Source of the DNA: Marinicella sp.
GTDB lineage: Bacteria > Pseudomonadota > Gammaproteobacteria > Xanthomonadales > Marinicellaceae
Direction of reading: 5' to 3'
DNA length: 64,000 nt
Assembly: GCA_965230295.1 (NCBI GenBank)
Contig: OZ246001.1
Location: forward strand, 2,304,001 to 2,368,000
Part shown: piece after piece, positions 1 through 64,000 of the stretch
How positions within the stretch are numbered: position 1 is the first letter of the stretch
Layout of the letters: every line of letters starts with the position of its first letter
The notes under the pieces: generated by a model
What the model was told of the DNA's origin: nothing
Databases searched by the model: none
Seen by the model: only the letters and a program-made list of their open reading frames with translations
Made by a program: the position numbers and the translations under genes

Positions 1-1
1 A

Positions 2-2548
2 TCCAATCCTGACAGTGATTTTACCTTGCTTGAATTAAACCAGACACCTCCTGATCATTATGGTGTGGTGTATACAGGGTGGGACCGATCAGCTGGCATT
101 CCGTCAGGTGTTGTATCAATCCATCACCCAGCAGGGCATGCCAAGCGCATCAGCATCGAAAATGATCCGCTGACCATCACAGGGCGTGGCAGTGTCTTCC
201 CTGGCAATCAAGGCTATTTCAGGATTGGAGACTGGGATGTGGGAACCACTGAGGGCGGTTCTTCAGGAGGCGGTTTGTGGAATTCTGACCAGTTACTGGT
301 TGGACAGCTTTTTGGAGGGTTGGCTGCTTGTGGGAATGATGAAGCTGATTGGTATGGGCGTTTTCACACTTCCTGGGATAATGGCAGCGATGCCCAATCC
401 CGATTAAGTGATTGGTTGGATCCGCAGAACACGGGCCAAATAACGTTAGGCAGTTCAGAAGGCTGTGAGGCACCGACTGTGTCTATCGTCAACAATTCCA
501 GCAACCAAGTGGGGGACAATTTGACCTTCACAGCCCAAGCCAGTGGCGGTGCCGGTAATTACACCTTTATTTGGGACATCGATGGAGATGGCGTGGCTGA
601 TGACAGTGGCAGCAGCATCCAAGCGAACTACAACCAATCATACGTGGGTAACATCAATGTTACAGTTACTGATGCAGATAATTGTCAAGGCAGAGGATCA
701 CAAGCGGTGGTGATAGAAGCTGCCAATATTCAGTTGGAGGAAGTGGTTAACATCCGTGAAAATCTGGATCAAATCTGTGGCAATAACGACAACGTGATTG
801 ATCCGGGTGAGCGCTGGACCACTTTGCTACAAGCGCGGAATACTGGCGGAGTCACTGGCACGGATGCTTATTTAGCCATGGGAAAAAGTCGCCAAGCTGA
901 TATTGAAGGGATCAATGACAGTTTTGGCAATGTGGCCACCAGTTGTAACCGACTGTTCATTGACATCTCCAGCACTGGGACCATGATGCCTTGGGAGTCA
1001 GCCAATGTTGGCAACACCAATGCAGAAGATGAAGGTTCGGTTTTGATTCAATTGGCAAATCCGTTCCAACATTATGGTGAAACGGTCACTCAGGTCCGGG
1101 CCTCGACCAATGGTTTCATCAGCACTTCATCGAATGCCACGGGTGGCGATTGGGACAACGACTGTCCATTGCCCCAAACACCAGACAAAGACAATGAAGG
1201 AGCCAGAATTGCAGTGATGCATGATGACTTGAGAGATGCCACTTTTTACCACCAGTCTTTCAACAGCTGTCCAAGGCCATCTGATACCGGTGGTGATTTG
1301 GCTTGTGAAGTGTTTATGTGGCAGTCAGCTGATTTGTGGGACACCATGTCGACGGTTGAAAATTATGATATACAGGCCATTTTGTATCCGGCCACTTCAC
1401 AATGGGTTTATCAATATGGTGGTTCTGGTTTTAATGGATCTGGGGCCAGCGTAGGTATGCAAAATGAAGCGGCGACCGATGGTTTGAATTATGCCTGTAA
1501 CAGCAGCAATGGCATCAACACCACCGAAGCTGTCTGTTTATTTAACAGGGATCATAAACCTTCATCTGATGGTGCGCCTTTTGTCATGTTAGAAAGCCCA
1601 GTGATCAGTATAGGTGACATGGATGTGAATGAAGCCCAAAGTGGATCACTTGACTTTGCCATTGCAGAAGACGCCACCTGTGGCACCCAATTTGCGATTG
1701 ATCACCAGGCTTCTGTTTTCGATGAAGGATTCAATACAGGTCAAAACAATGTGTTCAATGCTGAAGTGGGGAACAATGGACAATGTCGAGTTGTTACCAA
1801 CTGCGGGGTGGGCAGCAGCACCAGTTTCTCCAGCAATGACATACAAGTCAGACCTGGTTTGTGGTGGAACCCAAGCCGCAATGGCAATGGCTTTGATTGG
1901 TACAATATAAACCAAAGAAGTTTGGTTTATAATTTTTATACTGGAGAAAAAACAGGCGAACCTGTTTGGTACTTGGCCAATGATACAGACTCAAAACACA
2001 ACCAATATTACAACAATATTTTCAGGTTTGAAGCCCCAGGAGGTTTTGGTAATGGTGAATTAAGTCCGGATAATGTTGGCTGGTCGAACACCACTTTTAT
2101 TGATGATTCCAATGCCATCCAAGTGAGAACCATCAAAGGTGATCTCAGTGCTGAGAAATTGTATTTTCTGCAATATGGTGCCAATGAAACCCCCAATTAT
2201 CACACTGGCTTATATTTCACACCCAGTGAAAATGGCTGGGGACATTCGGTAGGTACATTAGGTAATTCCCGTGTGGTGGTCACTTACCTGTACAGGGACG
2301 ATGGTCAACCTTATTGGACGATTGCCAGTGGGCCCAATAACTCATCGTTGTTTGATGTGTATTATTTCAATACATTTTGCCCAAGTTGTCCAGCAACCAA
2401 CACACCTGGAGAGGTGGTTGGCAGTCTCAGCCTGAACCTAAACAACGGAACTGATGGGACATTGACCCAGTTCAATGTGGTGCATGACATGATTAATTGG
2501 ACACGCAGTAATTTACCCGTGGTGAATTTACTCTCACCGCAGAATTAA
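2..2548 (+). CDS. Secreted lysyl-endopeptidase-like (Achromobacter protease I type, trypsin-like S1) serine protease with PKD domain and C-terminal repeat domain; 5'-truncated by the window
   Basis: The frame is open from base 2 (SNPDSDFTLLEL, catalytic Asp region). It contains IHHPAG, TTEGGSSGG (catalytic Ser), GQLFGG and YGRF..SW motifs, a PKD-like FIWDIDGDG segment, and C-terminal GLWWNPSRNGNG / GLYFTPSENGWG repeats. Confidence 0.85.
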   Translation, partial: SNPDSDFTLLELNQTPPDHYGVVYTGWDRSAGIPSGVVSIHHPAGHAKRISIENDPLTITGRGSVFPGNQGYFRIGDWDVGTTEGGSSGGGLWNSDQLLVGQLFGGLAACGNDEADWYGRFHTSWDNGSDAQSRLSDWLDPQNTGQITLGSSEGCEAPTVSIVNNSSNQVGDNLTFTAQASGGAGNYTFIWDIDGDGVADDSGSSIQANYNQSYVGNINVTVTDADNCQGRGSQAVVIEAANIQLEEVVNIRENLDQICGNNDNVIDPGERWTTLLQARNTGGVTGTDAYLAMGKSRQADIEGINDSFGNVATSCNRLFIDISSTGTMMPWESANVGNTNAEDEGSVLIQLANPFQHYGETVTQVRASTNGFISTSSNATGGDWDNDCPLPQTPDKDNEGARIAVMHDDLRDATFYHQSFNSCPRPSDTGGDLACEVFMWQSADLWDTMSTVENYDIQAILYPATSQWVYQYGGSGFNGSGASVGMQNEAATDGLNYACNSSNGINTTEAVCLFNRDHKPSSDGAPFVMLESPVISIGDMDVNEAQSGSLDFAIAEDATCGTQFAIDHQASVFDEGFNTGQNNVFNAEVGNNGQCRVVTNCGVGSSTSFSSNDIQVRPGLWWNPSRNGNGFDWYNINQRSLVYNFYTGEKTGEPVWYLANDTDSKHNQYYNNIFRFEAPGGFGNGELSPDNVGWSNTTFIDDSNAIQVRTIKGDLSAEKLYFLQYGANETPNYHTGLYFTPSENGWGHSVGTLGNSRVVVTYLYRDDGQPYWTIASGPNNSSLFDVYYFNTFCPSCPATNTPGEVVGSLSLNLNNGTDGTLTQFNVVHDMINWTRSNLPVVNLLSPQN

Positions 2549-2563
2549 AACTTACAACAAATA

Positions 2564-2588
2564 AGCCAACTGGTATAACACGTTGGCT
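2564..2588 (+). terminator. Hairpin, possible terminator after the protease gene
   Basis: agccaac-N11-gttggct inverted repeat about 15 nt after the stop; no clear U-tract. Confidence 0.35.
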
Positions 2589-2603
2589 CAAAGTGACCAC
2601 ATA

Positions 2604-2863
2604 TGGCTTCGACTCCGCTCAGCCAACGGTCAAGGAAGTCATGTTCTTCAATTTTCCGTTCACAATTTTAAGAGCTGTGCTTTATGAGCCCAGCTGATGT
2701 CGACTGAAGTCGACACTGCAGAATCGGTTATTGGCGCGTTGACTTCAGTCAACATTGCATCCCGGCATCGTTTTGTATTTGGAAATAAGTGCCACTGACC
2801 GCGTACTGAGCGCAGTTGATGTGCAGACCAATCAATAAAACCGGTTTCGACTTCGTTCAGCCA
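2604..2863. repeat. Cluster of REP-like palindromes (families CTTCGACTCCGCTCAG and GTCGACTGAAGTCGAC)
   Basis: ggcttcgactccgctcagcc (2605), ctgagcgcagttgatgtg (2806), ggtttcgacttcgttcagcc (2843); gtcgactgaagtcgac (2699) with inverted gttgacttcagtcaac (2738). The same motifs recur at 4155-4211 and 33605-33790. Confidence 0.75.
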
Positions 2864-2868
2864 AAGAA

Positions 2869-3756
2869 TCAATCAATTGGTTTTTTATAGGGTTTGGAAC
2901 CATCCGCCTGGATGCTGAACCGCTTGTAAGTCCATTGGTATTGGCAGGGGTTGATGTTGACCATTTCCTCAATCACCTGGTTCATGGTGGCAACTGATTC
3001 ATCTAAATTCAAATAAATGGAGTTTGGAGCCAATTTGAAATGTAAGTCGAAACCTTGTCCTTCAGGTAACCGCTCAGCGACAGCAAACACAACAGGGACC
3101 CGGGTTTTGATGGCCACTTTGCTGAATAAAGTCATGGTGTAGGCATCCTGTCGCATGAATGGTGCATACACACCTTGCCCGCTTTTCGGTTGTTGATCAG
3201 GTAATATGGCCAGGATGTGTTTCTGTTTCAATACCTTAAATACCTGGCGAACACCTTTGGCATCAGCCGTGATTTGGTTGGCGCCACCGGAGCCACGGTA
3301 TTTAAGTAATAACTGCTCTATTTTAGGATCTGTGGGGGGTTTGTAAAGGAAAGAAAACCCAGGATGTTTTGACAACCAAAGGTTCAAAACCTCCCAGTTT
3401 CCAAAGTGAGGTGCGGCCAACAACAACCCGGATTTTTTTTTCAGTGCATCTTCGAAAACTTCAAGACCATGGATGTTCTGTATGATGGCATCAATGTCAT
3501 TGCTGTATTTTTTCCAAACCAGGCCCAGCTCAAACATGGATTTGACGGTCTCGACCAAACTGTCTTTGGCCAGTTGTTGTTGTTCAGGTTCATCCAAATT
3601 CGGGTAACACAGTTGGATGTTGGTGGTGGTGATGCGCCGTTGCTTTTCTGACCAGCGCCACACCAGGCGGGCCATGAATGCAGCCCAATTGTGGGATGTC
3701 TTTAATGACAACCAGTTACTGATGTGAACAATAAATTGGAATAAGAAGGCTCGCAT
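2869..3756 (-). CDS. lpxL: Lipid A lauroyl/lysophospholipid acyltransferase (LpxL/HtrB family)
   Basis: HFGNWE (HX4D/E), ILPDQ and PCQYQWTYKRF motifs. Confidence 0.8.
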   Translation of the reverse strand: MRAFLFQFIVHISNWLSLKTSHNWAAFMARLVWRWSEKQRRITTTNIQLCYPNLDEPEQQQLAKDSLVETVKSMFELGLVWKKYSNDIDAIIQNIHGLEVFEDALKKKSGLLLAAPHFGNWEVLNLWLSKHPGFSFLYKPPTDPKIEQLLLKYRGSGGANQITADAKGVRQVFKVLKQKHILAILPDQQPKSGQGVYAPFMRQDAYTMTLFSKVAIKTRVPVVFAVAERLPEGQGFDLHFKLAPNSIYLNLDESVATMNQVIEEMVNINPCQYQWTYKRFSIQADGSKPYKKPID

Positions 3757-3821
3757 CAGCGTATTTTATAGGAAAAAGTTTACAGTTGAAGATTAATGTC
3801 ATGATCAATGGTTTTACAGAC

Positions 3822-3855
3822 AAAAAAAACCGCCATTCAATGAAGAACAGCGGTT
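3822..3855 (-). terminator. Rho-independent terminator of the minus-strand sRNA
   Basis: The minus strand reads aaccgctgttc-ttcatt-gaatggcggtt followed by a run of T. Confidence 0.8.
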
Positions 3856-4045
3856 AATTCACGGGGACTCCAAACACAAAATCCCCTCATCCTTTATTCC
3901 CGAGTTTGGTACTTCATGTACCTGATCATCACTCCTTGTCAACAACCATTGGAACCAGTTCCCTGATTCCTCCTTCGTGTGCCTCATTGGCAGGTAAGTC
4001 ATGATGTCAAGTCCTTGGTGACTTACTTAATCCCTGGAAGTATTG
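3822..4045 (-). ncRNA. CsrB/RsmY/RsmZ-like CsrA-sequestering sRNA (putative; 5' end uncertain, could extend to ~4082)
   Basis: 10 GGA motifs in ~165 nt on the minus strand, several in hairpin loops (tactt-ccAGGGAtt-aagta, gtca-ccAAGGAct-tgac, ggaatcag-GGAA-ctggttcc, gac-AAGGA-gtg). No ORF in the track, 3' terminator present, upstream GacA-like box. Confidence 0.75.
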
Positions 4046-4090
4046 TGTTCTATTGGGATGCTGAAATCTGTCCATAGATTCTGAAAGCTT

Positions 4091-4108
4091 TGTAAGAAAA
4101 TGACTACA
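4091..4108. promoter_or_regulatory. GacA/UvrY-type upstream activating sequence for the sRNA
   Basis: TGTAAG-aaaatg-ACTACA versus consensus TGTAAG-N6-CTTACA, about 50-65 bp upstream of the first GGA hairpin. Confidence 0.6.
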
Positions 4109-4154
4109 AGTACTTTTCGTAGTTGATTGAGTTTTTTTGCAAGTATTAAAACGG

Positions 4155-4211
4155 TGACTGAAGTCAACGCTCCGAGGAAATTGTCGGTATGCCGACTTCA
4201 GCCGACATCAG
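4155..4211. repeat. REP-like doublet (GACTGAAGTC family), inverted copy of 2694-2750
   Basis: gactgaagtcaacgc...gccgacttcagccgacatcag matches the reverse complement of the doublet at 2694-2750. Confidence 0.7.
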
Positions 4212-4292
4212 ATGAGCGTATAGCTCGGTTCATCAATGACTGGCGATCAGGCAAGCATGCAATGGGGATCATTCAATTTGAGTTGATGCCGA

Positions 4293-4520
4293 TCAGGACT
4301 CGGCGCTGCCTGATGATTGATTGTCAGACGATTTTGATTTGTTTTTAAAATCCGTTTCATACCAGCCAGTGCCTTTCAAACGAAAACCGGCGGCCGATAC
4401 TTTTTTCACCAAGCTGGCTGTGTCACAGCTGGGACAATCAGTCAAAGCAGCATCTGACATTTTCTGAAGTTTTTCTAATTCATGACCGCAATCTTGGCAT
4501 TGGTATTCATAAATTGGCAT
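4293..4520 (-). CDS. FmdB family zinc-ribbon protein
   Basis: MPIYEYQCQDCGH...CPSC...GFRLKGTGWYETDF signature. Confidence 0.92.
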   Translation of the reverse strand: MPIYEYQCQDCGHELEKLQKMSDAALTDCPSCDTASLVKKVSAAGFRLKGTGWYETDFKNKSKSSDNQSSGSAES

Positions 4521-4548
4521 GGTTCAATCCTGTACTGGTAAAAAGAAA

Positions 4549-4578
4549 TCACAGGGTGATGGTTTGTTCACCCTGTGA
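4549..4578 (-). terminator. Hairpin/terminator downstream of clpB
   Basis: tcacagggtga-N8-tcaccctgtga, 11-bp perfect stem, followed on the minus strand by tttcttttt. Confidence 0.65.
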
Positions 4579-4589
4579 GGTTGCGTCCC

Positions 4590-7172
4590 TTAGTGGGGTT
4601 GCTTGGCGGTAAATTCAAGTTGTTGGTCCACTAAATTCACATCGATGATACTGCCAGGTGGAAATTCGCCGGACAACAGGTGTGATGCCAGCGGATTCTC
4701 CAACTCATCTTGGATGGCCCGTTTCAATGGTCTGGCGCCATAAACCGGATCAAAACCAACACTGCCCAAGAAGTTCAAAGCCTCATCACTGATTTGTAAA
4801 TGCAAATCGCGAGTGGCTAAACGTTTGGTGACTTTGTTGATCTGGATCTTGGCAATCAAACGAATGTGTTCCTGTTTCAAGGGATGGAACACCACGATGT
4901 CATCCACGCGGTTGATGAATTCAGGCCTGAAATGTGAACCCACCACGGTCATCACCGAATCTTTGATTTCTTTGTAAGGGTCATTGATCTTACTTTGAAT
5001 GATGTCAGAGCCCAGATTTGAAGTCATGATGATCACGGTGTTTTTGAAATCAACTGTGCGACCTTGACCATCGGTTAGGCGACCGTCATCCAACACCTGT
5101 AACAACACATTGAACACATCTGGGTGGGCTTTTTCCACTTCATCCAACAAGATCAATGAATAGGGCTTGCGTCTGACAGCTTCAGTCAAGTATCCACCTT
5201 GGTCATAGCCCACATAGCCTGGGGGCGCGCCAATCAAGCGTGCCACCGAATGTTTTTCCATAAACTCGGACATGTCCAGACGAATGATCGAATCTTCGGT
5301 ATCAAACATAAACTCTGCCAAAGCTTTACACAATTCAGTTTTACCCACACCTGTGGGACCTAAAAACATGAATGATCCAATGGGTCTGTTCGGGTCGGCC
5401 AATCCAGAACGTGAGCGTCTGATGGCATCTGATACTGATTTCACAGCTTCTTCCTGCCCGATCAAACGCTTGTGGATCGCTGTTTCCATCTGCAACAATT
5501 TTTCTTTTTCACCTTCCATCATTTTGGTCACAGGAATGCCAGTCCACATCGAAACGATTTCTGCAATTTCAGCTTCAGTGACTTTGTTGCGCAGTAACTT
5601 GAATTGGCTCATATCAACTTCAGTGGCTTGGGCAATTTGTTTTTCCAGTTCAGGAATTTTCCCGTATTGCAGCTCTGACATCTTGGCCAGGTCACCAGAT
5701 CGCTTGGCCACTTCAAAGGCCGCCTTGGCATCTTCCAGTTCTTCTTTCAGGTGAGTGGTGCCTTGAACTGCCGCCTTCTCACTGTTCCAGATTTCCTCAA
5801 GATCAGAGTATTCACGTTCCAGTGTTTCAATGTTGCTTTCTAACTCAGCCTGGCGTTTTTTCGAGGCTTTGTCTTTTTCCCGCAACAAAGATTCACGTTC
5901 CATTTTCAGTTGGATCAGCTTGCGATCGAGCTTGTCCATTTTGTCTGGCTTGGAATCAATTTCCATGCGGATGCGGCTGGCGGCTTCATCCATTAAGTCG
6001 ATGGCTTTATCTGGCAAATTTCTGTCAGTGATGTATCGGTGTGACAAGGTGGCTGCTGCAATGATGGCAGGATCGGTGATTTCCACCGCATGATGCACTT
6101 CATAGCGTTCGTTCAGGCCGCGCAATATCGCAATGGTGTCTTCCACAGATGGCTCTTCAACCAGCACTTTCTGGAAGCGCCGTTCCAAAGCTTTGTCTTT
6201 TTCAATGTGTTGGCGGTATTCATCCAGGGTGGTGGCACCAATACAATGCAGTTCGCCACGGGCCAAGGCAGGTTTGAGCATGTTGCCGGCATCCATGGCA
6301 CCTTCGGCCGCACCGGCCCCTACCATGGTGTGAAGTTCATCAATGAATAAGATCACTTGCCCTTCTTGTTTACTCAAATCATTGAGTAATGATTTGAGCC
6401 GTTCTTCAAATTCGCCACGGTACTTAGCACCAGCAATCAAAGCACCCAAATCCAAGGACAACAGTCGTTTGCCCTTGACACCTTCTGGTACTTCATTGTT
6501 GACAATGCGTTGGGCCAATCCTTCCACAATGGCGGTCTTACCCACGCCAGGCTCACCAATAATCACAGGATTGTTCTTGGTGCGACGTTGTAAGATTTGA
6601 ATGGTACGCCTGATCTCAGCATCGCGGCCAATGATCGGATCCATTTTAGATTGTTCAGCCCGGGCGGTTAAATCGATGGTGTATTTTTCCAAAGCCTGAC
6701 GATTTTCTTCAGCGCCTTGGTCATCCACACTGCTGCCACCACGGATTTCATCGATGGTTTGTTCGATCGAATCACGCTGCGCCCCAGCCTTTTTCAGTAA
6801 CTGGGCTGTGGTGTCGTTCGAATCCAACAAGGCCAAAGCGAACAATTCGCTTGCAATGTATTGGTCTTCTCGTTGTTGTGCCAATTTATCGGCCAGGTTC
6901 AAAACTTTGACCAAGTTGTTTGACAAGTTAACTTGACCGGTGTTGTTGCCAATCACCGGCATCATTTCGATGGTTTCATCGATGCTTTTTCGCAGCAAGT
7001 TGATGTTCACACCAGATTTCATCAACACATGTTTCATCGATGAATTTTCCTGGTTCAATAAAGCCGACAATACATGGGCCGACTCAATCACGTTGTGATC
7101 TTTACCCACGGCGATAGACTGTGCTTCGTTCAGTGCTTGCTGGAAATTGGTGGTTAATTTATTAAAGTTCAT
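4590..7172 (-). CDS. clpB: ATP-dependent chaperone ClpB
   Basis: Two AAA+ modules ([16 protein letters not shown]), middle coiled coil, Clp N-domain; likely start MNFNKLTT at 7172. Confidence 0.98.
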
Positions 7173-7203
7173 AATTTCCAATTATATTTTTAGATTGGCA
7201 TTT

Positions 7204-7231
7204 AAATGGGGGTCGTTCTGTATTTTTCAAA
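7204..7231 (-). promoter_or_regulatory. Sigma32 (RpoH) promoter of clpB
   Basis: Minus strand TTGAAA-N13-CCCCATTT, matching the RpoH consensus. Confidence 0.85.
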
Positions 7232-7400
7232 TCTGCTTATTTGTTTCCTTGAAACATGAAATCAGTGTATTTTGATGACCAGATAAATATTAATCATTTT
7301 TTAACAGTTCTGTTTTTCTGCAAAAAACGTTGCGTTCCTGTCTTGTGGTGATAATTTGCACATCCTATAATTATCTTAATCAAGAAAACACAACCAATTC

Positions 7401-8228
7401 ATGCCATGGATCAGCAAAGCAGACAGGGCTCATTTTAAAAAATACGGATACCTGGTCGTAAAAAATGTGGTGCCAAAGCATTTGATTCAACCAGCTCGCG
7501 AGGAAATTGCAACAACCGTCAATGCCCGTTTGGATGACCCCACTTCCTGGTATCAGGGTGATCTGCGCAATGATGGTATTGTTCCCGTTCATCACCTGCA
7601 ATCCTTGTGGAACATCAGACAAGACCCACAGGTGTTTGCCATGTTTGCTGAGTTTTGGGGTCAAGACAGCCACCTATATACCGATTTCAATCGCTGTTGT
7701 TTCAGACCTCCTAATCATGATGATTATCCAGAATTGAGTTTGGGTGAGATTCATTGGGATATTGACCCCAGGAGGGGCAGTGAAGGATGGATTCAAGGCA
7801 TCGTCTTATTAACTGACATCAAACCCAACACCGGTGGTTTTCAGTGCATCCCAGAGATATATCAGGACATCGATGAATGGATCAGGGTGAATGCCATGTC
7901 GGAAGATTTCAACCATTTTCAACCTGGTTTAGACACCCACCCAACTTTACAACTCAGTGGCCAGGCAGGGGATGTGATTTTGTGGTCAACCCTGTTACCT
8001 CATGGACCGGCAGTTAACCTGTCAAATGAGGTCAGGATTGCAGCCTTTGTGACCATCACGCCTGATAACAAGTTCGAGCAAAAAAGAGCAACCAGAAAAA
8101 GATGGATATTGGCAAAAAGGGCGCCAGCAAAGTGGCGCGGTTTGCCCCAACAACAAGACCCTGAACCAGGGCCAACAGTTAAATTAACTGAATTAGGAAA
8201 AAAATTAGCTGGCATCAATCCCTGGTGA
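7401..8228 (+). CDS. Phytanoyl-CoA dioxygenase (PhyH) family Fe/2OG oxygenase
   Basis: F..YGYLVVKNVV, HWD (HxD), GDVILW..LLPHG..N...R. Confidence 0.85.
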   Translation: MPWISKADRAHFKKYGYLVVKNVVPKHLIQPAREEIATTVNARLDDPTSWYQGDLRNDGIVPVHHLQSLWNIRQDPQVFAMFAEFWGQDSHLYTDFNRCCFRPPNHDDYPELSLGEIHWDIDPRRGSEGWIQGIVLLTDIKPNTGGFQCIPEIYQDIDEWIRVNAMSEDFNHFQPGLDTHPTLQLSGQAGDVILWSTLLPHGPAVNLSNEVRIAAFVTITPDNKFEQKRATRKRWILAKRAPAKWRGLPQQQDPEPGPTVKLTELGKKLAGINPW

Positions 8229-8976
8229 TGAATGTCCTGATTTCGCTGAAGTATATAGGTGACAGGTCCAAATCGTTGTGACCGGCATCGATGTTGGTAA
8301 CATGCAGCTGATTTTCCGGAATGGCTTGAATCAGTTTTTGTGTATGCGATGCTTTGATTACTTGGTCTTGGGTGGCCATCACCACCATGGTAGGTGCATT
8401 CAATTGATCCGCCCTGGCTGCTGAATCATAATGATCTTTGAGCAACCACTGCATGGGAAAGACCGGCAGCATGGATTGCGCGACGTTGCGGATGCTGTCA
8501 AAGGGTGTGACCAACACCAAATGATCGACCGGTCTTTGACTGGCCAAATAAGTGGCGACACCTGAGCCCAACGACCTGCCTATGACTTTCACCTGGTTGT
8601 GTTTGCCTTTGATTCGATCAAACAACGCCAAAGCATCAGCATACAAAGCTGTTTCGCTGGCAGATCCTGCTGCACCAGCATACCCTCGATATTTCATCAG
8701 GTAGGTGGTGTGTTGAGGAAACTCCTGAAAAAAATCTCCCGCGGTATAGGCCACATTCTCCGCATTGCCACCAAAGTACAAGATGGCGTTATCGGCTTGG
8801 TCATGGGTAACCAAAGCCTCAACATGGATGTCGCTGTTGAGAAATTTTAAGGTATTGAAGTTATGGGCAGTGGCCGCAGTCGGATAGTAGATCATGTTTC
8901 TTTGAAAGAGGTATAACAGTACACCCAACATCAGGTAAATGATCAACAATGATTTAAACAGACTGAGGTAATTCAT
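8215..8976 (-). CDS. Alpha/beta hydrolase (ABHD13/YfhR-like) with N-terminal membrane anchor
   Basis: YFGGNAE, YRGY, GRSLGSG nucleophile elbow, GHND. Confidence 0.88.
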   Translation of the reverse strand: MNYLSLFKSLLIIYLMLGVLLYLFQRNMIYYPTAATAHNFNTLKFLNSDIHVEALVTHDQADNAILYFGGNAENVAYTAGDFFQEFPQHTTYLMKYRGYAGAAGSASETALYADALALFDRIKGKHNQVKVIGRSLGSGVATYLASQRPVDHLVLVTPFDSIRNVAQSMLPVFPMQWLLKDHYDSAARADQLNAPTMVVMATQDQVIKASHTQKLIQAIPENQLHVTNIDAGHNDLDLSPIYFSEIRTFITRD

Positions 8977-9064
8977 GGTTTCATTGACTTATTGGTCTTG
9001 GTCAAGTTCTTATAGTTTACTTCAGAGCGGGTCGTAAAGGTGATTTCTGAACCCCCCAATGATT

Positions 9065-9156
9065 AAGCCACATGGAAGTGGTTAATGCTGAAAATTGTCG
9101 GGAACAATTTCAGTGAAGCCACATGGAAGTGGTTAATGCTGAAAATTGTCGGGAAC
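9065..9156 (+). repeat. Tandem direct repeat (41 identical bp, 51-bp period) made of GGA-loop hairpins
   Basis: aagccacatggaagtggttaatgctgaaaattgtcgggaac at 9065 and 9116. Confidence 0.9.
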
Positions 9157-9363
9157 TGTTTCTGTAAAGGAAAAAATAACATTTAAACCGACCTCGTCTC
9201 TGGCCATCAATTTTTTAACAATGGCTTCATTAAATCCTAATCAACGGCTCAATATAATCACACCGATAAGTTCAATAAAGTGCAATGGATTTTAAATAAT
9301 AAGTCCATCGTTTTTTGAGAATTACGTTAAATGAATAAACACAATAACAAGAGGATTTAAGAC

Positions 9364-10746
9364 ATGAAATACATTGATAACAAATTTATTTTGATCATAA
9401 GCCTGCTGATTTCTTTTGAAGCATGGTCATTCAAGTGTGATTTTTCAACAGACGTTCCAATACCAGAGTGCAATGCATTGAACGTTGCCTTTACATCTCT
9501 GGGCATATTAAATTCAACATTCAGCCAGCAAGTCAAAGATGATTGGGGTGATCCAAACCACAACACGGTTTGTGACACCCATGATGGTCCTTATGGGATC
9601 TTCTGTTCGGGCAATCAAGTAACCAGAATAACCATATTTAATCAATCCATCTCAGGCAACATCCCTTCAGAGTTCGGAAACCTCACTGGTTTGGAAAGGT
9701 TAGAATTGGCCAGCAATGGAAACCTAACCGGCAGCATTCCCCCGGAACTGGGAAACCTGAGCAACTTGCAAGATCTTTACTTGGGACAAAATAACCTGAC
9801 TGGCAACATCCCATCTGAGCTGGGTAATCTGTCTTCCATTCTTTCCATACACTTGGGAGGTAATAACCTCACCGGTTCCATTCCTCCTGAGCTCGCCAAC
9901 CTCTCAAGTCTAGGGTTCTTAAATCTGGATAACAATAACCTGTCAGGCACCATTCCTGCCGAGTTAGGTAACCTGAATAACCTGCGAGAATTTATCTTGT
10001 CTTACAATGAAAATTTGACCGGTGCCATCCCGCCGGAACTGGGTAACCTCACTCAGTTGGAATCACTTCAGTTGATTCTTAACAATTTCACTGGTGTGAT
10101 TCCTCCAGAGTTGGGGAGCCTTGTGAATTTACAACGCTTGAGTGTGTCTGGTAATAACCTCAGTGGCAACATTCCACAGGCTTTGACAAACCTGTCCAAC
10201 TTGTATGAATTGGGTTTGAGCGACAACAATTTTGATGGTCCCATCCCCAGTGGGCTGGGAGATCTGATTGATTTAGAGTTCTTGAGTTTATCCCTTAACA
10301 AACTTTCTGGTGACATACCCCCATCATTGGGCAATCTGTCAAACTTGCAATTCCTGTTCTTGAACAACAATGAATTGACCGGCTTCATCCCTCAAGAATT
10401 GGGCAGCCTGACTGGCTTGCAATTTCTGAATTTAAGCAACAACAATTTGACCGGATTGATTCCTGCAGAGTTGGATAACCTACAGAGTTTGTTTTTCCTG
10501 TTCTTGAATGACAATTATTTACTGGGTGATTTTCCAGACATCAGGGGCGCAGGCATTCCTGCTCCTTCAGAAAACCTGCTGATTCAAAACAATTGCTTGA
10601 CGCCCAATTCAGATCCCAGTGTGAATGACTGGATTGACGCCAGAACCAGTTTGACTTCAGGTTTGCAGGCTCAGTATCCAGATGCCAACGTCTGTTTAGA
10701 TGTTTTCATTGAATATGACCTCATTTTTGACAGTGCTTTTGAATGA
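9364..10746 (+). CDS. Secreted leucine-rich-repeat protein with plant-type (PS) 24-residue LRRs
   Basis: Signal peptide, Cys-containing LRRNT-like cap, 12 repeats of [ST]GxIPxELGNLxxLxxLxLxxNxL, C-terminal DLIFDSAFE. Confidence 0.92.
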   Translation: MKYIDNKFILIISLLISFEAWSFKCDFSTDVPIPECNALNVAFTSLGILNSTFSQQVKDDWGDPNHNTVCDTHDGPYGIFCSGNQVTRITIFNQSISGNIPSEFGNLTGLERLELASNGNLTGSIPPELGNLSNLQDLYLGQNNLTGNIPSELGNLSSILSIHLGGNNLTGSIPPELANLSSLGFLNLDNNNLSGTIPAELGNLNNLREFILSYNENLTGAIPPELGNLTQLESLQLILNNFTGVIPPELGSLVNLQRLSVSGNNLSGNIPQALTNLSNLYELGLSDNNFDGPIPSGLGDLIDLEFLSLSLNKLSGDIPPSLGNLSNLQFLFLNNNELTGFIPQELGSLTGLQFLNLSNNNLTGLIPAELDNLQSLFFLFLNDNYLLGDFPDIRGAGIPAPSENLLIQNNCLTPNSDPSVNDWIDARTSLTSGLQAQYPDANVCLDVFIEYDLIFDSAFE

Positions 10747-10764
10747 ATATAAAAGCAAGGCGAT

Positions 10765-11463
10765 TCAATGGTTTTCAAGAATGAGTTGATAACCTGTTTT
10801 TGAGACGGTTTTGATTTGTGTTTGAAGGCTGCCATCCAGTTGACATTTTTTTCGCAGTTCAGCAATGTGTGTATCCACAGTACGACTGTTGATGGCCGCC
10901 TGATGACCCCAAACTTCTTGCATCAATTCAAGGCGCGAGATGGCCCGGTTTAAATTTCGACTCAAATACAACAACAACAGGTATTCTTTGGGTGCCAAAT
11001 CAATTGGCTCATGCTCTTTACAAACCAGTCGTCGGTCCTCGTTGATACTCAAATGGCCTACAAGCGTCAGCGCCTTATCAGCTAAGTGGGTGGTTGGCTG
11101 ACCAACCCTTCTCAACAAAGCTTCCACCCGCGCCAACAATTCCATCAAGCCAAAAGGTTTGGTTAAATAATCATCGGCACCTGAACGCAATGCCCGGACT
11201 TTGTCCATTTCCATGGACCGTGCAGTTAAGCACAGTGTAGGGATTTTAATCTTTTTTTGTTGCAGCTGGTTGATGATGCTGAATCCATCAACATGGGGCA
11301 ACATCATGTCCAGGATCAATAAATCAGGATGACTAGATATGATGTGTGGCACGGCATCAGCACCATCATGACACAGGGTTACTTGATAACCTTCTAGCAA
11401 CAAGTTTGATTCCAGGCCCTTGGCCAATTCAATGTTGTCTTCTATAACTGCAATGGTAGTCAT
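10765..11463 (-). CDS. OmpR-family response regulator
   Basis: REC domain (IEDN, LDMMLP, GADDYLTKPF) plus winged helix (SRTVDTHIAELRKK). Confidence 0.95.
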   Translation of the reverse strand: MTTIAVIEDNIELAKGLESNLLLEGYQVTLCHDGADAVPHIISSHPDLLILDMMLPHVDGFSIINQLQQKKIKIPTLCLTARSMEMDKVRALRSGADDYLTKPFGLMELLARVEALLRRVGQPTTHLADKALTLVGHLSINEDRRLVCKEHEPIDLAPKEYLLLLYLSRNLNRAISRLELMQEVWGHQAAINSRTVDTHIAELRKKCQLDGSLQTQIKTVSKTGYQLILENH

Positions 11464-13073
11464 GCATGGTCCTCTGATTTGTTTTCTGGATATAAAGGCA
11501 AGGTGATGACCACTGTTAAGCCGACTGCCGGGTGTTCAAATGACATTTGTCCACCGAGTTGTTGGCATAAGTTGTTGGCAATGCTGAGACCTAAGCCGTT
11601 GCCATTGATACCACGGTGCTCATCCCGTTCTAAGCGCTGATACGTTTGCAACATTTGCTTCACCTGTTGTTTAGGTATACCTGGCCCTTGGTCGGTAATT
11701 TTTAGGATCATGAATTGGGTTAATTTTTTGATTTCAATGGTTATTATCTGTTGTGGAGGGCCAAATTTTACGGCATTGTCCAGTACATTGATCAACACTT
11801 GTTTGAGCAAATTGGGGTCCGTTGCGATGTACAGTTCATCCTGGGTTTGCACATCAACTTGAATGTTCTTTTGTTGCCACACAATATTTTGTTGTGTCAG
11901 CAAATCATTAAGAAATGGTGTGATGTGAAGCTCTTCAGTGAGCACATTGATTTGGTTTTGTTGAATTTGTTGTTGCTGCAGGATGTTGTCAACCAAGTGG
12001 CTCAAACGGATGCTTTCCTGATGTATGACTTTGAGGTAATGATGTTGCTTGGCATCGTCTTTTTCCCGACCCAACTCCAAAGTCTCGGCAAACAAGCGAA
12101 TTTGAGTCAATGGTGTTTTCAGTTCATGTGATGCTCGGGCAATGAACTGTTCTTTTTGTCTGGTCAGTACATTGGTGCGGCGATACAACCAAAACATGAT
12201 AATCATGGCAGAGATGGCCAAGCCAATAAGAATCAGTAATTGAGGCAATTGTGTTTGTGGCAAACCGCCAATGATAAGTTGACTGGCCAGCGCTCGATCG
12301 ATGTGAGCTGTCAGCAGGTACCCGGCAAACAATGCACCGTAATCATCATCAATGGTAATGCTGTGATGATTCGCCGATTCAACAGCATGGCTTGACTGCC
12401 AAAGGACCTGACCTTGAGCGTTTTTAAAGAAAAATGTCAAGCCGACGTTGTCTTTATTGTCAGTCAAAACAGTGGGTAAAACCGCTTTGTTGTCATACAA
12501 AAAATCAAACCCACCTCGCACCAAGGCATCGTTGTATTCGGTGATGACACTGTATTTTGAATTGATTCGGATGAGGCTTTTGAACGACAGGGTTTGGCTG
12601 TCCAAGTCGTGAAGGGCTTGGATGCCAGGTCCGTCATCTGTTTGTGTGGCCGGGATGGAAGTATCAACTGCTTGGGTTAACTGAGGGTGTACAACGGCAT
12701 TCAGGGTTTGCCTTTCATGATCCAGAATCTGAACGTTGGTCAAAGCTTCCTTGACCCTGGTTCGACTGGGGTTTAACTGTTCATTGGGGGTGTTTAAAAA
12801 ATCAATGATCGTGCTGTTAGGATTACCGGGTCCAGTCCACGCCTGGCCCAAATCAAACATCGCCGCATAGCCAATTTGACCTTTGATGTTTCGGGCAAAT
12901 TGTTGTGCTGCCATGGCAGCATAGTCATTCAAAACAGCACTCACCGTCACTGTTTGTTTTTCTTGGTTGTGCTGTATCTGCCAAATAAAGCCCAACATGA
13001 CCGCAAAATTTACCAGCATCATTGTGATTAACAGGTATTGTTGCCAGGATTTATGTTGTTCAGTACTGATCAA
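11460..13073 (-). CDS. Membrane sensor histidine kinase
   Basis: Two TM segments, SHELKTPL H-box, NVLDNAVKF, DQGPGIP, GNGLGLSI. Confidence 0.93.
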   Translation of the reverse strand: MISTEQHKSWQQYLLITMMLVNFAVMLGFIWQIQHNQEKQTVTVSAVLNDYAAMAAQQFARNIKGQIGYAAMFDLGQAWTGPGNPNSTIIDFLNTPNEQLNPSRTRVKEALTNVQILDHERQTLNAVVHPQLTQAVDTSIPATQTDDGPGIQALHDLDSQTLSFKSLIRINSKYSVITEYNDALVRGGFDFLYDNKAVLPTVLTDNKDNVGLTFFFKNAQGQVLWQSSHAVESANHHSITIDDDYGALFAGYLLTAHIDRALASQLIIGGLPQTQLPQLLILIGLAISAMIIMFWLYRRTNVLTRQKEQFIARASHELKTPLTQIRLFAETLELGREKDDAKQHHYLKVIHQESIRLSHLVDNILQQQQIQQNQINVLTEELHITPFLNDLLTQQNIVWQQKNIQVDVQTQDELYIATDPNLLKQVLINVLDNAVKFGPPQQIITIEIKKLTQFMILKITDQGPGIPKQQVKQMLQTYQRLERDEHRGINGNGLGLSIANNLCQQLGGQMSFEHPAVGLTVVITLPLYPENKSEDHA

Positions 13074-13154
13074 AGGAGTCGTTGTTTTTGATACACCATC
13101 AGTTTAACTTGAATCAAGCCAAGCCGCAAAGTGATGCCTGCTTATGAAGGTAAT

Positions 13155-13183
13155 CCTGACAATTCCCTGACAAAACCTCAACC
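13155..13183. promoter_or_regulatory. Direct repeat, putative OmpR-family operator
   Basis: cctgacaa at 13155 and 13166 (11-bp period) plus a degenerate cctcaa, in the divergent promoter between the two-component genes and the cytochrome. Confidence 0.5.
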
Positions 13184-13238
13184 TATTTTAATGGTGTGCT
13201 CGCTATGATGATTGGAATTAAAATCAATGAGGATATTC

Positions 13239-13952
13239 ATGAAAAAGTTACTGGCTTTGTTGTGTTGTTTGCCCATGTTAGTGGTGGCTGACATATTTGA
13301 TGATCCACAAAACCTTAAAGTGTTGGATGAAAAAATCTCACCTGTTGAGCTGCGAAATACCATGAGGATGTTTTCGCAAAGTTTGGGCGTGCGTTGTCAA
13401 CATTGTCATGTGGGCGAGGAAGGCCAGTCGCTGAGGGAATTTGATTTCGCTGCCGATGACAAAGAATCCAAGGAAAAGGCACGCTTCATGTATAAAATGG
13501 TCAATGACCTCAATCAACACATGGTGACAGGGATCAAAGACCGAAAGGTGAAAATTGAATGCATCACCTGTCACCGCGGAGCACCCACGCCCATTCAAAC
13601 AGTCGATTTACTGAAAAACACATTTGATGAGCAAGGTGTTGAGAAGGCTTTGGCAAAACATGATGAGCTGAAAAATCAATTTTATGGATCTCACACCCAT
13701 GATTTCACAGAGAATACTTTACTCAGATTGGCGCAGAGGGTGCACAAAGAGAATCCAGATACCAGCTTAAAAATCCTTCTGAAAAACATAGAAATCCATC
13801 CAAAAAGTTATCAGACCTTGTTTTATTTAGGAGAGTCATATGCCACCAAGAAAGATTTCAAATTGGCTTTGAATTATTTAGAACAGGCTTATAAGTTACA
13901 GCCCAACCCGTTCTTGGAGAAGAAGATAAAAGCCCTTAAAGAGCAGCTTTAA
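13239..13952 (+). CDS. Periplasmic diheme c-type cytochrome (reaction-centre cytochrome c-like domain) with C-terminal TPR
   Basis: GAGGA RBS before ATG 13239, signal peptide, NLKVL motif, CQHCH and CITCH heme sites, TPR-like tail. Confidence 0.85.
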   Translation: MKKLLALLCCLPMLVVADIFDDPQNLKVLDEKISPVELRNTMRMFSQSLGVRCQHCHVGEEGQSLREFDFAADDKESKEKARFMYKMVNDLNQHMVTGIKDRKVKIECITCHRGAPTPIQTVDLLKNTFDEQGVEKALAKHDELKNQFYGSHTHDFTENTLLRLAQRVHKENPDTSLKILLKNIEIHPKSYQTLFYLGESYATKKDFKLALNYLEQAYKLQPNPFLEKKIKALKEQL

Positions 13953-13976
13953 CAACTGCTCTTTGATCCATGCTTT

Positions 13977-16205
13977 TTATACCAGATTCAAATCTTTCAT
14001 CGGTAAGCGGCGATGTCGTTTGCCATTGGCGGCATAAATGGCATTACATATGGCCGGGGCCACAGGTGGCAGGCCGGGTTCACCCACTCCCGTTGGTAGC
14101 GCATCGCTTTTAACCAGGTGCACATGAATGTCAGGGATCTGATGGATGCGGGACATTTGGTAATCATCAAAATTGCCTTGTTCAATGATACCGTCTTTGG
14201 CAGTGATTTCACCGTAAAAAGCCAGTGATGCACCAAATATGGCTGAGCCTTCCATCTGTGAAATCACCCGGTCCGGGTTGAGGATTTTGCCGGCATCGAC
14301 GGCCATGTGGATGTCTTCCAGTTTGACCTTGTTGCCATCAGTTGATACTTTCACCACCACCGCAATGTAGCTCAAAAAGCTGCGCCAGGCGGCCACGCCC
14401 ATACCCACACCTTCAGGCAAATCCTGGCCCCAATTGGCTTTTTCTGCTGCCAGTTTAATCACATGTTTCAGGCGGCTGGTTTCAGCCGGGTATTGTTCAG
14501 CGGGTTCTCCGTAGTTGCTGTATTTGAAGCCGTCAGCTTCGAAATCTTCGGTCCGATCGCTACCGATCAATCCCAATAAAAAGTCTTTGCTGTCTTGACC
14601 AGCGGCATGGGCCATTTCATCAACAAAAGAAGACGCTGCAAAGACGTTGTTGATGTTGGTCACGGAGCGGACCCAGCCGATGCGCATGAAGGTGTCGGTT
14701 TCACCCAAAGCGATCTTGATGTTAGGTACTTCAAACATCATGTCGCCTTGGCCCAAATCGGTGCTACCAGCGGTTTTGGCTGAAGGGTCAAAAGTGGCAC
14801 TGATCGGATGATTGACCATGGCATGGTACCAGCTGGTGACCTGGTTTTTGTCATCCAATGTGCCGGTTAATTTTTGATAACTGGGCGAATGGTAATAGCC
14901 ATGTTTGACTTCATCTTCACGCGTCCACAAGACCTTGACAGGCATTTTGGTTTCATTGGCCAGGTAGGCGGCTTCGGCGACGAAATCTGGTTTGGATTTA
15001 CGCCCAAACCCACCGCCCAACAAGGTCACATTGATTTCCACATTGGCGGCATTTTCTTGTGGTATTTGTAAGGTGCCCATGACGTTTCGTTGGGAAGCTT
15101 GCGGGGTTTGGGTACAGGCCCACACTTCAACCCGATCACCATTGATTCGCGCCGTGGCTGCCGGTGGTTCCATGGTGGCATGGACCAAACCCGCCACATG
15201 GTAATCGGCTTCAATGGTTTTGGTTGCATTGGCCTTCGCCTGATCCACATCGCCGCGGGTTCGCACCACTTCTTTGGGATCTTCCAGTGCTTTGATGAAC
15301 ACCGCTTCATGGTCTTTGGTGCTGTAACTGGCATTGCTGCCATGGTCCCATTCGATCTTTAACTTGTCACGGCCTTGGATGGCTGCCCAGGTGTTCTCGG
15401 CGATCACCGCCACACCGCCGAGCATTTTGAACATGGCCGGTGGGGTTAAAGCGGGTAGTTCCACCACTTTAATCACGCCAGGTACTTTCATGGCCTCAGT
15501 TGAATCCACACTTTTGACAGTGCCAAAGACCACCGGTGGCCGAGCGATGACGGCAAATTTCATGTCATCTAACTCAACATCAAAACCAAAAACAGCTTTA
15601 CCGGTGACGATTTCATGACCATCCAAATTGTCCATGTTGGGCTTGCCCACATATTTTTGCTCGGCTTCGGTTTTCAGTTTGAGGCTTTCGCGGGCGGGGA
15701 CTTCCAGTTTACTGGCGATTTTAACCAGCTCCTTGAAGTCCAAAGATTGGTCTTGGTGTTTGGCCTGGTGGTTTTCAATGGTGATTTGATCGACTGGTAC
15801 CGACCACACTTTGGCGGCAGCTTGCTGTAGCATGGTGCGCATGATGGCGCCAGCTTCTTTGAGTTTTTGGTAGTTTTTCCGCACACTGCGAGAGCCATCG
15901 GTGTTTTGGCTGCCGTATTTGGCATCCCCCAAAGCTTGTTTGACCGTCACTCGATCCCAATCGGCTTCCATTTCATCAGCCACCAACAATGGCAATGTAC
16001 TGCGGATGCCTTGACCCATTTCACTGCGATGAGAAATGATGGTGACTTGTCCTGCATCGTCCATTGAAACAAACACATCGGGGTTGAATACCGATGACTC
16101 ATGGTGTTTGGCCAATAACGGTGAGAATTGGATGCCTAAAACCAGGGTTCCAGTCGCTAAACCGGTGCCTTGTAAAAACTGCCTGCGATTTATTTTCTTG
16201 ATCAT
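13977..16205 (-). CDS. iorB: Isoquinoline 1-oxidoreductase beta-like / xanthine dehydrogenase family molybdopterin subunit
   Basis: Tat signal NRRQFL, RSEMGQG, GGGFGRK, GVGEPG; likely start MIKKINRR at 16205. Confidence 0.9.
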
Positions 16206-16672
16206 GACAGTGCTCCTTTGGCTTGAGCCTTGGCGGCTTGCTTGATGGCGGCACGAATTCGCGGGTAGGTACCACAACGACAAATGTTGCCAGCCATGGC
16301 GGCATTGATGTCATCGTCACTGGGGTTGCTGTTATTGGCCAACAATGCCGTGGCAGACATGATTTGCCCGGTTTGACAATAACCACACTGGGCCACTTTT
16401 AATTCTTGCCAAGCTTGTTGAACCGGGTGATCGCCGTTGGTAGACAAGCCCTCAATGGTGGTGATGGATTTGCCTTTGGCGTATGACATGGGCGTGATAC
16501 AAGAACGCATCGCTTGTCCATCAATGTGAACAGTACAGGCACCACAGATGCCTTTCCCACAGCCGTATTTACTGCCGGTCAATTTGGCCACGTCCCGCAA
16601 GGCCCACAATAATGGCATGTCGTCACTGACGTCCAGTTTGGATAGTTTGCCGTTAATTTTAAGTTCTATCAT
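16202..16672 (-). CDS. iorA: (2Fe-2S)-binding subunit, IorA-like
   Basis: [27 protein letters not shown]. Confidence 0.93.
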
Positions 16673-16824
16673 GTCTGTACCCCGATTTTTAATAGGCAAT
16701 CAGTATACCATTTACAATGCCTTTTGATGTAGGTCAAAAGATACACTTTTCAGGTTTATAAAACATAGGTTATTGCTAGGTACTGCGGTATAATAACGAA
16801 CGTTTGAAATAATAAAAAAACGTC

Positions 16825-18405
16825 TTGAATAAATTTGACTACATTGTGGTTGGTGCTGGCTCAGCCGGCTGTGTGTTGGCCAACCGATTATCCGCCAATG
16901 GAAAACATTCTGTGCTGTTGGTTGAAGCCGGTGGCACCGATTGGAATCCCTTGATCCACATGCCTGCTGGTTTGGCCAAGCTGGTGGGCGTCAAATCCAT
17001 CAACTGGAGTTACGACACCGCACCAGAGCCGCATTTAAACAACCGCCGCTTGTATTGGCCCAGAGGTAAAGTCTTGGGTGGCTCCTCTTCCATCAACGCC
17101 ATGTGTTATTGTCGAGGTCATCGCAAAGATTACGATCATTGGGCAGCCTTGGGCAATCCAGGATGGGGCAGTGAAGATGTGTTGCCTTATTTCATGAAAA
17201 GCGAAAACAATCAGCGGCTCAAGAATGAATTTCACAGTGATGACGGTTTGTTGTCAGTGATGGACCACAAATACACCAACCCCCTAAGTGATGTGTTTCT
17301 TGAAGCCACAGAACAAGCTGGTTATGACCAAACTGATGACTTCAATGGTCTGCGCCAAAGGGGCTTTGGTTATTACCAGGTCACCCAAAAAGACGGTCAA
17401 CGTCATTCGACGGCCCAAGCGTTCCTTAAACCAGTCAAAACCCGTAAAAACTTAACGATTTGGACCAAAACCATGGCCCAAAAGGTTGTGTTAACGGACA
17501 AGAAAGCCACGGGTCTGGTGGTCAAAAAAGGCAGCCAGGTGATTGAGCTTCAAGCCAACAAGGAAGTGATTTTATCAGGTGGTGCGATCAATTCACCGCA
17601 ATTGTTGATGCTCTCAGGCATCGGTCAAGCCAGTGAATTGGCTGAACACGGTATCGATTGTCAGCATGAATTGCCAGGTGTGGGTAAAAACTTACAAGAT
17701 CATTTGGACGTGTGCCTGGTGCAACGGTGTAGCCAAAAGATCACCTATGACACCGTCAGTGAAATCCTGTCAGGCTTGAAATACTTTTTATTCAAAGAAG
17801 GCCCCGGAACCTCTAATGTGGCTGAAGCCGGTGGGTTTTGGCAGAGCCCTTTGGCGGAAGATGATCGACCTGATCTGCAATTTCATTTCGTGCCAGCCAT
17901 TTTGGATGACCATGGCCGCAACCGCATCAAAGGGAACGGCTATACCCTGCACATGTGTGTGTTGCGCCCTGAAAGCCGTGGTTCCATTAAATTGAATTCC
18001 GCCAACCCGGAAGACCACCCACACATCCAAGCCAATTACCTGGCAGTGGAACATGATTTGAAACTGATGATTGAAGGCTTCAAAATTCAGCGCAAGATTT
18101 TCGCGGCCAAAGCTTTTGATGATTACCGAGCTGATGAGCTGTTTCCTGGCAGTGACACCCAGACCGATGAAGAGATCGTTGAGTTCATCAAAAAGAAATC
18201 AGAGTCGATATACCACCCCATTGGTACCTGTAAAATGGGTTCGGATGACATGGCCGTGGTGGACCATCATTTGAAAGTCCATGGGATCGATGGCTTGCGG
18301 GTGGTGGATGCATCAGCCATGCCCACCTTGGTCTCTGGCAACACCAATGCGCCGACCATCATGATGGCCGAAAAAATCAGTGATCACATCCTGAATAATC
18401 AATGA
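16825..18405 (+). CDS. GMC oxidoreductase (choline dehydrogenase-like)
   Basis: GAGSAG FAD motif, RGKVLGGSSSIN, GVGKNLQDH, YHPIGTCKMG, GNTNAP. Confidence 0.93.
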   Translation: MNKFDYIVVGAGSAGCVLANRLSANGKHSVLLVEAGGTDWNPLIHMPAGLAKLVGVKSINWSYDTAPEPHLNNRRLYWPRGKVLGGSSSINAMCYCRGHRKDYDHWAALGNPGWGSEDVLPYFMKSENNQRLKNEFHSDDGLLSVMDHKYTNPLSDVFLEATEQAGYDQTDDFNGLRQRGFGYYQVTQKDGQRHSTAQAFLKPVKTRKNLTIWTKTMAQKVVLTDKKATGLVVKKGSQVIELQANKEVILSGGAINSPQLLMLSGIGQASELAEHGIDCQHELPGVGKNLQDHLDVCLVQRCSQKITYDTVSEILSGLKYFLFKEGPGTSNVAEAGGFWQSPLAEDDRPDLQFHFVPAILDDHGRNRIKGNGYTLHMCVLRPESRGSIKLNSANPEDHPHIQANYLAVEHDLKLMIEGFKIQRKIFAAKAFDDYRADELFPGSDTQTDEEIVEFIKKKSESIYHPIGTCKMGSDDMAVVDHHLKVHGIDGLRVVDASAMPTLVSGNTNAPTIMMAEKISDHILNNQ

Positions 18406-18408
18406 TGC

Positions 18409-19359
18409 ATGGTTGATTTAGTGGTCAAAAGACTGCTGTGGGGCCTACCAGTGCTCTGGCTGATTTTGACCCTGACCTTTTTTTTGTTGCGTGCAGCCCC
18501 TGGCGGTCCATTCGATCAGGATCGCGAATTGACACCTGAAGTTGAACAACTGATAGCTCAAAAATACCAGCTGGATCAGCCGTTGTTGACCCAATATGGA
18601 AACTACCTAAAAAGTGTGGCCAGTGGCGATTTAGGGCCCTCATTTCAATACGCAGACCATTCAGTCAATGAGTTGATTAAACTCGGTTTACCGGTATCAT
18701 TAACGATTGGCTTCTATGCCTTGATTCTGGCCATCATCATAGGCACACTGTTGGGTATGGTGGCGGCTCTGTATGCCAACAAATGGCCCGATCTGGTGGC
18801 CATGCTGACGGCAGTGATTGGTATCAGTACCCCTAACTTTGTCATCGCGCCTTTGCTCATCATGTGGTTGGCAGTCTCTTGGCAGTGGTTGCCTGTGGGT
18901 GGCTGGTCAGGCGGCCAATGGCCGTATGTGGTGTTACCGGTGGTGACTTTAAGCTTGCCATACATAGCAGCGATAGCCCGTTTGATCCGTGGCAGCTTGC
19001 TTGAGGTTTTGAGCCAACCATTCATTCGAACCGCCCGCGCCAAAGGGCTGAAGCCACATGAGGTGATCTTCAGGCATGCTTTGCGACCTGCCATGTTGCC
19101 AGTGATCAGTTATCTGGGTCCTGCAGCTGTTGGGTTGATGACCGGATCCGTGGTGATCGAACAAATATTCGGCATCCCTGGGATGGGCCGATATTTTGTT
19201 CAAGGTGCACTGAACCGGGATTACACCCTGGTGTTGGGTGTGGTGTTGGTGATTGGGGTGATGATGTTGCTGTTCAATTTGTTGGTCGATCTGTTGTACC
19301 GGTGGGTTGATCCCCGAACGGCCCAAACAAACCGCAAAAAATCAGGGTCAATGGCATGA
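18409..19359 (+). CDS. oppB: Oligopeptide ABC transporter permease
   Basis: APGGPF, EAA-like TARAKGL, NRDYTLV. Confidence 0.9.
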   Translation: MVDLVVKRLLWGLPVLWLILTLTFFLLRAAPGGPFDQDRELTPEVEQLIAQKYQLDQPLLTQYGNYLKSVASGDLGPSFQYADHSVNELIKLGLPVSLTIGFYALILAIIIGTLLGMVAALYANKWPDLVAMLTAVIGISTPNFVIAPLLIMWLAVSWQWLPVGGWSGGQWPYVVLPVVTLSLPYIAAIARLIRGSLLEVLSQPFIRTARAKGLKPHEVIFRHALRPAMLPVISYLGPAAVGLMTGSVVIEQIFGIPGMGRYFVQGALNRDYTLVLGVVLVIGVMMLLFNLLVDLLYRWVDPRTAQTNRKKSGSMA

Positions 19360-20156
19360 AGTTAAGGCTTGGTCTCATGTTGTTGATACTGATCAGCTTG
19401 GTGGTTGTGCTGGGGCCTGTGTTCAATGATTTCGATCCGGAAACCATTCACTGGGACGACATGGCCATTGGGCCTGATGCCACCTATTGGTTTGGTACCG
19501 ATGTGATGGGCAGGGACCTGTTTATCAGGACTTTATTGGGCGGGCAAGTTTCTTTGTTGGTGGGTTTGTTGGCCACCTTGGTCAGCGTCATCATTGGTGT
19601 GGTGTATGGCATGGTGGCGGGGTTTGTCGGTGGTCGCACCGATGCCATCATGATGCGCTTGGTGGATGTGTTTTATGCTTTGCCGTTTTTATTTTTGGTG
19701 ATTTTGTTGTTGGTGTTTTTTGGCCAACACATGCTGTTGCTGTTTGTGGCCATCGGTTGTTATTTGTGGCTGGACATGGCCCGCATTGTTCGCGGACAGA
19801 CACTGGTGTTGAAAGAACAGGCCTTTGTCGAAGCGGCCCACGCCATAGGGCAAAACAAACAAGCCATCTTGTGGCGGCATATATTACCGAACCTCAAAGG
19901 CGTTGTGGTGGTTTATGCCACCTTAACCATTCCACAGGTGATCATGATTGAATCATTTTTGAGTTTTCTTGGCTTGGGCTTACAAGAACCCATGACTTCC
20001 TGGGGCTCGCTGGTGAACGAAGGCGCCAGTTACATGGAAATGGCACCATGGAGTTTATACATTCCTGCTTTATTTTTGTCATTGACACTGGTAGGATTTA
20101 ATTTATTGGGGGATGGTCTCAGAGATCGTTGGGACCCTTCTGACACAAGCAGATAA
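19356..20156 (+). CDS. oppC: Oligopeptide ABC transporter permease
   Basis: FGTD..GRDL, FVEAAHAIG, ESFLSFLGLG, GDGLRD. Confidence 0.9.
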   Translation: MKLRLGLMLLILISLVVVLGPVFNDFDPETIHWDDMAIGPDATYWFGTDVMGRDLFIRTLLGGQVSLLVGLLATLVSVIIGVVYGMVAGFVGGRTDAIMMRLVDVFYALPFLFLVILLLVFFGQHMLLLFVAIGCYLWLDMARIVRGQTLVLKEQAFVEAAHAIGQNKQAILWRHILPNLKGVVVVYATLTIPQVIMIESFLSFLGLGLQEPMTSWGSLVNEGASYMEMAPWSLYIPALFLSLTLVGFNLLGDGLRDRWDPSDTSR

Positions 20157-20237
20157 CGCATAACAATAATAAATAATAATCCGGCGCTGCTCATTCCAAC
20201 AACTCTTCGGTTGTGTGGTTTGGCACGCCCCAACAAA

Positions 20238-21956
20238 ATGAAAAATAACGACAACAAGCCCTTGCTCCAAATACAGGATTTATCCGTCACCTTCAATACC
20301 GATGGTCAAGTTGTACAGGCGGTTGATCAACTCAGTTTTGATATCAGCAAAGGACAAACCATCGGCTTGGTCGGTGAAAGTGGTTCAGGCAAATCGGTCA
20401 CAGCTTTATCAATTCTGGGTTTGATACCTCAGCCGCCAGGCAAGATTGCCGGCGGGCGAATTCTGTTCGAAGGCCAAGACTTGATATCCATGCCTGAGAA
20501 AAATTTGCGCCGCATTCGGGGCAATGACATTTCTATGGTGTTTCAAGAACCCATGACTTCTTTGAATCCTGTTTTCAGGGTTGGGTACCAAATTTCAGAA
20601 GTGTTGCGCTTACACCTGAAGTTGAACAGAAAACAAGCCATGCAGCGCACCATTGAGCTGCTGGACTGGGTCGGTATCCCGGAACCACACAGGCGAGTGC
20701 GGGCCTATCCTCATGAGTTGTCGGGCGGACAGAAACAACGGGTGATGATTGCCATGGCCATCGCTTGTGAACCCAAGTTGTTGATTTGTGATGAGCCCAC
20801 CACTGCGTTGGATGTTACGATTCAAAAACAAGTGCTTGAGCTGTTGCAGCAATTACAAAAAGACCTGGACATGAGCATGTTGTTCATCACCCATGATTTG
20901 GCGGTCATTGCTGATCTGGCCGATGAAGTGGTGGTCATGTACCGCAGTCAAAAGGTTGAACAGGCAGCCACTTCAGCCATTTTTAAAAATGCCCAGCACC
21001 CTTACAGCAAAGGTTTGTTGGCCTGTCGGCCACAATTGCATGACAACCCCAAGCGCTTGTTGACAGTGGCCGATTTCATGTCCCCGACTGGTGAAGAAAT
21101 CACACCCAGTGAGGCACAAAGGGCGCCGCAGCAGAAAGCAGATAAGTCAGCAAACCCGGTATTGGTCGAAGTCAATGACCTGAAAACCTACTTTCCCATC
21201 AAGTCTGGATTCTTTGGCCGCACCAAAGACCATGTCAAAGCCGTTGATGGGGTCAGTTTTGCGGTCAAAAAAGGTGAGACATTGGGTTTGGTGGGTGAAT
21301 CAGGTTGCGGCAAGACCACCCTGGGTCGCACCCTGCTGCGATTACAAGCAGCCACCAGTGGTTCGGTCAGTTATGATGGGATTGAAGTATTTGAGCAAAA
21401 TGCGCAACAAATGAGGGCATTGCGATCACGCATGCAAATCATATTTCAAGACCCTTATGCATCCTTGAACCCGCGCATGACCATAGGCCAGGCCATTTTG
21501 GAACCTTTGAAAATCCATCGACCCGGCGACAGCCAATCGCAGCGGTGGGAGCGGGTGGTTGAACTGATCAAGCAAGTGGATTTGAACCCGGATCAATTGA
21601 ATCGATTTCCGCATGAGTTTTCTGGTGGACAACGCCAACGCATTTCGATAGCCCGGGCTTTGGCGGTCGATCCTGAATTCATCGTTTGTGATGAATCGGT
21701 TTCGGCATTGGATGTTTCGGTCCAAGCGCAGGTGTTGAACCTGTTGTTGGATTTGCAGGAACAGCGGGATTTGACCTATATCTTCATCTCTCATGACTTG
21801 TCGGTGGTTAACTTCATTGCTGATCGGGTGGGGGTGATGAACCAAGGTCAAATTGTGGAACTGAACACCGCCGAAGCAATCTACCGCAACCCACAAAACC
21901 CATACACCCAAAAGCTGTTGGATGCGATTCCCAAAGGTGAGCCAAAAGTCAATTAA
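20238..21956 (+). CDS. Fused (two-ATPase) oligopeptide ABC transporter ATP-binding protein
   Basis: Two Walker A motifs ([16 protein letters not shown]) and two signatures (LSGGQ, FSGGQ). Confidence 0.92.
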
Positions 21957-22067
21957 TAAGAGCGTTCTATTTATTAACAAACGTTGCCATCATCCTGATG
22001 CGGATTCTAAGGGTCTCCGAAAGGTTTTTTAAGAGGCAGTTTTGTTTTATTGATGTAAAATTAAACA

Positions 22068-22676
22068 ATGAAAAACTTAATTGTAATTATCGTTATAGCT
22101 GCCACATTTTTTGCGACGAAGTACTTCATGGCAGAGTCAGAGAAAGAAGAAGCGTTTAAGAATGCCAATGCGGAAATAGATGCCATCCGATCCGATGTGC
22201 GAAAAAATCAGCCTGATGAACCTGAGGTTTTGGCAATGCATGAGGCTGCTTCGAAGAAAATGATAGATAATATTAACGCCAAAGGCACAGCAAAAGAAAA
22301 ACAAAAAACCGCTGCTGGTTCATTCCTTGGGTATTACTTAGTCAATTACCGCCAGCGTGCTGAATATTGTAAAAATTTAGGTGTTGATATTAAGCCATTT
22401 ATTGATGTATTTAAGGCTTTACATGAAGCTGAATACGCGGTAGCGGTAAAGGCAGTAGCAGCGACACCTGAAAATGTTGATGAATTGTTTGTTGGTTTAC
22501 AACCGCAATTCGTTACTGTAATTGAACAAGACATGGCGTATATTGCCAACGAAAATGGCGTTTCTTTGGCAGAAGCCTGCCGTTTAATTTCAGACCATGC
22601 TGATATATTGGTGCCTGATATGCATATTGCACTGACTCAGCCAGCAGTTCATCAAGCTTTGATGGCTGGTGAGTGA
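22068..22676 (+). CDS. Hypothetical exported/membrane-anchored protein
   Basis: 202-aa ORF, N-terminal hydrophobic helix, two Cys; no family recognised. Confidence 0.7.
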   Translation: MKNLIVIIVIAATFFATKYFMAESEKEEAFKNANAEIDAIRSDVRKNQPDEPEVLAMHEAASKKMIDNINAKGTAKEKQKTAAGSFLGYYLVNYRQRAEYCKNLGVDIKPFIDVFKALHEAEYAVAVKAVAATPENVDELFVGLQPQFVTVIEQDMAYIANENGVSLAEACRLISDHADILVPDMHIALTQPAVHQALMAGE

Positions 22677-23190
22677 ACATCAGTTGATGAAGTTGATCAA
22701 ACCGACCATTGACCACCAAGACAGCTACCTGTCTTACATCGAAGAACTGGGCGAAGAAGAACGTTACCCTTTTCCACTGGATTTTGATCACAGTGATTTT
22801 TCAGCCTGGCTCAAGCGCGTGGCTGAATTTGAACAAGGGATTGAATTGCCATTGGGTTATGTGCCGAGCTCAACCTATTTTATGGTGAAAGATGGTGAAA
22901 TTTTAGGCGTCTCCAACTTGCGTCATGTAATGAATGATGCCTTGCTTGAAGCGGGTGGACACATCGGCTTGAGCACCCGACCCAGTCTGCGAGGACAAGG
23001 TTTGGGCATTGAACTGCTACAACTGACCTTGACTGAAGCCAACCAACTGGACATCAACGAAGTGCACATCCATTGTTATCATGACAATCCTGCTTCTGCC
23101 AAAATGATCGAAGCCTGTGGCGGGGTGTTGGATTCTGAATTCAAACCCGATGATGGGCCTGTGGTGCTGCGGTATGTGATTCGGCAGTAA
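22669..23190 (+). CDS. GNAT family N-acetyltransferase
   Basis: GGHIG...RPSLRGQGLG, N.ASAKMIEACGG. Confidence 0.88.
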   Translation: MSEHQLMKLIKPTIDHQDSYLSYIEELGEEERYPFPLDFDHSDFSAWLKRVAEFEQGIELPLGYVPSSTYFMVKDGEILGVSNLRHVMNDALLEAGGHIGLSTRPSLRGQGLGIELLQLTLTEANQLDINEVHIHCYHDNPASAKMIEACGGVLDSEFKPDDGPVVLRYVIRQ

Positions 23191-23209
23191 TTGCAGTGAT
23201 TTCTAATCA

Positions 23210-23403
23210 TGTCATTGCCACGGCGTTTCACGCCTCGCAATGACATCCTTTTCTACCATCATCCTCGGGCTTCCTTAAGGGACCTACTTTTGGTGACCCG
23301 GGGATCCATTGAGAGAACATTGCGTGATGATTTCACAATGGTATAAGACGCTTTGCGTGTTTGCTTCGCAAACTGGATCCCGGACCAAGTCCGGGATGAC
23401 GAC
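23210..23403. repeat. REP/RPE-like palindromes (GTCATTGC...GCAATGAC and ATCC..GGATCCA / TGGATCCCGG..GATGAC)
   Basis: tgtcattgcc...cctcgcaatgaca (23210-23245); catcctcggg...cccggggatcca (to 23308) facing tggatcccggaccaagtccgggatgac (23374-23400). Confidence 0.8.
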
Positions 23404-23465
23404 TTCTTAGAGCCATCTAAATTTTGGATCGATTCAAAAAAATCACCCTCATTACAAAAAAACAT

Positions 23466-23495
23466 TTGCCACTTTTGAAAAAAGCGTGTTACATT
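23466..23495 (+). promoter_or_regulatory. Putative sigma70 promoter of the arg leader/operon
   Basis: TTGCCA-N18-TACATT with an extended TG, 25 bp before the leader ATG. Confidence 0.45.
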
Positions 23496-23520
23496 ACGAG
23501 CAAATCACTACTTAAGACAT

Positions 23521-23628
23521 ATGCAACAACCAACCAACAACTTGTTTAAATCAAACAGCTCATTGCCAAACAGCAATGCAGTGGTTGTTCGTCGTCGCCG
23601 TATTCAGGACATAGGTGTTCTTTGGTAG
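23521..23628 (+). CDS. Arginine operon leader peptide (35 aa, MQQPTNNLFKSNSSLPNSNAVVVRRRRIQDIGVLW)
   Basis: Short ORF with cgt-cgt-cgc-cgt at 23590-23601 (its only Arg codons), directly upstream of a terminator and the arg biosynthetic genes. Confidence 0.8.
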   Translation: MQQPTNNLFKSNSSLPNSNAVVVRRRRIQDIGVLW

Positions 23629-23656
23629 GCGTGTGATTAAGTAAAAACTAAATTCG

Positions 23657-23685
23657 AAAACCCGGCCAAAGAGCCGGGTTTTTTT
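23657..23685 (+). terminator. Attenuator terminator of the arg leader
   Basis: aaaacccggc-caaaga-gccgggttttttt between the leader stop and the argF' start; alternative pairing with gttctttggt (23617-23626). Confidence 0.88.
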
Positions 23686-23734
23686 ATACCCCGCTTTTTG
23701 GCTTTATTAAGAGACCTCATGAGAGGAATGAACC

Positions 23735-24754
23735 ATGATAAAGCATTTTATAAGCACCGAAGACTGGACCCAGACCGAACTCGAGTCGTTACTCGATGTG
23801 GCTGGCTACCTGAAACAACACCCGATTCACAATCACCTGGCCGGCAAGTCGATTGCTTTGCTGTTCCTCAACCCTTCGATGCGTACCCGAACTTCTTTTG
23901 AACTGGGTATGCAACAACTCGGTGGTATGGCCATTGTGCTGCAACCTGGTCAGGATGCCTGGGGCATAGAGTTCGAGCCCGGTGTCGTCATGGATGGCAC
24001 TGCCGAGGAACACATCAAAGAAGTGGCCGGTGTGTTGTCTTCGTATGTCGACATGATTGCTATCAGGGCTTTTCCTGCTTTCCAGGATTGGTCCAAAGAC
24101 AAGCTCGACCACCAGATAAAAGGCCTGGCGGCTCATGCCTCGGTACCAGTGATCAACATGGAAACCATCGTGCATCCTTGTCAGGAGTTGGCCTTGATGA
24201 TGACCATCAAGAAACATCTGGGCAACCCAGCCAAAAAGAAATTCGTCCTGACCTGGACCTACCACCCCAAACCATTGAACACCGCGGTGGCCAATTCTGC
24301 CTTGTTGATCAGCAGCAAATTCGGTATGGACGTAACCTTGTTGTGTCCCAATGAGCATTACCTGCTGGATTCCCATTACCTGGATGTGGCCCAAGCTCAG
24401 TGTCAGGCCCATGGCAGTGATTTTCAGGTCACCCATGACATCGAAGCCGCTTATTCAGGCGCGGATTATGTCTACGCCAAGAGCTGGGGGGCTTTGCCGT
24501 TTTATGGAGATCCAGTCGCTGAATTTGAACAGCGCAAACAGTACCAGCATTTCATTGTGGATGGCGCCAAGATGGCCATGACCAACCAGGCCAGGTTCAG
24601 CCATTGTTTGCCCTTGCGCAGAAACATCAAAGCCACCGACGAGGTGATGGATGCCGATTACTGCGTGGCCTTGGAAGAAGCCGAAAACCGACTGCATGTG
24701 CAAAAAGCGTTGATGCTTAGGCTCATGAACAAAGAATTACAGACAACAGATTAA
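23735..24754 (+). CDS. argF: N-acetylornithine carbamoyltransferase (ArgF', Xanthomonas type)
   Basis: SMRTRTSF, HPCQ, LTWTYHPKPLNTAV, HCLPLRRN. Confidence 0.93.
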   Translation: MIKHFISTEDWTQTELESLLDVAGYLKQHPIHNHLAGKSIALLFLNPSMRTRTSFELGMQQLGGMAIVLQPGQDAWGIEFEPGVVMDGTAEEHIKEVAGVLSSYVDMIAIRAFPAFQDWSKDKLDHQIKGLAAHASVPVINMETIVHPCQELALMMTIKKHLGNPAKKKFVLTWTYHPKPLNTAVANSALLISSKFGMDVTLLCPNEHYLLDSHYLDVAQAQCQAHGSDFQVTHDIEAAYSGADYVYAKSWGALPFYGDPVAEFEQRKQYQHFIVDGAKMAMTNQARFSHCLPLRRNIKATDEVMDADYCVALEEAENRLHVQKALMLRLMNKELQTTD

Positions 24755-24764
24755 GGAATTTAAC

Positions 24765-25967
24765 ATGAAAAATAAAACCATTGTTTTGGCATTCTCAGGT
24801 GGGCTAGATACCAGTTTTTGCCTGCATCAACTGACCCAACAAGGCCATCAAGTACACACCGTGTTTGTCAATGCCGGCGGCATCACGTCCGAAGGCATAC
24901 AAGCCATCGAGCAACACGCCATGGCCCTGGGCAGCTACCAACACCACACCATCAATGCACAACAAGCGATTTGGGATGAATTTGTCAAACCACTGATCTG
25001 GTCCAAAGCCAAGATGCGTGGTGAATACCCACTGCTGTGTTCAGACCGTTATGTGATCGTCAAGTTATGTTTACAGCTGTGCGATCAGTTGAACACACCG
25101 TATTTTGCCCACGGTTGTACTGCCATGGGTAATGATCAGTTCCGCTTCGATCAAACCGTACACTCGTTGGGTGACTACCAAATCATCGCCCCGATCAGGG
25201 ATTTACAAGCCCAAGTCAGTGGCAACATCCGAGACCATGAACTGCAGGTGTTGAAACAAGCTGGCTTCGATATGGCCGGTCAGCATGAAAAGTACTCGAT
25301 CAATGAAAACATGCTTGGTGTGACCGTTTCCGGCAGTGAGATCGATCAGTTCCAGGCGCCGACCGAGGACAGCCTGTGTTGGGTCAAACCCAAATCAAGC
25401 TGGCCAGAACAAGCCCTGGAATTGCAACTGACCTTCAACGGTGGGGTCGCCACCCATTTGAACGGCAAAGCCATGGCCGGCCCAGACATGTTGCATGTCT
25501 TGAACACCCAATTGGCCGCTTATGGCATCGGCAGACACATTTACACCGGTGATGTCAGCATTGGCTTGAAAGGCAGGATCGCTTTTGAGTGCCCTGGCAT
25601 CGATGGGTTGATGCAAGCGCACAAAGCCCTGGAAGATTTGGTCAATTCGAAGCTACAAAATCAATTCAGGGCCCAAGTGGCAGAAAGGTGGGGAGAATTG
25701 GTGTATCAAGGTTTCTTTTATGAACCACACAAAGCCGACCTGGAAGCCTATTTGGCCAGTTCACAATCCCATGTGACCGGTACAGTGACTTTGAGTACCG
25801 CTGGCGGTGCATTGTTGGCCACCGCCGTCGATTCACCTTTTATCATCCAGGACCAAGCTTCGATCTATGCCCAATCCTGTGATTGGTCGCCGGCCGAAGC
25901 TTTGGGCTTCATCAAATTAACCGGCCAAAGTGCCACACTCGTCAACCACGTCAGGAGGGCCTCATGA
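24765..25967 (+). CDS. argG: Argininosuccinate synthase
   Basis: AFSGGLDTS, AHGCTAMGNDQFRF, YSINEN, GLKGR..FECPG. Confidence 0.93.
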   Translation: MKNKTIVLAFSGGLDTSFCLHQLTQQGHQVHTVFVNAGGITSEGIQAIEQHAMALGSYQHHTINAQQAIWDEFVKPLIWSKAKMRGEYPLLCSDRYVIVKLCLQLCDQLNTPYFAHGCTAMGNDQFRFDQTVHSLGDYQIIAPIRDLQAQVSGNIRDHELQVLKQAGFDMAGQHEKYSINENMLGVTVSGSEIDQFQAPTEDSLCWVKPKSSWPEQALELQLTFNGGVATHLNGKAMAGPDMLHVLNTQLAAYGIGRHIYTGDVSIGLKGRIAFECPGIDGLMQAHKALEDLVNSKLQNQFRAQVAERWGELVYQGFFYEPHKADLEAYLASSQSHVTGTVTLSTAGGALLATAVDSPFIIQDQASIYAQSCDWSPAEALGFIKLTGQSATLVNHVRRAS

Positions 25968-27094
25968 ACCAGCAAGCCTCAGCAGTCGCACTGCCAACGA
26001 AACACAGCGAAGCCGCAGCGGCGGAATGGACCTTGATCAAACAGCATTTGAGTTTTTTGATCGCACAAGACACCTGTAACCCGCCCAGGCAGATCAAGTT
26101 CACCGACCCCATTTTTGTGGGTTTAGAAGCGTTCTTTAAAGCCCAACAATTTACCGTCACCATGGCAGATTTTGGTGACGGGCATGTGGCCTTTTATGCT
26201 GTCAGGGGTGCATCCGACATCCTGTTCAATGTGCACCTGGACACCGTACCCGTCTCAGAGGGTTGGTCCAGTGATCCCTTCCAATTAACCGAAGCCGGCG
26301 GCAAAGTCTATGGCAGGGGCGTCTGTGACATCAAAGGCGCAGCGGCCTGTTTGATGGCCCTGGCCGAAAACACCAGCCATGACATGGCGGTGTTGTTCAC
26401 CACCGATGAAGAAGGTATGAACAGTTGTTGTATCCAAAACTACATTGATGGCCATGACCTGTCTGTTTACCAGCAGGTGGTGGTGGCTGAACCCACCGAT
26501 TGCCAGGCGGTGTTGGAACACCGTGGTTATGTGTCTGCCCATGGTCATTTCCACGGCCAAAGTGGTCATTCATCCTCGGTCAATGCGTTGACCGGTAACG
26601 CCGTTCACCAAGCGAATTGTTGGCTCCACCATGCCATCTCATTGGCAGCCAATGAAAAGACGGCCAGCAATCCACCCGGCATTTGTTTTAACCTGGGCTA
26701 CATCAAAGGCGGTGAGAAAAACAACATGATCGCCGAAAGCTGTCAGTTGGGTTTCAGTGTCAGGGTGCCAGCTGGTACTTCATCGATGGGCACATACAAG
26801 GCTTTGATTAAGGCAACAGATAACCAAGCTGAATGGCACTGGACCATGATGGCTCCGGCGCTGCCTGAACAGCCTGAAAGTAAACTGGCAGCGGCCGCCT
26901 TTTGCCAACAACATGACTTACCCGTCGGCGCACCGGTTGATTTCTGGACCGAAGCGGCTTTGTTTGCGGCCGCTGGGGTGCCTGCTTTGGTGTTGGGACC
27001 TGGTGACATTGCCCAAGCCCACACCGTGGATGAATGGGTGGCGATTGAGCAACTGACCACCTGTTATCAGTTGTATGAGGGCCTGCTGTCATGA
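25964..27094 (+). CDS. argE: Acetylornithine/acetylcitrulline deacetylase (M20)
   Basis: HLDTVP, GRGVCDIKG, DEE, AEPT, AHTVDE; ATG at 25964 overlaps the argG stop. Confidence 0.9.
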   Translation: MNQQASAVALPTKHSEAAAAEWTLIKQHLSFLIAQDTCNPPRQIKFTDPIFVGLEAFFKAQQFTVTMADFGDGHVAFYAVRGASDILFNVHLDTVPVSEGWSSDPFQLTEAGGKVYGRGVCDIKGAAACLMALAENTSHDMAVLFTTDEEGMNSCCIQNYIDGHDLSVYQQVVVAEPTDCQAVLEHRGYVSAHGHFHGQSGHSSSVNALTGNAVHQANCWLHHAISLAANEKTASNPPGICFNLGYIKGGEKNNMIAESCQLGFSVRVPAGTSSMGTYKALIKATDNQAEWHWTMMAPALPEQPESKLAAAAFCQQHDLPVGAPVDFWTEAALFAAAGVPALVLGPGDIAQAHTVDEWVAIEQLTTCYQLYEGLLS

Positions 27095-28461
27095 ATGCCT
27101 TGAAAACCATGCCGCATGGTCTGATCCAAAGTGCTTTGCAGTCGTTGACCAACAGCCAAGAAGCCAAGCACTACTTGACCCGTTTTCACAACAACGAACT
27201 GCGTTTTGCGGTGGTCAAAGTCGGTGGCGGTACCTTGGCCAATGAGTTGGCTGAATTGACCCAATCCTTGGCCTTACTGGCGCATTTGGGTTTGACGCCT
27301 ATTATCATCCACGGTGCTGGGATTCAATTGGACCAAGCGATTGATCAGGCCGGTATCACCACCATCAAAAAAGATGGTTTAAGGGTCACCGATGCGGCCA
27401 CCATGCAGGTGGTCAGGCCGGTGATGTATGAAGTCAACCAACAACTGGTCGCAGCTCTAGAAGCCCAAGGGGTGCGAGCCACCGGTGTGGTGCATGGGGT
27501 GTTTGAATGTGATTACCTGGACCAAGATCAATATGGTTTGGTTGGTGAGGTTAAAAACATCCACCTCTCACCCATCAAGCAGGCATTACAAATGGGCCAT
27601 GTGCCAGTACTCAGTTGTTTGGGCGAAACCGCCAGTGGTCAGGTGGTGAATATCAACGCCGACATCGCCACCCGTGAGTTGGTGTGGCAGATCAACCCAC
27701 ACAAGATCATCTTTGTCACGCCCACCGGCGGTCTGTTGGACCAAGATCAGCAGATCATCTCGGCCATCCATTTGCACAACAGCTACGACCAGCTGATGCA
27801 AGCAGACTGGTTACACTCAGGGATGAAACTGAAACTGGAACAGATCAAACAAATGCTCGAGCCGATGGACTCTGGTCATTCGGTGTCGATCACCTCCAGT
27901 CAGAACCTGACCCGTGAACTGTTCACCCACCAAGGGGCTGGTACTTATATCAACATGGGTGAACAGATCCATGCGCATGATGCCTTGAATCCGGCCTTGG
28001 AAGCTGAGCTGATGGCTTTGTTTGAACACAGTTTTGGGCAACAATTCCAAGCGGGGTTTTTACAGTCGTTGCCGATCAAGGCCATTTACCTGGCTGAATC
28101 GGGTAGAGCAGCGGCCTTGGTGACCGAAGGGTTCCGTGGCCATGCCTACCTGCATAAATTCGCGGTGACACCGGCAGCCCAAGGGGAGGGCTTGGCCAGT
28201 GCCTTGTGGCGCACCATCAAGCAAAACCACCCGCAGATGTATTGGCGTTCCAGACAGAGCAACGCCATCAACGGCTGGTATTTCAAACAAGCCGAATGCG
28301 CGATCAAGGCGCCCGCGGCAGCCGGTGCCTGGGTCGGTTTTGCCTGTGGCTTGTTCCCGGCCGAAGCCATGACCTGCATGCACCATGCCTTCACCGAAGA
28401 TTCGGGCTGGCAGTCAACGGTTGTTGATGAACTTGAAATCAGGGAGCAGAAACATGCCTAA
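27091..28461 (+). CDS. argB: Acetylglutamate kinase with C-terminal NAT (DUF619) domain, Xanthomonas-type bifunctional NAGS/K
   Basis: VVKVGG, HGAG, GLRVTD, NINAD; C-terminal YLHKFAV...AQGEGL, WRSR..N.IN.WY. Confidence 0.9.
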   Translation: MNALKTMPHGLIQSALQSLTNSQEAKHYLTRFHNNELRFAVVKVGGGTLANELAELTQSLALLAHLGLTPIIIHGAGIQLDQAIDQAGITTIKKDGLRVTDAATMQVVRPVMYEVNQQLVAALEAQGVRATGVVHGVFECDYLDQDQYGLVGEVKNIHLSPIKQALQMGHVPVLSCLGETASGQVVNINADIATRELVWQINPHKIIFVTPTGGLLDQDQQIISAIHLHNSYDQLMQADWLHSGMKLKLEQIKQMLEPMDSGHSVSITSSQNLTRELFTHQGAGTYINMGEQIHAHDALNPALEAELMALFEHSFGQQFQAGFLQSLPIKAIYLAESGRAAALVTEGFRGHAYLHKFAVTPAAQGEGLASALWRTIKQNHPQMYWRSRQSNAINGWYFKQAECAIKAPAAAGAWVGFACGLFPAEAMTCMHHAFTEDSGWQSTVVDELEIREQKHA

Positions 28462-29476
28462 GTTTGAACATACAGCAGTGATCAAGGCTGCCATTGTTGG
28501 CGCCAGGGGCTATGTCGGGGTGGAACTGATCGGTTTGTTGGATCAACATCCTCAAGTTGAATTGATGGGTGTGTATTCCAGGGCCTATGCCGGACAAACC
28601 GTGCAATCGATGTTACCGAGTTTTTCTGATCCTGAACTGACCTATTCGGTCTGTGAATTTGAGCAGCTGCCGCACATGGATTTGGATGTGTTGTTCTTGG
28701 CTTTGCCTGATGGTGTGGCTAAACAGCATGCCGAGCTGTGGCACCAAATGGCGGCTGAAACTGTGGTCATTGATTTGAGTGCCGATCACCGCTTTGATGA
28801 CCACTGGACCTATGGTCAGTCGGAAACCAACACCGAAGCTTTGGGTCAGGCCCACTTGATCGCCAATCCTGGCTGTTATGCGACCGGCATGCAGTTGGGT
28901 TTGTTGCCTTTGTTGCCGTATTTGGATGATGAACATGATGTGCCGACTGCTTTTGGCATTTCAGGTTACAGTGGTGCGGGCACCAATCCATCGGACAAAA
29001 ACAACCCGGATCGTCTTGCAGATAACATCCTGGCCTACAAACCCACCGGTCACACCCATGAAAAAGAGGTGTCGCATGTGTTGGGACACACCCTGCGTTT
29101 CATGCCACATGTGGCGGCACATTTCCGAGGTATTCATTTGACCTTGTCGGGGAAATTGAACCTGACCTTAACTGCTGAAGAAGTTCAAAAGACCTTTGAG
29201 CAGTTTTACCAACCGCATGCATTGATCGAGGTGCAAAAGGCACCGACTGAAATCCAGCAGGTCTCAGAACAGCACCACGTGGTTATAGGCGGTTTTGCCT
29301 GTTCGGTTTCCGAACCGGGTCATTTTGTCATCAATGTGGCCCTGGATAATTTACTCAAAGGTGCGGCCACCCAGGCTGTGCAAAACATGAACCTGGCTTG
29401 TGCCTCCGAATTTGGCACCAGCTTATTTGATGGAATCAACCATGAAGAACAACCAAAAAGAAAACTTGAAGCATGA
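28454..29476 (+). CDS. argC: N-acetyl-gamma-glutamyl-phosphate reductase
   Basis: GARGYVG, DLSADHRF, ANPGCYAT, SGYSGAG, DNLLKGAATQA. Confidence 0.95.
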   Translation: MPKFEHTAVIKAAIVGARGYVGVELIGLLDQHPQVELMGVYSRAYAGQTVQSMLPSFSDPELTYSVCEFEQLPHMDLDVLFLALPDGVAKQHAELWHQMAAETVVIDLSADHRFDDHWTYGQSETNTEALGQAHLIANPGCYATGMQLGLLPLLPYLDDEHDVPTAFGISGYSGAGTNPSDKNNPDRLADNILAYKPTGHTHEKEVSHVLGHTLRFMPHVAAHFRGIHLTLSGKLNLTLTAEEVQKTFEQFYQPHALIEVQKAPTEIQQVSEQHHVVIGGFACSVSEPGHFVINVALDNLLKGAATQAVQNMNLACASEFGTSLFDGINHEEQPKRKLEA

Positions 29477-30764
29477 ACAGGCGGTCCTCTGGGCCACCCA
29501 AGGTGCGCAACAACTGGCCCCCGGCGTGATGGCTTACCTGGCTGGCGAAGATGTGCTGCTGGATCAAGCACTGTTTCTCTACGACATCCAAGGCACCCAG
29601 GCCCACATCATCGGATTGGCTGAAATAGGCTTGATCACGGCTGAAGAGTTGGACCAATTCATTCAAGCTTTGGCCGATTTAACCACCGCCTATCAGAACC
29701 AAGACTTCGTTTTGGACAATCGATTCGAAGACGGTCATTCAGCCATTGAGTTTTACCTGACCGAACAGCTCGGAGAACTCGGTAAAAAAGCCCACACTGG
29801 AAGATCCAGGAATGACCAAGTGTTGACCTGTTTGCGCCTCTACATGCAAGACCAGCTGTCGGTGGTCAAGCAACAGACCTTCGACATCATCAATGTGTTG
29901 ATGGATTTGGCCGAGCAGCACAAGGGTTCACTGATGCCTGGCTACACCCACCTGCAAAGGGCCATGCCCAATACTGTGGCGGTGTGGCTATTGGGTTATG
30001 CTGAAAGCCTGTTGGATGGCATGCATCACTTGAGTGGTTTACAACAACTGTTCGATGCCTCGCCCTTGGGCACTGCGGCTGGATTTGGCGTGCCCTTGCC
30101 TTTGGCCAGAGAGACAGCAGCCGAGGCCATGGGCTTTTCCCGGGTGCAGATCAACCCCTTTGCCGCCCAGAACTCCAGAGGCAAATACGAGCTGATGTGC
30201 CTGCATGGCCTGAGCTACCTGATGTTGGATGTGAGGAGGTTGGCCTGGGATTTGAGCTTGTTCATGACCAGCGAGTTTGATTTCATCCAAATGGGCACCA
30301 GCCACACCACCGGCTCATCGATCATGCCCAATAAAAACAACCCCGATGTGGTCGAACTGATGCGTGCCAGCCTGTCGGTGGTCGATGGTGCCGTACAACA
30401 AATCCAGTCCCTGTTGTCCTTACCCAGTGGTTACCAACGTGACCTACAAATGAGCAAAGGCCCCCTGATCAAAGGCATGCAAATGACCCGACAAACCCTG
30501 GCCCTCTTGCCTGGTTTGCTAAAAGCGCTGACTTTTAAAACCGACCACATGCAAGCCGCCATCACCGATGACATGATGGCCACTGACCAAGCCCTGGCCA
30601 AAGTCAAACAAGGCCAATCGTTCCGAGATGCCTACCTCGACAGCAAATCAATCGAAAGTAACACCATCACTGCCAAAGATTCGATTGAACAAAGGGTGTC
30701 GCTTGGAGGTGCGGCCAATTTGGGGTTGGAGCTGTTGCAGGAGCGTTTGGCCGAACTTCAATAA
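29442..30764 (+). CDS. argH: Argininosuccinate lyase
   Basis: HTGRSRNDQV, GYTHLQRA, GSSIMPNKNNPD. Confidence 0.95.
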   Translation: MKNNQKENLKHEQAVLWATQGAQQLAPGVMAYLAGEDVLLDQALFLYDIQGTQAHIIGLAEIGLITAEELDQFIQALADLTTAYQNQDFVLDNRFEDGHSAIEFYLTEQLGELGKKAHTGRSRNDQVLTCLRLYMQDQLSVVKQQTFDIINVLMDLAEQHKGSLMPGYTHLQRAMPNTVAVWLLGYAESLLDGMHHLSGLQQLFDASPLGTAAGFGVPLPLARETAAEAMGFSRVQINPFAAQNSRGKYELMCLHGLSYLMLDVRRLAWDLSLFMTSEFDFIQMGTSHTTGSSIMPNKNNPDVVELMRASLSVVDGAVQQIQSLLSLPSGYQRDLQMSKGPLIKGMQMTRQTLALLPGLLKALTFKTDHMQAAITDDMMATDQALAKVKQGQSFRDAYLDSKSIESNTITAKDSIEQRVSLGGAANLGLELLQERLAELQ

Positions 30765-30768
30765 ATGG

Positions 30769-31098
30769 TGTCATTGCGAGCGAAGCGCGGCAATCTCATG
30801 AATCTGGATAGTTGTTTGGAGATTGCCACGTCGCTCCGCTCCTCGCAATGACATCGAAATTTTCGTCATTCTGAGCGTAACGAAGTGAAGTCGAAGAATC
30901 TCCCCAATGTATTTGGATGTGAAATAAGAGGCGAAAACTCAACCTTTAGGAGATCCTTCGGTTCCGCTTCGCTTCACGTCCTACGGCATCTCACTAAGCC
31001 TTCTTGGATGCCATCCAAACCGGCATAGTTCGATTACCTGGCCTCAGGATGACATTGTGTTTTTCGTCATCCCGGCGTAGGCTGGGATCCAGTGTCTT
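30769..31098. repeat. Array of REP/RPE-like palindromic elements
   Basis: tgtcattgcgag..gcaatctc / gagattgcc..ctcgcaatgaca (30769-30853); gtcattctgag..gaatctcc / ggagatcc..ctcaggatgaca (30865-31054); cgtcatcccggcgtaggctgggatccagtgtctt (31065-31098). Confidence 0.85.
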
Positions 31099-31304
31099 AT
31101 TTGATAGCCATTAATGAAATGAGAGCAGGGGGTTCTATTAGAGGTGCAGGAAATCAGTCATATAGATTGTCAGTCAATAGGCATTCATGATACTGTAATT
31201 GATATAAAGTGCTTCAATAAATCTTGATCAGCACGGCTTTGGTTAACTGTGGTATTCATTTTTATTGAACACGGTGTTTATGTAACTGAAAGTCAGGAGG
31301 TTGT

Positions 31305-31613
31305 ATGTCGATCATGAGGTTATGGCATGGTGAAGTGTCCAAAGATAAGGGTGATGAGTATGAGCAGTTTTTGTTGGACAAGGCTGTTCCTGATTACTCC
31401 TCCATCCCGGGTTTGAAAAAGCTGTACTTCCAACGCAGAAATGAAGATGTGGTGACGCATTTTTTGTTGATCACCATTTGGGATTCATTGGACGCCATCA
31501 AACAGTTTGCGGGTGAAAGCCCTGACATTTCTAAATACTATCCAGAGGATGATGATTTTCTGATCAACAAAGAAAAGCACGTCAAAATGTATAATATTTT
31601 TTATGAGCAGTGA
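31305..31613 (+). CDS. Antibiotic-biosynthesis-monooxygenase-like (dimeric alpha/beta barrel) protein
   Basis: AGGAGG RBS; R.WHG, F...T.WDS..AIK.FAG...YYPEDD pattern. Confidence 0.8.
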   Translation: MSIMRLWHGEVSKDKGDEYEQFLLDKAVPDYSSIPGLKKLYFQRRNEDVVTHFLLITIWDSLDAIKQFAGESPDISKYYPEDDDFLINKEKHVKMYNIFYEQ

Positions 31614-31732
31614 ATCTGTTTGATCAACTATTAGGGTTCAGAGAAGTTGATGTTGACTCAAAGTTGAGTGAGTCAATGGCTCTGACTTAATGGAAAATAT
31701 AATAATTTGTTAATTAACCCAAGGTTATTTAT

Positions 31733-32110
31733 ATGTTTGATAATCCTAAAAGAGTTGTTGATCTCTGGTATGGCGAAGACTTGATAAACCTGCACCAAGG
31801 AAGCATCAATAGGGTGTCGTACACTTTTCGAGTTTTGTCTGATGAAATTGAAGACAGCCAAAGGGGTTCCGCAATAAAAATTCTGAATGAATACGAAGAT
31901 CATTGGGCAATTATAAAGCCTAACCTAACAAGTAGGTTATCGCTCAGTAATTTGGGTACTCGTATCTTGATGTATGTTCCTGCCCTCGTCGGAGATACGG
32001 AATACGATTACATGCTGGGTTATGAATTTAAAGTAAATGAATCGATATATTCAGCATTTTTTGCATTCAATGATGGTCACTTAGAGTGGAAACATGTCGA
32101 TGAGTTCTAG
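31733..32110 (+). CDS. Hypothetical protein
   Basis: 125-aa AT-rich ORF; no family recognised. Confidence 0.55.
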   Translation: MFDNPKRVVDLWYGEDLINLHQGSINRVSYTFRVLSDEIEDSQRGSAIKILNEYEDHWAIIKPNLTSRLSLSNLGTRILMYVPALVGDTEYDYMLGYEFKVNESIYSAFFAFNDGHLEWKHVDEF

Positions 32111-32113
32111 CAG

Positions 32114-32282
32114 GTAGGTTGAGCTAAGCCTGTGCAACCCAACACTGATCTGAGATATCTAAAGACACTGGATCCCGGCCTTCGCCGGGACGACGATTCT
32201 CTCAATATCGCTATGCGCCTGTCGAGTGACGGAAAATACAATTTACCGTCATCCCGGACTTGATCCGGGATCCAGTGTCTTT
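32114..32282. repeat. REP-like palindromes: one GTAG-type plus two GGATCC-family copies
   Basis: gtaggttgag..cccaac (32114-32143); aaagacactggatcccggccttcgccgggacgacg (32161-32195); cgtcatcccggacttgatccgggatccagtgtcttt (32247-32282). Confidence 0.8.
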
Positions 32283-32305
32283 TAGGCATTGCAAAGGTAA
32301 GTTAT

Positions 32306-33514
32306 TTAACCCAAACCTGTTCTGACCGCAATCTTATTATGCAACGTCCGGTGTACCGGGCACTTGTCTGCAATCACAAGTAACCGCTCAATATCAGCCT
32401 CGCTCAAGTCGCCTTCAAAAACAAGGCTGCGGTCGATGACATCCACTTGTGGGTGTTCATCATCACAAGCCTGACAATCTTCGCCGTGTTCGCGGCTGTG
32501 CCACAAATTAACCACCACATTGTCCATGGGGATTTTCTTTAAATTGGCGTACATGCGCAGGGTCATGACGGTGCAAGTGCCTAAAGCGGCCAGCAGGTGT
32601 TGGTAGGGGTCGGGTCCGGTGTTGTTGCCACCGATTTTCAATGGTTCATCGGCCACCCATTGGTGCGAAGCCGTTTGCACATCGCATTGGAATTGGTGAT
32701 CGATTTCAGTGACCCGCACATGTTTGTCTGCCACCTGCACTTTGGCTGGTGTGTCATCAACGGCATCAATGAATTTTTCTGACCAAGTGGCGATCACTTT
32801 GGCGGCATAGGCAGCGTCTTCGCGTCGGGTGAGCAGGTGGTTGGCGTGATCCAGGCTGACGAAGCTTTTGGGGTGTTTGGCGGCCACGTAAATTTTTTCC
32901 GCTTCGTTGATCGAGACCGTGTCATCAATCGGTGAGTGCATCACCAGCAGGGCTTTTTTTAATTGGCTGATGTGGCTGGTGTCTTGTTGGTTCAGATCGT
33001 CGACAAATTGTTTTTTGATCTTGAAGGGTCGTCCACCCAGGTCAACATTGGCTTCACCTTCGGCATCGATGGTGTCCAGATCACATTGGAACAGGTGTTT
33101 GACATGGCCCGCATCGGCCGGTGCCCCAATGGTCACCACGGCTTTGGCGGAAGGGATATGCCCCGCAGCTTTGAGCACCGCAGCGCCGCCGAGTGAATGG
33201 CCGATCAACAAGCTTGGGGCTTGAAAATGTTCGGTCAAGTAATTAGAGGCGGCCACCAAGTCTTCCACATTGGAGGAGAAATTGGTGTTGGCAAAATCAC
33301 CATCTGAATTACCCAAGCCGGTGAAATCAAAGCGCAACACCGCATATCCCAACTCAACCAATGCTTTGCTGATGTGTGACGCCGCGATGAAATCTTTACC
33401 ACAAGTGAAACAATGGGCGAAGACCACATAGGCTTTGGCGTGTTCACTGTGGCGTTCCAACAGTCCGGACAATTGGCCCTGACTGCCTTGGAATTGGATG
33501 GCTTGTTTTTGCAT
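32306..33514 (-). CDS. Bifunctional alpha/beta hydrolase - OsmC family protein
   Basis: [22 protein letters not shown]; C-terminal ADEP..GG..GP.PY, CPVHRTL. Confidence 0.93.
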
Positions 33515-33604
33515 GTGCTGTCCCCTCGACTTGTTGATTGTGGTTATAAGACCATTTTAGCAGTTAAAGCTTGCAGGAGAATTTTTTGGCTTTTCCCGTA
33601 CAAC

Positions 33605-33790
33605 GACGTCGACTGAAGTCGACACTCCAAATAATTATCATGAGACCAGTTAAGATAACAACACTTGGAGCGTTGGCATCTGTCAAGCAGGCTTCGATTA
33701 CGCTCAGCCAGCGAGCGGTCAGGTTGACCGTTCACTGAGCGGAGTCGAAGTGAGCGGAGTCGAAGTGAGTGGAGCCGAAGTGAGCGGTTC
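33605..33790. repeat. REP-like palindromes including a 15-bp tandem amplification (TGAGCGGAGTCGAAG x3.5)
   Basis: gtcgactgaagtcgac (33608), ggcttcgattacgctcagcca (33690), tgagcggagtcgaag units at 33736, 33751, 33766 and a partial at 33781. Confidence 0.85.
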
Positions 33791-33869
33791 ATCTGTGTTC
33801 AAGAAGGTTAAAACCCCCAAGGGCATATCATTTGATACAGATCCTCAGGTAAAATAAAGTTTTACTCCG

Positions 33870-34256
33870 ATGAAATCCATGATCCAGCACGACAGTTTGA
33901 ATGTATATGGTGAGGCTTTGGAGCCTTGCAGTGAAGATCCAGTCACTGGTTTTTTTCGCGATGGTTGTTGTAACACTGCGAATGAAGACATGGGTATGCA
34001 CACGGTTTGTGTACAACTGACCGATGACTTTTTACAGTTTTCTCAGCGCATGGGCAATGATTTGATCACCCCACATCCTGAGTTTGATTTTCCTGGGCTC
34101 AAAGCGGGGGATCGCTGGTGTTTGTGTGCCACCCGATGGTTACAGGCTTATAAGGCTGGTGTGGCACCCAAGGTACACATGCGCAGTACGCACTTTCGCA
34201 CTTTGGAAGTGGTCAATATCAAATTACTCAAAGCCCATGCAGCGGATCTGCAATGA
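33870..34256 (+). CDS. DUF2237 family protein
   Basis: NV.G..LEPCS.DP.TGFFRDGCC, GNDL.TP.PEF.FPGL..GDRWCLCA.RW. Confidence 0.92.
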   Translation: MKSMIQHDSLNVYGEALEPCSEDPVTGFFRDGCCNTANEDMGMHTVCVQLTDDFLQFSQRMGNDLITPHPEFDFPGLKAGDRWCLCATRWLQAYKAGVAPKVHMRSTHFRTLEVVNIKLLKAHAADLQ

Positions 34257-34265
34257 AGGATAGAT

Positions 34266-35183
34266 TCAATGTTCTGGGTTGATCAATTTATAACGGCGCT
34301 TTTTGCTCCGTATCGATTGGATGCTGATGATCAGTAAGGCGGTCCAAATGCCCGCAAAAGCCACTTGGTGGCCGGGTGTGAAGGCTTCGCCATAAAACAA
34401 CACCGCAATCAAAAAGCTGATGGATGGTGCAATGTATTGCAAGAAACCAATCAAGGTCAGGGTCAATCTTTTGGCTGCATAATTAAAGCCAATCAATGGC
34501 AGGATGGTCACCAAACCAGAAAAAACCAACAGCCACAGGGTGTTGCTATCCATCGGCATTGATGCGGCGGGTGCCCAATACATCAAAAACAACAAGGCTG
34601 GAATCAGCAACATGCAGGTTTCCCAAAACAAGCCAATCAAGGGCCTGACATCCAGTTGTTTTCTGACCAATCCATACAAACCAAAAGTAACGGCCAAAAA
34701 CAAAGCAATCCAGGGTGGTTGGCCAATATAAATGCCCAGGTAAATGGTGGTGGCAGAAGCGATCAACAGGGCCACAACCTGGACCTTATTCAAGCGTTCA
34801 TGCAGGAACAGCATGCCCAAAAAGATGTTCACCAGTGGGGTGATGAAATAACCCAGTGAAGTGGCCAGGATTTGTCCATCATTAACGGCCCAAACGAAAA
34901 TCAACCAATTACTGACCACCAAAGAGCCGCTGAGAAATAAAATGAATAATTGTTTGCTGGATACTTTCAGTGCTTGAAATAAGTGTTGGCGTTCTCGAAT
35001 GGCCAAAAACAACAACAGCGTAAGCGCTGCCCAGATGATGCGGTGGGCGATGATGTTGATGGCAGGCACATGTTGTAACAGTTTGAAGTAGATGGGTGCA
35101 AAGCCCCAAAAAATGAAACAAAACAAGCCGGCTGCCAAACCTTTGTTGTGGTCGGTGATGGGCATGTGCGTATTGTAGTGCAT
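34266..35183 (-). CDS. rarD: EamA family transporter RarD
   Basis: WG..PIYFK.L, AHRIIW, SLGYFI.PL, GFLQYIAP; the start may be 35165. Confidence 0.9.
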   Translation of the reverse strand: MHYNTHMPITDHNKGLAAGLFCFIFWGFAPIYFKLLQHVPAINIIAHRIIWAALTLLLFLAIRERQHLFQALKVSSKQLFILFLSGSLVVSNWLIFVWAVNDGQILATSLGYFITPLVNIFLGMLFLHERLNKVQVVALLIASATTIYLGIYIGQPPWIALFLAVTFGLYGLVRKQLDVRPLIGLFWETCMLLIPALLFLMYWAPAASMPMDSNTLWLLVFSGLVTILPLIGFNYAAKRLTLTLIGFLQYIAPSISFLIAVLFYGEAFTPGHQVAFAGIWTALLIISIQSIRSKKRRYKLINPEH

Positions 35184-35256
35184 TTATCTGTGTGGGCCGA
35201 TAAAACCTACTGCTGATTCGTTATATAATCAAATCAATTTATTCTAAGCAACAATC

Positions 35257-36102
35257 ATGAAAACCATTTTGATCATCAGTTCTTTGTTGATAAGCAGTGT
35301 CAGTTTCAGCCATCAAGATGCCAGCCAAGCCAGTCACATTGATGATGGTTCAGTGACTTATTTGGGTAATACCGGTTTGTTGGTCGATCATGGTGAGCAA
35401 CAGATTCTGTTTGATCCCTTTTTTCACAACCACTTTGGTCATTACCAATTGGTTCCTGAGGAAACCAGAACAGCGATTTTTTCTGCCCAGCCACCGTTTG
35501 ATTCTATTGAAATGATTTTGATCAGTCATGCCCATGCAGATCACTTCGATGCCAAAGATGTGGTGAAGTATCTGACCAGCCACCCTGCCACGAAGCTGTT
35601 GGCTCCCAGCCAAGCGGTCAATGAGTTACAGGCAATCACCGGCTATGAGGCTGTTGAACAACAAGTCACCGGGATCGATTTGGCCTATGGTGATGAACCG
35701 ATCGAGTTGAGGTTTCCTGGGATTGAAATTGATGTGGTGAGGATACCTCACGCTGGATGGCCTGGCCGGGCACATGTCTCCAATTTAGTGTACCGTGTGA
35801 CTTTGAATGATCAAGCCACAGTGATGCACATGGGTGATGCCGATCCGGATGATGAACATTTCAAACCCTGGGCCAGTTATTGGGAGTCGCAAATAACCGA
35901 TCGAGCTTATCCGCCTTACTGGTTCATGTTGACCCCCAATGGTCAGGAGATCATTGCCAACCGAATCAACACCAAGCAAGCCACTGGCGTGCATGTTCCT
36001 ATTCAGGTGCCGGAGGCGCTGAAATCCAGTGGTGCCGACTTTTTTTCTGAAACAGGGTCGAACCATCCCATCAAAACAGTCAAGCCAACCAAACAACAAT
36101 GA
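35257..36102 (+). CDS. Secreted metallo-beta-lactamase-fold hydrolase
   Basis: Signal peptide, YLGNTG, SHAHADH, HMGDA. Confidence 0.85.
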   Translation: MKTILIISSLLISSVSFSHQDASQASHIDDGSVTYLGNTGLLVDHGEQQILFDPFFHNHFGHYQLVPEETRTAIFSAQPPFDSIEMILISHAHADHFDAKDVVKYLTSHPATKLLAPSQAVNELQAITGYEAVEQQVTGIDLAYGDEPIELRFPGIEIDVVRIPHAGWPGRAHVSNLVYRVTLNDQATVMHMGDADPDDEHFKPWASYWESQITDRAYPPYWFMLTPNGQEIIANRINTKQATGVHVPIQVPEALKSSGADFFSETGSNHPIKTVKPTKQQ

Positions 36103-37463
36103 ACTCAAACAAATTGATCAAATCCATCCTCATAGCCAGCCTGTTGTGTTGGCAAATCAGTTGGGCAGGTATGCCAAAAATTCTGCCCCTAAAAACCCAG
36201 GCGCAAGTCATTGATCGCTTACTTGAAGAGAAAGTGAACAGCACATTGCCAAAGTTGATGCGAGATGCAGGCATCGACATGTGGATCGTGATGGCCCGAG
36301 AATACAATGAAGATCCAGTCATCAGAACCATGTTGCCAGCGATTTGGCATGCGGCTCGACGACGCACCGTCTTGGTGATGTATGATCCAGGTCGTGACCA
36401 GGAAATAGAAACCATGGCTGTGGCTCGTTATGACGTCGGTCAAGTGTTCAAGAAATCCTGGGACAAAGAACAGCAACCTGATCAGTGGGCCAGGTTGGTT
36501 GAAATCATCGAAGCCAGAAAGCCACAAAAGATTGGACTCAATTATTCAGATCACTATGGCCAGGCCGATGGTTTGACTTACGCAGAACAGCAAGCCTTCA
36601 TGAACAAACTGCCTGCCAAGTACTACAGTCGAGTGGTCAGTGCTGAAACGTTGACCGTTGGTTGGCTGGAAACCAGAACCCCTGGTGAAATGGTCGTTTA
36701 CCAACAAATCGTCAGCATCGCACATCATATATTGGCAGAAGGTTTGTCCAGCAAAGCCATTCAGCCAGGTGTGACATCGACCGAAGATTTGGTTTGGTGG
36801 TATCGCGAACGCGTCAAGTCATTGAAATTGGACACTTGGTTCCATCCTTCGGTTTCAATCCAGCGAGCTGACAAAGAACAATTTGATCATTTGCGTACCT
36901 TTGATAAACGCCCTGCAGAGAACATCATACAGCCCGGTGACTTAATCCATGTGGATTTTGGCATCACTTACATGCGCCTTAACACCGACACCCAACAACA
37001 TGCCTATGTTTTAAGGCCTGGTGAAAAAGATGCGCCTGGGTACCTCAAACAAGCTTTAAAAAATGCCAACCGTTTACAGGACATCTTCACCGATAACTTT
37101 ATGGTGGGCAGGACCGGCAATGAAGTGTTGGCCATGTCCAGACAACAAGCCATTGATGAAGGCATCAAGCCAGCCATTTATACCCATCCCATAGGATATT
37201 ATGGCCACGGTGCAGGTACCACTTTGGGCATGTGGGATTCACAAGGGGGCGTGCCACACACGGGTGACTACCCTTTACATGCCAACACCGCTTATGCCAT
37301 TGAATTGAATGCAGCTACCTATATTAAGGAGTGGGACAAAGAAATTCGCATCATGTTAGAGGAGGATGCTTTTTTTGATGGTGAATCTGTGCACTACATC
37401 AATGGCAGGCAAAAGCAGTTTCATTTGATTCCCAGACAGCACAATCAGATTCTGGGTGATTGA
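36099..37463 (+). CDS. Secreted M24 family (Xaa-Pro) metallopeptidase
   Basis: Signal peptide, GDLIHVDFG...TDTQQHAY, HPIG..GH, AIE. Confidence 0.88.
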   Translation: MNSNKLIKSILIASLLCWQISWAGMPKILPLKTQAQVIDRLLEEKVNSTLPKLMRDAGIDMWIVMAREYNEDPVIRTMLPAIWHAARRRTVLVMYDPGRDQEIETMAVARYDVGQVFKKSWDKEQQPDQWARLVEIIEARKPQKIGLNYSDHYGQADGLTYAEQQAFMNKLPAKYYSRVVSAETLTVGWLETRTPGEMVVYQQIVSIAHHILAEGLSSKAIQPGVTSTEDLVWWYRERVKSLKLDTWFHPSVSIQRADKEQFDHLRTFDKRPAENIIQPGDLIHVDFGITYMRLNTDTQQHAYVLRPGEKDAPGYLKQALKNANRLQDIFTDNFMVGRTGNEVLAMSRQQAIDEGIKPAIYTHPIGYYGHGAGTTLGMWDSQGGVPHTGDYPLHANTAYAIELNAATYIKEWDKEIRIMLEEDAFFDGESVHYINGRQKQFHLIPRQHNQILGD

Positions 37464-37474
37464 GGTGACCTAGG

Positions 37475-37494
37475 AAAGCTGCTCAGCAGCTTTT
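37475..37494 (+). terminator. Weak terminator after the peptidase
   Basis: aaagctgc-tca-gcagctttt. Confidence 0.5.
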
Positions 37495-37841
37495 CATAGA
37501 TATAATCTGGGTGAGCCAAAACAGCTATTTTTTGGTGAAAAACATTAAAATTTGGGTTATTTCAGGTCAGTTGTTAAGAGGATTCTGTTGATTAAGTTGG
37601 GCCATTTGGCAGGCCTGGTATGGACTGAAGCTCAGGTTTTACGGGCTTTGAAACTTATTAAAGGTAAATTTCAAGTAAAGAAAGCGTTTTGATTGAAAAA
37701 AATAATGTTAAGAAAATGTAAAAAAAACTGAATTGTGACTTTTTTTTAACAAATGAAAGTGTTAGTATGTGCCGGATAGGGAATCTATATAGATGCAATT
37801 TTTTGAGTTAACTCATGGATAACAATTTGGAGAACATATAA

Positions 37842-40547
37842 ATGAAAATGAAACGTAATCCTATTACTAATGCTGTGCAAAAAGCATTATTTACAGGTTT
37901 TATCGCTTCTTCAGCTTTCGGTACTGTTGCTTTAGCACAAGACAGTGACGACGATTCAGTTGAAGAGCAGGGTAAAATTACTGTTACGGGTTCGCGTATT
38001 AAACGCTCAGACATTGAGGGTGCGGTACCGGTAACAATCATTACTCGTGAACAATTAGAGCTCAGCGGTGAAAGTAATGCTGCTGACTTCTTAAGAAACA
38101 CCACTTTTAACACTTCTGGTTCTTTCAGACCTCAGTCTGGTAGTTCAATCCAAAGTGTATCAACACTTAGCTTACGTGGTATTGGTTCAGCCAGAACATT
38201 GGTTTTGGTTGACGGTCGTCGTATTCCTAAAGCACCTACTTCTGGTCAAGCACAAGATTTGAACGCCATCCCATTGGGTGCGATTGAAAGAATCGAGATT
38301 TTGACTGACGGTGCATCGGCTATTTATGGTTCTGACGCCATCGGTGGTGTTGTTAACGTGATCACACGTACAGACTACACCGGTGCTGAAATCACCTTGG
38401 GTGCTCAAGAAGTGAGCATCGCTGCTAATGGTGGTGAGAGAGAAGAAGGTTCTGTACTGTTTGGTGCAGCCAATGACCGCTCTAGCGTTATTGCTGGTAT
38501 TTCCTGGAATGATCGTGAGATTATTTTCCAAAGAGATTTGCCTTGGAATGTGCCAGGTGGTTCTACTTTCAGTAACAACTTCCGTGCAGTTGCGGCTGCT
38601 GGTAACGAAACAGGTCCATTCATTTCAGCCACAGCTTGTAACTTCCCTAACACCGGTTTCTATACCTTGAATCCTGGTGCTGGCGTTGCTGGCGGTGAGC
38701 GTTGTGCTTATGATTTCACATTGGAATCTGCTGATGAAGCTTCGATTGAAAACCAATCTTTCTATGTGAAAGCACGTCATGAAATCAATGACAGTTGGGA
38801 ATTGTGGGTTAATGCCGGTGTTTATGAAACCAAATCATTTGGTCGTTATGCACCAGTACCAGATGGCAGTGCGTTCTCAGGAACAGGCTTGCCAATTTCT
38901 GCCTCAAGCCCTAACAACCCAAGTAACCCAGCCAGCCCATTGTATGACCCAGCAAACTGGGCCACACCTCAAGTGGTTCACTGGAGACACCGTTTTGATG
39001 CGTTAGGTAATCGTGATAACAACATCACAACAACCAACACCAGTTTCGAAATTGGTACCACTGGTCAAGTGGGTAATGCTGAAGTTGAGTTTGGTGTAAC
39101 CAGAGCCAACTCTAACAGTGTGAACATTGGTAGAAACTACTTGTTAAGATCTGCTGCAGCTTCAGCTGTTGAAAGTGGTGCTTACAACTTGGCTGATCCA
39201 TACAATTCTCCTGCTGCAGTATTGAACTCATTGCGTGTAACAACTAACCGTGATGCTAAATTCGACCAAGACACCATGTTTGGTTCTGTTGCATTTGATT
39301 TGTTTGACATGGCTAACGGCCCTGTATCAGTTTACATTGGTGCAGAGTACCGCGATGTGAAATATCAAGACAGATATGACTCATTGTCAGAAGCGGGTCA
39401 AGTTGGTGGTTCATCAGGTTCGAGTGCCGGTGGCGGACGTGACGTAACTTCTGTATTCTTCGAGGGCTTGGTGCCATTGTTGGATAACTTGGAAATGTCT
39501 ATCGCTGGTCGTTACGATGACTACTCAGATTACGGTGATGATTTCTCACCTAAAGTATCTTTCAGATACCAACCTCTGGATAACTTGACTTTACGTGCAT
39601 CGTACGGTGAAGGTTTCCGTGCACCAACTTTGGATATTTTGACTCAACAGCCTGCAGAATCAGCTGATACTGTTAATGATCCTCAAACTTGTATCGCTGA
39701 AGGTTTGGCAAGTACTTGTTTGACTCAAATTCAAGGCAGAGTTATTGCTAACCCAGCTTTAGGATCTGAGCAATCTGAGCAGTTCTCTTTAGGTTTGGCT
39801 TATGAGCCATTTGACTGGTTGAACTTCACTGTTGATTACTGGGATATCGAAGTTTCGGATCAAATCCGTAACATCACAGCTCAAACATTGGTTAATGAAA
39901 ACATCCGTGGTGAAAGCAGACCAGGTTTAGGTTGTGTGCGTGATGCAGCAACTGGTGCCATTATTCTGTGTACTCGTGGTGCAACCAATGAAGGTTTGAT
40001 CAACGCTTCTGGTGTTGATATCAACGCTCGATTCACTTACGAAGCTTTGGCTGGTAGTTTCTCTCACCAGTTCCAATGGTCTCGTGCTTTGTCTCAAGAG
40101 CTTGATAAAAACCGTGAGTTGGTTGACGATCCAGGTACTCCACCAAATCGTATCGTTATCAACAACAGCTACACCTATGGTGATTGGCAGTTTGCTTATA
40201 ACCTGAATATGGTTGGTGATCAGTTCAACAACGTAAGTTCATTCAACACACTTGCTGAAGCTGATGCTTATGTTGCTGGTTTAGCTCCAGGAACTGACAT
40301 TGATCGTGAAGTAGGTAGAAATGGTCTTTACTATGTTAAAGATGGTCACACGCCAACTTGGATCACTCATGACTTCCAGTTGAATTACTTTGCGCCTTGG
40401 GACGGTAAATTCACAGTCGGTGTACAAAACGCCGGTGAGAAATTCCCACCAATTGGTTTAGGTAATACGACCAACCGTGATTACGACTTTAACCTGTATA
40501 ATGGTTATGGAAGAATCACTTACTTCAGATACACTCAAACTTTCTAA
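37842..40547 (+). CDS. TonB-dependent receptor
   Basis: Signal peptide, TonB-box-like KITVTGSRI, plug LRGIG..RTLVLVDGRR, IERIEIL.DGASAIYGSDA.GGVVN, C-terminal Phe. Confidence 0.96.
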   Translation: MKMKRNPITNAVQKALFTGFIASSAFGTVALAQDSDDDSVEEQGKITVTGSRIKRSDIEGAVPVTIITREQLELSGESNAADFLRNTTFNTSGSFRPQSGSSIQSVSTLSLRGIGSARTLVLVDGRRIPKAPTSGQAQDLNAIPLGAIERIEILTDGASAIYGSDAIGGVVNVITRTDYTGAEITLGAQEVSIAANGGEREEGSVLFGAANDRSSVIAGISWNDREIIFQRDLPWNVPGGSTFSNNFRAVAAAGNETGPFISATACNFPNTGFYTLNPGAGVAGGERCAYDFTLESADEASIENQSFYVKARHEINDSWELWVNAGVYETKSFGRYAPVPDGSAFSGTGLPISASSPNNPSNPASPLYDPANWATPQVVHWRHRFDALGNRDNNITTTNTSFEIGTTGQVGNAEVEFGVTRANSNSVNIGRNYLLRSAAASAVESGAYNLADPYNSPAAVLNSLRVTTNRDAKFDQDTMFGSVAFDLFDMANGPVSVYIGAEYRDVKYQDRYDSLSEAGQVGGSSGSSAGGGRDVTSVFFEGLVPLLDNLEMSIAGRYDDYSDYGDDFSPKVSFRYQPLDNLTLRASYGEGFRAPTLDILTQQPAESADTVNDPQTCIAEGLASTCLTQIQGRVIANPALGSEQSEQFSLGLAYEPFDWLNFTVDYWDIEVSDQIRNITAQTLVNENIRGESRPGLGCVRDAATGAIILCTRGATNEGLINASGVDINARFTYEALAGSFSHQFQWSRALSQELDKNRELVDDPGTPPNRIVINNSYTYGDWQFAYNLNMVGDQFNNVSSFNTLAEADAYVAGLAPGTDIDREVGRNGLYYVKDGHTPTWITHDFQLNYFAPWDGKFTVGVQNAGEKFPPIGLGNTTNRDYDFNLYNGYGRITYFRYTQTF

Positions 40548-40567
40548 TCGAAGTTTGATAAACTGAG

Positions 40568-40595
40568 AAAAGGCGTACTTCGGTACGCCTTTTTT
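40568..40595 (+). terminator. Rho-independent terminator
   Basis: aaaaggcgtac-ttcg-gtacgcctttttt. Confidence 0.92.
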
Positions 40596-40625
40596 ATTGG
40601 CCTATATATATTGGAACTGGAAAAG

Positions 40626-41561
40626 ATGGCAAAAAATCATTGGACGGCTTACTGGCAAACTGGGGCATTGACCTCACTGCCGATGGACTTCAAAGAAAAC
40701 TATGATGGCGAATTGGCGTTGTACTGGAATGACATACTCAGCAACAGTCAAACACCTGTATCAATTCTTGATGTGTGCACAGGCAATGGTGCGATTGCTA
40801 TTCTGTTACAGGAATTGGCGGATGAGCTAGATTTGGAAGTTTCAATAACTGCAGTAGACGCATCTGACATCAAACCAGATGTCATCAGTGAGGTTTTCCC
40901 TGATAAAGAAGGCGCCATAAAGAAAATCAATTTTGTTGGCAACTGCTTGGTTGAAAATATGTCACAAGTGATCGATCATAAGTTTGACCTGATTGTCAGT
41001 CAGTATGGCATAGAATATTGTGACACTGAGCAAGCAGCAGTATCAGTCAGGAAGATGCTGAATCCTCAAGGTAGATTGGTATTTGTGGCTCATGCTCCGG
41101 AGACTGATATCCATAAATACATGCGTGCTGAGGAACAAGTTTATCAGTACTTAGAAGAAGTCAATATCATGAATTTATTCCTGCAATTTGCTCAAAATAA
41201 AATGTCTGCAAATGGCTTTAAAAGTAAATTATCTCAAGCCTTAGAGCAAATGAAATACAAAATAGAATATCGTGGACAAGATTTATTTAATGTTTGGGCG
41301 AACTCAGCCATGCAACTTTCGCAGATGAATAATGCTGTTCTGAAAACTCAAAAAACGAAAATTCACAATTTTTACTTACAATACAAGCATGCACGAGACC
41401 GGGCTTTGGATATGTTGGCTGTATCAGAAAAATTAAGCAACCAGCCTGATTGGTACTCGGCTTTTGAAAAACAAGGTTTAACGTTAATCAAACAGGGTGA
41501 TGTTTTATACAGGGGGCAACACAACGCTGGTCATTTCTACGAATTCAAACTTGATACATAG
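40626..41561 (+). CDS. Class I SAM-dependent methyltransferase
   Basis: ILDVCTGNG, FDLIVSQYGIEY, L.P.G.LVF. Confidence 0.85.
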   Translation: MAKNHWTAYWQTGALTSLPMDFKENYDGELALYWNDILSNSQTPVSILDVCTGNGAIAILLQELADELDLEVSITAVDASDIKPDVISEVFPDKEGAIKKINFVGNCLVENMSQVIDHKFDLIVSQYGIEYCDTEQAAVSVRKMLNPQGRLVFVAHAPETDIHKYMRAEEQVYQYLEEVNIMNLFLQFAQNKMSANGFKSKLSQALEQMKYKIEYRGQDLFNVWANSAMQLSQMNNAVLKTQKTKIHNFYLQYKHARDRALDMLAVSEKLSNQPDWYSAFEKQGLTLIKQGDVLYRGQHNAGHFYEFKLDT

Positions 41562-41609
41562 CTCAATCAGGCATTGAGGTATTTAATCGGTAAACAGTGT
41601 AATTAATCT

Positions 41610-42236
41610 TCAGTTGATTAAAGTGTTGATCAGGTCTTGATTGATGATTTTTTGCTTACTGGTGCTGTTGCGATCAGCCTTTACGATGGCCTTTAAGCTT
41701 TTTAAGGCTTCTTCAAAATCATCATTCACCACCAAAAAGTCTGCTTTATGGTAATGCTTCAATTCTGCGATGGCTTTGGTCATTCTGGTTTTAATCACTT
41801 CGGCTGAATCCTGACCTCTGGATTCCAAACGGTCTTGCAAAGCCTGAATGCTCGGAGGCAGTATAAAAATACTCACTGCATCGGGAAACCTGGTTTTGAT
41901 TTGTTCGGCACCTTGCCAATCAATTTCTAACACCACATCATGCCCTTCATCCAACATTTTTTGTACCGTTTCTTGTGAAGTACCATAATGGTTGCCAAAT
42001 ACATTGGCCGACTCCATAAAAACACCAGCCATATCCATCTGCTTGAATTTATCTGTGCTGATGAAATGATAGTTGTAACCATCAATCTCTTTCGGTCGTG
42101 GTTTTCTGGTGGTGTGTGAGATAGATAGTTTTAAATGGTTGGTGTCTCTAACCAACGCATTAACCAAGGAAGTCTTACCCGTTCCTGAGGGGGCTGATAC
42201 GATAAACAGGGTTCCTATGAGGTTATTTTTTGACAT
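41610..42236 (-). CDS. gmk: Guanylate kinase
   Basis: SAPSGTGKTS, SHTTR.PR..E.DG..Y.F, LEIDWQGA. Confidence 0.97.
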   Translation of the reverse strand: MSKNNLIGTLFIVSAPSGTGKTSLVNALVRDTNHLKLSISHTTRKPRPKEIDGYNYHFISTDKFKQMDMAGVFMESANVFGNHYGTSQETVQKMLDEGHDVVLEIDWQGAEQIKTRFPDAVSIFILPPSIQALQDRLESRGQDSAEVIKTRMTKAIAELKHYHKADFLVVNDDFEEALKSLKAIVKADRNSTSKQKIINQDLINTLIN

Positions 42237-42263
42237 AATCTTAGTTTTTCTTATTCAGTGCTG

Positions 42264-43130
42264 TTATTCAATGTTTTGGATTTGTTCGCGCATTTGTTCA
42301 ATGGTCACTTTTAAATCAATGCTGGCATTTGAAGTGGTGATGCTGGCTGATTTGGAACCAATTGTGTTTGATTCTCTGTTAAGTTCTTGAACGATGAAAT
42401 CCAGCCTGCGGCCCACAGGCTCTTTCAGTGTTAACACTCTATTAAGCTCAATCACATGGGCGTCCAAGCGATCTAATTCTTCTGTGATGTCAATTTTCTG
42501 TAATTGCATGGCCAGTTCTTGTTCAAACCTTTCTGGGTTGACTTCAACTTGTAAATCTGCCAGTTTGTCTTTTAATTTTTGTGACAAAGCAGCATTGATG
42601 GTTGGAACATATGTTCTGATTTCTTCAGTCAGGTTTTTGATGGTTTGAGCCTTTTCTTCAAGTACTGCCAACATCGCTGCGCCTTCTCTGGTTCTGGATT
42701 CGATCAATTGCTTGATGCTGTCATCCACCAACTGAATGGCTGTGGCATTGAGTTCAGATGTATCAGCAGGCTGTTGTACAATGACATCTGGCCAATTCAT
42801 GAACTGACCAGTACCCATGTTTTGTTTAAGGTCAAAATCAAAAGCAATGGAATCGGCATTGGCAACCAATTGAGCCAACAACGCTTTGTTCACACTCAGT
42901 TGGGTTAAACTAACTGATTCGTTGGGAAAGAATTTGATAAAAACAGATACTTTGCCGCGGGAAAGTTGTTTGTTGAATGATTTTCGAAACTGGTTTTCAG
43001 CTGCACGGAGAAAGTCAGGGCACTTAATGGTTAAATCTAAAAACCTTTGGTTGACTGAACGTATTTCACAAGTCAGTCTTCCTAAACTGTTTTCAACTTC
43101 GTGGGAAGCGAAGGCGGTCATTGATTGCAT
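42264..43130 (-). CDS. yicC: YicC/YloC family endoribonuclease
   Basis: SMT.F, SVN.RFLD, GRRLDF..QE.NRE.NT.GSK, EQMREQIQNIE. Confidence 0.95.
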   Translation of the reverse strand: MQSMTAFASHEVENSLGRLTCEIRSVNQRFLDLTIKCPDFLRAAENQFRKSFNKQLSRGKVSVFIKFFPNESVSLTQLSVNKALLAQLVANADSIAFDFDLKQNMGTGQFMNWPDVIVQQPADTSELNATAIQLVDDSIKQLIESRTREGAAMLAVLEEKAQTIKNLTEEIRTYVPTINAALSQKLKDKLADLQVEVNPERFEQELAMQLQKIDITEELDRLDAHVIELNRVLTLKEPVGRRLDFIVQELNRESNTIGSKSASITTSNASIDLKVTIEQMREQIQNIE

Positions 43131-43281
43131 GGCATCATGGTACTTTTAATTGAAGGGCTATTATAATGTATTGTTCTGTGTGTAAATAAAAAAAATAAAG
43201 GTCCGTAATTTATAAACGTGACTTACGACCAGTGTACAGATGCTGTATTGCGGTTATATTGAACAAAAAAAGAGGTTAATA

Positions 43282-46200
43282 ATGAAAAACATTTGGATAC
43301 TGTTGTTACTGCTTTGTGCAACAACAGGTTTAACAGCGAGTAAGAAGGGGGAAGATGATCATCAGGGATCAAAAGATAAATTTGCTGGCATTACACTCAG
43401 AAGTATAGGTCCAGGCTTGATGTCGGGTCGGATTGCTGACATAGCCATGCACCCTGAAAATGAGAATGTTTGGTATGTTGGTGTGGGGTCTGGTGGAGTC
43501 TGGAAAACCGTCAACTCCGGCACCACATGGACGCCCATATTTGACCAGCAAAATGTCTATTCAATAGGCAGTGTAACCATAGATCCCAACAATCCTGAAC
43601 GTATCTGGGTCGGCACTGGAGAAAACATTGGTGGTAGACATGCCAGTTATGGAGATGGTTTGTACTTGAGTGAAGATGGCGGCAAATCATGGAAAAATAT
43701 GGGTTTGAAGGATTCTGAGCGGATATCTACGGTTGTCATTCATCCCAAGGATTCAAATACACTGTGGGTCGCCGTTCAAGGACCCCTGTGGTCCAAAGGT
43801 GGAGAACGCGGACTGTATAAAACTTCAGATGGCGGAAAAACCTGGAATAAACAATTGGGCGACGAAGATTGGACGGGCGTCACTGATGTGGTCATTGATC
43901 CCAGAAATCCGGACAGGCTATATGCAGCGACATGGCAGAGGCACAGGAATGTGGCGGCATATATGGGAGGTGGGCCAAATACAGCCATATATAAAACTGA
44001 CGACGGTGGAGATAATTGGCAAAAGCTCAGCTCAGGTTTGCCCAGTGAAAGCATGGGCAAAATTGGTTTGGCCATATCACCGATTAAACCGGATGTGGTT
44101 TATGCAGCTATAGAGTTAAAAAGGAGAACGGGTGGGATCTATAAGTCCACCAATCAAGGCGCTTCCTGGACCAAACAATCCGATGCCGTTGCTGGTGGAA
44201 CGGGACCTCATTACTACCAGGAATTGTATGCTTCACCCCATGTGTTTGACCGGCTTTACCTGATGAGTAACCGCATGATTATTTCTGATGATGGGGGCAA
44301 GACATACCGCACAATGAACGAGAAAAATAAACATGTGGACAACCATGCTATCGCTTTTAAGGCCAGTGATCCTAATTATGTTTTGATTGGTACAGATGGT
44401 GGTTTGTACGAAACATTTGACCGGACCAAAACATGGAAATTTGTAGCCAACTTACCAGTTACGCAATTTTATAAAGTTGCAGTCGATGATGCAGAGCCGT
44501 TTTATCATGTTTATGGTGGCACCCAGGACAACAACACGCAAGGAGGTCCATCCAGAACAGATAACCGCCAGGGCATTCGAAATTCAGACTGGTATGTGGT
44601 GTTGTTTGGTGATGGTCATCAGCCTGCCACAGAGCCAGGCAACCCGGATATTGTGTATGCAGAATGGCAACAAGGCAATTTAGTCAGACACGATAAAACC
44701 ACAGGTGAAATCGTTTACATCCAACCTCAGCCTGAGGCAGGTGAGCCAGCAGAAAGGTTTAACTGGGATGCACCCATTTTGGTATCACCCCACAACCCCA
44801 CAACCTTATATTTCGCCTCACAAAGGGTATGGCGATCTGATGACCGCGGTGACAGTTGGCGCGCGATCTCGGGTGACCTGACCAAAAACCAAGAGCGTAT
44901 AGAATTACCCATTATGGGGTCTCAACAAGGTTGGGATATGCCATGGGATGTGCTGGCCATGAGTAATTACAACACCATCACCTCCATTTCAGAATCGCCA
45001 CAGCAAGCTGGCCTGATCTATATTGGAACAGATGATGGTTTGGTTCAGGTAACTCAAGATGGCGGTGAGAATTGGCGCCAGATTGAAGTGGGCGATATGC
45101 CAGGTGTTCCTGCAACGGCTTTTGTCAATGACATCAAAGCCGACTTACATGATGTCAATACGGTGTACATTGCATTAGACAACCACAAATATGGTGACTT
45201 TTCTCCCTATTTGTTGAAAAGTAATAATCAAGGTAAAAGTTGGAAAAAGATGAGCACTGGCATCCCTGAAAAACATTTGGTTTGGCGTTTGGTTCAAGAC
45301 CATGTTGATCCAGAGTTGATGTTTGTTGGGACTGAATTTGGCTTGTTTTTCTCCTATGATGGTGGTGATAAGTGGCAAGAGTTAACGGGTGGTTTGCCGA
45401 CCATATCAATCAGAGATTTGGCCATACAAAAAAGAGAAAACGATTTGGTGGCGGCAACCTTTGGACGGGGTTTTTATATTTTGGATGATTACAGCTTATT
45501 GCGTAACCTGGATCAGGAAGCTTTATCAAACAATAAGCTGTTTCCGGTAAAAGATGCCTGGTGGTATATTCCCAGAATGGTTTTAGGCACCAATCCCAAG
45601 GCCTCACAGGGTGATGCATTTTTTAACACTGAAAACCCCCCCTATGGTGCCGTGTTTAATTATTACCTCAAAGATGGTTTGAAAACCAAAGCGGCACAAC
45701 GGCAAAAAGCAGAAAAAGAAATGGTCAAACAAAAGAAAGCCATCAAGTTTCCTGGTTGGGATGCTGTCGATGCTGAACGCACAGCGAAAAAACCCAAGGT
45801 TTGGTTAACTGTTAAAAATAACCGGGGTCAAGTGGTCAGAAGGGTGGCCGGAACCACCAAAAAAGGCTTCAATCAAGTGGCCTGGAGTTTACGATATCCA
45901 GCCTTTGGTGTGGCCGGTGAAGGCGGTGGATTTTTCAGTGATGAACCTGAAGGTATGCTGGTTGCTCCAGGGCAATACAACGTTTCCTTGAGTCAAGAGG
46001 TAGATGGTGTGGTAACCGAGTTAAGTACACCTCAAACGTTCAACGTAAAACCACTTCGACAGGGTGCGCTTAAAGGTGCTTCTTATGAAGATGTCGCCGA
46101 TTTTTGGCAACAACTATCAGCAGTTCAGCATGAAGTTGCGGTTTCAAACAAGAAATTGTCTGAAGCGATTAAACGCACTGAGCTGATTGAAAAGGCGCTG

Positions 46201-46530
46201 AAAAACAGTTTGGCTGAACATGGCGAGTTGGACGCCACATTGCACCAAATCATCACTGACCTCCATACACTGGATGCCAACATGAATGGTAACCGCTCCA
46301 AACGACAAATTGGTGAAAAAACCAAAGTGACCATTGGTTCACGTTTAGGGGCTGCTGGTATAGGTACAGGTTTGTCTACATATGGGCCTACACCGACTCA
46401 CATCAAAACCTTATCCATTGCCAAGGCTGAACACGATGCTTTGAAGCCTCAAATTGAAGACATCACAGATAAGCGCATTCCAGCTTTGGAAAAACAATTG
46501 GAAGCCATTGGCGCGCCTTATATTCACTGA
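43282..46530 (+). CDS. Secreted VPS10/sortilin-like BNR-repeat (beta-propeller) glycosyl-hydrolase-like protein
   Basis: Signal peptide, RSIGP..MSGRI, many S.DGG.(T/S)W Asp-box repeats, coiled-coil tail. Confidence 0.88.
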   Translation: MKNIWILLLLLCATTGLTASKKGEDDHQGSKDKFAGITLRSIGPGLMSGRIADIAMHPENENVWYVGVGSGGVWKTVNSGTTWTPIFDQQNVYSIGSVTIDPNNPERIWVGTGENIGGRHASYGDGLYLSEDGGKSWKNMGLKDSERISTVVIHPKDSNTLWVAVQGPLWSKGGERGLYKTSDGGKTWNKQLGDEDWTGVTDVVIDPRNPDRLYAATWQRHRNVAAYMGGGPNTAIYKTDDGGDNWQKLSSGLPSESMGKIGLAISPIKPDVVYAAIELKRRTGGIYKSTNQGASWTKQSDAVAGGTGPHYYQELYASPHVFDRLYLMSNRMIISDDGGKTYRTMNEKNKHVDNHAIAFKASDPNYVLIGTDGGLYETFDRTKTWKFVANLPVTQFYKVAVDDAEPFYHVYGGTQDNNTQGGPSRTDNRQGIRNSDWYVVLFGDGHQPATEPGNPDIVYAEWQQGNLVRHDKTTGEIVYIQPQPEAGEPAERFNWDAPILVSPHNPTTLYFASQRVWRSDDRGDSWRAISGDLTKNQERIELPIMGSQQGWDMPWDVLAMSNYNTITSISESPQQAGLIYIGTDDGLVQVTQDGGENWRQIEVGDMPGVPATAFVNDIKADLHDVNTVYIALDNHKYGDFSPYLLKSNNQGKSWKKMSTGIPEKHLVWRLVQDHVDPELMFVGTEFGLFFSYDGGDKWQELTGGLPTISIRDLAIQKRENDLVAATFGRGFYILDDYSLLRNLDQEALSNNKLFPVKDAWWYIPRMVLGTNPKASQGDAFFNTENPPYGAVFNYYLKDGLKTKAAQRQKAEKEMVKQKKAIKFPGWDAVDAERTAKKPKVWLTVKNNRGQVVRRVAGTTKKGFNQVAWSLRYPAFGVAGEGGGFFSDEPEGMLVAPGQYNVSLSQEVDGVVTELSTPQTFNVKPLRQGALKGASYEDVADFWQQLSAVQHEVAVSNKKLSEAIKRTELIEKALKNSLAEHGELDATLHQIITDLHTLDANMNGNRSKRQIGEKTKVTIGSRLGAAGIGTGLSTYGPTPTHIKTLSIAKAEHDALKPQIEDITDKRIPALEKQLEAIGAPYIH

Positions 46531-46538
46531 TAACCATC

Positions 46539-46574
46539 AATTCATGAGTCGGTGTACGTACCGACTCATGAATT
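46539..46574. terminator. Perfect 15-bp hairpin between convergent genes (probable bidirectional terminator)
   Basis: aattcatgagtcggt-gtacgt-accgactcatgaatt. Confidence 0.65.
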
Positions 46575-47429
46575 AATCAGATCGGCCCATTGTTTATTAT
46601 TTTCTTTAAAGCTGTTAATTTGACCAGTTGATAATTCAGAGTCAATCAAACTTTGGCACCTATTTCTGGCCCAGCTAAACAGTTTGGTATCGGCTGGGTT
46701 CATCTCAGTCATCAATGCAATTTCCTGTTCCTTGAGCTCACCACGTTTGATGAATGGCTTTGAAACATTGCTCCTTTGATAGAAAATATCTGTTAAGTGC
46801 AGTCGGTCTTTTAGTAACAACAATCCCTCGTCAAACAAACAAGTGGTTAACACCAGTGAAAAGCAGGTTTCGAGGGTGTTCTTGGCCACGTTGTATAAAT
46901 CATCATCACTGGTTTGACCGTGGTGTAAATAGCCGCTGAAACGCTTGCATTGGCCATTGGACAATTCCGGTGTGGGAGAAGCCTTAAGGAATTCCGACAA
47001 GGATTTGTTTTTCACCTTTTGGTGCATTGGGTGGTCCGATTTTCCCATCACATAATTGAAGTAAGACAGAATCCGGTCAATGGGGTCTCTGAGTAGGGTG
47101 AAATGAAATGTGGCTTGTTCAGGAAGCAGCTGGTATAGCAAGCCATGCATGGGATGATGACCGCAGATCAGTCGAGGGTAATTTTTCTTGAGTTCGAGTA
47201 ATTTTGGTTGTTGGACCAGGTCAGGCGCATTGACATGTAAGACAGCGGCTGCCTTGTAGTTTTTAAACAGTATGGATTCTAGACTGGTGCCGCCGGTCTT
47301 GGGTACATGAGAAAAGCACACAGTGTACGGGCCTGTGGCATAGGTATTTGATACTAAATTGTTTTTTAAAATGTGTTTGTTGGCATCAAAGTTTTCAATA
47401 TCTGATTTCAAGAACCAATTGTGCTGCAT
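46566..47429 (-). CDS. Sulfotransferase family protein
   Basis: 5'-PSB HVPKTGGTSL, GH, 3'-PB TLLRDPIDR.LS. Confidence 0.88.
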   Translation of the reverse strand: MQHNWFLKSDIENFDANKHILKNNLVSNTYATGPYTVCFSHVPKTGGTSLESILFKNYKAAAVLHVNAPDLVQQPKLLELKKNYPRLICGHHPMHGLLYQLLPEQATFHFTLLRDPIDRILSYFNYVMGKSDHPMHQKVKNKSLSEFLKASPTPELSNGQCKRFSGYLHHGQTSDDDLYNVAKNTLETCFSLVLTTCLFDEGLLLLKDRLHLTDIFYQRSNVSKPFIKRGELKEQEIALMTEMNPADTKLFSWARNRCQSLIDSELSTGQINSFKENNKQWADLINS

Positions 47430-47710
47430 TTTTTGTTATACTAATCATTCGTGAACAAGTTTGAAAGTGTATCACATCAGCTGTAATGCCATTTACTTGG
47501 TTGATCGGTGACAATTTATGTCAATTTGGAAAGCTGGTCTTTTCAATTGTAAACTTTAAGGAGGAAAAAGTTTACAAATGACTGATAATTGCGGTTTGAA
47601 CTAAAAATTAGGAATTCAGTTCTTGTCGTTATCGAATGAATCCAATAACCTATGCGTATGGATGAAATTTGAGTAACCATTTTAACGAAATTTTTTAGAG
47701 GTAAATAGTA

Positions 47711-48136
47711 ATGAAAAGAAATCAACAAGGTTTTACATTAATTGAATTAATGATCGTAATCGCAATTATCGCGATCCTGATGTCGTATGCGATTCCTGCA
47801 TATCGTGACTACACTGTAAGAGCAAAAGCTGGTGAAGGTATTTCTCTGGCTGCTGGTGCAAAACAATCTGTATCAGAAACTTATATCAGTGAAGGTGCGT
47901 TGCCAGCTTCTAACGCTTCTGCTGGTTTAGCAGCTCCAGGTTCTATCACTGGTGAAAATGTAGCTTCTGTTACTGTTGGTGGTAGTGGTGTGATTACTGT
48001 TGCATTTAACACAGCTGACACTAACTTAAGTGGTCAAACTGTTCTGTTAACTCCAGACGTAACTTCTGGTGGTAGTGTTGAGTGGCGTTGTTCTTCAGCT
48101 CTGGCAGATCGTTTCTTACCAGCTGATTGCAGATAA
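47711..48136 (+). CDS. pilA: Type IVa major pilin
   Basis: G|[13 protein letters not shown] prepilin site, AIPAY.DY, C-terminal disulfide loop CSS...DC. Confidence 0.96.
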   Translation: MKRNQQGFTLIELMIVIAIIAILMSYAIPAYRDYTVRAKAGEGISLAAGAKQSVSETYISEGALPASNASAGLAAPGSITGENVASVTVGGSGVITVAFNTADTNLSGQTVLLTPDVTSGGSVEWRCSSALADRFLPADCR

Positions 48137-48156
48137 AGAATCAATATTAAGGTTCT

Positions 48157-48187
48157 AAAAGGCGCGATTTTCGCGCCTTTTTTTTTT
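48157..48187 (+). terminator. Rho-independent terminator after pilA
   Basis: aaaaggcgcga-ttt-tcgcgcc followed by a long T run. Confidence 0.92.
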
Positions 48188-48208
48188 ATTCATAAAAATG
48201 GTTAATTA

Positions 48209-50149
48209 ATGATTCATTCAAAAAGAGTTCAGATTTCACTGGTTGCCTTGCTGATTATTATGACTGGTATTATCTATATGCCAGGGTTGAAAGGAGGTTA
48301 TGTATTTGACGATTTACATAGCCTGTCAAAGTTATCCATTATCAATGAAGATTTGAGTTTTGAGAAAATTTTTGACTACATTGGAGCGTCTAAAACGGGC
48401 CCTTTGAAAAGACCAGTCTCGGTGATGAGCTTTTTAATTGATGGACAAAAATGGCCTACATTTGCCTTCCCGTTCAAAAGAACCAACCTGGTTATTCATT
48501 TGATCAATGGTCTGTTGTTGTTTCTTATTGTTTTTTCAGTTTTCAAAGCCAAACTGCAATACCGGCAAAGTGCATTCTATATTTCATTATTTGCCAGTGC
48601 TTGTTGGATTCTTCACCCATTTATGGTCTCGACCACCCTGTATATTGTACAGAGGATGGCCATGTTGCCGGCGATGTTCTCGTTGTTGGGCATGTTGTTG
48701 TATGTCAGAGGCCGTTTAAATTGGCACCAAGACATCCACAGAAAAGCACAGGTACAAATGTTTTCAGCTGTGCTATTAATGGTGCCACTGGCGGTTTTGA
48801 GTAAAGAAAATGGTATTTTATTGATTTTTCATATTGCCATACTTGAGAAAATTATTTGCGCCAATTGGCTGCAGTTAAAGCCACTGAACAATCACCAGAA
48901 ATGGATGTTGATTCGCTTGCCTGTTTTGGCGTTGGTTTCGATGTTAATCCTTAAATTTCCTGGTTTCTTAAAAGGCTACGAAGTCAGAGAATTCACCCTG
49001 TTAGAAAGACTCATGAGTGAGACTCGTGCCATCTTTAAATACTTATATCATTTGTGGGTGCCTAGCTATTTCACCGAAGGTGTCTTCACCGATGGATTCA
49101 AGAAATCAACTTCATTGTTTCAGCCCATATCAACGTTGTATTCATTGGCGGGATTGTTGATCTTGGCAGTCACTGTGTTTCTATTGAGAAAGCGTTTTAT
49201 TTGGTTGTGGTTTGCCGCTGTTTTCTTTGCGATTGCACATATACTGGAATCATCATTTGTACCATTGGAGTTGTATTATGAGCACAGGAATTACTTGGCT
49301 TCTTTGTTTATGTTTGTACCATTGAGCTTATTGATTCATTGGGCTACACAACAATCAAAAGTATTTCTTGTTGTACCTTTTTTGATCATCGCCACATTGG
49401 TATTTCAAACTGTACTCAGGGTTGATATTTGGAGCGATAATCTGCGTATGCATTATTTGACCATGCAGAAATATCCTGAGTCTATCAGAGCAAGAACATT
49501 GACTGCTTCATACTTGGATAACCTTGATCGTCAGGAAGAAGCGTTGGACATCATCGCTGAAGGTGTGCAATTACACGAGAATCTGGAATTGAGGTTTAAT
49601 CAAGCATCGCTGAAGTGCAACTTGAAAATTCTGAACATGCAAGACATCAATCAATTGGTTAATGATATCAAGCGAATAGATTTCACCAAAGATGATGTGC
49701 GCCCATTGGGCAATTTAATGGCTAAATTATTGATCAAAGACTGTATGGATGACAATGCGATCGTTGCAGCTGATCATATGCTGCAAGCATTGAAAGTCAA
49801 TAAAAACGTAATAGATGGCTATGGTGAAGAGTTGATACTGTATTTGGAAGGTACTATTTTAATCGAGCAGCACCAATTTGAACGGGCTGCAACGGCGATA
49901 AAGAATTCTTTTGCTGTTACCAGTAATGACTATATTTCCATCAACAATGCTGTGATAAAATTTATTTCAAAGAGGCAAACAGACATTGCAGATCAATTAT
50001 TAAGCATTGCTGAAAATCGATACGCAAAAGAATATGAATACAAAGTTGACTGGTCGAAGTTTGGTGAAAAACTCAGAAGCACCAGGGTTGTCATTGATCA
50101 AATTAAAAAACAAAATGAAGCTATCAATAATCATTCCGGCGAAAAATGA
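48209..50149 (+). CDS. Polytopic membrane GT-C-fold protein with C-terminal TPR-like helices (TMTC-like), putative pilin glycosyltransferase
   Basis: GGYVFDD, RP.S..SF, NL.IH..NG.LLF, HP....YIVQR, SKENG, EHRNYL; about 11 hydrophobic segments. Confidence 0.75.
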   Translation: MIHSKRVQISLVALLIIMTGIIYMPGLKGGYVFDDLHSLSKLSIINEDLSFEKIFDYIGASKTGPLKRPVSVMSFLIDGQKWPTFAFPFKRTNLVIHLINGLLLFLIVFSVFKAKLQYRQSAFYISLFASACWILHPFMVSTTLYIVQRMAMLPAMFSLLGMLLYVRGRLNWHQDIHRKAQVQMFSAVLLMVPLAVLSKENGILLIFHIAILEKIICANWLQLKPLNNHQKWMLIRLPVLALVSMLILKFPGFLKGYEVREFTLLERLMSETRAIFKYLYHLWVPSYFTEGVFTDGFKKSTSLFQPISTLYSLAGLLILAVTVFLLRKRFIWLWFAAVFFAIAHILESSFVPLELYYEHRNYLASLFMFVPLSLLIHWATQQSKVFLVVPFLIIATLVFQTVLRVDIWSDNLRMHYLTMQKYPESIRARTLTASYLDNLDRQEEALDIIAEGVQLHENLELRFNQASLKCNLKILNMQDINQLVNDIKRIDFTKDDVRPLGNLMAKLLIKDCMDDNAIVAADHMLQALKVNKNVIDGYGEELILYLEGTILIEQHQFERAATAIKNSFAVTSNDYISINNAVIKFISKRQTDIADQLLSIAENRYAKEYEYKVDWSKFGEKLRSTRVVIDQIKKQNEAINNHSGEK

Positions 50150-50975
50150 AGCAAAAAGCTTGGTAACCTTGCTACCAAAGTTAAAAGAGTTACATGATGA
50201 CGCACAAATCATTGTTGTCAATGATGGCTCAACCGATGACACCAACAGTGTATGCGACTCACTGGGAGTAGAGGTTGTAGAGCACCCTTATAGCAAAGGC
50301 AATGGTGCAGCAATCAAATCGGGAGCCCGTGCATCGACCGGAGAAGTGCTTGTTTTTATGGATGGTGACGGGCAACATCGACCTGAAGACATTGCATCAT
50401 TGTTAGAAAAATACAACCAAGATTATGACATGGTGGTTGGGGCGCGAAATAAAAAGTCACAAGCATCGCTCGCACGGTTGTTTGGTAATGGGGTATATAA
50501 CAGAATTGCCAGTTACATGACTGGTCACAAAATCGATGATTTAACTTCAGGTTTTAGGGTGGTTAATGCTGAAAAGTTTAAGCAGTTTTTGTATATGTTA
50601 CCAAATGGATTTTCTTATCCAACAACTTGCACCATGGCCTTTTTCAGGGCTGGATTCTCGGTGGGATATTTACCCATTTTCGCCCCAGAAAGAATCGGCA
50701 AAAGCCACATCAATTTATTCAAAGATGGTGCTCGCTTTTTCCTGATTATTTTTAAAATTGGTACCTTGTATTCACCCATGAAATTGTTTTTTCCTGCCAG
50801 CGCTGTCTTTTTTCTGACAGGCCTGATGTATTACTTATACACTTATTTGACCGATGGTCGATTCACTAATATGGGTGTTTTATTGTTTTCAACATCCATC
50901 CTTATTTTTTTACTTGGATTGGTGTCTGAACAAATAACCACCTTGTTTTATCAAACCAAACCCAAAGACGAATGA
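50115..50975 (+). CDS. GT2 glycosyltransferase (DPM1-like polyprenol-phosphate sugar synthase type)
   Basis: SIIIPAKNE, VNDGSTD, DGDGQH, D.TSGFR, R.GKS, two C-terminal TM helices. Confidence 0.9.
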   Translation: MKLSIIIPAKNEAKSLVTLLPKLKELHDDAQIIVVNDGSTDDTNSVCDSLGVEVVEHPYSKGNGAAIKSGARASTGEVLVFMDGDGQHRPEDIASLLEKYNQDYDMVVGARNKKSQASLARLFGNGVYNRIASYMTGHKIDDLTSGFRVVNAEKFKQFLYMLPNGFSYPTTCTMAFFRAGFSVGYLPIFAPERIGKSHINLFKDGARFFLIIFKIGTLYSPMKLFFPASAVFFLTGLMYYLYTYLTDGRFTNMGVLLFSTSILIFLLGLVSEQITTLFYQTKPKDE

Positions 50976-51152
50976 CTGAATAAATGTCAAATTTTGTTAA
51001 ATAATTGTCAATATGTGTCATTATTGGCCTAATTGGTTCTGAAATCTCCTAAATTCACTTGATTTTTTAAGATTTGTTTCTTGATCTTGAGGACATTGTT
51101 TACATGTCTGATCTTTCTGTTGACAATGGTATTTTAGACAATAAACAGTATT

Positions 51153-51602
51153 ATGACGATTTCTAAGAATTCCAAAGGCTTCACATTGATTGAGTTGATG
51201 ATCGTTATAGCAATTATTGCGATTCTTATGGCTTATGCCATTCCTGCTTATCGAGATTACACCGTTCGAGCGAAAGCCGGTGAAGGGCTAAGCATATCAT
51301 CAGGCGTTAAGACATTTATTTCAGAAAACTGGGTGGCTTCAGCAGACATCACCACTTTCAACAGTGGAACAAATGGGGTGCCTGTTGCCAACACCATAAC
51401 GGGGAAAAATGTCAGTCAAGTCGCGGTTAATGCTGGCGTCATTGTGGTTTCTTTCTTCAATGACCCAACTTTGGCCGGAAATACTTTGACATTAGAGCCA
51501 CTATTACCTGGTTCAGCTGGTAACAATGGCAACAGTTTGAGGTGGCGTTGTACTTCTTCATTGGCTAACAGGTTTCTGCCGCCTGAATGCAGAACCCCAT
51601 AA
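51153..51602 (+). CDS. pilA: Second type IVa pilin (pilA paralog)
   Basis: G|[13 protein letters not shown]...[17 protein letters not shown] nearly identical to the first pilin; C-terminal CTS...EC. Confidence 0.92.
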
Positions 51603-51692
51603 CCGCATTCAGTCAACAGTAGAATTTTTATCTTTGAATGCTGTGGCTTTGCGGGTGTGCATTTCTGACCCTCTTGACCGAATTTGCTTGGG

Positions 51693-52247
51693 TTAATTTT
51701 CTTCAAATTGTTGTGCCAGCAAGAGCAACTTTTTACTGCGTTCTTTAATCCTTTTGGCCGGCACTCCAGCATAAATACTCCATTCACTGGTGTCTTCTAA
51801 CACCAGTGACATGGCACCAATTGAAGTTCCCGTATCAAGTGTGACACCAGGCATGATGACAGATCCTGCGCCAACGATCGAATGTTGCTTTAAAGTAACT
51901 GCCTTTTTAAATTCATTTTTGTATTTGACTGGAATGGTTGAGTTGGCCATGGTCATGCCACTGTAGTCATCGGATTGGCTGAAGACTTTTACGCCATATG
52001 CCAAAGTGGTGTAATCTTCCAGCACAATGCCTTTCTCACCGCCTGCGATCAAGCACTGGGGTGTGATGTGTATGTGCTTGCCAATTGAAACATGTCCGGA
52101 TACCACACAGAAGTCATCAATCCTTGAATGGTCATTGATGCTGATCAGGTGGTGATCATAGATTGCGGCTTTGTCACTTATTTTGACGTTTTTGCCGATG
52201 TGTTTGAAACCCAGTTGGTTTAATTCTTCTTTCGTATAATAAGCCAT
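51693..52247 (-). CDS. Hexapeptide-repeat dTDP-4-amino-4,6-dideoxyhexose N-acyltransferase (VioB-like)
   Basis: MAY...GFK.IG.NVKISDKA, RIDDFC, SDDYSG..M.N, G.PAK.I.ERSKKLL pattern. Confidence 0.78.
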   Translation of the reverse strand: MAYYTKEELNQLGFKHIGKNVKISDKAAIYDHHLISINDHSRIDDFCVVSGHVSIGKHIHITPQCLIAGGEKGIVLEDYTTLAYGVKVFSQSDDYSGMTMANSTIPVKYKNEFKKAVTLKQHSIVGAGSVIMPGVTLDTGTSIGAMSLVLEDTSEWSIYAGVPAKRIKERSKKLLLLAQQFEEN

Positions 52248-53317
52248 CAGCATGAGCTCCTGAATAAAGTTTTTAATTGCTTTAAATAGTTTTCTTCAGA
52301 GAAGTAAGTCCTCACAGCCATTTGATTGTGGCTTTTTTGTGCTTCAGTCAGTCGATCTAAATCAAGTGTATTGATATCATACACCTTAAGTCCTATTTCC
52401 GTGAACAAATCCCATGAACTGATGTTTGGCTTCATGAATATTTTTTTACCCAGGCCAATCAAACTTATGGTGTTTCCCATGGCTTGTTGTCGATTGTGCG
52501 CAAATACAGCAATATCAATGTCAGATAAAAATTTCAAATAGTCTTCATAAGGCATGAATTCGGTCAAGGCCACGAACTGATCGCCAAACATTTCTTGGCC
52601 GGTTTTGATGACCTCTTTGGCATGGTTTTGGTCACCATAAGACAAAGGGGTGAATAGCTTGATGGGCTGCGATTTGAATTGACTGAGGTGCTCAAAAATC
52701 TCAAGGTGGTTGTTGCTTGGGTCTGCGGAATTCCCCACTTGGATGTTGATCCCCTCATGTGGCTTTGATTGAATATTGATGTGTTTGTATAGATTGCTTG
52801 GGTACATAAAACACTCGTGGTATTCAGCATCAAGACCATACCATCGCTTGGCCAGTGAGTAATCACCTTTGACATAGGTGACAACGTGTTTAATGTCTTT
52901 AAATACCCTGATTCTGAAAAATTCATAAATCTCATGGTAAAAATGCTTTTTCTTCAGAAGTTTATAAAAGTAAAGGTCTTTACCCCAAATCAGCCAGTAA
53001 ACCTTCTTTCTTAACCGAGGAAACAAATACAAAAATAGCAGCAACCAAGGAGATGCCAGTGAGTGGACAAAAATAGTTTTTGACCTGAACATCATGGCCA
53101 ACAATTTAAGGTGTTTAAGCACTGAAAAATAGCGTGCGAATATGAAGTTAAATTTAAATTTTTTATAGCCTTCATCATGATGGCCATAATGAAAGAGTTC
53201 ATGACAACTCAAGTCAAAGTTATGGTGAGACATGAACTCGAAAAACCCCTTTGAAAATTTCTTTTCATTGTTGAAGATATGTAAATACGCTGTCGTTTTT
53301 TTGGCTTGTTCAGTCAT
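52247..53317 (-). CDS. wecF: TDP-Fuc4NAc transferase (WecF / GT56 family)
   Basis: W.IWG.DLY, VGNSADPSNNH, PLSYG, H.RQQA.G. Confidence 0.82.
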   Translation of the reverse strand: MTEQAKKTTAYLHIFNNEKKFSKGFFEFMSHHNFDLSCHELFHYGHHDEGYKKFKFNFIFARYFSVLKHLKLLAMMFRSKTIFVHSLASPWLLLFLYLFPRLRKKVYWLIWGKDLYFYKLLKKKHFYHEIYEFFRIRVFKDIKHVVTYVKGDYSLAKRWYGLDAEYHECFMYPSNLYKHINIQSKPHEGINIQVGNSADPSNNHLEIFEHLSQFKSQPIKLFTPLSYGDQNHAKEVIKTGQEMFGDQFVALTEFMPYEDYLKFLSDIDIAVFAHNRQQAMGNTISLIGLGKKIFMKPNISSWDLFTEIGLKVYDINTLDLDRLTEAQKSHNQMAVRTYFSEENYLKQLKTLFRSSC

Positions 53318-54218
53318 GGATTTGTATGGTTTCTTTGGGTGGAGGCATGGCTTTACCAATCAAAAACATCAACAAGTCAGTCAATATGCTGATGACCCTA
53401 AATAACAGGATCACTTGCAAGGCAAAAATGGCCCCTAAGAATGGGCTGAATAATAGGGTGAACGTATACTCCCTGATGCCAACACCGCCTGGGGCTCCAG
53501 GTACCAAAAATCCAATTAAGAACGACAAGGCGAACCCGGAAACACATAAAAAATAGGGTGTTTCATAATGATTGACCACCAAGCCAGTCAGTATATAAAT
53601 AGAAAGTCCGCCCAATAATGACATACCAAAGAAAATGATATATACCTGAAATAATGTGATCACTTTATTTTGTAAAATCTCTATTTTCTCGCGGATTTTG
53701 TCCAGGAAAAAGAACACTAAAGTACCACCTAATATGCCAGCCAATACAATCAAAGATAGGTGTTTGCCGCTGATCAGTTTTGAAGCATCGTAATACAACA
53801 GATAACAAACCCCAACAGATAGAGAGGCCAAGGAAAACATCAAAATTTCAACAAATACCGAATAGGCAATGTCTGCTTTCTTAAGGTGTGTTTTTGCCAA
53901 ATAAATCCTGCCTATGAAATGGGCCACATTGCCAGGTAAGTATTTTGCGATTTGAGTCAGCGCAGTGATTCTGAATGCCGTTTTGAACTTGAACTCGGGG
54001 TATTTCTTGTTGACCAAAACAACCCAGGCAAAAGAAAATAGCACATAACCCAAAAGTCCAATACCCACTAAAAAAAGTCCTGTTAAAGTGTTAGGCCAGG
54101 AAAATGTGATCGGTTCTAATTTGGAAAAATTTTCCCACAGTATTTGCAGCAACAAATAGACAGATATGATGACCAATATGTGTCCAATGTATTTGATGTG
54201 CTTTTTGTATTTTTCCAT
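53310..54218 (-). CDS. Lysylphosphatidylglycerol-synthase TM domain / flippase-like membrane protein
   Basis: KYLPG....GR and P.APGG.G.RE motifs; about 8 TM segments. Confidence 0.8.
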   Translation of the reverse strand: MEKYKKHIKYIGHILVIISVYLLLQILWENFSKLEPITFSWPNTLTGLFLVGIGLLGYVLFSFAWVVLVNKKYPEFKFKTAFRITALTQIAKYLPGNVAHFIGRIYLAKTHLKKADIAYSVFVEILMFSLASLSVGVCYLLYYDASKLISGKHLSLIVLAGILGGTLVFFFLDKIREKIEILQNKVITLFQVYIIFFGMSLLGGLSIYILTGLVVNHYETPYFLCVSGFALSFLIGFLVPGAPGGVGIREYTFTLLFSPFLGAIFALQVILLFRVISILTDLLMFLIGKAMPPPKETIQIHD

Positions 54219-54300
54219 CTTCAGCAGTTCTCAAGTTGTCAATGCGAATTTTTGTGGGTGATGATCTTCAATGTTTTTGTTAATAATTGGGTGTTATGGG

Positions 54301-55443
54301 TCAATGATTGTATTTGTAGAACGCTTCAATACTGCTGATTACGGATTGTAATTCAGTGGCTTTGATACCATAAAACAGTGGTAACCTCAGTAAACGTTCA
54401 CTTTCTTTTGTGGTGAATTCATCAGTGCCTGATAAGCGTCCAAAATTCATGCCAGCTGGGGCGCTGTGCAAAGGTACATAGTGAAAAACACTCAATATGT
54501 CAGCTTCCTTCAGATGCTTGATCAATTGAGATCTGACATCCAGGTTTTCAACTTTAATGTAAAACATATGGGCGTTGTGCTGACAATTTGAGGGGATGCT
54601 GGGCAACTCAATGAAACCAGAATTTGCCAACCCACTTAAGCCCTTTAAATACGTGTTCCAACTGGCTAAGCGGTTGTTTCTGATTGTCTGATATTGTTCA
54701 AGTTGGCCCCATAAATAAGCCGCACTGACGTCATTCATCAAATAACTGCTGCCAATGTCGACCCAGGAGTACTTATCAACCATACCCCTGAAGAACAAGC
54801 TCCTGTTGGTACCTTTTTCTCTGATGATTTCTGCCCTTTCTACGAATTTTTTATCGTTTATAATTAATAAGCCTCCTTCACCTGCGCTGGTGTAATTTTT
54901 AGTTTCATGAAAACTGAATGCGCCCATGTGACCAATGGTTCCTAGTTGTTGATTTTGGTAGCTGCTGGTCATGGCTTGAGCAGCATCTTCAATCACATAC
55001 AAACCATGATGATCGGCAATGTTCATGATTTTTTCCATTTCACAACCCACACCTGCATAATGCACTGGAACAATGGCTTTGGTTTTTGGACTCAGTGCGG
55101 CTTCTATCTTATCCTCGTCTAAATTCATGGTGTCGGGACGGATGTCCACAAACACTATTTTGGCACCCCGTAACACAAATGCATTGGCCGTTGAGACAAA
55201 TGTATATGAAGGCATGATCACTTCATCACCAGCTTTGATGTCAAGCAGCATAGCAGCCATTTCTAGTGCATGAGTGCATGAGGTGGTTAACAGTGCTTTT
55301 TTGCAGTTCAGGTGTTGAGTGAACCATTCATGACACATCTTTGTGTAACTACCATCACCAGATATTTGTGCACTTTGCATAGACTGCATCACATGTTTTT
55401 CTTCATTCCCTGTAAATGGTGGTTTGTTAAATGGTATTTTCAT
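54301..55443 (-). CDS. wecE: dTDP-4-amino-4,6-dideoxygalactose transaminase
   Basis: IPFN.PP, TSCT.ALEMAA, EDAAQ, SFHETKN...GEGG, EKGTNRS.FFRG.VDKY.W, VFHYVPLH. Confidence 0.92.
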   Translation of the reverse strand: MKIPFNKPPFTGNEEKHVMQSMQSAQISGDGSYTKMCHEWFTQHLNCKKALLTTSCTHALEMAAMLLDIKAGDEVIMPSYTFVSTANAFVLRGAKIVFVDIRPDTMNLDEDKIEAALSPKTKAIVPVHYAGVGCEMEKIMNIADHHGLYVIEDAAQAMTSSYQNQQLGTIGHMGAFSFHETKNYTSAGEGGLLIINDKKFVERAEIIREKGTNRSLFFRGMVDKYSWVDIGSSYLMNDVSAAYLWGQLEQYQTIRNNRLASWNTYLKGLSGLANSGFIELPSIPSNCQHNAHMFYIKVENLDVRSQLIKHLKEADILSVFHYVPLHSAPAGMNFGRLSGTDEFTTKESERLLRLPLFYGIKATELQSVISSIEAFYKYNH

Positions 55444-55728
55444 AGCTCATTCTCAGCCAAGTGAACAAAAAGTAATCTCATCCAATAATGTTACCCTGAA
55501 TCAGGCCAATAAGGGACAAGAAATTTCACTGGTGTTAGATTAAGCTCAGTGATTGAATTGAAGAATGGGGCTGAGCAGACAAGTTCCGCCTGATAGTTGA
55601 TCTAAGATACGCTTTTTGAATGGTGGTTTTGAGACCAAAAGATAAATGTCGCAGTTAGACTAATAGCACATGTATATTTTGAAGGTATCTTCTATAATCA
55701 TATTAACTGTAAAGAATGAAGGGAACAT

Positions 55729-56736
55729 ATGGAGAACAGGTATCAAACTAAAAAGTCTAAGTTGAATTTGTGGCTGTATGTCACATTGACAGTGGTGGCT
55801 TTGATGTTTTTGTTATCTTTTTATTTCGATCAAGAGCCTCAATTCTTTGATGTCAATGAAGTGGCTAAAAAGAGAGCAAGTTCGCACAACCATGAATTGG
55901 TCACAGGCTATACCAGCGGTGCAACCTTTATGGAAGTGACAGATGTGTTGTTGAATAAGCCAGGTGGCTATATGTCAAATGATGTGTTGCCACCCTTTGT
56001 GCTGATGGACAACATACCCAATTGGGAATTTGGTGTGTTGGTCCAGGTGCGAGATTTTGCCCGAGTCATGCGCAATGACATCAGTCGTTCACAAAGTCAG
56101 TCAGTAGAAGACATTGACTTGAGAGAAGCTGATCCCAAGTTCCACAATGACCATGATAAGTGGATTTGGCCTCAAACAGAAGGCCGGTATCGAGAAGGTC
56201 AAGTCTATTTTCATAATTACCTCGAGCGTTTGGCAGATACCAGCGACCCTGATGGTCAATTTTTTGCCCGTACAGACAACCTGGTCATTTGGTTGAATCT
56301 GGTAGAGAAACGATTGGGGGCGATGTCACAGAAGCTGAGTGCCAGTGTTGGTCAGGATCGCGTCAACACCGATACGGGAGGTGATGAAGTGGCCGAAACT
56401 TCAACCTATAAACCCAGTGAATTGCGGGTACAAACACCATGGCTCAAGATAGATGATAATTTTTATGAAGCCCGAGGTGCAACATGGGCTTTGATTCATT
56501 TCATGAAAGCTGTTGAGGTCGATTTTAAGGGTGTCTTAGAGAAAAAGAATGCACTGGTCTCACTGCGACAGATTATACGTGAACTGGAGGCGGCCCAAGA
56601 CACCATATGGACACCCATGATACTGAACGGTTCTGGTTTTGGCTTTTTCGCCAACCATTCATTGGTGATGGCGTCATACATTTCAAGAGCCAATGCAGGT
56701 GTGATCGATTTAAGACAGCTATTAGAGGATGGTTGA
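55729..56736 (+). CDS. DUF2333 family protein
   Basis: KPGGY.SND..PP..MDN.PNWEFG, TPW..IDD.FYEARG, ANHSLVMASYISRANA. Confidence 0.9.
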   Translation: MENRYQTKKSKLNLWLYVTLTVVALMFLLSFYFDQEPQFFDVNEVAKKRASSHNHELVTGYTSGATFMEVTDVLLNKPGGYMSNDVLPPFVLMDNIPNWEFGVLVQVRDFARVMRNDISRSQSQSVEDIDLREADPKFHNDHDKWIWPQTEGRYREGQVYFHNYLERLADTSDPDGQFFARTDNLVIWLNLVEKRLGAMSQKLSASVGQDRVNTDTGGDEVAETSTYKPSELRVQTPWLKIDDNFYEARGATWALIHFMKAVEVDFKGVLEKKNALVSLRQIIRELEAAQDTIWTPMILNGSGFGFFANHSLVMASYISRANAGVIDLRQLLEDG

Positions 56737-56793
56737 ACACGTTTGAATTTGTTATCCTTGTACCTGTTTAACTACAGGCGCAAAGGGTAATTA

Positions 56794-58680
56794 ATGAACC
56801 AACATAAGTATCGCTTAGATATTCAAGGACTGAGGGCAGTTGCTGTTCTGTTGGTGGTCTTTAATCACTTGGGAATGAATATGTTTTCAGGTGGTTTTGT
56901 CGGAGTTGACGTGTTTTTTGTGATCTCTGGATATGTTATTTCTTTGGTTATCTTAAAAGAGTTTGACGCATTCAACGGATTCGATTTCAAACGATTCTAT
57001 TTAAAACGCATTCAAAGGCTGGCACCTGCCTTGGCGGTGTTAATCATAACGGTTTCTTGGTTTGTGATGTTTCAATCTCAATGGGAAGCCGAGCAAATAA
57101 ACAATACCATAAAGACCTCTTACTTTGCTTTGCTGTGGGTCAGTAATTTTTATTATGCATTCAGGGATGTGGATTATTTTGACACATCCATTGGTGAAGA
57201 ATTGTTTCTACACACGTGGTCACTGGGCGTTGAAGAACAATTCTATTTGTTTTGGCCTGTCATTCTTATCTTGTTATTAACCCATATCGCTTCACCGAAG
57301 GCCAAAATTAAGTGGATTTCAGCGCTGGTTCTGATGTCCTTGCTGTTGCATTTTATGCTTTCCCAATTTGGCGATATGGTGTCTTTTTATATGATGCCAA
57401 CCAGAATGTGGCAATTCGGCCTGGGTGGGCTGGTTGCATTTTATCATTTTAAAGGCAAGTTCAATCAATCGCTGGCTCAAATCCAGTGGTTGGCACCCAT
57501 TGGATTGGTGACAATCGTATTAAGCGCAGTGATGCTGACAGAACATAGCCGATATCCATATTGGCAGGTGATGCCGCCAACGGTAGGTGCGGCCATGGTA
57601 GTCCTGGCGACAAACCCGTCTCAACTTGGATTCACAGCCAAGGTTTTATCTCTCAAGCCAATGGTTTGGATTGGGAACCTATCCTATTCAATTTATCTGT
57701 GGCATTGGCCACTGGTTTACTTGGTTTTTGATTATTATGCAATGTCAGGGTTATGGGCCGGGTATGTTTTGTACTTCCTGCTCACTATGTCTTTATCAGC
57801 GATGAGTTTTTATCTGGTAGAAAACCCAACCCGGAAGTATCAGTTTCCAGATGCCGTTGGGTTTGTTAAAAAGGCTGTTTTTGTCAGTAGCCTGTTTGCG
57901 ATCACATTATTGATGATCCAATTCTCAAATAATTATTTCAATGGAAGCATCAGAAAAAACCAGCCAGTTAAGTATGTTGCTGCTCATGACAAGCCAGAAA
58001 TTTATAACATGGATTGTGATAGTTTTTACCACAATGATGACTTAACTCCATGTGTTTTTGGAAATGACAAGGCTGAGAACCATGTGGTTTTAATGGGCGA
58101 TTCTGTTGGCATGCAATGGTTTTCCACAGTGAAGGAAAAGTACCTGTCAATGGGATGGAAGCTCACGGTATTAACAAAGTCAAGCTGTCCACTCATTGAA
58201 ATACCTTTTTATTATCGAGTGGTTAAGTCAACTTATGATGTCTGTGACAGTTGGAAAGAGAAGGTGTATCAATACATTTTATCTATCAACCCAGATCTGA
58301 TCATTTTAGGAAATGCCAGTAATTACCCGTTTGATGAGTCGCAATGGAAACAAGGCTTGAGACAACTATTTGAAAAGCTCAGGCCAATAAAAAGTGTTGT
58401 TAAATTTGTGATCAGTTCACCCATCAATGCAGGTTGTGTTCAACAAGAGAATCAGGCTGGGCACTGTCAGTTTGTACCTGCTCAATCAGAACAATTTAAA
58501 TGGCAAAAAGAAGTGATTGCTGAGTTTACTGAAGTCAGTGTCATTGATTTGACTGAATATATATGTCCTGATGGGCTGTGCAGTGATCAAATGGGTGACA
58601 TGATCGTGTTTCGGGATAAAACTCATTTGACTGATACTTACGTCAGATCTTTGTATCAAAAAATCCAGCCATATTTTTAG
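56794..58680 (+). CDS. OafA-like acyltransferase-3 with SGNH domain
   Basis: DIQGLRA.AV, GVDVFFVISG, HTWSLGVEEQFY, SYS.YLWHWP, GDS, D..HL. Confidence 0.92.
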   Translation: MNQHKYRLDIQGLRAVAVLLVVFNHLGMNMFSGGFVGVDVFFVISGYVISLVILKEFDAFNGFDFKRFYLKRIQRLAPALAVLIITVSWFVMFQSQWEAEQINNTIKTSYFALLWVSNFYYAFRDVDYFDTSIGEELFLHTWSLGVEEQFYLFWPVILILLLTHIASPKAKIKWISALVLMSLLLHFMLSQFGDMVSFYMMPTRMWQFGLGGLVAFYHFKGKFNQSLAQIQWLAPIGLVTIVLSAVMLTEHSRYPYWQVMPPTVGAAMVVLATNPSQLGFTAKVLSLKPMVWIGNLSYSIYLWHWPLVYLVFDYYAMSGLWAGYVLYFLLTMSLSAMSFYLVENPTRKYQFPDAVGFVKKAVFVSSLFAITLLMIQFSNNYFNGSIRKNQPVKYVAAHDKPEIYNMDCDSFYHNDDLTPCVFGNDKAENHVVLMGDSVGMQWFSTVKEKYLSMGWKLTVLTKSSCPLIEIPFYYRVVKSTYDVCDSWKEKVYQYILSINPDLIILGNASNYPFDESQWKQGLRQLFEKLRPIKSVVKFVISSPINAGCVQQENQAGHCQFVPAQSEQFKWQKEVIAEFTEVSVIDLTEYICPDGLCSDQMGDMIVFRDKTHLTDTYVRSLYQKIQPYF

Positions 58681-58707
58681 TTACCAATAAGGTACTCAAC
58701 CCTGGTA

Positions 58708-60474
58708 TCAGTTCAGTGAATATTTCAACAACAGTTGATCAGCTGATTTAATTTGTAAAGTCATTGGCGCTGCCGCATCTTCAGCTTTTACTTCAAATTG
58801 TAGCAAATGGAAGTTTGTACTATTCAATGATTTAAAAATGGGATTGTTGCCCAGTGGTGACGTGGTTAAAGATACAGGAATTTCTGTGTTTGAATCAGAA
58901 GATTGGGGGTGTATTGTGAGTGCCAGTGCTTGATGTTTAGATTTAACAACCCAACCTTTAAGGGAGCCATCACTTATTTCATGATACACCACAGGGGGCA
59001 TCATGCATTGACCTCCTCCAGCCTTAAAAAAATGAAAGTTTTTCAGCCCGTCATTCAATACAAAAGTATCTATCAGCTTCATCCCGTTTAAGTACGCACA
59101 TGCTGATTGGTAAAAGTCAATTTGTTCATTCAATTTCAAGGATGAATGTTCAATCAGCACCAGCTCTGTGGTTGTTGATTCGGCATGGATCAAATCCATC
59201 AGCATCAATTGTCTAGCGCGTCCATGTTTTTCATTCAATGGGTGCGGTAGTGATTTGATGGTTTTGGCCCGTTTTGAGTAAAAAGTCAGCTCAGCCAATG
59301 TTTTAAACTGATCAACCACCAAGGTGCTGGCTTGTTCCTGATGCAATAGTTCATCTGCCTTGTTAGTGATTTCCTGCCACCCCACAGCATTGCTGATAAT
59401 TCTGGTTTTTAAAAGTGAGTTGGCAGTGGATCCATGTAGCCATATTTGCATGATTAGAAGTGCTGCAAAGGTCGCTACAACACCACTGGCCCAAGCCCAC
59501 TGTTTAACCGGAGAAGGTTTGTTGTTGGCAGCAGCCACCAATAACAGCACATAGGAAACCAAGGTCCAATGAATGTTGAGTCGTAAATTATCTGAAAAAA
59601 AACCCACCACCGCGTACATCATCCAATGTAAGGTTGCAGTATATGTGATGCTTTTAAGTAAAGGCTGCTTGCGTGTACCGGTTGAGCCCTGCAATATAGT
59701 CTGGAAGCAAAGCCAGAAAACTATCGGCGTGGTGATGAGAATTTGTATGAACAGGAAACTGGCGTGAGAAGCCTGGAATTCCCACGGGTGTCGATCTTTG
59801 AGTTGAAATGCCAACAACACAAAATCATGTTGTAAATTAAATACAATGATTGGTATGAAGCCGATTAACATCAGAGGCAGTGAGTATTTCAGGAGTGGTA
59901 TCACAACTTTCTGCTGTTTTCTGTAAACCCACAAAAAGACCAGCCCAGTAAGTAAAACAACAATCCAAAACCTTAGGTGCACATTGATGCCTGCTGCCAG
60001 CATGACCCCCAACCACAAATAAAAGTGTATCTGGTTGGTATTGATGGCTTTGGCAAGAAACAACATGGCCAACAGGGTGAAGAAGACAATCCATATATCA
60101 GGAATGGCCAAACCTCCAGCGATACCCAATAAAGGCAGTGCCGAGACCAACAAGCCTGTGAGCCATTTATTGTGTTCACTGGCATCGATCTCGTTAGCCA
60201 ATTGCATGGCCAGCCAAGGCATGCTCAAGGCAGCCAGCAGATTGGGTATTCTGATGAAAAATTGGTGTCGAGGAAATATCCAATCAGACAAGGCCAAAGT
60301 CCATGGTGTCCAACCTGGTACTTCACTGTAAGACCAATTTAACCACTGGCCTTCAAGCCAATAAAATGCCTCATCTACGAACAATTGGTTTTTATAGGCA
60401 GCATATATTTGCAGCAAACTGATCAGCACATATACGCTGAAGAAATAAAGCTTGGCTTTATCAGGCTTCAGCAT
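58708..60474 (-). CDS. GT39/ArnT-like (PMT_2) membrane glycosyltransferase
   Basis: DEAFYW, multiple TM segments, PD motif, P..(F/W)N..HDF. Confidence 0.8.
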   Translation of the reverse strand: MLKPDKAKLYFFSVYVLISLLQIYAAYKNQLFVDEAFYWLEGQWLNWSYSEVPGWTPWTLALSDWIFPRHQFFIRIPNLLAALSMPWLAMQLANEIDASEHNKWLTGLLVSALPLLGIAGGLAIPDIWIVFFTLLAMLFLAKAINTNQIHFYLWLGVMLAAGINVHLRFWIVVLLTGLVFLWVYRKQQKVVIPLLKYSLPLMLIGFIPIIVFNLQHDFVLLAFQLKDRHPWEFQASHASFLFIQILITTPIVFWLCFQTILQGSTGTRKQPLLKSITYTATLHWMMYAVVGFFSDNLRLNIHWTLVSYVLLLVAAANNKPSPVKQWAWASGVVATFAALLIMQIWLHGSTANSLLKTRIISNAVGWQEITNKADELLHQEQASTLVVDQFKTLAELTFYSKRAKTIKSLPHPLNEKHGRARQLMLMDLIHAESTTTELVLIEHSSLKLNEQIDFYQSACAYLNGMKLIDTFVLNDGLKNFHFFKAGGGQCMMPPVVYHEISDGSLKGWVVKSKHQALALTIHPQSSDSNTEIPVSLTTSPLGNNPIFKSLNSTNFHLLQFEVKAEDAAAPMTLQIKSADQLLLKYSLN

Positions 60475-61790
60475 TTAGGTACTTTGAGTTTTTTTCCTGC
60501 GTTGATGAGGTATCTGGGTGCTTTGATGGCATTCAACTGGGCAATTTCCCTTTTGCTGGAGCATTTAAATTTTCTACTGATGCTGCTCAATGAATCCCCT
60601 TGTTTGATTTTATAGTAGGTAAAGACCGGGCGATCTGGGAAGTCAGCATCATGAATGGTTTTTGCCAACGCCATTAAGTCAGAGTCATTACAACTGTTTT
60701 CATAAACAGGTTTCAACTCATTGGGTATAACCACCACCGCGTTTTGTTTGATGACCCGCTTGGCTTTAATGCTTGAGTTCAAATTTCGCAACACCCTGTA
60801 CCAGCCCATGGTTTTGTTGTATTGTCCAAAACAAACGGCCAATTCACTCAATGAAGTGTCAGTTTTCGCCCGAATCAAGGCGGTGCTGCCATCGATGCTG
60901 TCAAGGATCACATTGTAAGCATTGGGGTTTTCATAGATCAACATGGCTGACAGCACTATGGCAATATAGTCTTGTGTTTCACTGGGTAAGTCATAAAAGA
61001 ACTGACTGTCCCAGATGGATCGATTTTTGTGTTTTTTGTTGAGTCTTTTGAAGCGGTTTTCCCCGGCGTTGTAAGCCGCCAGGATTTTGGCAAAATCATC
61101 TCCATAAAGTTGCCTTTGTTCTAAGATGTAATTCGCAGCACCCTTTGCTGCTGATTCAGGGTGGAATCTGGCATCATAATCGCCTATGGTGCCTTGAACG
61201 CCAAACCTTTGGGCAGTGGCAGGCATGAATTGAAATAAACCACTGGCTCCGGCAGATGACATTGAATGCACACGGCCGCCACTTTCTTGTGTGATGATGG
61301 CCAACAAAAAAGCTTCCGGGATGTTTTTTTGTGCGAACGGTGGCCAAATTTTACTTCTTAAATACTGGTAGTTTTGCCAGGTTTCTATGAGTTTGGGTCT
61401 CTTCCAAGTCAACCATTCGTTCAAAGAAGCTTGAACCCTGACGTTATTGAGCAGTGGTTGATTCAAATCAATGACAGCTGTTGTCAGTTGGTTTGCCGGA
61501 TCGGCATTGGCTTGTGATTCTTCGGCTTCTCTGGCTTCTGGAGGCTGGTTTTCAGACAACTCGGCTTCAATTTTTTCTTGATCTGCCACATCGGCAAAAT
61601 ACTGGTTCAATTCATCCAGACAGGTGGGCTCTTTTTGGCACAATTCTATACCGGCTATCAACACAGCAGTTTCCAGTGGTTCTGGTTCAACAGCTTGTTC
61701 TGGTTTAACAGCCTTTTGTTGACAGGCAGAAAAAATGATCAGGGCAATAAAGATTGAAATTAGTCGCATAAAGTTAATTGCAGCAGTCAT
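60468..61790 (-). CDS. Lipoprotein lytic transglycosylase (SLT) with LysM (MltD-like)
   Basis: Lipobox FSAC, QESGG, GLFQFMPATA, AYNAGE, C-terminal LysM YKIKQGDSLSSI. Confidence 0.9.
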   Translation of the reverse strand: MTAAINFMRLISIFIALIIFSACQQKAVKPEQAVEPEPLETAVLIAGIELCQKEPTCLDELNQYFADVADQEKIEAELSENQPPEAREAEESQANADPANQLTTAVIDLNQPLLNNVRVQASLNEWLTWKRPKLIETWQNYQYLRSKIWPPFAQKNIPEAFLLAIITQESGGRVHSMSSAGASGLFQFMPATAQRFGVQGTIGDYDARFHPESAAKGAANYILEQRQLYGDDFAKILAAYNAGENRFKRLNKKHKNRSIWDSQFFYDLPSETQDYIAIVLSAMLIYENPNAYNVILDSIDGSTALIRAKTDTSLSELAVCFGQYNKTMGWYRVLRNLNSSIKAKRVIKQNAVVVIPNELKPVYENSCNDSDLMALAKTIHDADFPDRPVFTYYKIKQGDSLSSISRKFKCSSKREIAQLNAIKAPRYLINAGKKLKVPKC

Positions 61791-61839
61791 GAGTATTGTG
61801 TATTATCAGTATTTTAGAGACTTCAGCAACCTTTCAACC

Positions 61840-62292
61840 ATGAATTTATTCAGTTCGATCAAATCAATGCTTCAAATTGGTCAATCAAATAAGCAACTGA
61901 ATGATACAGAACAACAAGAATTGAATCACGCCATTGTTGAGTTAATGTTGGAAATGGTGCGGGCAGATTTTGTAGAACTGTATGCTGAAAAAACAGCCTT
62001 ATCCGAGTACCTTTCCAGTAAGTTGGGCCTGTCAAAACAAGACGTGGCACAGTATATTGAGGTGGCAGAAATGCGAACAGACTTTTCAATTTCCCTTGAA
62101 TCTCAAACCAATGTCATCAATAATTACTTGGGTAGTGTGCAGAAGCTTGACTTGATGCAACACATGTGGGCATTGGCTGTGGCAGACAATGAAGTCCACT
62201 TGTTAGAACAAAATTTATTTTATAAGGCGGGACAGTTGTTAGGCATCAAAAAGCCACAACTTGACGAGATTTGTCAATCCGTGGATCTTTAA
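61840..62292 (+). CDS. TerB/DjlA-like tellurite-resistance family protein
   Basis: L..EM.RAD...E and LM..MW..A.AD..V...E..L...LLGI pattern. Confidence 0.75.
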   Translation: MNLFSSIKSMLQIGQSNKQLNDTEQQELNHAIVELMLEMVRADFVELYAEKTALSEYLSSKLGLSKQDVAQYIEVAEMRTDFSISLESQTNVINNYLGSVQKLDLMQHMWALAVADNEVHLLEQNLFYKAGQLLGIKKPQLDEICQSVDL

Positions 62293-62314
62293 CCCAAGCA
62301 ATTTAAGGAATATT

Positions 62315-63403
62315 ATGGATTTAACACATTTTTTAAAAACCATGCGTGAAATGAATGGTTCTGACATGTATCTCAGTACCGGTGCTCCGATTAACGTAAA
62401 GGCTGAAGGTGTGCTTCAATCCTTGAGCAGTACCGGCTTGCCACCAGGTATAGTAGAAAAGATTGCCTATTCATTGATGGATGAGAGGCAGATCAAAGAA
62501 TTTGAAGACACGATGGAATGTAATCTGGCTGTTTCTATCAAAGGTGTGGGTCGTTACCGGGTCAATGTGTTCAGACAACGGGGTGAAGTCTCCATGGTGA
62601 TCCGAACCATCAAAAGCACCATTCCTAAGTTGGAAGAGTTGAACATGCCACCGCATTTGTATGATTTAATCATGGAAAAGCGGGGCTTGATCTTGGTGGT
62701 GGGTGCCACAGGTTCTGGTAAATCTACCACCATGGCTTCAATGATTGATCACCGTAATTCAAGCATTACGGGTCACATCCTGACAGTTGAAGATCCCATT
62801 GAATACGTTCACAAGCACAAAAAATCTGTGATCAATCAACGAGAAATCGGTATCGACACCTTAGGGTATGCGCCGGCTTTGAAAAATGCCTTGCGTGAAG
62901 CCCCGGATTTGATTTTGATTGGTGAGATCAATGACGCTGAAACCATGGAAGCTGCAGTTTCATTTGCTGAAACTGGTCATTTATGTATGGCCACACTGCA
63001 TGCCAACAATTCAGACCAAGCCATGGAGCGGGTGTTGAACTTTTTCCCCAATGACATGCATAACAACGTGTTGATGAATCTGGCATTGAACTTACGAGCA
63101 GTCATTTCACAACGATTGGTGATTGATGTTGATGGCAAACGCCGTCCGGCATGTGAAGTTTTGATGAACACCCCACAAATCAGGGAAATGATCAGAAGGG
63201 GAGAAATCAATGAATTGAAAATGGCGATGGAAAAGTCATTGGAAGATGGTATGCAAACATTTGACCAAGCCTTATATGATATGTACAAAGAAGGTATCAT
63301 TACATTAGAAGAAGCCTTGGGTAATGCCGATTCAGCACAAGGACTTGAAGTGCGAATTAATCTATCGAGTGAAGATGATACCGGTGGCGATGATTATTTT
63401 TGA
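62315..63403 (+). CDS. pilU: Type IV pilus retraction ATPase PilU/PilT family
   Basis: GATGSGKSTT, EDPIE, LREAPD.ILIGE, ETGHL..ATLHANN, LNLRAVISQRL, GMQTFDQAL. Confidence 0.9.
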   Translation: MDLTHFLKTMREMNGSDMYLSTGAPINVKAEGVLQSLSSTGLPPGIVEKIAYSLMDERQIKEFEDTMECNLAVSIKGVGRYRVNVFRQRGEVSMVIRTIKSTIPKLEELNMPPHLYDLIMEKRGLILVVGATGSGKSTTMASMIDHRNSSITGHILTVEDPIEYVHKHKKSVINQREIGIDTLGYAPALKNALREAPDLILIGEINDAETMEAAVSFAETGHLCMATLHANNSDQAMERVLNFFPNDMHNNVLMNLALNLRAVISQRLVIDVDGKRRPACEVLMNTPQIREMIRRGEINELKMAMEKSLEDGMQTFDQALYDMYKEGIITLEEALGNADSAQGLEVRINLSSEDDTGGDDYF

Positions 63404-63620
63404 TCACACAGCCTCTTACTGAGTATGCCTGTCATGAGTTGTCTCAGAACAGTTCGTGGTCAATTCAACATGAGAAAAAATCAAGTCAACAATGTGACAT
63501 TGTAGTTGAGTCTTGTCCTCTGTTCGATGGCTAAAATAACGCATGCCTATCACAAAATCGTGACAACTTCATGAATTAACCATACAATAGCCCCGTTTAA
63601 AAGATACGAACCAACAACCT

Positions 63621-63836
63621 ATGAAGTTACTTATCTCAATGTTTGTTTTAATGCTCATGATGACTCCTGGCGTGGCTTTTGCCTATATTGATCCAGGTTC
63701 AGGAAGTGCAATCATGTCTGCGATAATCGGATTTTTTGTGGCGATTGGGTTGGCCATCAAAACCTATTGGTACAAATTAAAATCTTTGTTTGGGAAAAAG
63801 GATAAAGAAATCGAGTCAACTGAAGACAAAGAATAA
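63621..63836 (+). CDS. Small membrane protein with YIDPGSGS motif
   Basis: Signal-like N-terminus (VAFA), YIDPGSGS, one TM helix, Trp/Lys-rich then acidic tail. Confidence 0.75.
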   Translation: MKLLISMFVLMLMMTPGVAFAYIDPGSGSAIMSAIIGFFVAIGLAIKTYWYKLKSLFGKKDKEIESTEDKE

Positions 63837-63864
63837 CTGAAATTTAATAAAAGGAAGTCGTTAT

Positions 63865-64000
63865 ATGACAGACAAAGACATTGAGTTTAATAAACATTAT
63901 TGGGATGACTTTTATAAGCATAAGCACAGAATCATTCCATCACAGTTTTGTGTTTGTGTGCTGACCGAGTTGAACCGTGAGGCTTCAGTGGTGGAATTGG
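63865..64000 (+). CDS. Probable class I SAM methyltransferase, 3'-truncated
   Basis: AAGGAAG RBS; MTDKDIEFNKHYWDDFY...PSQF...VVEL(G) resembles a methyltransferase N-terminus; runs off the window. Confidence 0.55.
   Translation, partial: MTDKDIEFNKHYWDDFYKHKHRIIPSQFCVCVLTELNREASVVEL

Follow-up and report, generated by a model that had tools for sequence, protein, structure and literature searches.

The minus strand of a 64,000-nucleotide stretch of a Marinicella genome (hereafter the window) carries what comparative sequence analysis identifies as a real non-coding gene, conserved and structured, that is flanked by a promoter and a terminator of its own. Its predicted product, a stand-alone RNA of ~214 nt, most likely acts as a sponge for CsrA (RsmA) and as an output of a Gac/Csr cascade, a reading to which we assign a probability of about 0.78. 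As judged by sequence, the small RNA (sRNA) appears to be a new, family-restricted sequence family within the known class of Gac-driven CsrA sponges. A preliminary description of this DNA had proposed a CsrB/RsmZ-like RNA, and the computational tests run here lend support to that proposal, apart from Rfam membership.

The genome, a single contig of 4.0 Mb with 44% G+C, belongs to a genus that NCBI places in the order Lysobacterales, family Marinicellaceae. The sRNA occupies the ORF-poor gap between fmdB, which encodes a 75-aa FmdB-family zinc ribbon (4520-4293, minus strand), and lpxL, the gene for an LpxL-type lipid A acyltransferase (3756-2869, minus strand). Read along the minus strand, this gap contains in order TGTAGTCATTTTCTTACA, TCAGAATCTATGGACAGA, CACAAT, a GGA-rich stretch and an 11-pair hairpin followed by T8, and the gene order across Marinicella loci is clpB-(fmdB)-sRNA-lpxL. 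A further terminator-like hairpin of 11 pairs with a T-rich tail is found between clpB and fmdB (window 4549-4578, minus strand).

With its 5′ end set by the −10 box and its 3′ end by the U-run, the predicted sRNA extends over 3822-4035 (minus strand), slightly short of the 220-260 nt first estimated, and matches the family covariance model with 183 bits. Counting in 4035-3822 returned the 10 GGA and 6 ANGGA motifs originally reported for this strand. The RNA opens with a variable 5′ domain (3970-4035), which carries GGA at RNA positions 3, 22, 63 and 66 together with a gcc-aauga-ggc hairpin, and continues, on the same strand, with hairpin H1 (3952-3969, loop GGGAAC), hairpin H2/3 (3923-3948, loop AAGGA within ACAAGGAG) and hairpin H4 (3908-3922), whose loop reads AUGAA in this copy and AGGA, CGGAU or UGGAU in many relatives. 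A single-stranded linker, ACUCGGGAAUAAAGGAUGA (3887-3907), in which CTCGGG is invariant across a 15-sequence alignment (A1), separates H4 from hairpin H5 (3863-3886). The intrinsic terminator (3822-3860) closes the gene, and a terminator scan places its stem at 3855-3828, with 11 pairs, and its U-run of eight at 3829-3822; this terminator, as well as the hairpins ggtac-atgaa-gtacc and gcc-aatga-ggc, had been named beforehand and all three were recovered on the minus strand.

BLAST searches detected the sRNA region in 15 of 23 congeners at ~70-88% identity and in none of 17 genomes outside the genus. A covariance model (R1) built from A1, the alignment of 15 copies, extended the set to 20 of the 23 congeners, the remaining three being assemblies of 300-460 contigs and 66-94% completeness. 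R1 also matches in further genera of the family, namely in the one g17 genome, in all three g19 genomes and in four of 15 g18 genomes, and gave no match in the single g2 genome or in any of the 133 genomes searched across 11 further families of the order. Among the genomes searched, the sRNA is thus restricted, by sequence match, to Marinicellaceae. A pattern scan of contigs returned 27 stretches, 16 of which belong to the family (15 titled Marinicella and one Lysobacterales MAG); the other 11, from unrelated phyla and devoid of the U-run, were set aside as chance matches. An nhmmer search of the source genome with the RNA profile found no paralogue of the sRNA.

The predicted structure is conserved as well. 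From the 15 copies of A1, RNAalifold predicts five hairpins, and 21 of the 41 pairs show compensatory changes. In a larger alignment of 29 model-aligned homologues (A4), from which five antisense terminator matches were excluded, standard pairs occupy 93.1% of cells, as opposed to 33-52% when the partners are slid, double-sided changes occur in 31 of the 41 pairs (8-18 with slid partners), and the covariation score reaches 0.432 (at most 0.124 with slid partners). None of 500 shuffles attained the observed pairing and covariation values. Alignment to a covariance model is fitted to the model structure and therefore favors pairing counts, a bias that the slid controls share. Double changes affect all six pairs of H1, all eight of H2/3 and all eight of H5, where 96% of cells pair, and six pairs of the 11-pair terminator helix covary across the 29 homologues. 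The terminator U-run counts at least seven T in 29 of 29 homologues and at least eight in 28. That the RNA lies on the minus strand follows from its many G-U pairs, its U-run and the −10 box; its minimum free energy corresponds to a z-score of −2.75.

Windows of 214 nt contain on average 2.08 GGA in this genome and only ~0.015% of them hold 10 or more; dinucleotide shuffles of the RNA itself, a weak null, contain 7.5 on average and reach 10 in 643 of 5000 cases. An eleventh GGA (AUGGAC) at ~4072 lies outside 4035-3822. When the consensus pairs are enforced on this copy, two GGA fall within hairpin loops, one (position 22) does so in part, ~4 are single-stranded and three are paired, so that the initial picture of GGA in several hairpin loops applies to two or three motifs. 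About seven of the 10 are nevertheless at least partly exposed in this consensus-constrained fold, as is characteristic of the Csr/Rsm class. Across the 29 homologues, GGA is found in the H2/3 loop in 25, in the H1 loop in 19 and in the H4 loop, which lacks it in this copy, in 16; at least one GGA is present in the single-stranded linker CUCGGGRAU..AGGA in 28, and at least one in the aligned segment upstream of H1 in all 29, although the 5′ domain is poorly alignable. Furthermore, the H2/3 loop contains ACARGGA in 14 of the 29 homologues, the genomic background being 0.016 occurrences per 200 nt. The CsrA SELEX consensus, RUACARGGAUGU, has this heptamer as its core; according to the excerpted text of PMC4347634, its ACA and GGA are invariant and GGA is displayed in a hairpin loop.

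Several other GGA-rich stretches came to light in the course of the analysis. One array outside the window, on the minus strand of the source genome (G000, contig C1, 3149188-3148883, L058), spans ~306 nt with 14 GGA, mostly as AUGGAU in small hairpin loops, and ends in a hairpin and U-run. The 200 nt upstream of it hold no GacA-like box (the best site has five mismatches), it matches no Rfam family, and BLAST against 15 congeners returned a single partial match of 41 nt; it may represent a strain-specific second CsrA sponge. Another array on the same contig (1596334-1596685, minus strand, L057) consists of repeated ACUCAAGGAUGAGU-type hairpins with 12 GGA per 214 nt; it is preceded by a promoter-like site (TTGACA/TATATA) and by a hairpin resembling a terminator. 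Its flanks alone match relatives, some of which carry several copies of its upstream part, and no Csr/Rsm Rfam model matches it. At 195314-195538 (minus strand, L059), a long hairpin with GGGAUGG and ACAAGGA, present as two copies in tandem, precedes an ORF and may form a CsrA-bound 5′ UTR. Additional GGA-dense windows of the genome are accounted for by REP/MITE-like repeats of the GGATCCCGGATC..CCGGGATGACG type, which form ORF-free, GC-rich palindromic regions on the same contig, for example at 216926-217158 and 1111713-1111960, as well as at 1937188-1937424, 1983842-1984081 and 2565176-2565390.

The region upstream of the sRNA bears a well-defined conservation footprint. In an alignment of 15 promoter sequences (A2) it reads CTACGAA-N-CTTGTAGGAAATTTCTTACAAG, followed by TCAGAATCTATGGACAGA, 21 unconserved nucleotides and CATAAT. 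In the window, these correspond to the near-invariant upstream element CTACGAA (4116-4122, minus strand), which is a possible extra half-site, to an 18-bp inverted repeat of the GacA/UvrY type (4091-4108, TGTAGTCATTTTCTTACA on the minus strand), to the conserved element TCAGAATCTATGGACAGA (4067-4084, minus strand) and to a predicted −10 box, CACAAT (4042-4047, minus strand), which is CATAAT in most relatives and whose positions C84, A85, A87, A88 and T89 are invariant in A2. The element at 4067-4084 includes a segment (4065-4080) previously described as an AUGGA hairpin. Its sequence is indeed kept and its pairing is not, and we interpret it as promoter DNA rather than RNA, since it is conserved as sequence only and lies upstream of the predicted start. 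With 21 nt between them, its T(T/G)GACA and the −10 box do not show the spacing normal for a −35 element. We also considered TGGACA-N-GC as a sigma-54 site and rejected it, since in relatives the sequence is TTGACA or the GC is missing; TCAGAAT... bears a weak resemblance to the IHF consensus and is not claimed as an IHF site.

The inverted repeat had been singled out from the start as a GacA-type box, and its reverse complement does match TGTAAG-N6-CTTACA at 10 of 12 positions, as do many relatives at 11 of 12, in keeping with the boxes of the Csr/Rsm class. Across the family the box reads TGTAGG-N6-C(C/T)TACA, with relatives showing mostly TGTAGGAAATTTCTTACA or CCTACA and several g18 and g19 genomes a perfect palindrome; each half-site departs at one position from the consensus for UvrY/GacA, TGTAAGNNNNNNCTTACA, as that consensus is given in the excerpted text of PMC4682653. 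Sites with up to two mismatches occur 124 times in the genome, against ~208 expected from composition, so a single match is not significant on its own and the box gains its weight from being conserved, at a constant spacing, in relatives. Box and −10 box start 61-62 nt apart in all 15 loci compared. An automatic scan recognized a box 60-62 nt before NATAAT in ~22 of the 29 homologues, two more Marinicella loci (G012 and G013) have a box recognizable by eye, and the g19 loci possess one at a different spacing. In g18, a CCTACA half-site is found upstream of the box, 3 nt away.

Parts of this promoter module recur elsewhere. Copies composed of the CTTACA half-site and TCAGAAT..GACAGA precede small cysteine-containing ORFs at 3758944-3758905 and 704239-704204 of G000 C1 (both minus strand), and in the congener G001 (loci L020 and L029) a partial module precedes ORFs that resemble, by eye, Y1 (RAYT/IS200-type) transposases. 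Because such parts also stand before protein-coding ORFs, GacA is only a candidate for the factor that binds the module.

Both protein partners that the preliminary description had expected are encoded in the genome, a pairing typical of Csr/Rsm-class systems. The single csrA reaches 92.9 bits (Pfam cut-off 27), and the full length of NF007018 is matched by one GacA/UvrY-like regulator at E = 4e-82, whose 275 bits fall just below the NCBIfam cut-off of 280. In the family as a whole, csrA is present in 36 of 44 genomes; it was not found in the other eight, which include four fragmented assemblies that carry the sRNA (G006, G010, G012 and G017). A full-length regulator of the UvrY/SirA/GacA model occurs once per genome in 42 of the 44, and none of the 44 passes the 280-bit cut-off. 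The best candidate for a BarA-type tripartite kinase is a weak match, at 396 bits versus a cut-off of 890.

We propose a mechanism in which transcription of the sRNA would be turned on by a phosphorylated response regulator of the GacA/UvrY type, encoded elsewhere on the chromosome, that binds the 18-bp palindrome centered ~65 nt upstream of the predicted start through half-sites that, in this family, are TGTAGG/CYTACA instead of TGTAAG/CTTACA. Several CsrA dimers would then bind the GGA/ANGGA motifs of loops and linker, and this binding would draw CsrA off its mRNA targets, making the sRNA the output of the Marinicellaceae Gac/Csr cascade.

The same data could in principle describe a genuine structured, trans-acting sRNA with another main job, such as Hfq-dependent base pairing, or a palindrome recognized by a regulator of the LuxR/NarL type that is not GacA, and we regard this alternative as unlikely. 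It would fit the lack of a match to any Csr/Rsm model, the departure of the box half-site from the canonical one, the presence in the genome of further GerE-family regulators (for example NarL/MadR-like) and the recurrence of the promoter module before protein genes. It does not, however, readily explain why GGA is kept specifically in loops and linker over 29 homologues, nor the ACARGGA core in the H2/3 loop; moreover, A1 displays no apparent conserved single-stranded seed beyond the GGA-bearing segments, and each genome has a single full-length regulator of the UvrY/GacA model.

Less probable still is a role as a cis-acting 5′ leader or attenuator of lpxL. The RNA does lie directly upstream of lpxL, and co-oriented with it, in all Marinicella loci of sufficient extent, as well as in g17 and three g18 loci, and the sRNA is separated from lpxL by only 65 nt here. 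Yet a cis-leader would always be co-oriented upstream of its gene and co-transcribed with it, whereas no lpxL is found nearby in g19 (L090, L091 and L094) or at L096, and the ORF that comes next is convergent in L091, in L096 and in L090, where it is a GIY-YIG gene. The U-run of at least seven, retained in every one of the 29 copies, argues against such a leader as well. By reading of window positions 3757-3821 and the homologous spacers, moreover, all 20 loci have a conserved TAnAAT hexamer that ends 6-8 nt ahead of the ATG of lpxL and lack a Shine-Dalgarno sequence; the two features together suggest that lpxL has its own promoter and a leaderless mRNA. Taken with the promoter footprint, the terminator and the lack of a conserved ORF, the convergent downstream ORFs at three distant loci point to an independent non-coding gene, as expected for the Csr/Rsm class. 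Finally, we consider it extremely improbable that the locus is a small-protein gene, for which two short minus-strand ORFs are listed (3859-4002, 47 aa, and 4027-4167, 46 aa), or a spacer that is rich in GGA by chance. Across the 29 homologues, the longest ATG ORF within the RNA has anything between 3 and 47 aa and attains 47 aa in the source genome only; indels in A1 do not come in threes; and covariation and a conserved promoter and terminator speak against a chance spacer.

Returning to the Gac-driven sponge, a more speculative extension, which we hold to be doubtful, is that the Gac site drifted to TGTAGG-N6-CCTACA in this lineage, that the module formed by its right half-site and TCAGAAT-N-TATGGACAGA may also drive protein genes directly (the two small ORFs here and the RAYT/Y1-transposase-like genes in a congener), and that the placement of the sRNA, in nearly all loci, a few tens of nucleotides before a leaderless lpxL may be functional. 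If so, lipid A acylation would be coupled to the Gac/Csr state, either by read-through or by occlusion of the promoter.

How the sRNA relates to known sponges can be judged from models, promoter architecture and published descriptions. No Rfam family reaches its gathering score within the 64-kb window; the Csr/Rsm models give no match at the locus (3700-4350) at E values up to 10, nor on the homologous RNA of seven relatives' loci at up to 0.5. By this measure the RNA falls outside Rfam CsrB, CsrC, RsmY, PrrB_RsmZ and rsmX and, as had been anticipated, standard annotation would probably miss the locus, since none of the Rfam CsrB/CsrC/Rsm models detects the RNA. Matches to NsiR1, suhB and PyrR at permissive E values were rejected as chance hits driven by the terminator. 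The sRNA nonetheless resembles the RsmX/Y/Z RNAs of Pseudomonas in being a stand-alone gene with a rho-independent terminator, in having an 18-bp GacA-type palindrome tens of nucleotides before the −10 box and no good −35, in placing its first GGA at the extreme 5′ end and ANGGA in short hairpin loops and linkers, and, in one relative, in the presence of a tandem second copy. It departs from them (PrrB_RsmZ, RF00166, and relatives) in the missing Rfam-model match, in the half-sites TGTAGG/CYTACA and in its confinement to Marinicellaceae. Pseudomonas Rsm RNAs measure ~110-130 nt, and the sRNA is longer at ~214 nt. The tandem RNA, observed in a g18 genome (G055, L093 1268-1470, minus strand), is a second, shorter GGA-rich RNA of ~120 nt between the sRNA and lpxL. 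It is equipped with a box (TGTATGAAAATTCCTACA) and a terminator of its own, and its match to Rfam PrrB_RsmZ is weak (22.3 bits versus 44, E = 0.18).

CsrC comes close to the Marinicella sRNA in both size and number of GGA motifs. Like CsrB and CsrC of E. coli and Salmonella, which the excerpted text of PMC4682653 describes as activated by UvrY at an 18-nt inverted repeat, the sRNA combines many GGA sites, which in CsrB and CsrC titrate CsrA, with an upstream inverted repeat of that length. The palindrome is centered at about −65 here, in contrast to near −183/−182 in E. coli (PMC4682653, same text), and neither the CsrB nor the CsrC Rfam model matches the sRNA.

A literature search returned no paper naming both 'Marinicella' and 'CsrA', and within the NCBI order Lysobacterales the closest published counterpart in kind is RsmU of Xanthomonas, the one sponge known there. 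Like RsmU, the Marinicella RNA is, by its sequence features, a putative RsmA/CsrA sponge outside the known Rfam families. RsmU is described, in the excerpted text of PMC7694677, as an RNA with three to four GGA that is processed from the 3′ UTR of comEA mRNA and is found in Xanthomonas only; the Marinicella RNA instead has its own Gac-type promoter, 10 GGA and a clpB-fmdB-sRNA-lpxL context, and is therefore distinct from RsmU by published description rather than by sequence. Also for Xanthomonas, rsmB homologues are reported, in the excerpted text of PMC3937308, as not identified. The regulator proposed here is of a familiar kind that would not surprise a specialist. It reveals a variant GacA-box half-site and provides Marinicellaceae, a marine family, with a concrete and testable output RNA for the Gac/Csr cascade, along with a covariance model for its annotation. 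Next to RsmU, a stand-alone, Gac-box-driven sponge in Lysobacterales would indicate that the classical wiring exists in that lineage.

What the first reader, a model, noticed from the sequence alone, without database searches (positions are those of the whole stretch)
23521..23690. Arginine-codon leader peptide with a classical transcription attenuator upstream of the arg biosynthetic operon
Seen: a 35-aa ORF (23521-23628, below the ORF-track cutoff) whose only Arg codons are four in a row (23590-23601). Segment 1:2 can fold as cgcc..tatt..aggaca-tagg-tgttct..ggta-ggcg (23596-23631). Segment 2 (gttctttggt, 23617-23626) can instead pair with gccaaagagc (23665-23674), which destroys the terminator aaaacccggc/gccgggttttttt (23657-23685). 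A ribosome stalled on the Arg codons would mask segment 1 and free segment 2. Established: this geometry defines the trp/his/thr/leu/ilv/phe attenuators, whereas arg biosynthesis is normally controlled by ArgR; no ARG-box-like TGAAT..ATTCA was seen here. Inference: Arg-tRNA-sensing attenuation. I do not know of a well-characterised example for an arg biosynthetic operon, but I could not check the literature.
Basis: partly seen in the sequence, partly recalled or inferred. Interest (0 to 1): 0.92.

Follow-up and report, generated by a model that had tools for sequence, protein, structure and literature searches.

The report
Arginine-codon leader attenuator of arg operon
A short upstream reading frame with four arginine codons in a row, followed by a switchable transcription stop signal, most likely lets this bacterium and its whole order (including Xanthomonas and Stenotrophomonas), which lack the usual arginine repressor, turn arginine synthesis genes on when arginine runs low.

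Summary
Window 23521-23628 encodes a 35-aa ORF whose only Arg codons are CGT CGT CGC CGT (23590-23601). An intrinsic terminator follows (23657-23685), 49 nt before argF'-argG-argE-argB-argC-argH. The interpretation, classical ribosome-mediated attenuation reading Arg-tRNA supply, is strongly supported by comparison but is not tested experimentally.

- **Conservation:** 28 of 30 ArgF'-anchored loci in the order carry an Arg-run leader ORF.
- **Geometry:** In 27 of 27 analysed loci, RNA 3' of an Arg-stalled ribosome pairs a stop-codon-proximal segment with the terminator's 5' arm.
- **Covariation:** That pairing and the terminator covary at the same column.
- **Coding signature:** A block in eight high-GC relatives varies at codon positions 1/2/3 in 1/0/8 of 10 columns.
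- **No repressor:** ArgR is not found in this complete genome. In the order it appears only in one family, which has a classical OTC and lacks this ArgF' type (one locus read).

The homologous RNA in Xanthomonas is already in Rfam as the "sRNA" Xoo5 (RF02242). It has been seen on Northern blots but never linked to arginine in the papers I could read. Ten literature searches found no described Arg attenuator of arg biosynthesis. Verdict: real, and a new member of a known kind.

The parts
23466..23495 (+). Putative sigma-70 promoter: -35 TTGCCA, 18-nt spacer, extended -10 TGtTACATT. The inferred start is near 23502, giving a 5'UTR of about 19 nt with no clear Shine-Dalgarno sequence.
   Evidence: 9 of 12 matches, TG present; 1 site found versus 1.4 expected, so weak alone. 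The TGTTACATT and CAAATCAC blocks recur in most of the 12 same-genus sequences printed, as seen by eye and not counted.
23521..23628 (+). Leader ORF, 35 aa plus TAG.
   Evidence: Same-genus relatives have 34-40 aa ORFs ending ...VVVRRRR(R)P...ELFG*.
23590..23601 (+). Four consecutive Arg codons, CGT CGT CGC CGT (the regulatory codons). They lie inside segment 1.
   Evidence: Conserved. CGT and CGC make up about 42% of Arg codons in a rough long-ORF count, and there is one tRNA-Arg(ACG) gene.
23536..23589 (+). Upstream helix: AACAACT (23536-23542) pairs with GGTTGTT (23583-23589). It may explain the conserved DNL and VVV codons in the genus.
   Evidence: Consensus fold of 11 same-genus leaders, (7 pairs, no compensatory change).
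23590..23631 (+). 1:2 hairpin. The conserved core is CGTC (23590-93) with GGCG (23628-31) and GCCG (23597-600) with TTGG (23622-25). The window adds AGGACA (23606-11) with TGTTCT (23616-21).
   Evidence: In 20 of 27 loci the MFE pairs at least 4 segment-2 bases with the Arg-codon region.
23617..23629 (+). Segment 2 (GTTCTTTGGTAGG). It overlaps the leader stop codon and starts 15 nt after the last Arg codon.
23661..23674 (+). Segment 3 (CCGGCCAAAGAGC): the top of the terminator 5' arm, the loop, and 2 nt of the 3' arm. It pairs with segment 2 to form the antiterminator.
   Evidence: the RNA from 23612 to 23674 folds with 2:3 as MFE, -17.4 kcal/mol.
23657..23685 (+). Intrinsic terminator (3:4): a 10-bp stem, a 6-nt loop and T7.
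   Evidence: Conserved with compensatory changes across the order.
23688..23703 (+). Segment 5 (ACCCCGCTTTTTGGCT). It can pair with 23664-23679 in read-through RNA (-23.9 kcal/mol) and is followed by TTATT. Its role is unexplained.
   Evidence: All 12 same-genus loci examined can form it, at -20.7 to -30.1 kcal/mol.
23735..30764 (+). Regulated operon: argF' (23735-24754), argG (24765-25967), argE (ends 27094), argB/NAGS-K (27091-28461), argC (ends 29476), argH (ends 30764).
   Evidence: NCBIfam hits, (for example NF003384 at 4.4e-159 for ArgF'). ORF coordinates. The true starts of argE, argC and argH are probably downstream of the listed first start codons.

Best explanation
This is a leader-peptide (ribosome-mediated) transcription attenuator that couples expression of argF'GEBCH to the supply of charged tRNA-Arg.

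Transcription starts near 23502 and a ribosome translates the 35-codon leader.

- **Arginine plentiful:** the ribosome runs to the TAG at 23626 and covers segment 2. The 3:4 terminator forms and RNA polymerase stops at the T-tract, 49 nt before argF'.
- **Arginine scarce:** the ribosome stalls on the four CGY codons. This masks segment 1 but leaves segment 2 free, since it begins 15 nt downstream. Segment 2 pairs with segment 3 as soon as segment 3 is transcribed. This pre-empts the terminator, and polymerase reads into the operon.
- **No translation:** the 1:2 hairpin forms and the terminator again wins.

Shown here are the sequence parts, their alternative pairings, their conservation and covariation, the coding signature of the leader, and the lack of ArgR. 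Inferred are translation of the leader, Arg-specific stalling, and kinetic pre-emption of the terminator.
For: 1. **Anatomy and genes:**
2. **Conservation:** of 30 ArgF'-anchored loci (own plus 29 relatives), 28 have an Arg-run short ORF followed by a terminator upstream of argF'. These come from 10 of the 11 families that have this ArgF' type.
3. **Spacing:** in 26 of 27 analysed loci the best 14-nt partner of the terminator 5' arm starts 6-18 nt after the last Arg codon, at or beside the leader stop codon.
4. **Antiterminator fold:** when only RNA 3' of an Arg-stalled ribosome is folded, up to 2 nt into the 3' arm, 27 of 27 loci pair 7-14 bases of the arm and loop with that segment.
5. **Covariation on 14 non-genus loci:**
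   - Antiterminator: 84.7% of cells paired versus 18-63% when slid. One column pair is UA in 7 and CG in 6 sequences. 0 of 500 shuffles reach the score.
   - Terminator: 95.9% paired. The same column of the 5' arm is AU in 7 and GC in 6.
6. **1:2 hairpin:** it includes the Arg codons in the genus consensus and in 20 of 27 MFEs.
7. **Coding signature:** in 8 high-GC loci found through ArgF' alone, the block ASGMTSRARR varies at codon positions 1/2/3 in 1/0/8 of 10 columns.
8. **ArgR absent:**
   - ArgR N- and C-terminal domains are not found in the 97.9%-complete single-contig genome.
   - In 151 genomes of the order, ArgR scores above cut-off only in family f11 (17 of 17).
   - The one f11 genome in the ArgF' search (G034) gave only a 37%-identical OTC-type hit. 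In that locus argR lies divergently upstream of an aminotransferase-like ORF and that OTC-type gene, and the intergenic region holds A/T-rich palindromes and no leader.
9. **Homologous RNA exists in Xanthomonas:** Rfam Xoo5 hits cover the leader in 2 of 13 unnamed loci and 8 of 11 named loci. Liang et al. 2011 (passages read) mapped its 5' end and saw it on Northern blots. The model's first base lies 2 nt before the leader ATG.
10. **Other attenuators in the same genome:** there are His-, Thr-, Leu-, Ile/Val- and Trp-run short ORFs before terminators.
Against: - There is no experiment on arginine dependence or on leader translation for any member.
- The window's leader has no clear Shine-Dalgarno sequence. 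However, Xanthomonas shows no SD consensus and 14% of its mRNAs are leaderless (abstract and passages).
- Whole-leader MFE folds keep the terminator even with a ribosome mask, because 5' RNA pairs across the mask.
- The full 3' fragment prefers the terminator (-19.5 to -23.2 kcal/mol) over the antiterminator (-17.4), so the switch must be kinetic.
- Per-sequence duplex scores against shuffles are modest: window 3/100, L015 20/100, L019 43/100 (only 20 loci were scored before the script stopped).
- Within the genus there is almost no covariation: 1 of 26 pairs has a double change.
- The tool itself warns that related sequences can beat shuffles without any structure.
- Two of 29 relatives (L017, L029) show no leader.
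- The cloned 3' end of Xoo5 lies about 35 nt before the terminator T-tract. The Northern sizes (~130 and ~100 nt) are shorter than the ~158 nt expected for an attenuated transcript.
- Peptide-level conservation around the Arg run is not required by the simple model.
Confidence: 0.8

Rival explanations
1. The region encodes a trans-acting small RNA (the Xoo5 family) with its own terminator. The short ORF and its Arg codons are incidental or secondary.
For: Rfam types RF02242 as 'Gene; sRNA'. Liang et al. saw discrete ~130 and ~100 nt bands.
Against: - The element always lies 83-257 nt upstream of argF' on the same strand. This holds in 75 of 80 pattern-found loci; the other 5 are cut short.
- The ORF shows a coding signature.
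- The Arg run is kept while the rest of the sequence diverges beyond recognition between families.
- An attenuated leader transcript looks exactly like an sRNA on a Northern blot.
- A dual role is not excluded.
Confidence: 0.05
2. The nascent leader peptide itself senses free arginine or a related metabolite and arrests the ribosome, as in the fungal arginine attenuator peptide or SpeFL. Codon-level tRNA-Arg sensing is not the signal.
For: Selection acts on the peptide, not only on the Arg codons. ASGMTSRARR varies almost only at third positions. AVVVRRRRP is conserved in the genus, and a Pro follows the Arg run in most leaders.
Against: - The geometry fits starvation-induced stalling. A stall at the Arg codons frees segment 2 and gives read-through, so an arginine-induced arrest there would switch the operon on when arginine is high. 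That is the wrong sign.
- There is no similarity to the SpeFL family (0 Pfam hits; the family name comes from the paper read).
- The genus and the high-GC families share only the Arg run.
Confidence: 0.07
3. This is a leader terminator that responds to general translation or transcription coupling (growth rate, or a nucleotide pool as in pyrBI) and not specifically to arginine.
For: Any slowing of the leader ribosome before segment 2 would give read-through. No experiment shows specificity.
Against: The Arg run is the only feature of the peptide shared by all families. It sits at the distance needed for the switch. The operon is the arginine pathway.
Confidence: 0.05

Closest known systems
Leader-peptide transcription attenuators of the trp, his, leu, thr, ilv and phe operons of Enterobacteria (Rfam Trp_leader, His_leader and others)
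   Same: A short ORF with tandem codons of the end-product amino acid. Segments 1-4 with alternative 1:2, 2:3 and 3:4 pairings. The stop codon lies at segment 2, and an intrinsic terminator precedes the first structural gene.
   Different: - The amino acid read is arginine. I know of no characterised case for it (recall) and found none in 10 searches.
- There is no significant sequence or CM similarity: Trp_leader 21.3 bits versus 41 needed, Phe_leader 22.6 versus 55.
- In this genus segment 2 pairs with the top of the 5' arm plus the loop, rather than with the whole arm.
Rfam RF02242, Xanthomonadaceae sRNA Xoo5 (Liang et al. 2011, BMC Genomics 12:87)
   Same: It holds the same position upstream of argF' and the same Arg-run ORF in same-order relatives. 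Hits of 61-147 bits were found in Xanthomonas, Pseudoxanthomonas, Stenotrophomonas, Thermomonas and Lysobacter records.
   Different: - It is catalogued as an sRNA gene. The paper text holds 'arginine', 'leader' and 'argF' zero times.
- The model stops before the terminator.
- The window itself does not match the model at E up to 10.
speF leader orf34/SpeFL of Salmonella and E. coli (Ben-Zvi et al. 2019, PLoS Genet; abstract and passages read)
   Same: An upstream ORF in which consecutive Arg codons report arginine supply through ribosome progression and alternative mRNA folds.
   Different: It has two Arg codons. It controls a polyamine gene, not arg biosynthesis. Its outputs are Rho termination and RNase G decay, not an intrinsic terminator. 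The peptide family is unrelated.
ArgR repressor with ARG boxes
   Same: It has the same physiological job, repressing arg biosynthesis when arginine is plentiful. In this order it is found only in the family sampled without this ArgF' type; the one locus read there shows no leader.
   Different: It is a protein-DNA mechanism. Neither the gene nor the boxes are found here.
Fungal arginine attenuator peptide (arg-2/CPA1 uORF); recalled, not examined here
   Same: An upstream ORF that controls an arginine pathway gene in response to arginine.
   Different: It is eukaryotic. Arrest depends on the nascent peptide and acts on translation. It has no terminator and no Arg-codon run.

Membership tests
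Leader-peptide transcription attenuator (trp/his type) | Short upstream ORF with tandem codons for the pathway's end product | tested here: met
   35 aa with RRRR at 23590-23601. 28 of 30 loci have an Arg run.
Leader-peptide transcription attenuator (trp/his type) | Intrinsic terminator between the leader ORF and the first structural gene | tested here: met
   -17.6 kcal/mol, z -4.4. Present in all 27 analysed loci.
Leader-peptide transcription attenuator (trp/his type) | Antiterminator (2:3) mutually exclusive with the terminator and supported by covariation | tested here: met
   Caveat: the covariation comes from 14 related sequences.
Leader-peptide transcription attenuator (trp/his type) | 1:2 hairpin that includes or adjoins the regulatory codons | tested here: met
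   Seen in 20 of 27 MFEs. In Xanthomonas-type loci segment 1 lies just 3' of the Arg codons.
Leader-peptide transcription attenuator (trp/his type) | Spacing such that a ribosome on the regulatory codons frees segment 2 and a ribosome at the stop codon covers it | tested here: met
   15 nt in the window and 6-18 nt in 26 of 27 loci. The stop codon lies inside or next to segment 2.
Leader-peptide transcription attenuator (trp/his type) | The leader is translated | tested here: inconclusive
   Only indirect evidence: third-position variation of 1/0/8 and a conserved frame and stop. There are no ribosome data.
Leader-peptide transcription attenuator (trp/his type) | Read-through rises on starvation for the cognate amino acid | not testable with these tools
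   This needs experiments.
Rfam RF02242 Xoo5 | Covariance-model score at or above 50 bits | tested here: not met
   The window has no Xoo5 hit at E up to 10. Relatives score 61-147 bits.
ArgR/ARG-box control | argR gene in the genome and ARG boxes at the promoter | tested here: not met
   PF01316 and PF02863 give 0 hits. No box with up to 3 mismatches lies in 22064-28428 (the consensus was recalled).
T-box leader | Match to the T-box model | tested here: not met
   Not among the 13 Rfam matches at E up to 10.
SpeFL/DUF2618 arrest peptide | Pfam family match | tested here: not met
   0 Pfam families for three leader peptides at E up to 10.

The most novel reading that the evidence does not exclude
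The leader peptide is not a passive string of codons. Its conserved residues (ASGMTSRARRP in the high-GC families, AVVVRRRRP in this genus) may act inside the ribosome tunnel to set or gate stalling on the Arg codons. That would make it a hybrid between classical attenuation and an arrest peptide, translated in Xanthomonas from an almost leaderless transcript. In this genus a fifth segment may add a second terminator, overlapping the first, that the same antiterminator also blocks.
Probability: 0.12. Interest if true: 0.8.

Novelty: new member of a known kind. Interest (0 to 1): 0.64.

Why it matters
Textbook lists of attenuated amino-acid operons do not include arginine, which is taken to be under ArgR control (recall).

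Here a whole order lacks ArgR in most families. It includes Xanthomonas, Stenotrophomonas, Lysobacter and their marine or low-GC relatives. It appears instead to use an Arg-codon leader in front of the unusual argF' (N-acetylornithine carbamoyltransferase) operon.

This would do three things:
- It gives a concrete, testable answer to how these bacteria regulate arginine synthesis.
- It would re-assign a catalogued sRNA of unknown function (Xoo5) to a cis-acting leader.
- It shows that public annotation either misses the leader peptide or calls it 'hypothetical protein'.

Tried and rejected
**Rfam.** The window region gave no family at gathering score. Only weak matches driven by the terminator appeared.

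**Terminator scanner.** The simple scanner missed the terminator, so I relied on folding instead.

**Whole-leader folds with a ribosome mask.** These did not show the antiterminator, because RNA 5' of the ribosome was allowed to pair across it. I replaced them with folds of the RNA 3' of the ribosome.

**Per-locus shuffle controls.** Controls for the 2:3 duplex were weakly discriminating in GC-rich loci, so I relied on position and covariation.

**5'-end helix.** A possible helix between the 5' end (AAATCAC) and GTGATTT after the stop codon was examined. By my reading of the printed rows, it is kept in 8 of 11 genus sequences, shows no compensatory change and is broken in 3. I left it as unexplained.

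**Expression.** No RNA holder was listed for the window stretch.

**Peptide families.** NCBIfam and Pfam gave 0 families for three leader peptides.

**Literature.** Ten searches found no description of an Arg leader attenuator of arg biosynthesis.
- Naville & Gautheret 2010: passages searched, 'arginine' occurs 0 times.
- Leyn et al. 2016: passages only, nothing on this order.
- Seliverstov et al. 2005: passages, arginine mentioned only for T-boxes.
- Xu et al. 2009: passages, only speA.
- Supplements were closed and may hold relevant tables, for example the cloned sequences of Liang et al.
- Subscription-journal papers such as Vitreschak et al. 2004 are not held. I recall no arginine case in that paper.

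**Rejected: chance ORF.** Ruled out by conservation.

**Rejected: terminator of the upstream gene.** The upstream ORF ends at 23190, about 465 nt before the terminator.

Full report
**What is in the window.** Between a GNAT-type ORF ending at 23190 and argF' at 23735 lies a 544-nt spacer. It holds the following parts.
- A promoter-like site: TTGCCA, 18 nt, TACATT with an upstream TG, at 23466-23495. This is a weak match on its own.
- A 35-codon ORF at 23521-23628 encoding MQQPTNNLFKSNSSLPNSNAVVVRRRRIQDIGVLW. Its only Arg codons are CGT CGT CGC CGT at 23590-23601.
- A hairpin, AAAACCCGGC-caaaga-GCCGGGTTTT, followed by seven T (23657-23685). Alone it folds at -17.6 kcal/mol, z -4.4, with 0 of 200 shuffles as good.

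The downstream genes are N-acetylornithine carbamoyltransferase (NF003384, 4.4e-159), argininosuccinate synthase, acetylornithine deacetylase, the long acetylglutamate kinase form, argC and argH.

**The alternative folds.**
- The RNA that would be free 3' of a ribosome stalled on the second or fourth Arg codon was folded up to 23674. Its MFE has segment 2 (23617-23629) paired with 23661-23674, at -17.4 kcal/mol.
- Once the 3' arm is present, the terminator fold is somewhat more stable, at -19.5 to -23.2 kcal/mol. As I recall for the trp leader, the switch would therefore be kinetic: 2:3 forms first.
- A ribosome at the TAG (protecting roughly 23611-23638) covers segment 2, and the terminator then forms.
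- Whole-transcript MFE folds with a mask did not show the antiterminator, because 5' RNA pairs across the masked ribosome. I count this against the simple thermodynamic picture.

**Conservation.**
- The ArgF' protein was searched in 41 genomes: the window's own, 23 of the same genus, 1 of the same family and 16 of the same order. It matched in 34, and 30 loci were returned.
- Upstream of argF', 28 of the 30 loci have a short ORF with an Arg run followed by a terminator.
- In the genus the ORFs end ...(A/T)VVVRRRR(R)P....ELFG*. Other families have ...SRRRRAVF..., ...APRRRRMSQQWAG*, ...NPRRRRVSQSTAG* and ...VVRRRPRPR.... Five high-GC families have ...ASGMTSRARR(P/R)....
- L017 and L029 show no leader. 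L030 has the same leader peptide as L013 and was dropped from later counts, leaving 27 loci.
- Terminator arms differ between families (CCCGGC, CCCAGC, CCTGGC, GCCCAGC). A segment at the leader stop codon changes with them.

**Covariation.** The test used a MAFFT alignment of the 14 non-genus loci.
- Antiterminator helix: 84.7% of cells paired, against 18-63% when the partner is slid by 1-3 columns. One column pair is U-A in 7 and C-G in 6 sequences. 0 of 500 shuffles reach the covariation score.
- Terminator helix: 95.9% paired. The same 5'-arm column is A-U in 7 and G-C in 6 sequences.
- So one arm column covaries with both of its alternative partners.
- Most unpaired cells come from four sequences in which the GGCCGG register is shifted by one column (my reading).
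- The tool warns that relatedness alone can beat shuffles, so the slid controls are the more telling ones.
- Within the genus the sequences are too similar to show covariation: 1 of 26 pairs has a double change.

**Geometry across loci.**
- The best partner of the terminator 5' arm starts 6-18 nt after the last Arg codon in 26 of 27 loci. In L022 the search picked the Arg codons themselves.
- In 27 of 27 loci the post-ribosome fold pairs 7-14 arm and loop bases with a segment lying between -15 and +21 nt of the stop codon.
- In 20 of 27 loci the ribosome-free MFE pairs at least 4 bases of that segment with the Arg-codon region. In the Xanthomonas-type loci segment 1 is instead the CCCAC just 3' of the Arg codons, still inside a stalled ribosome's footprint.

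**Is the leader translated?** The evidence is only indirect.
- In the 8 high-GC loci that were found through ArgF' alone, the ten codons ASGMTSRARR vary at first, second and third positions in 1, 0 and 8 columns.
- This is a coding signature. It also shows selection on the peptide itself, which the simple codon-counting model does not require.
- The window's leader has no clear Shine-Dalgarno sequence.
- In Xanthomonas the Rfam Xoo5 model, built on a 5'-RACE-mapped RNA, begins 2 nt before the leader ATG.
- Schmidtke et al. 2012 (abstract and passages) report no SD consensus and 14% leaderless mRNAs in X. campestris pv. vesicatoria.

**No ArgR.**
- Neither ArgR domain is found in this single-contig genome, which is 97.9% complete. 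The control genomes scored as expected.
- Among 151 genomes of the order, ArgR scores above cut-off in 17, all in family f11 (17 of 17). One sub-threshold hit lies in f9, and 0 of 17 genomes in the window's family have it.
- The one f11 genome in the ArgF' search (G034) gave only a 37%-identical, OTC-type hit rather than the ArgF' type.
- In that locus argR lies divergently upstream of an aminotransferase-like ORF and the OTC-type gene. The intergenic region holds A/T-rich palindromes and no leader (argR and OTC positions; the aminotransferase label and the box reading were made by eye).
- No ARG-box-like site lies near the window's arg promoter.
- In a sample of 250 genomes spread over the class, the ArgF' type (E at or below 1e-90) occurred only in 3 genomes, all of this order.

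**Link to a known RNA.**
- Rfam RF02242 (Xoo5, 'Gene; sRNA') hits the leader in 2 of 13 unnamed relatives.
- It also hits 8 of 11 named records: X. vasicola, X. campestris, X. euvesicatoria, Pseudoxanthomonas, two S. maltophilia, Thermomonas and Lysobacter. It does not hit the Luteimonas, Rhodanobacter or Dokdonella records tried.
- Of the 80 loci returned, 75 have an ArgF' homologue 83-257 nt downstream on the same strand. The other 5 are cut off less than 300 nt after the match. This set was chosen by the motif, so it speaks to specificity and not to conservation.
- Liang et al. 2011 (passages read) verified sRNA-Xoo5 by 5' RACE and Northern blot. The cloned form is 124 nt, with bands of about 130 and 100 nt, and the longer band was seen only in early growth.
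- Their text holds 'arginine', 'leader' and 'argF' zero times.
- The cloned 3' end lies about 35 nt before the T-tract, and the bands are shorter than the ~158 nt expected. This fits processing or rough sizing, but it is not a clean match.
- The 33-aa Xanthomonas ORF is in public databases only as 'hypothetical protein'. The window's peptide is not in that collection. No NCBIfam or Pfam family covers these peptides.

**Other points.**
- A genome-wide scan found this to be the only short ORF with four consecutive Arg before a terminator-like hairpin. It also turned up His-, Thr-, Leu-, Ile/Val- and Trp-run candidates, so attenuation seems common in this organism.
- In a rough count, CGT and CGC are the commonest Arg codons, and there is one tRNA-Arg(ACG) gene.
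- In all 12 same-genus loci, the sequence after the T-tract can pair with the loop and 3' arm of the terminator, at -20.7 to -30.1 kcal/mol. In 8 of the 12 it is followed by TTTATT or TTTATC. Its role is open. It may be a second terminator sharing segment 3, or a fold of the read-through RNA.

**Verdict.** It is a textbook mechanism applied to an amino acid for which I found no described case. It is conserved over a large and well-studied order, and its Xanthomonas homologue appears to be catalogued as an sRNA of unknown function rather than as a leader. What is missing is any experiment on arginine dependence.

Noticed in passing
window 23664-23703: A fifth segment after the T-tract (ACCCCGCTTTTTGGCT) pairs with the terminator loop and 3' arm, at -23.9 kcal/mol, stronger than the terminator itself. 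All 12 same-genus loci can form it, and 8 of them follow it with TTTATT or TTTATC. It may be a second, overlapping terminator or a read-through fold.
   Followed up: partly
window 23503-23509 and 23633-23639: AAATCAC near the predicted transcript start is complementary to GTGATT(T) just after the leader stop codon. By eye it is kept in 8 of 11 genus sequences, broken in 3, and shows no compensatory change.
   Followed up: partly
loci L019, L022-L028; named loci L031-L110: The peptide block (A)SGMTSRARR(P) is conserved at the amino-acid level with free third positions. In Xanthomonas the mapped 5' end lies 2 nt before the ATG, so the leader is near-leaderless.
   Followed up: partly
genome G000, outside the window (about 2073056 and 2073193 on the minus strand; 1348225 plus; 1184334 minus; 1339025 minus; 2244384 plus): Candidate His (two in tandem), Thr/Ile, Ile/Val/Leu, Leu and Trp leader peptides before terminator-like hairpins. 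The downstream genes were not checked.
   Followed up: no
same-genus genomes G002, G005, G009, G011, G015, G016, G021 (no hit); G008, G014 (only weak hits): Nine of 23 same-genus genomes gave no ArgF'-type match. Five of them are listed as 97-99% complete (G002, G008, G014, G015, G021). These species may lack the pathway.
   Followed up: no
L151 (G034:C17) 1360-1425: In the ArgR-bearing family, the divergent argR/aminotransferase-like intergenic region carries TGCATAATATGCG and TCGCATTTTATGCAA palindromes. These look like ARG-box variants and there is no leader (judged by eye).
   Followed up: no
window 23376-23399: A GC-rich inverted repeat, TCCCGGAC-caag-TCCGGGA, lies upstream of the arg promoter with no T-tract. 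It was seen and not analysed.
   Followed up: no
L004 (same-genus relative), between terminator and argF': About 200 nt of extra sequence separates the leader terminator from argF' in this one relative, against 35-61 nt in the others.
   Followed up: no
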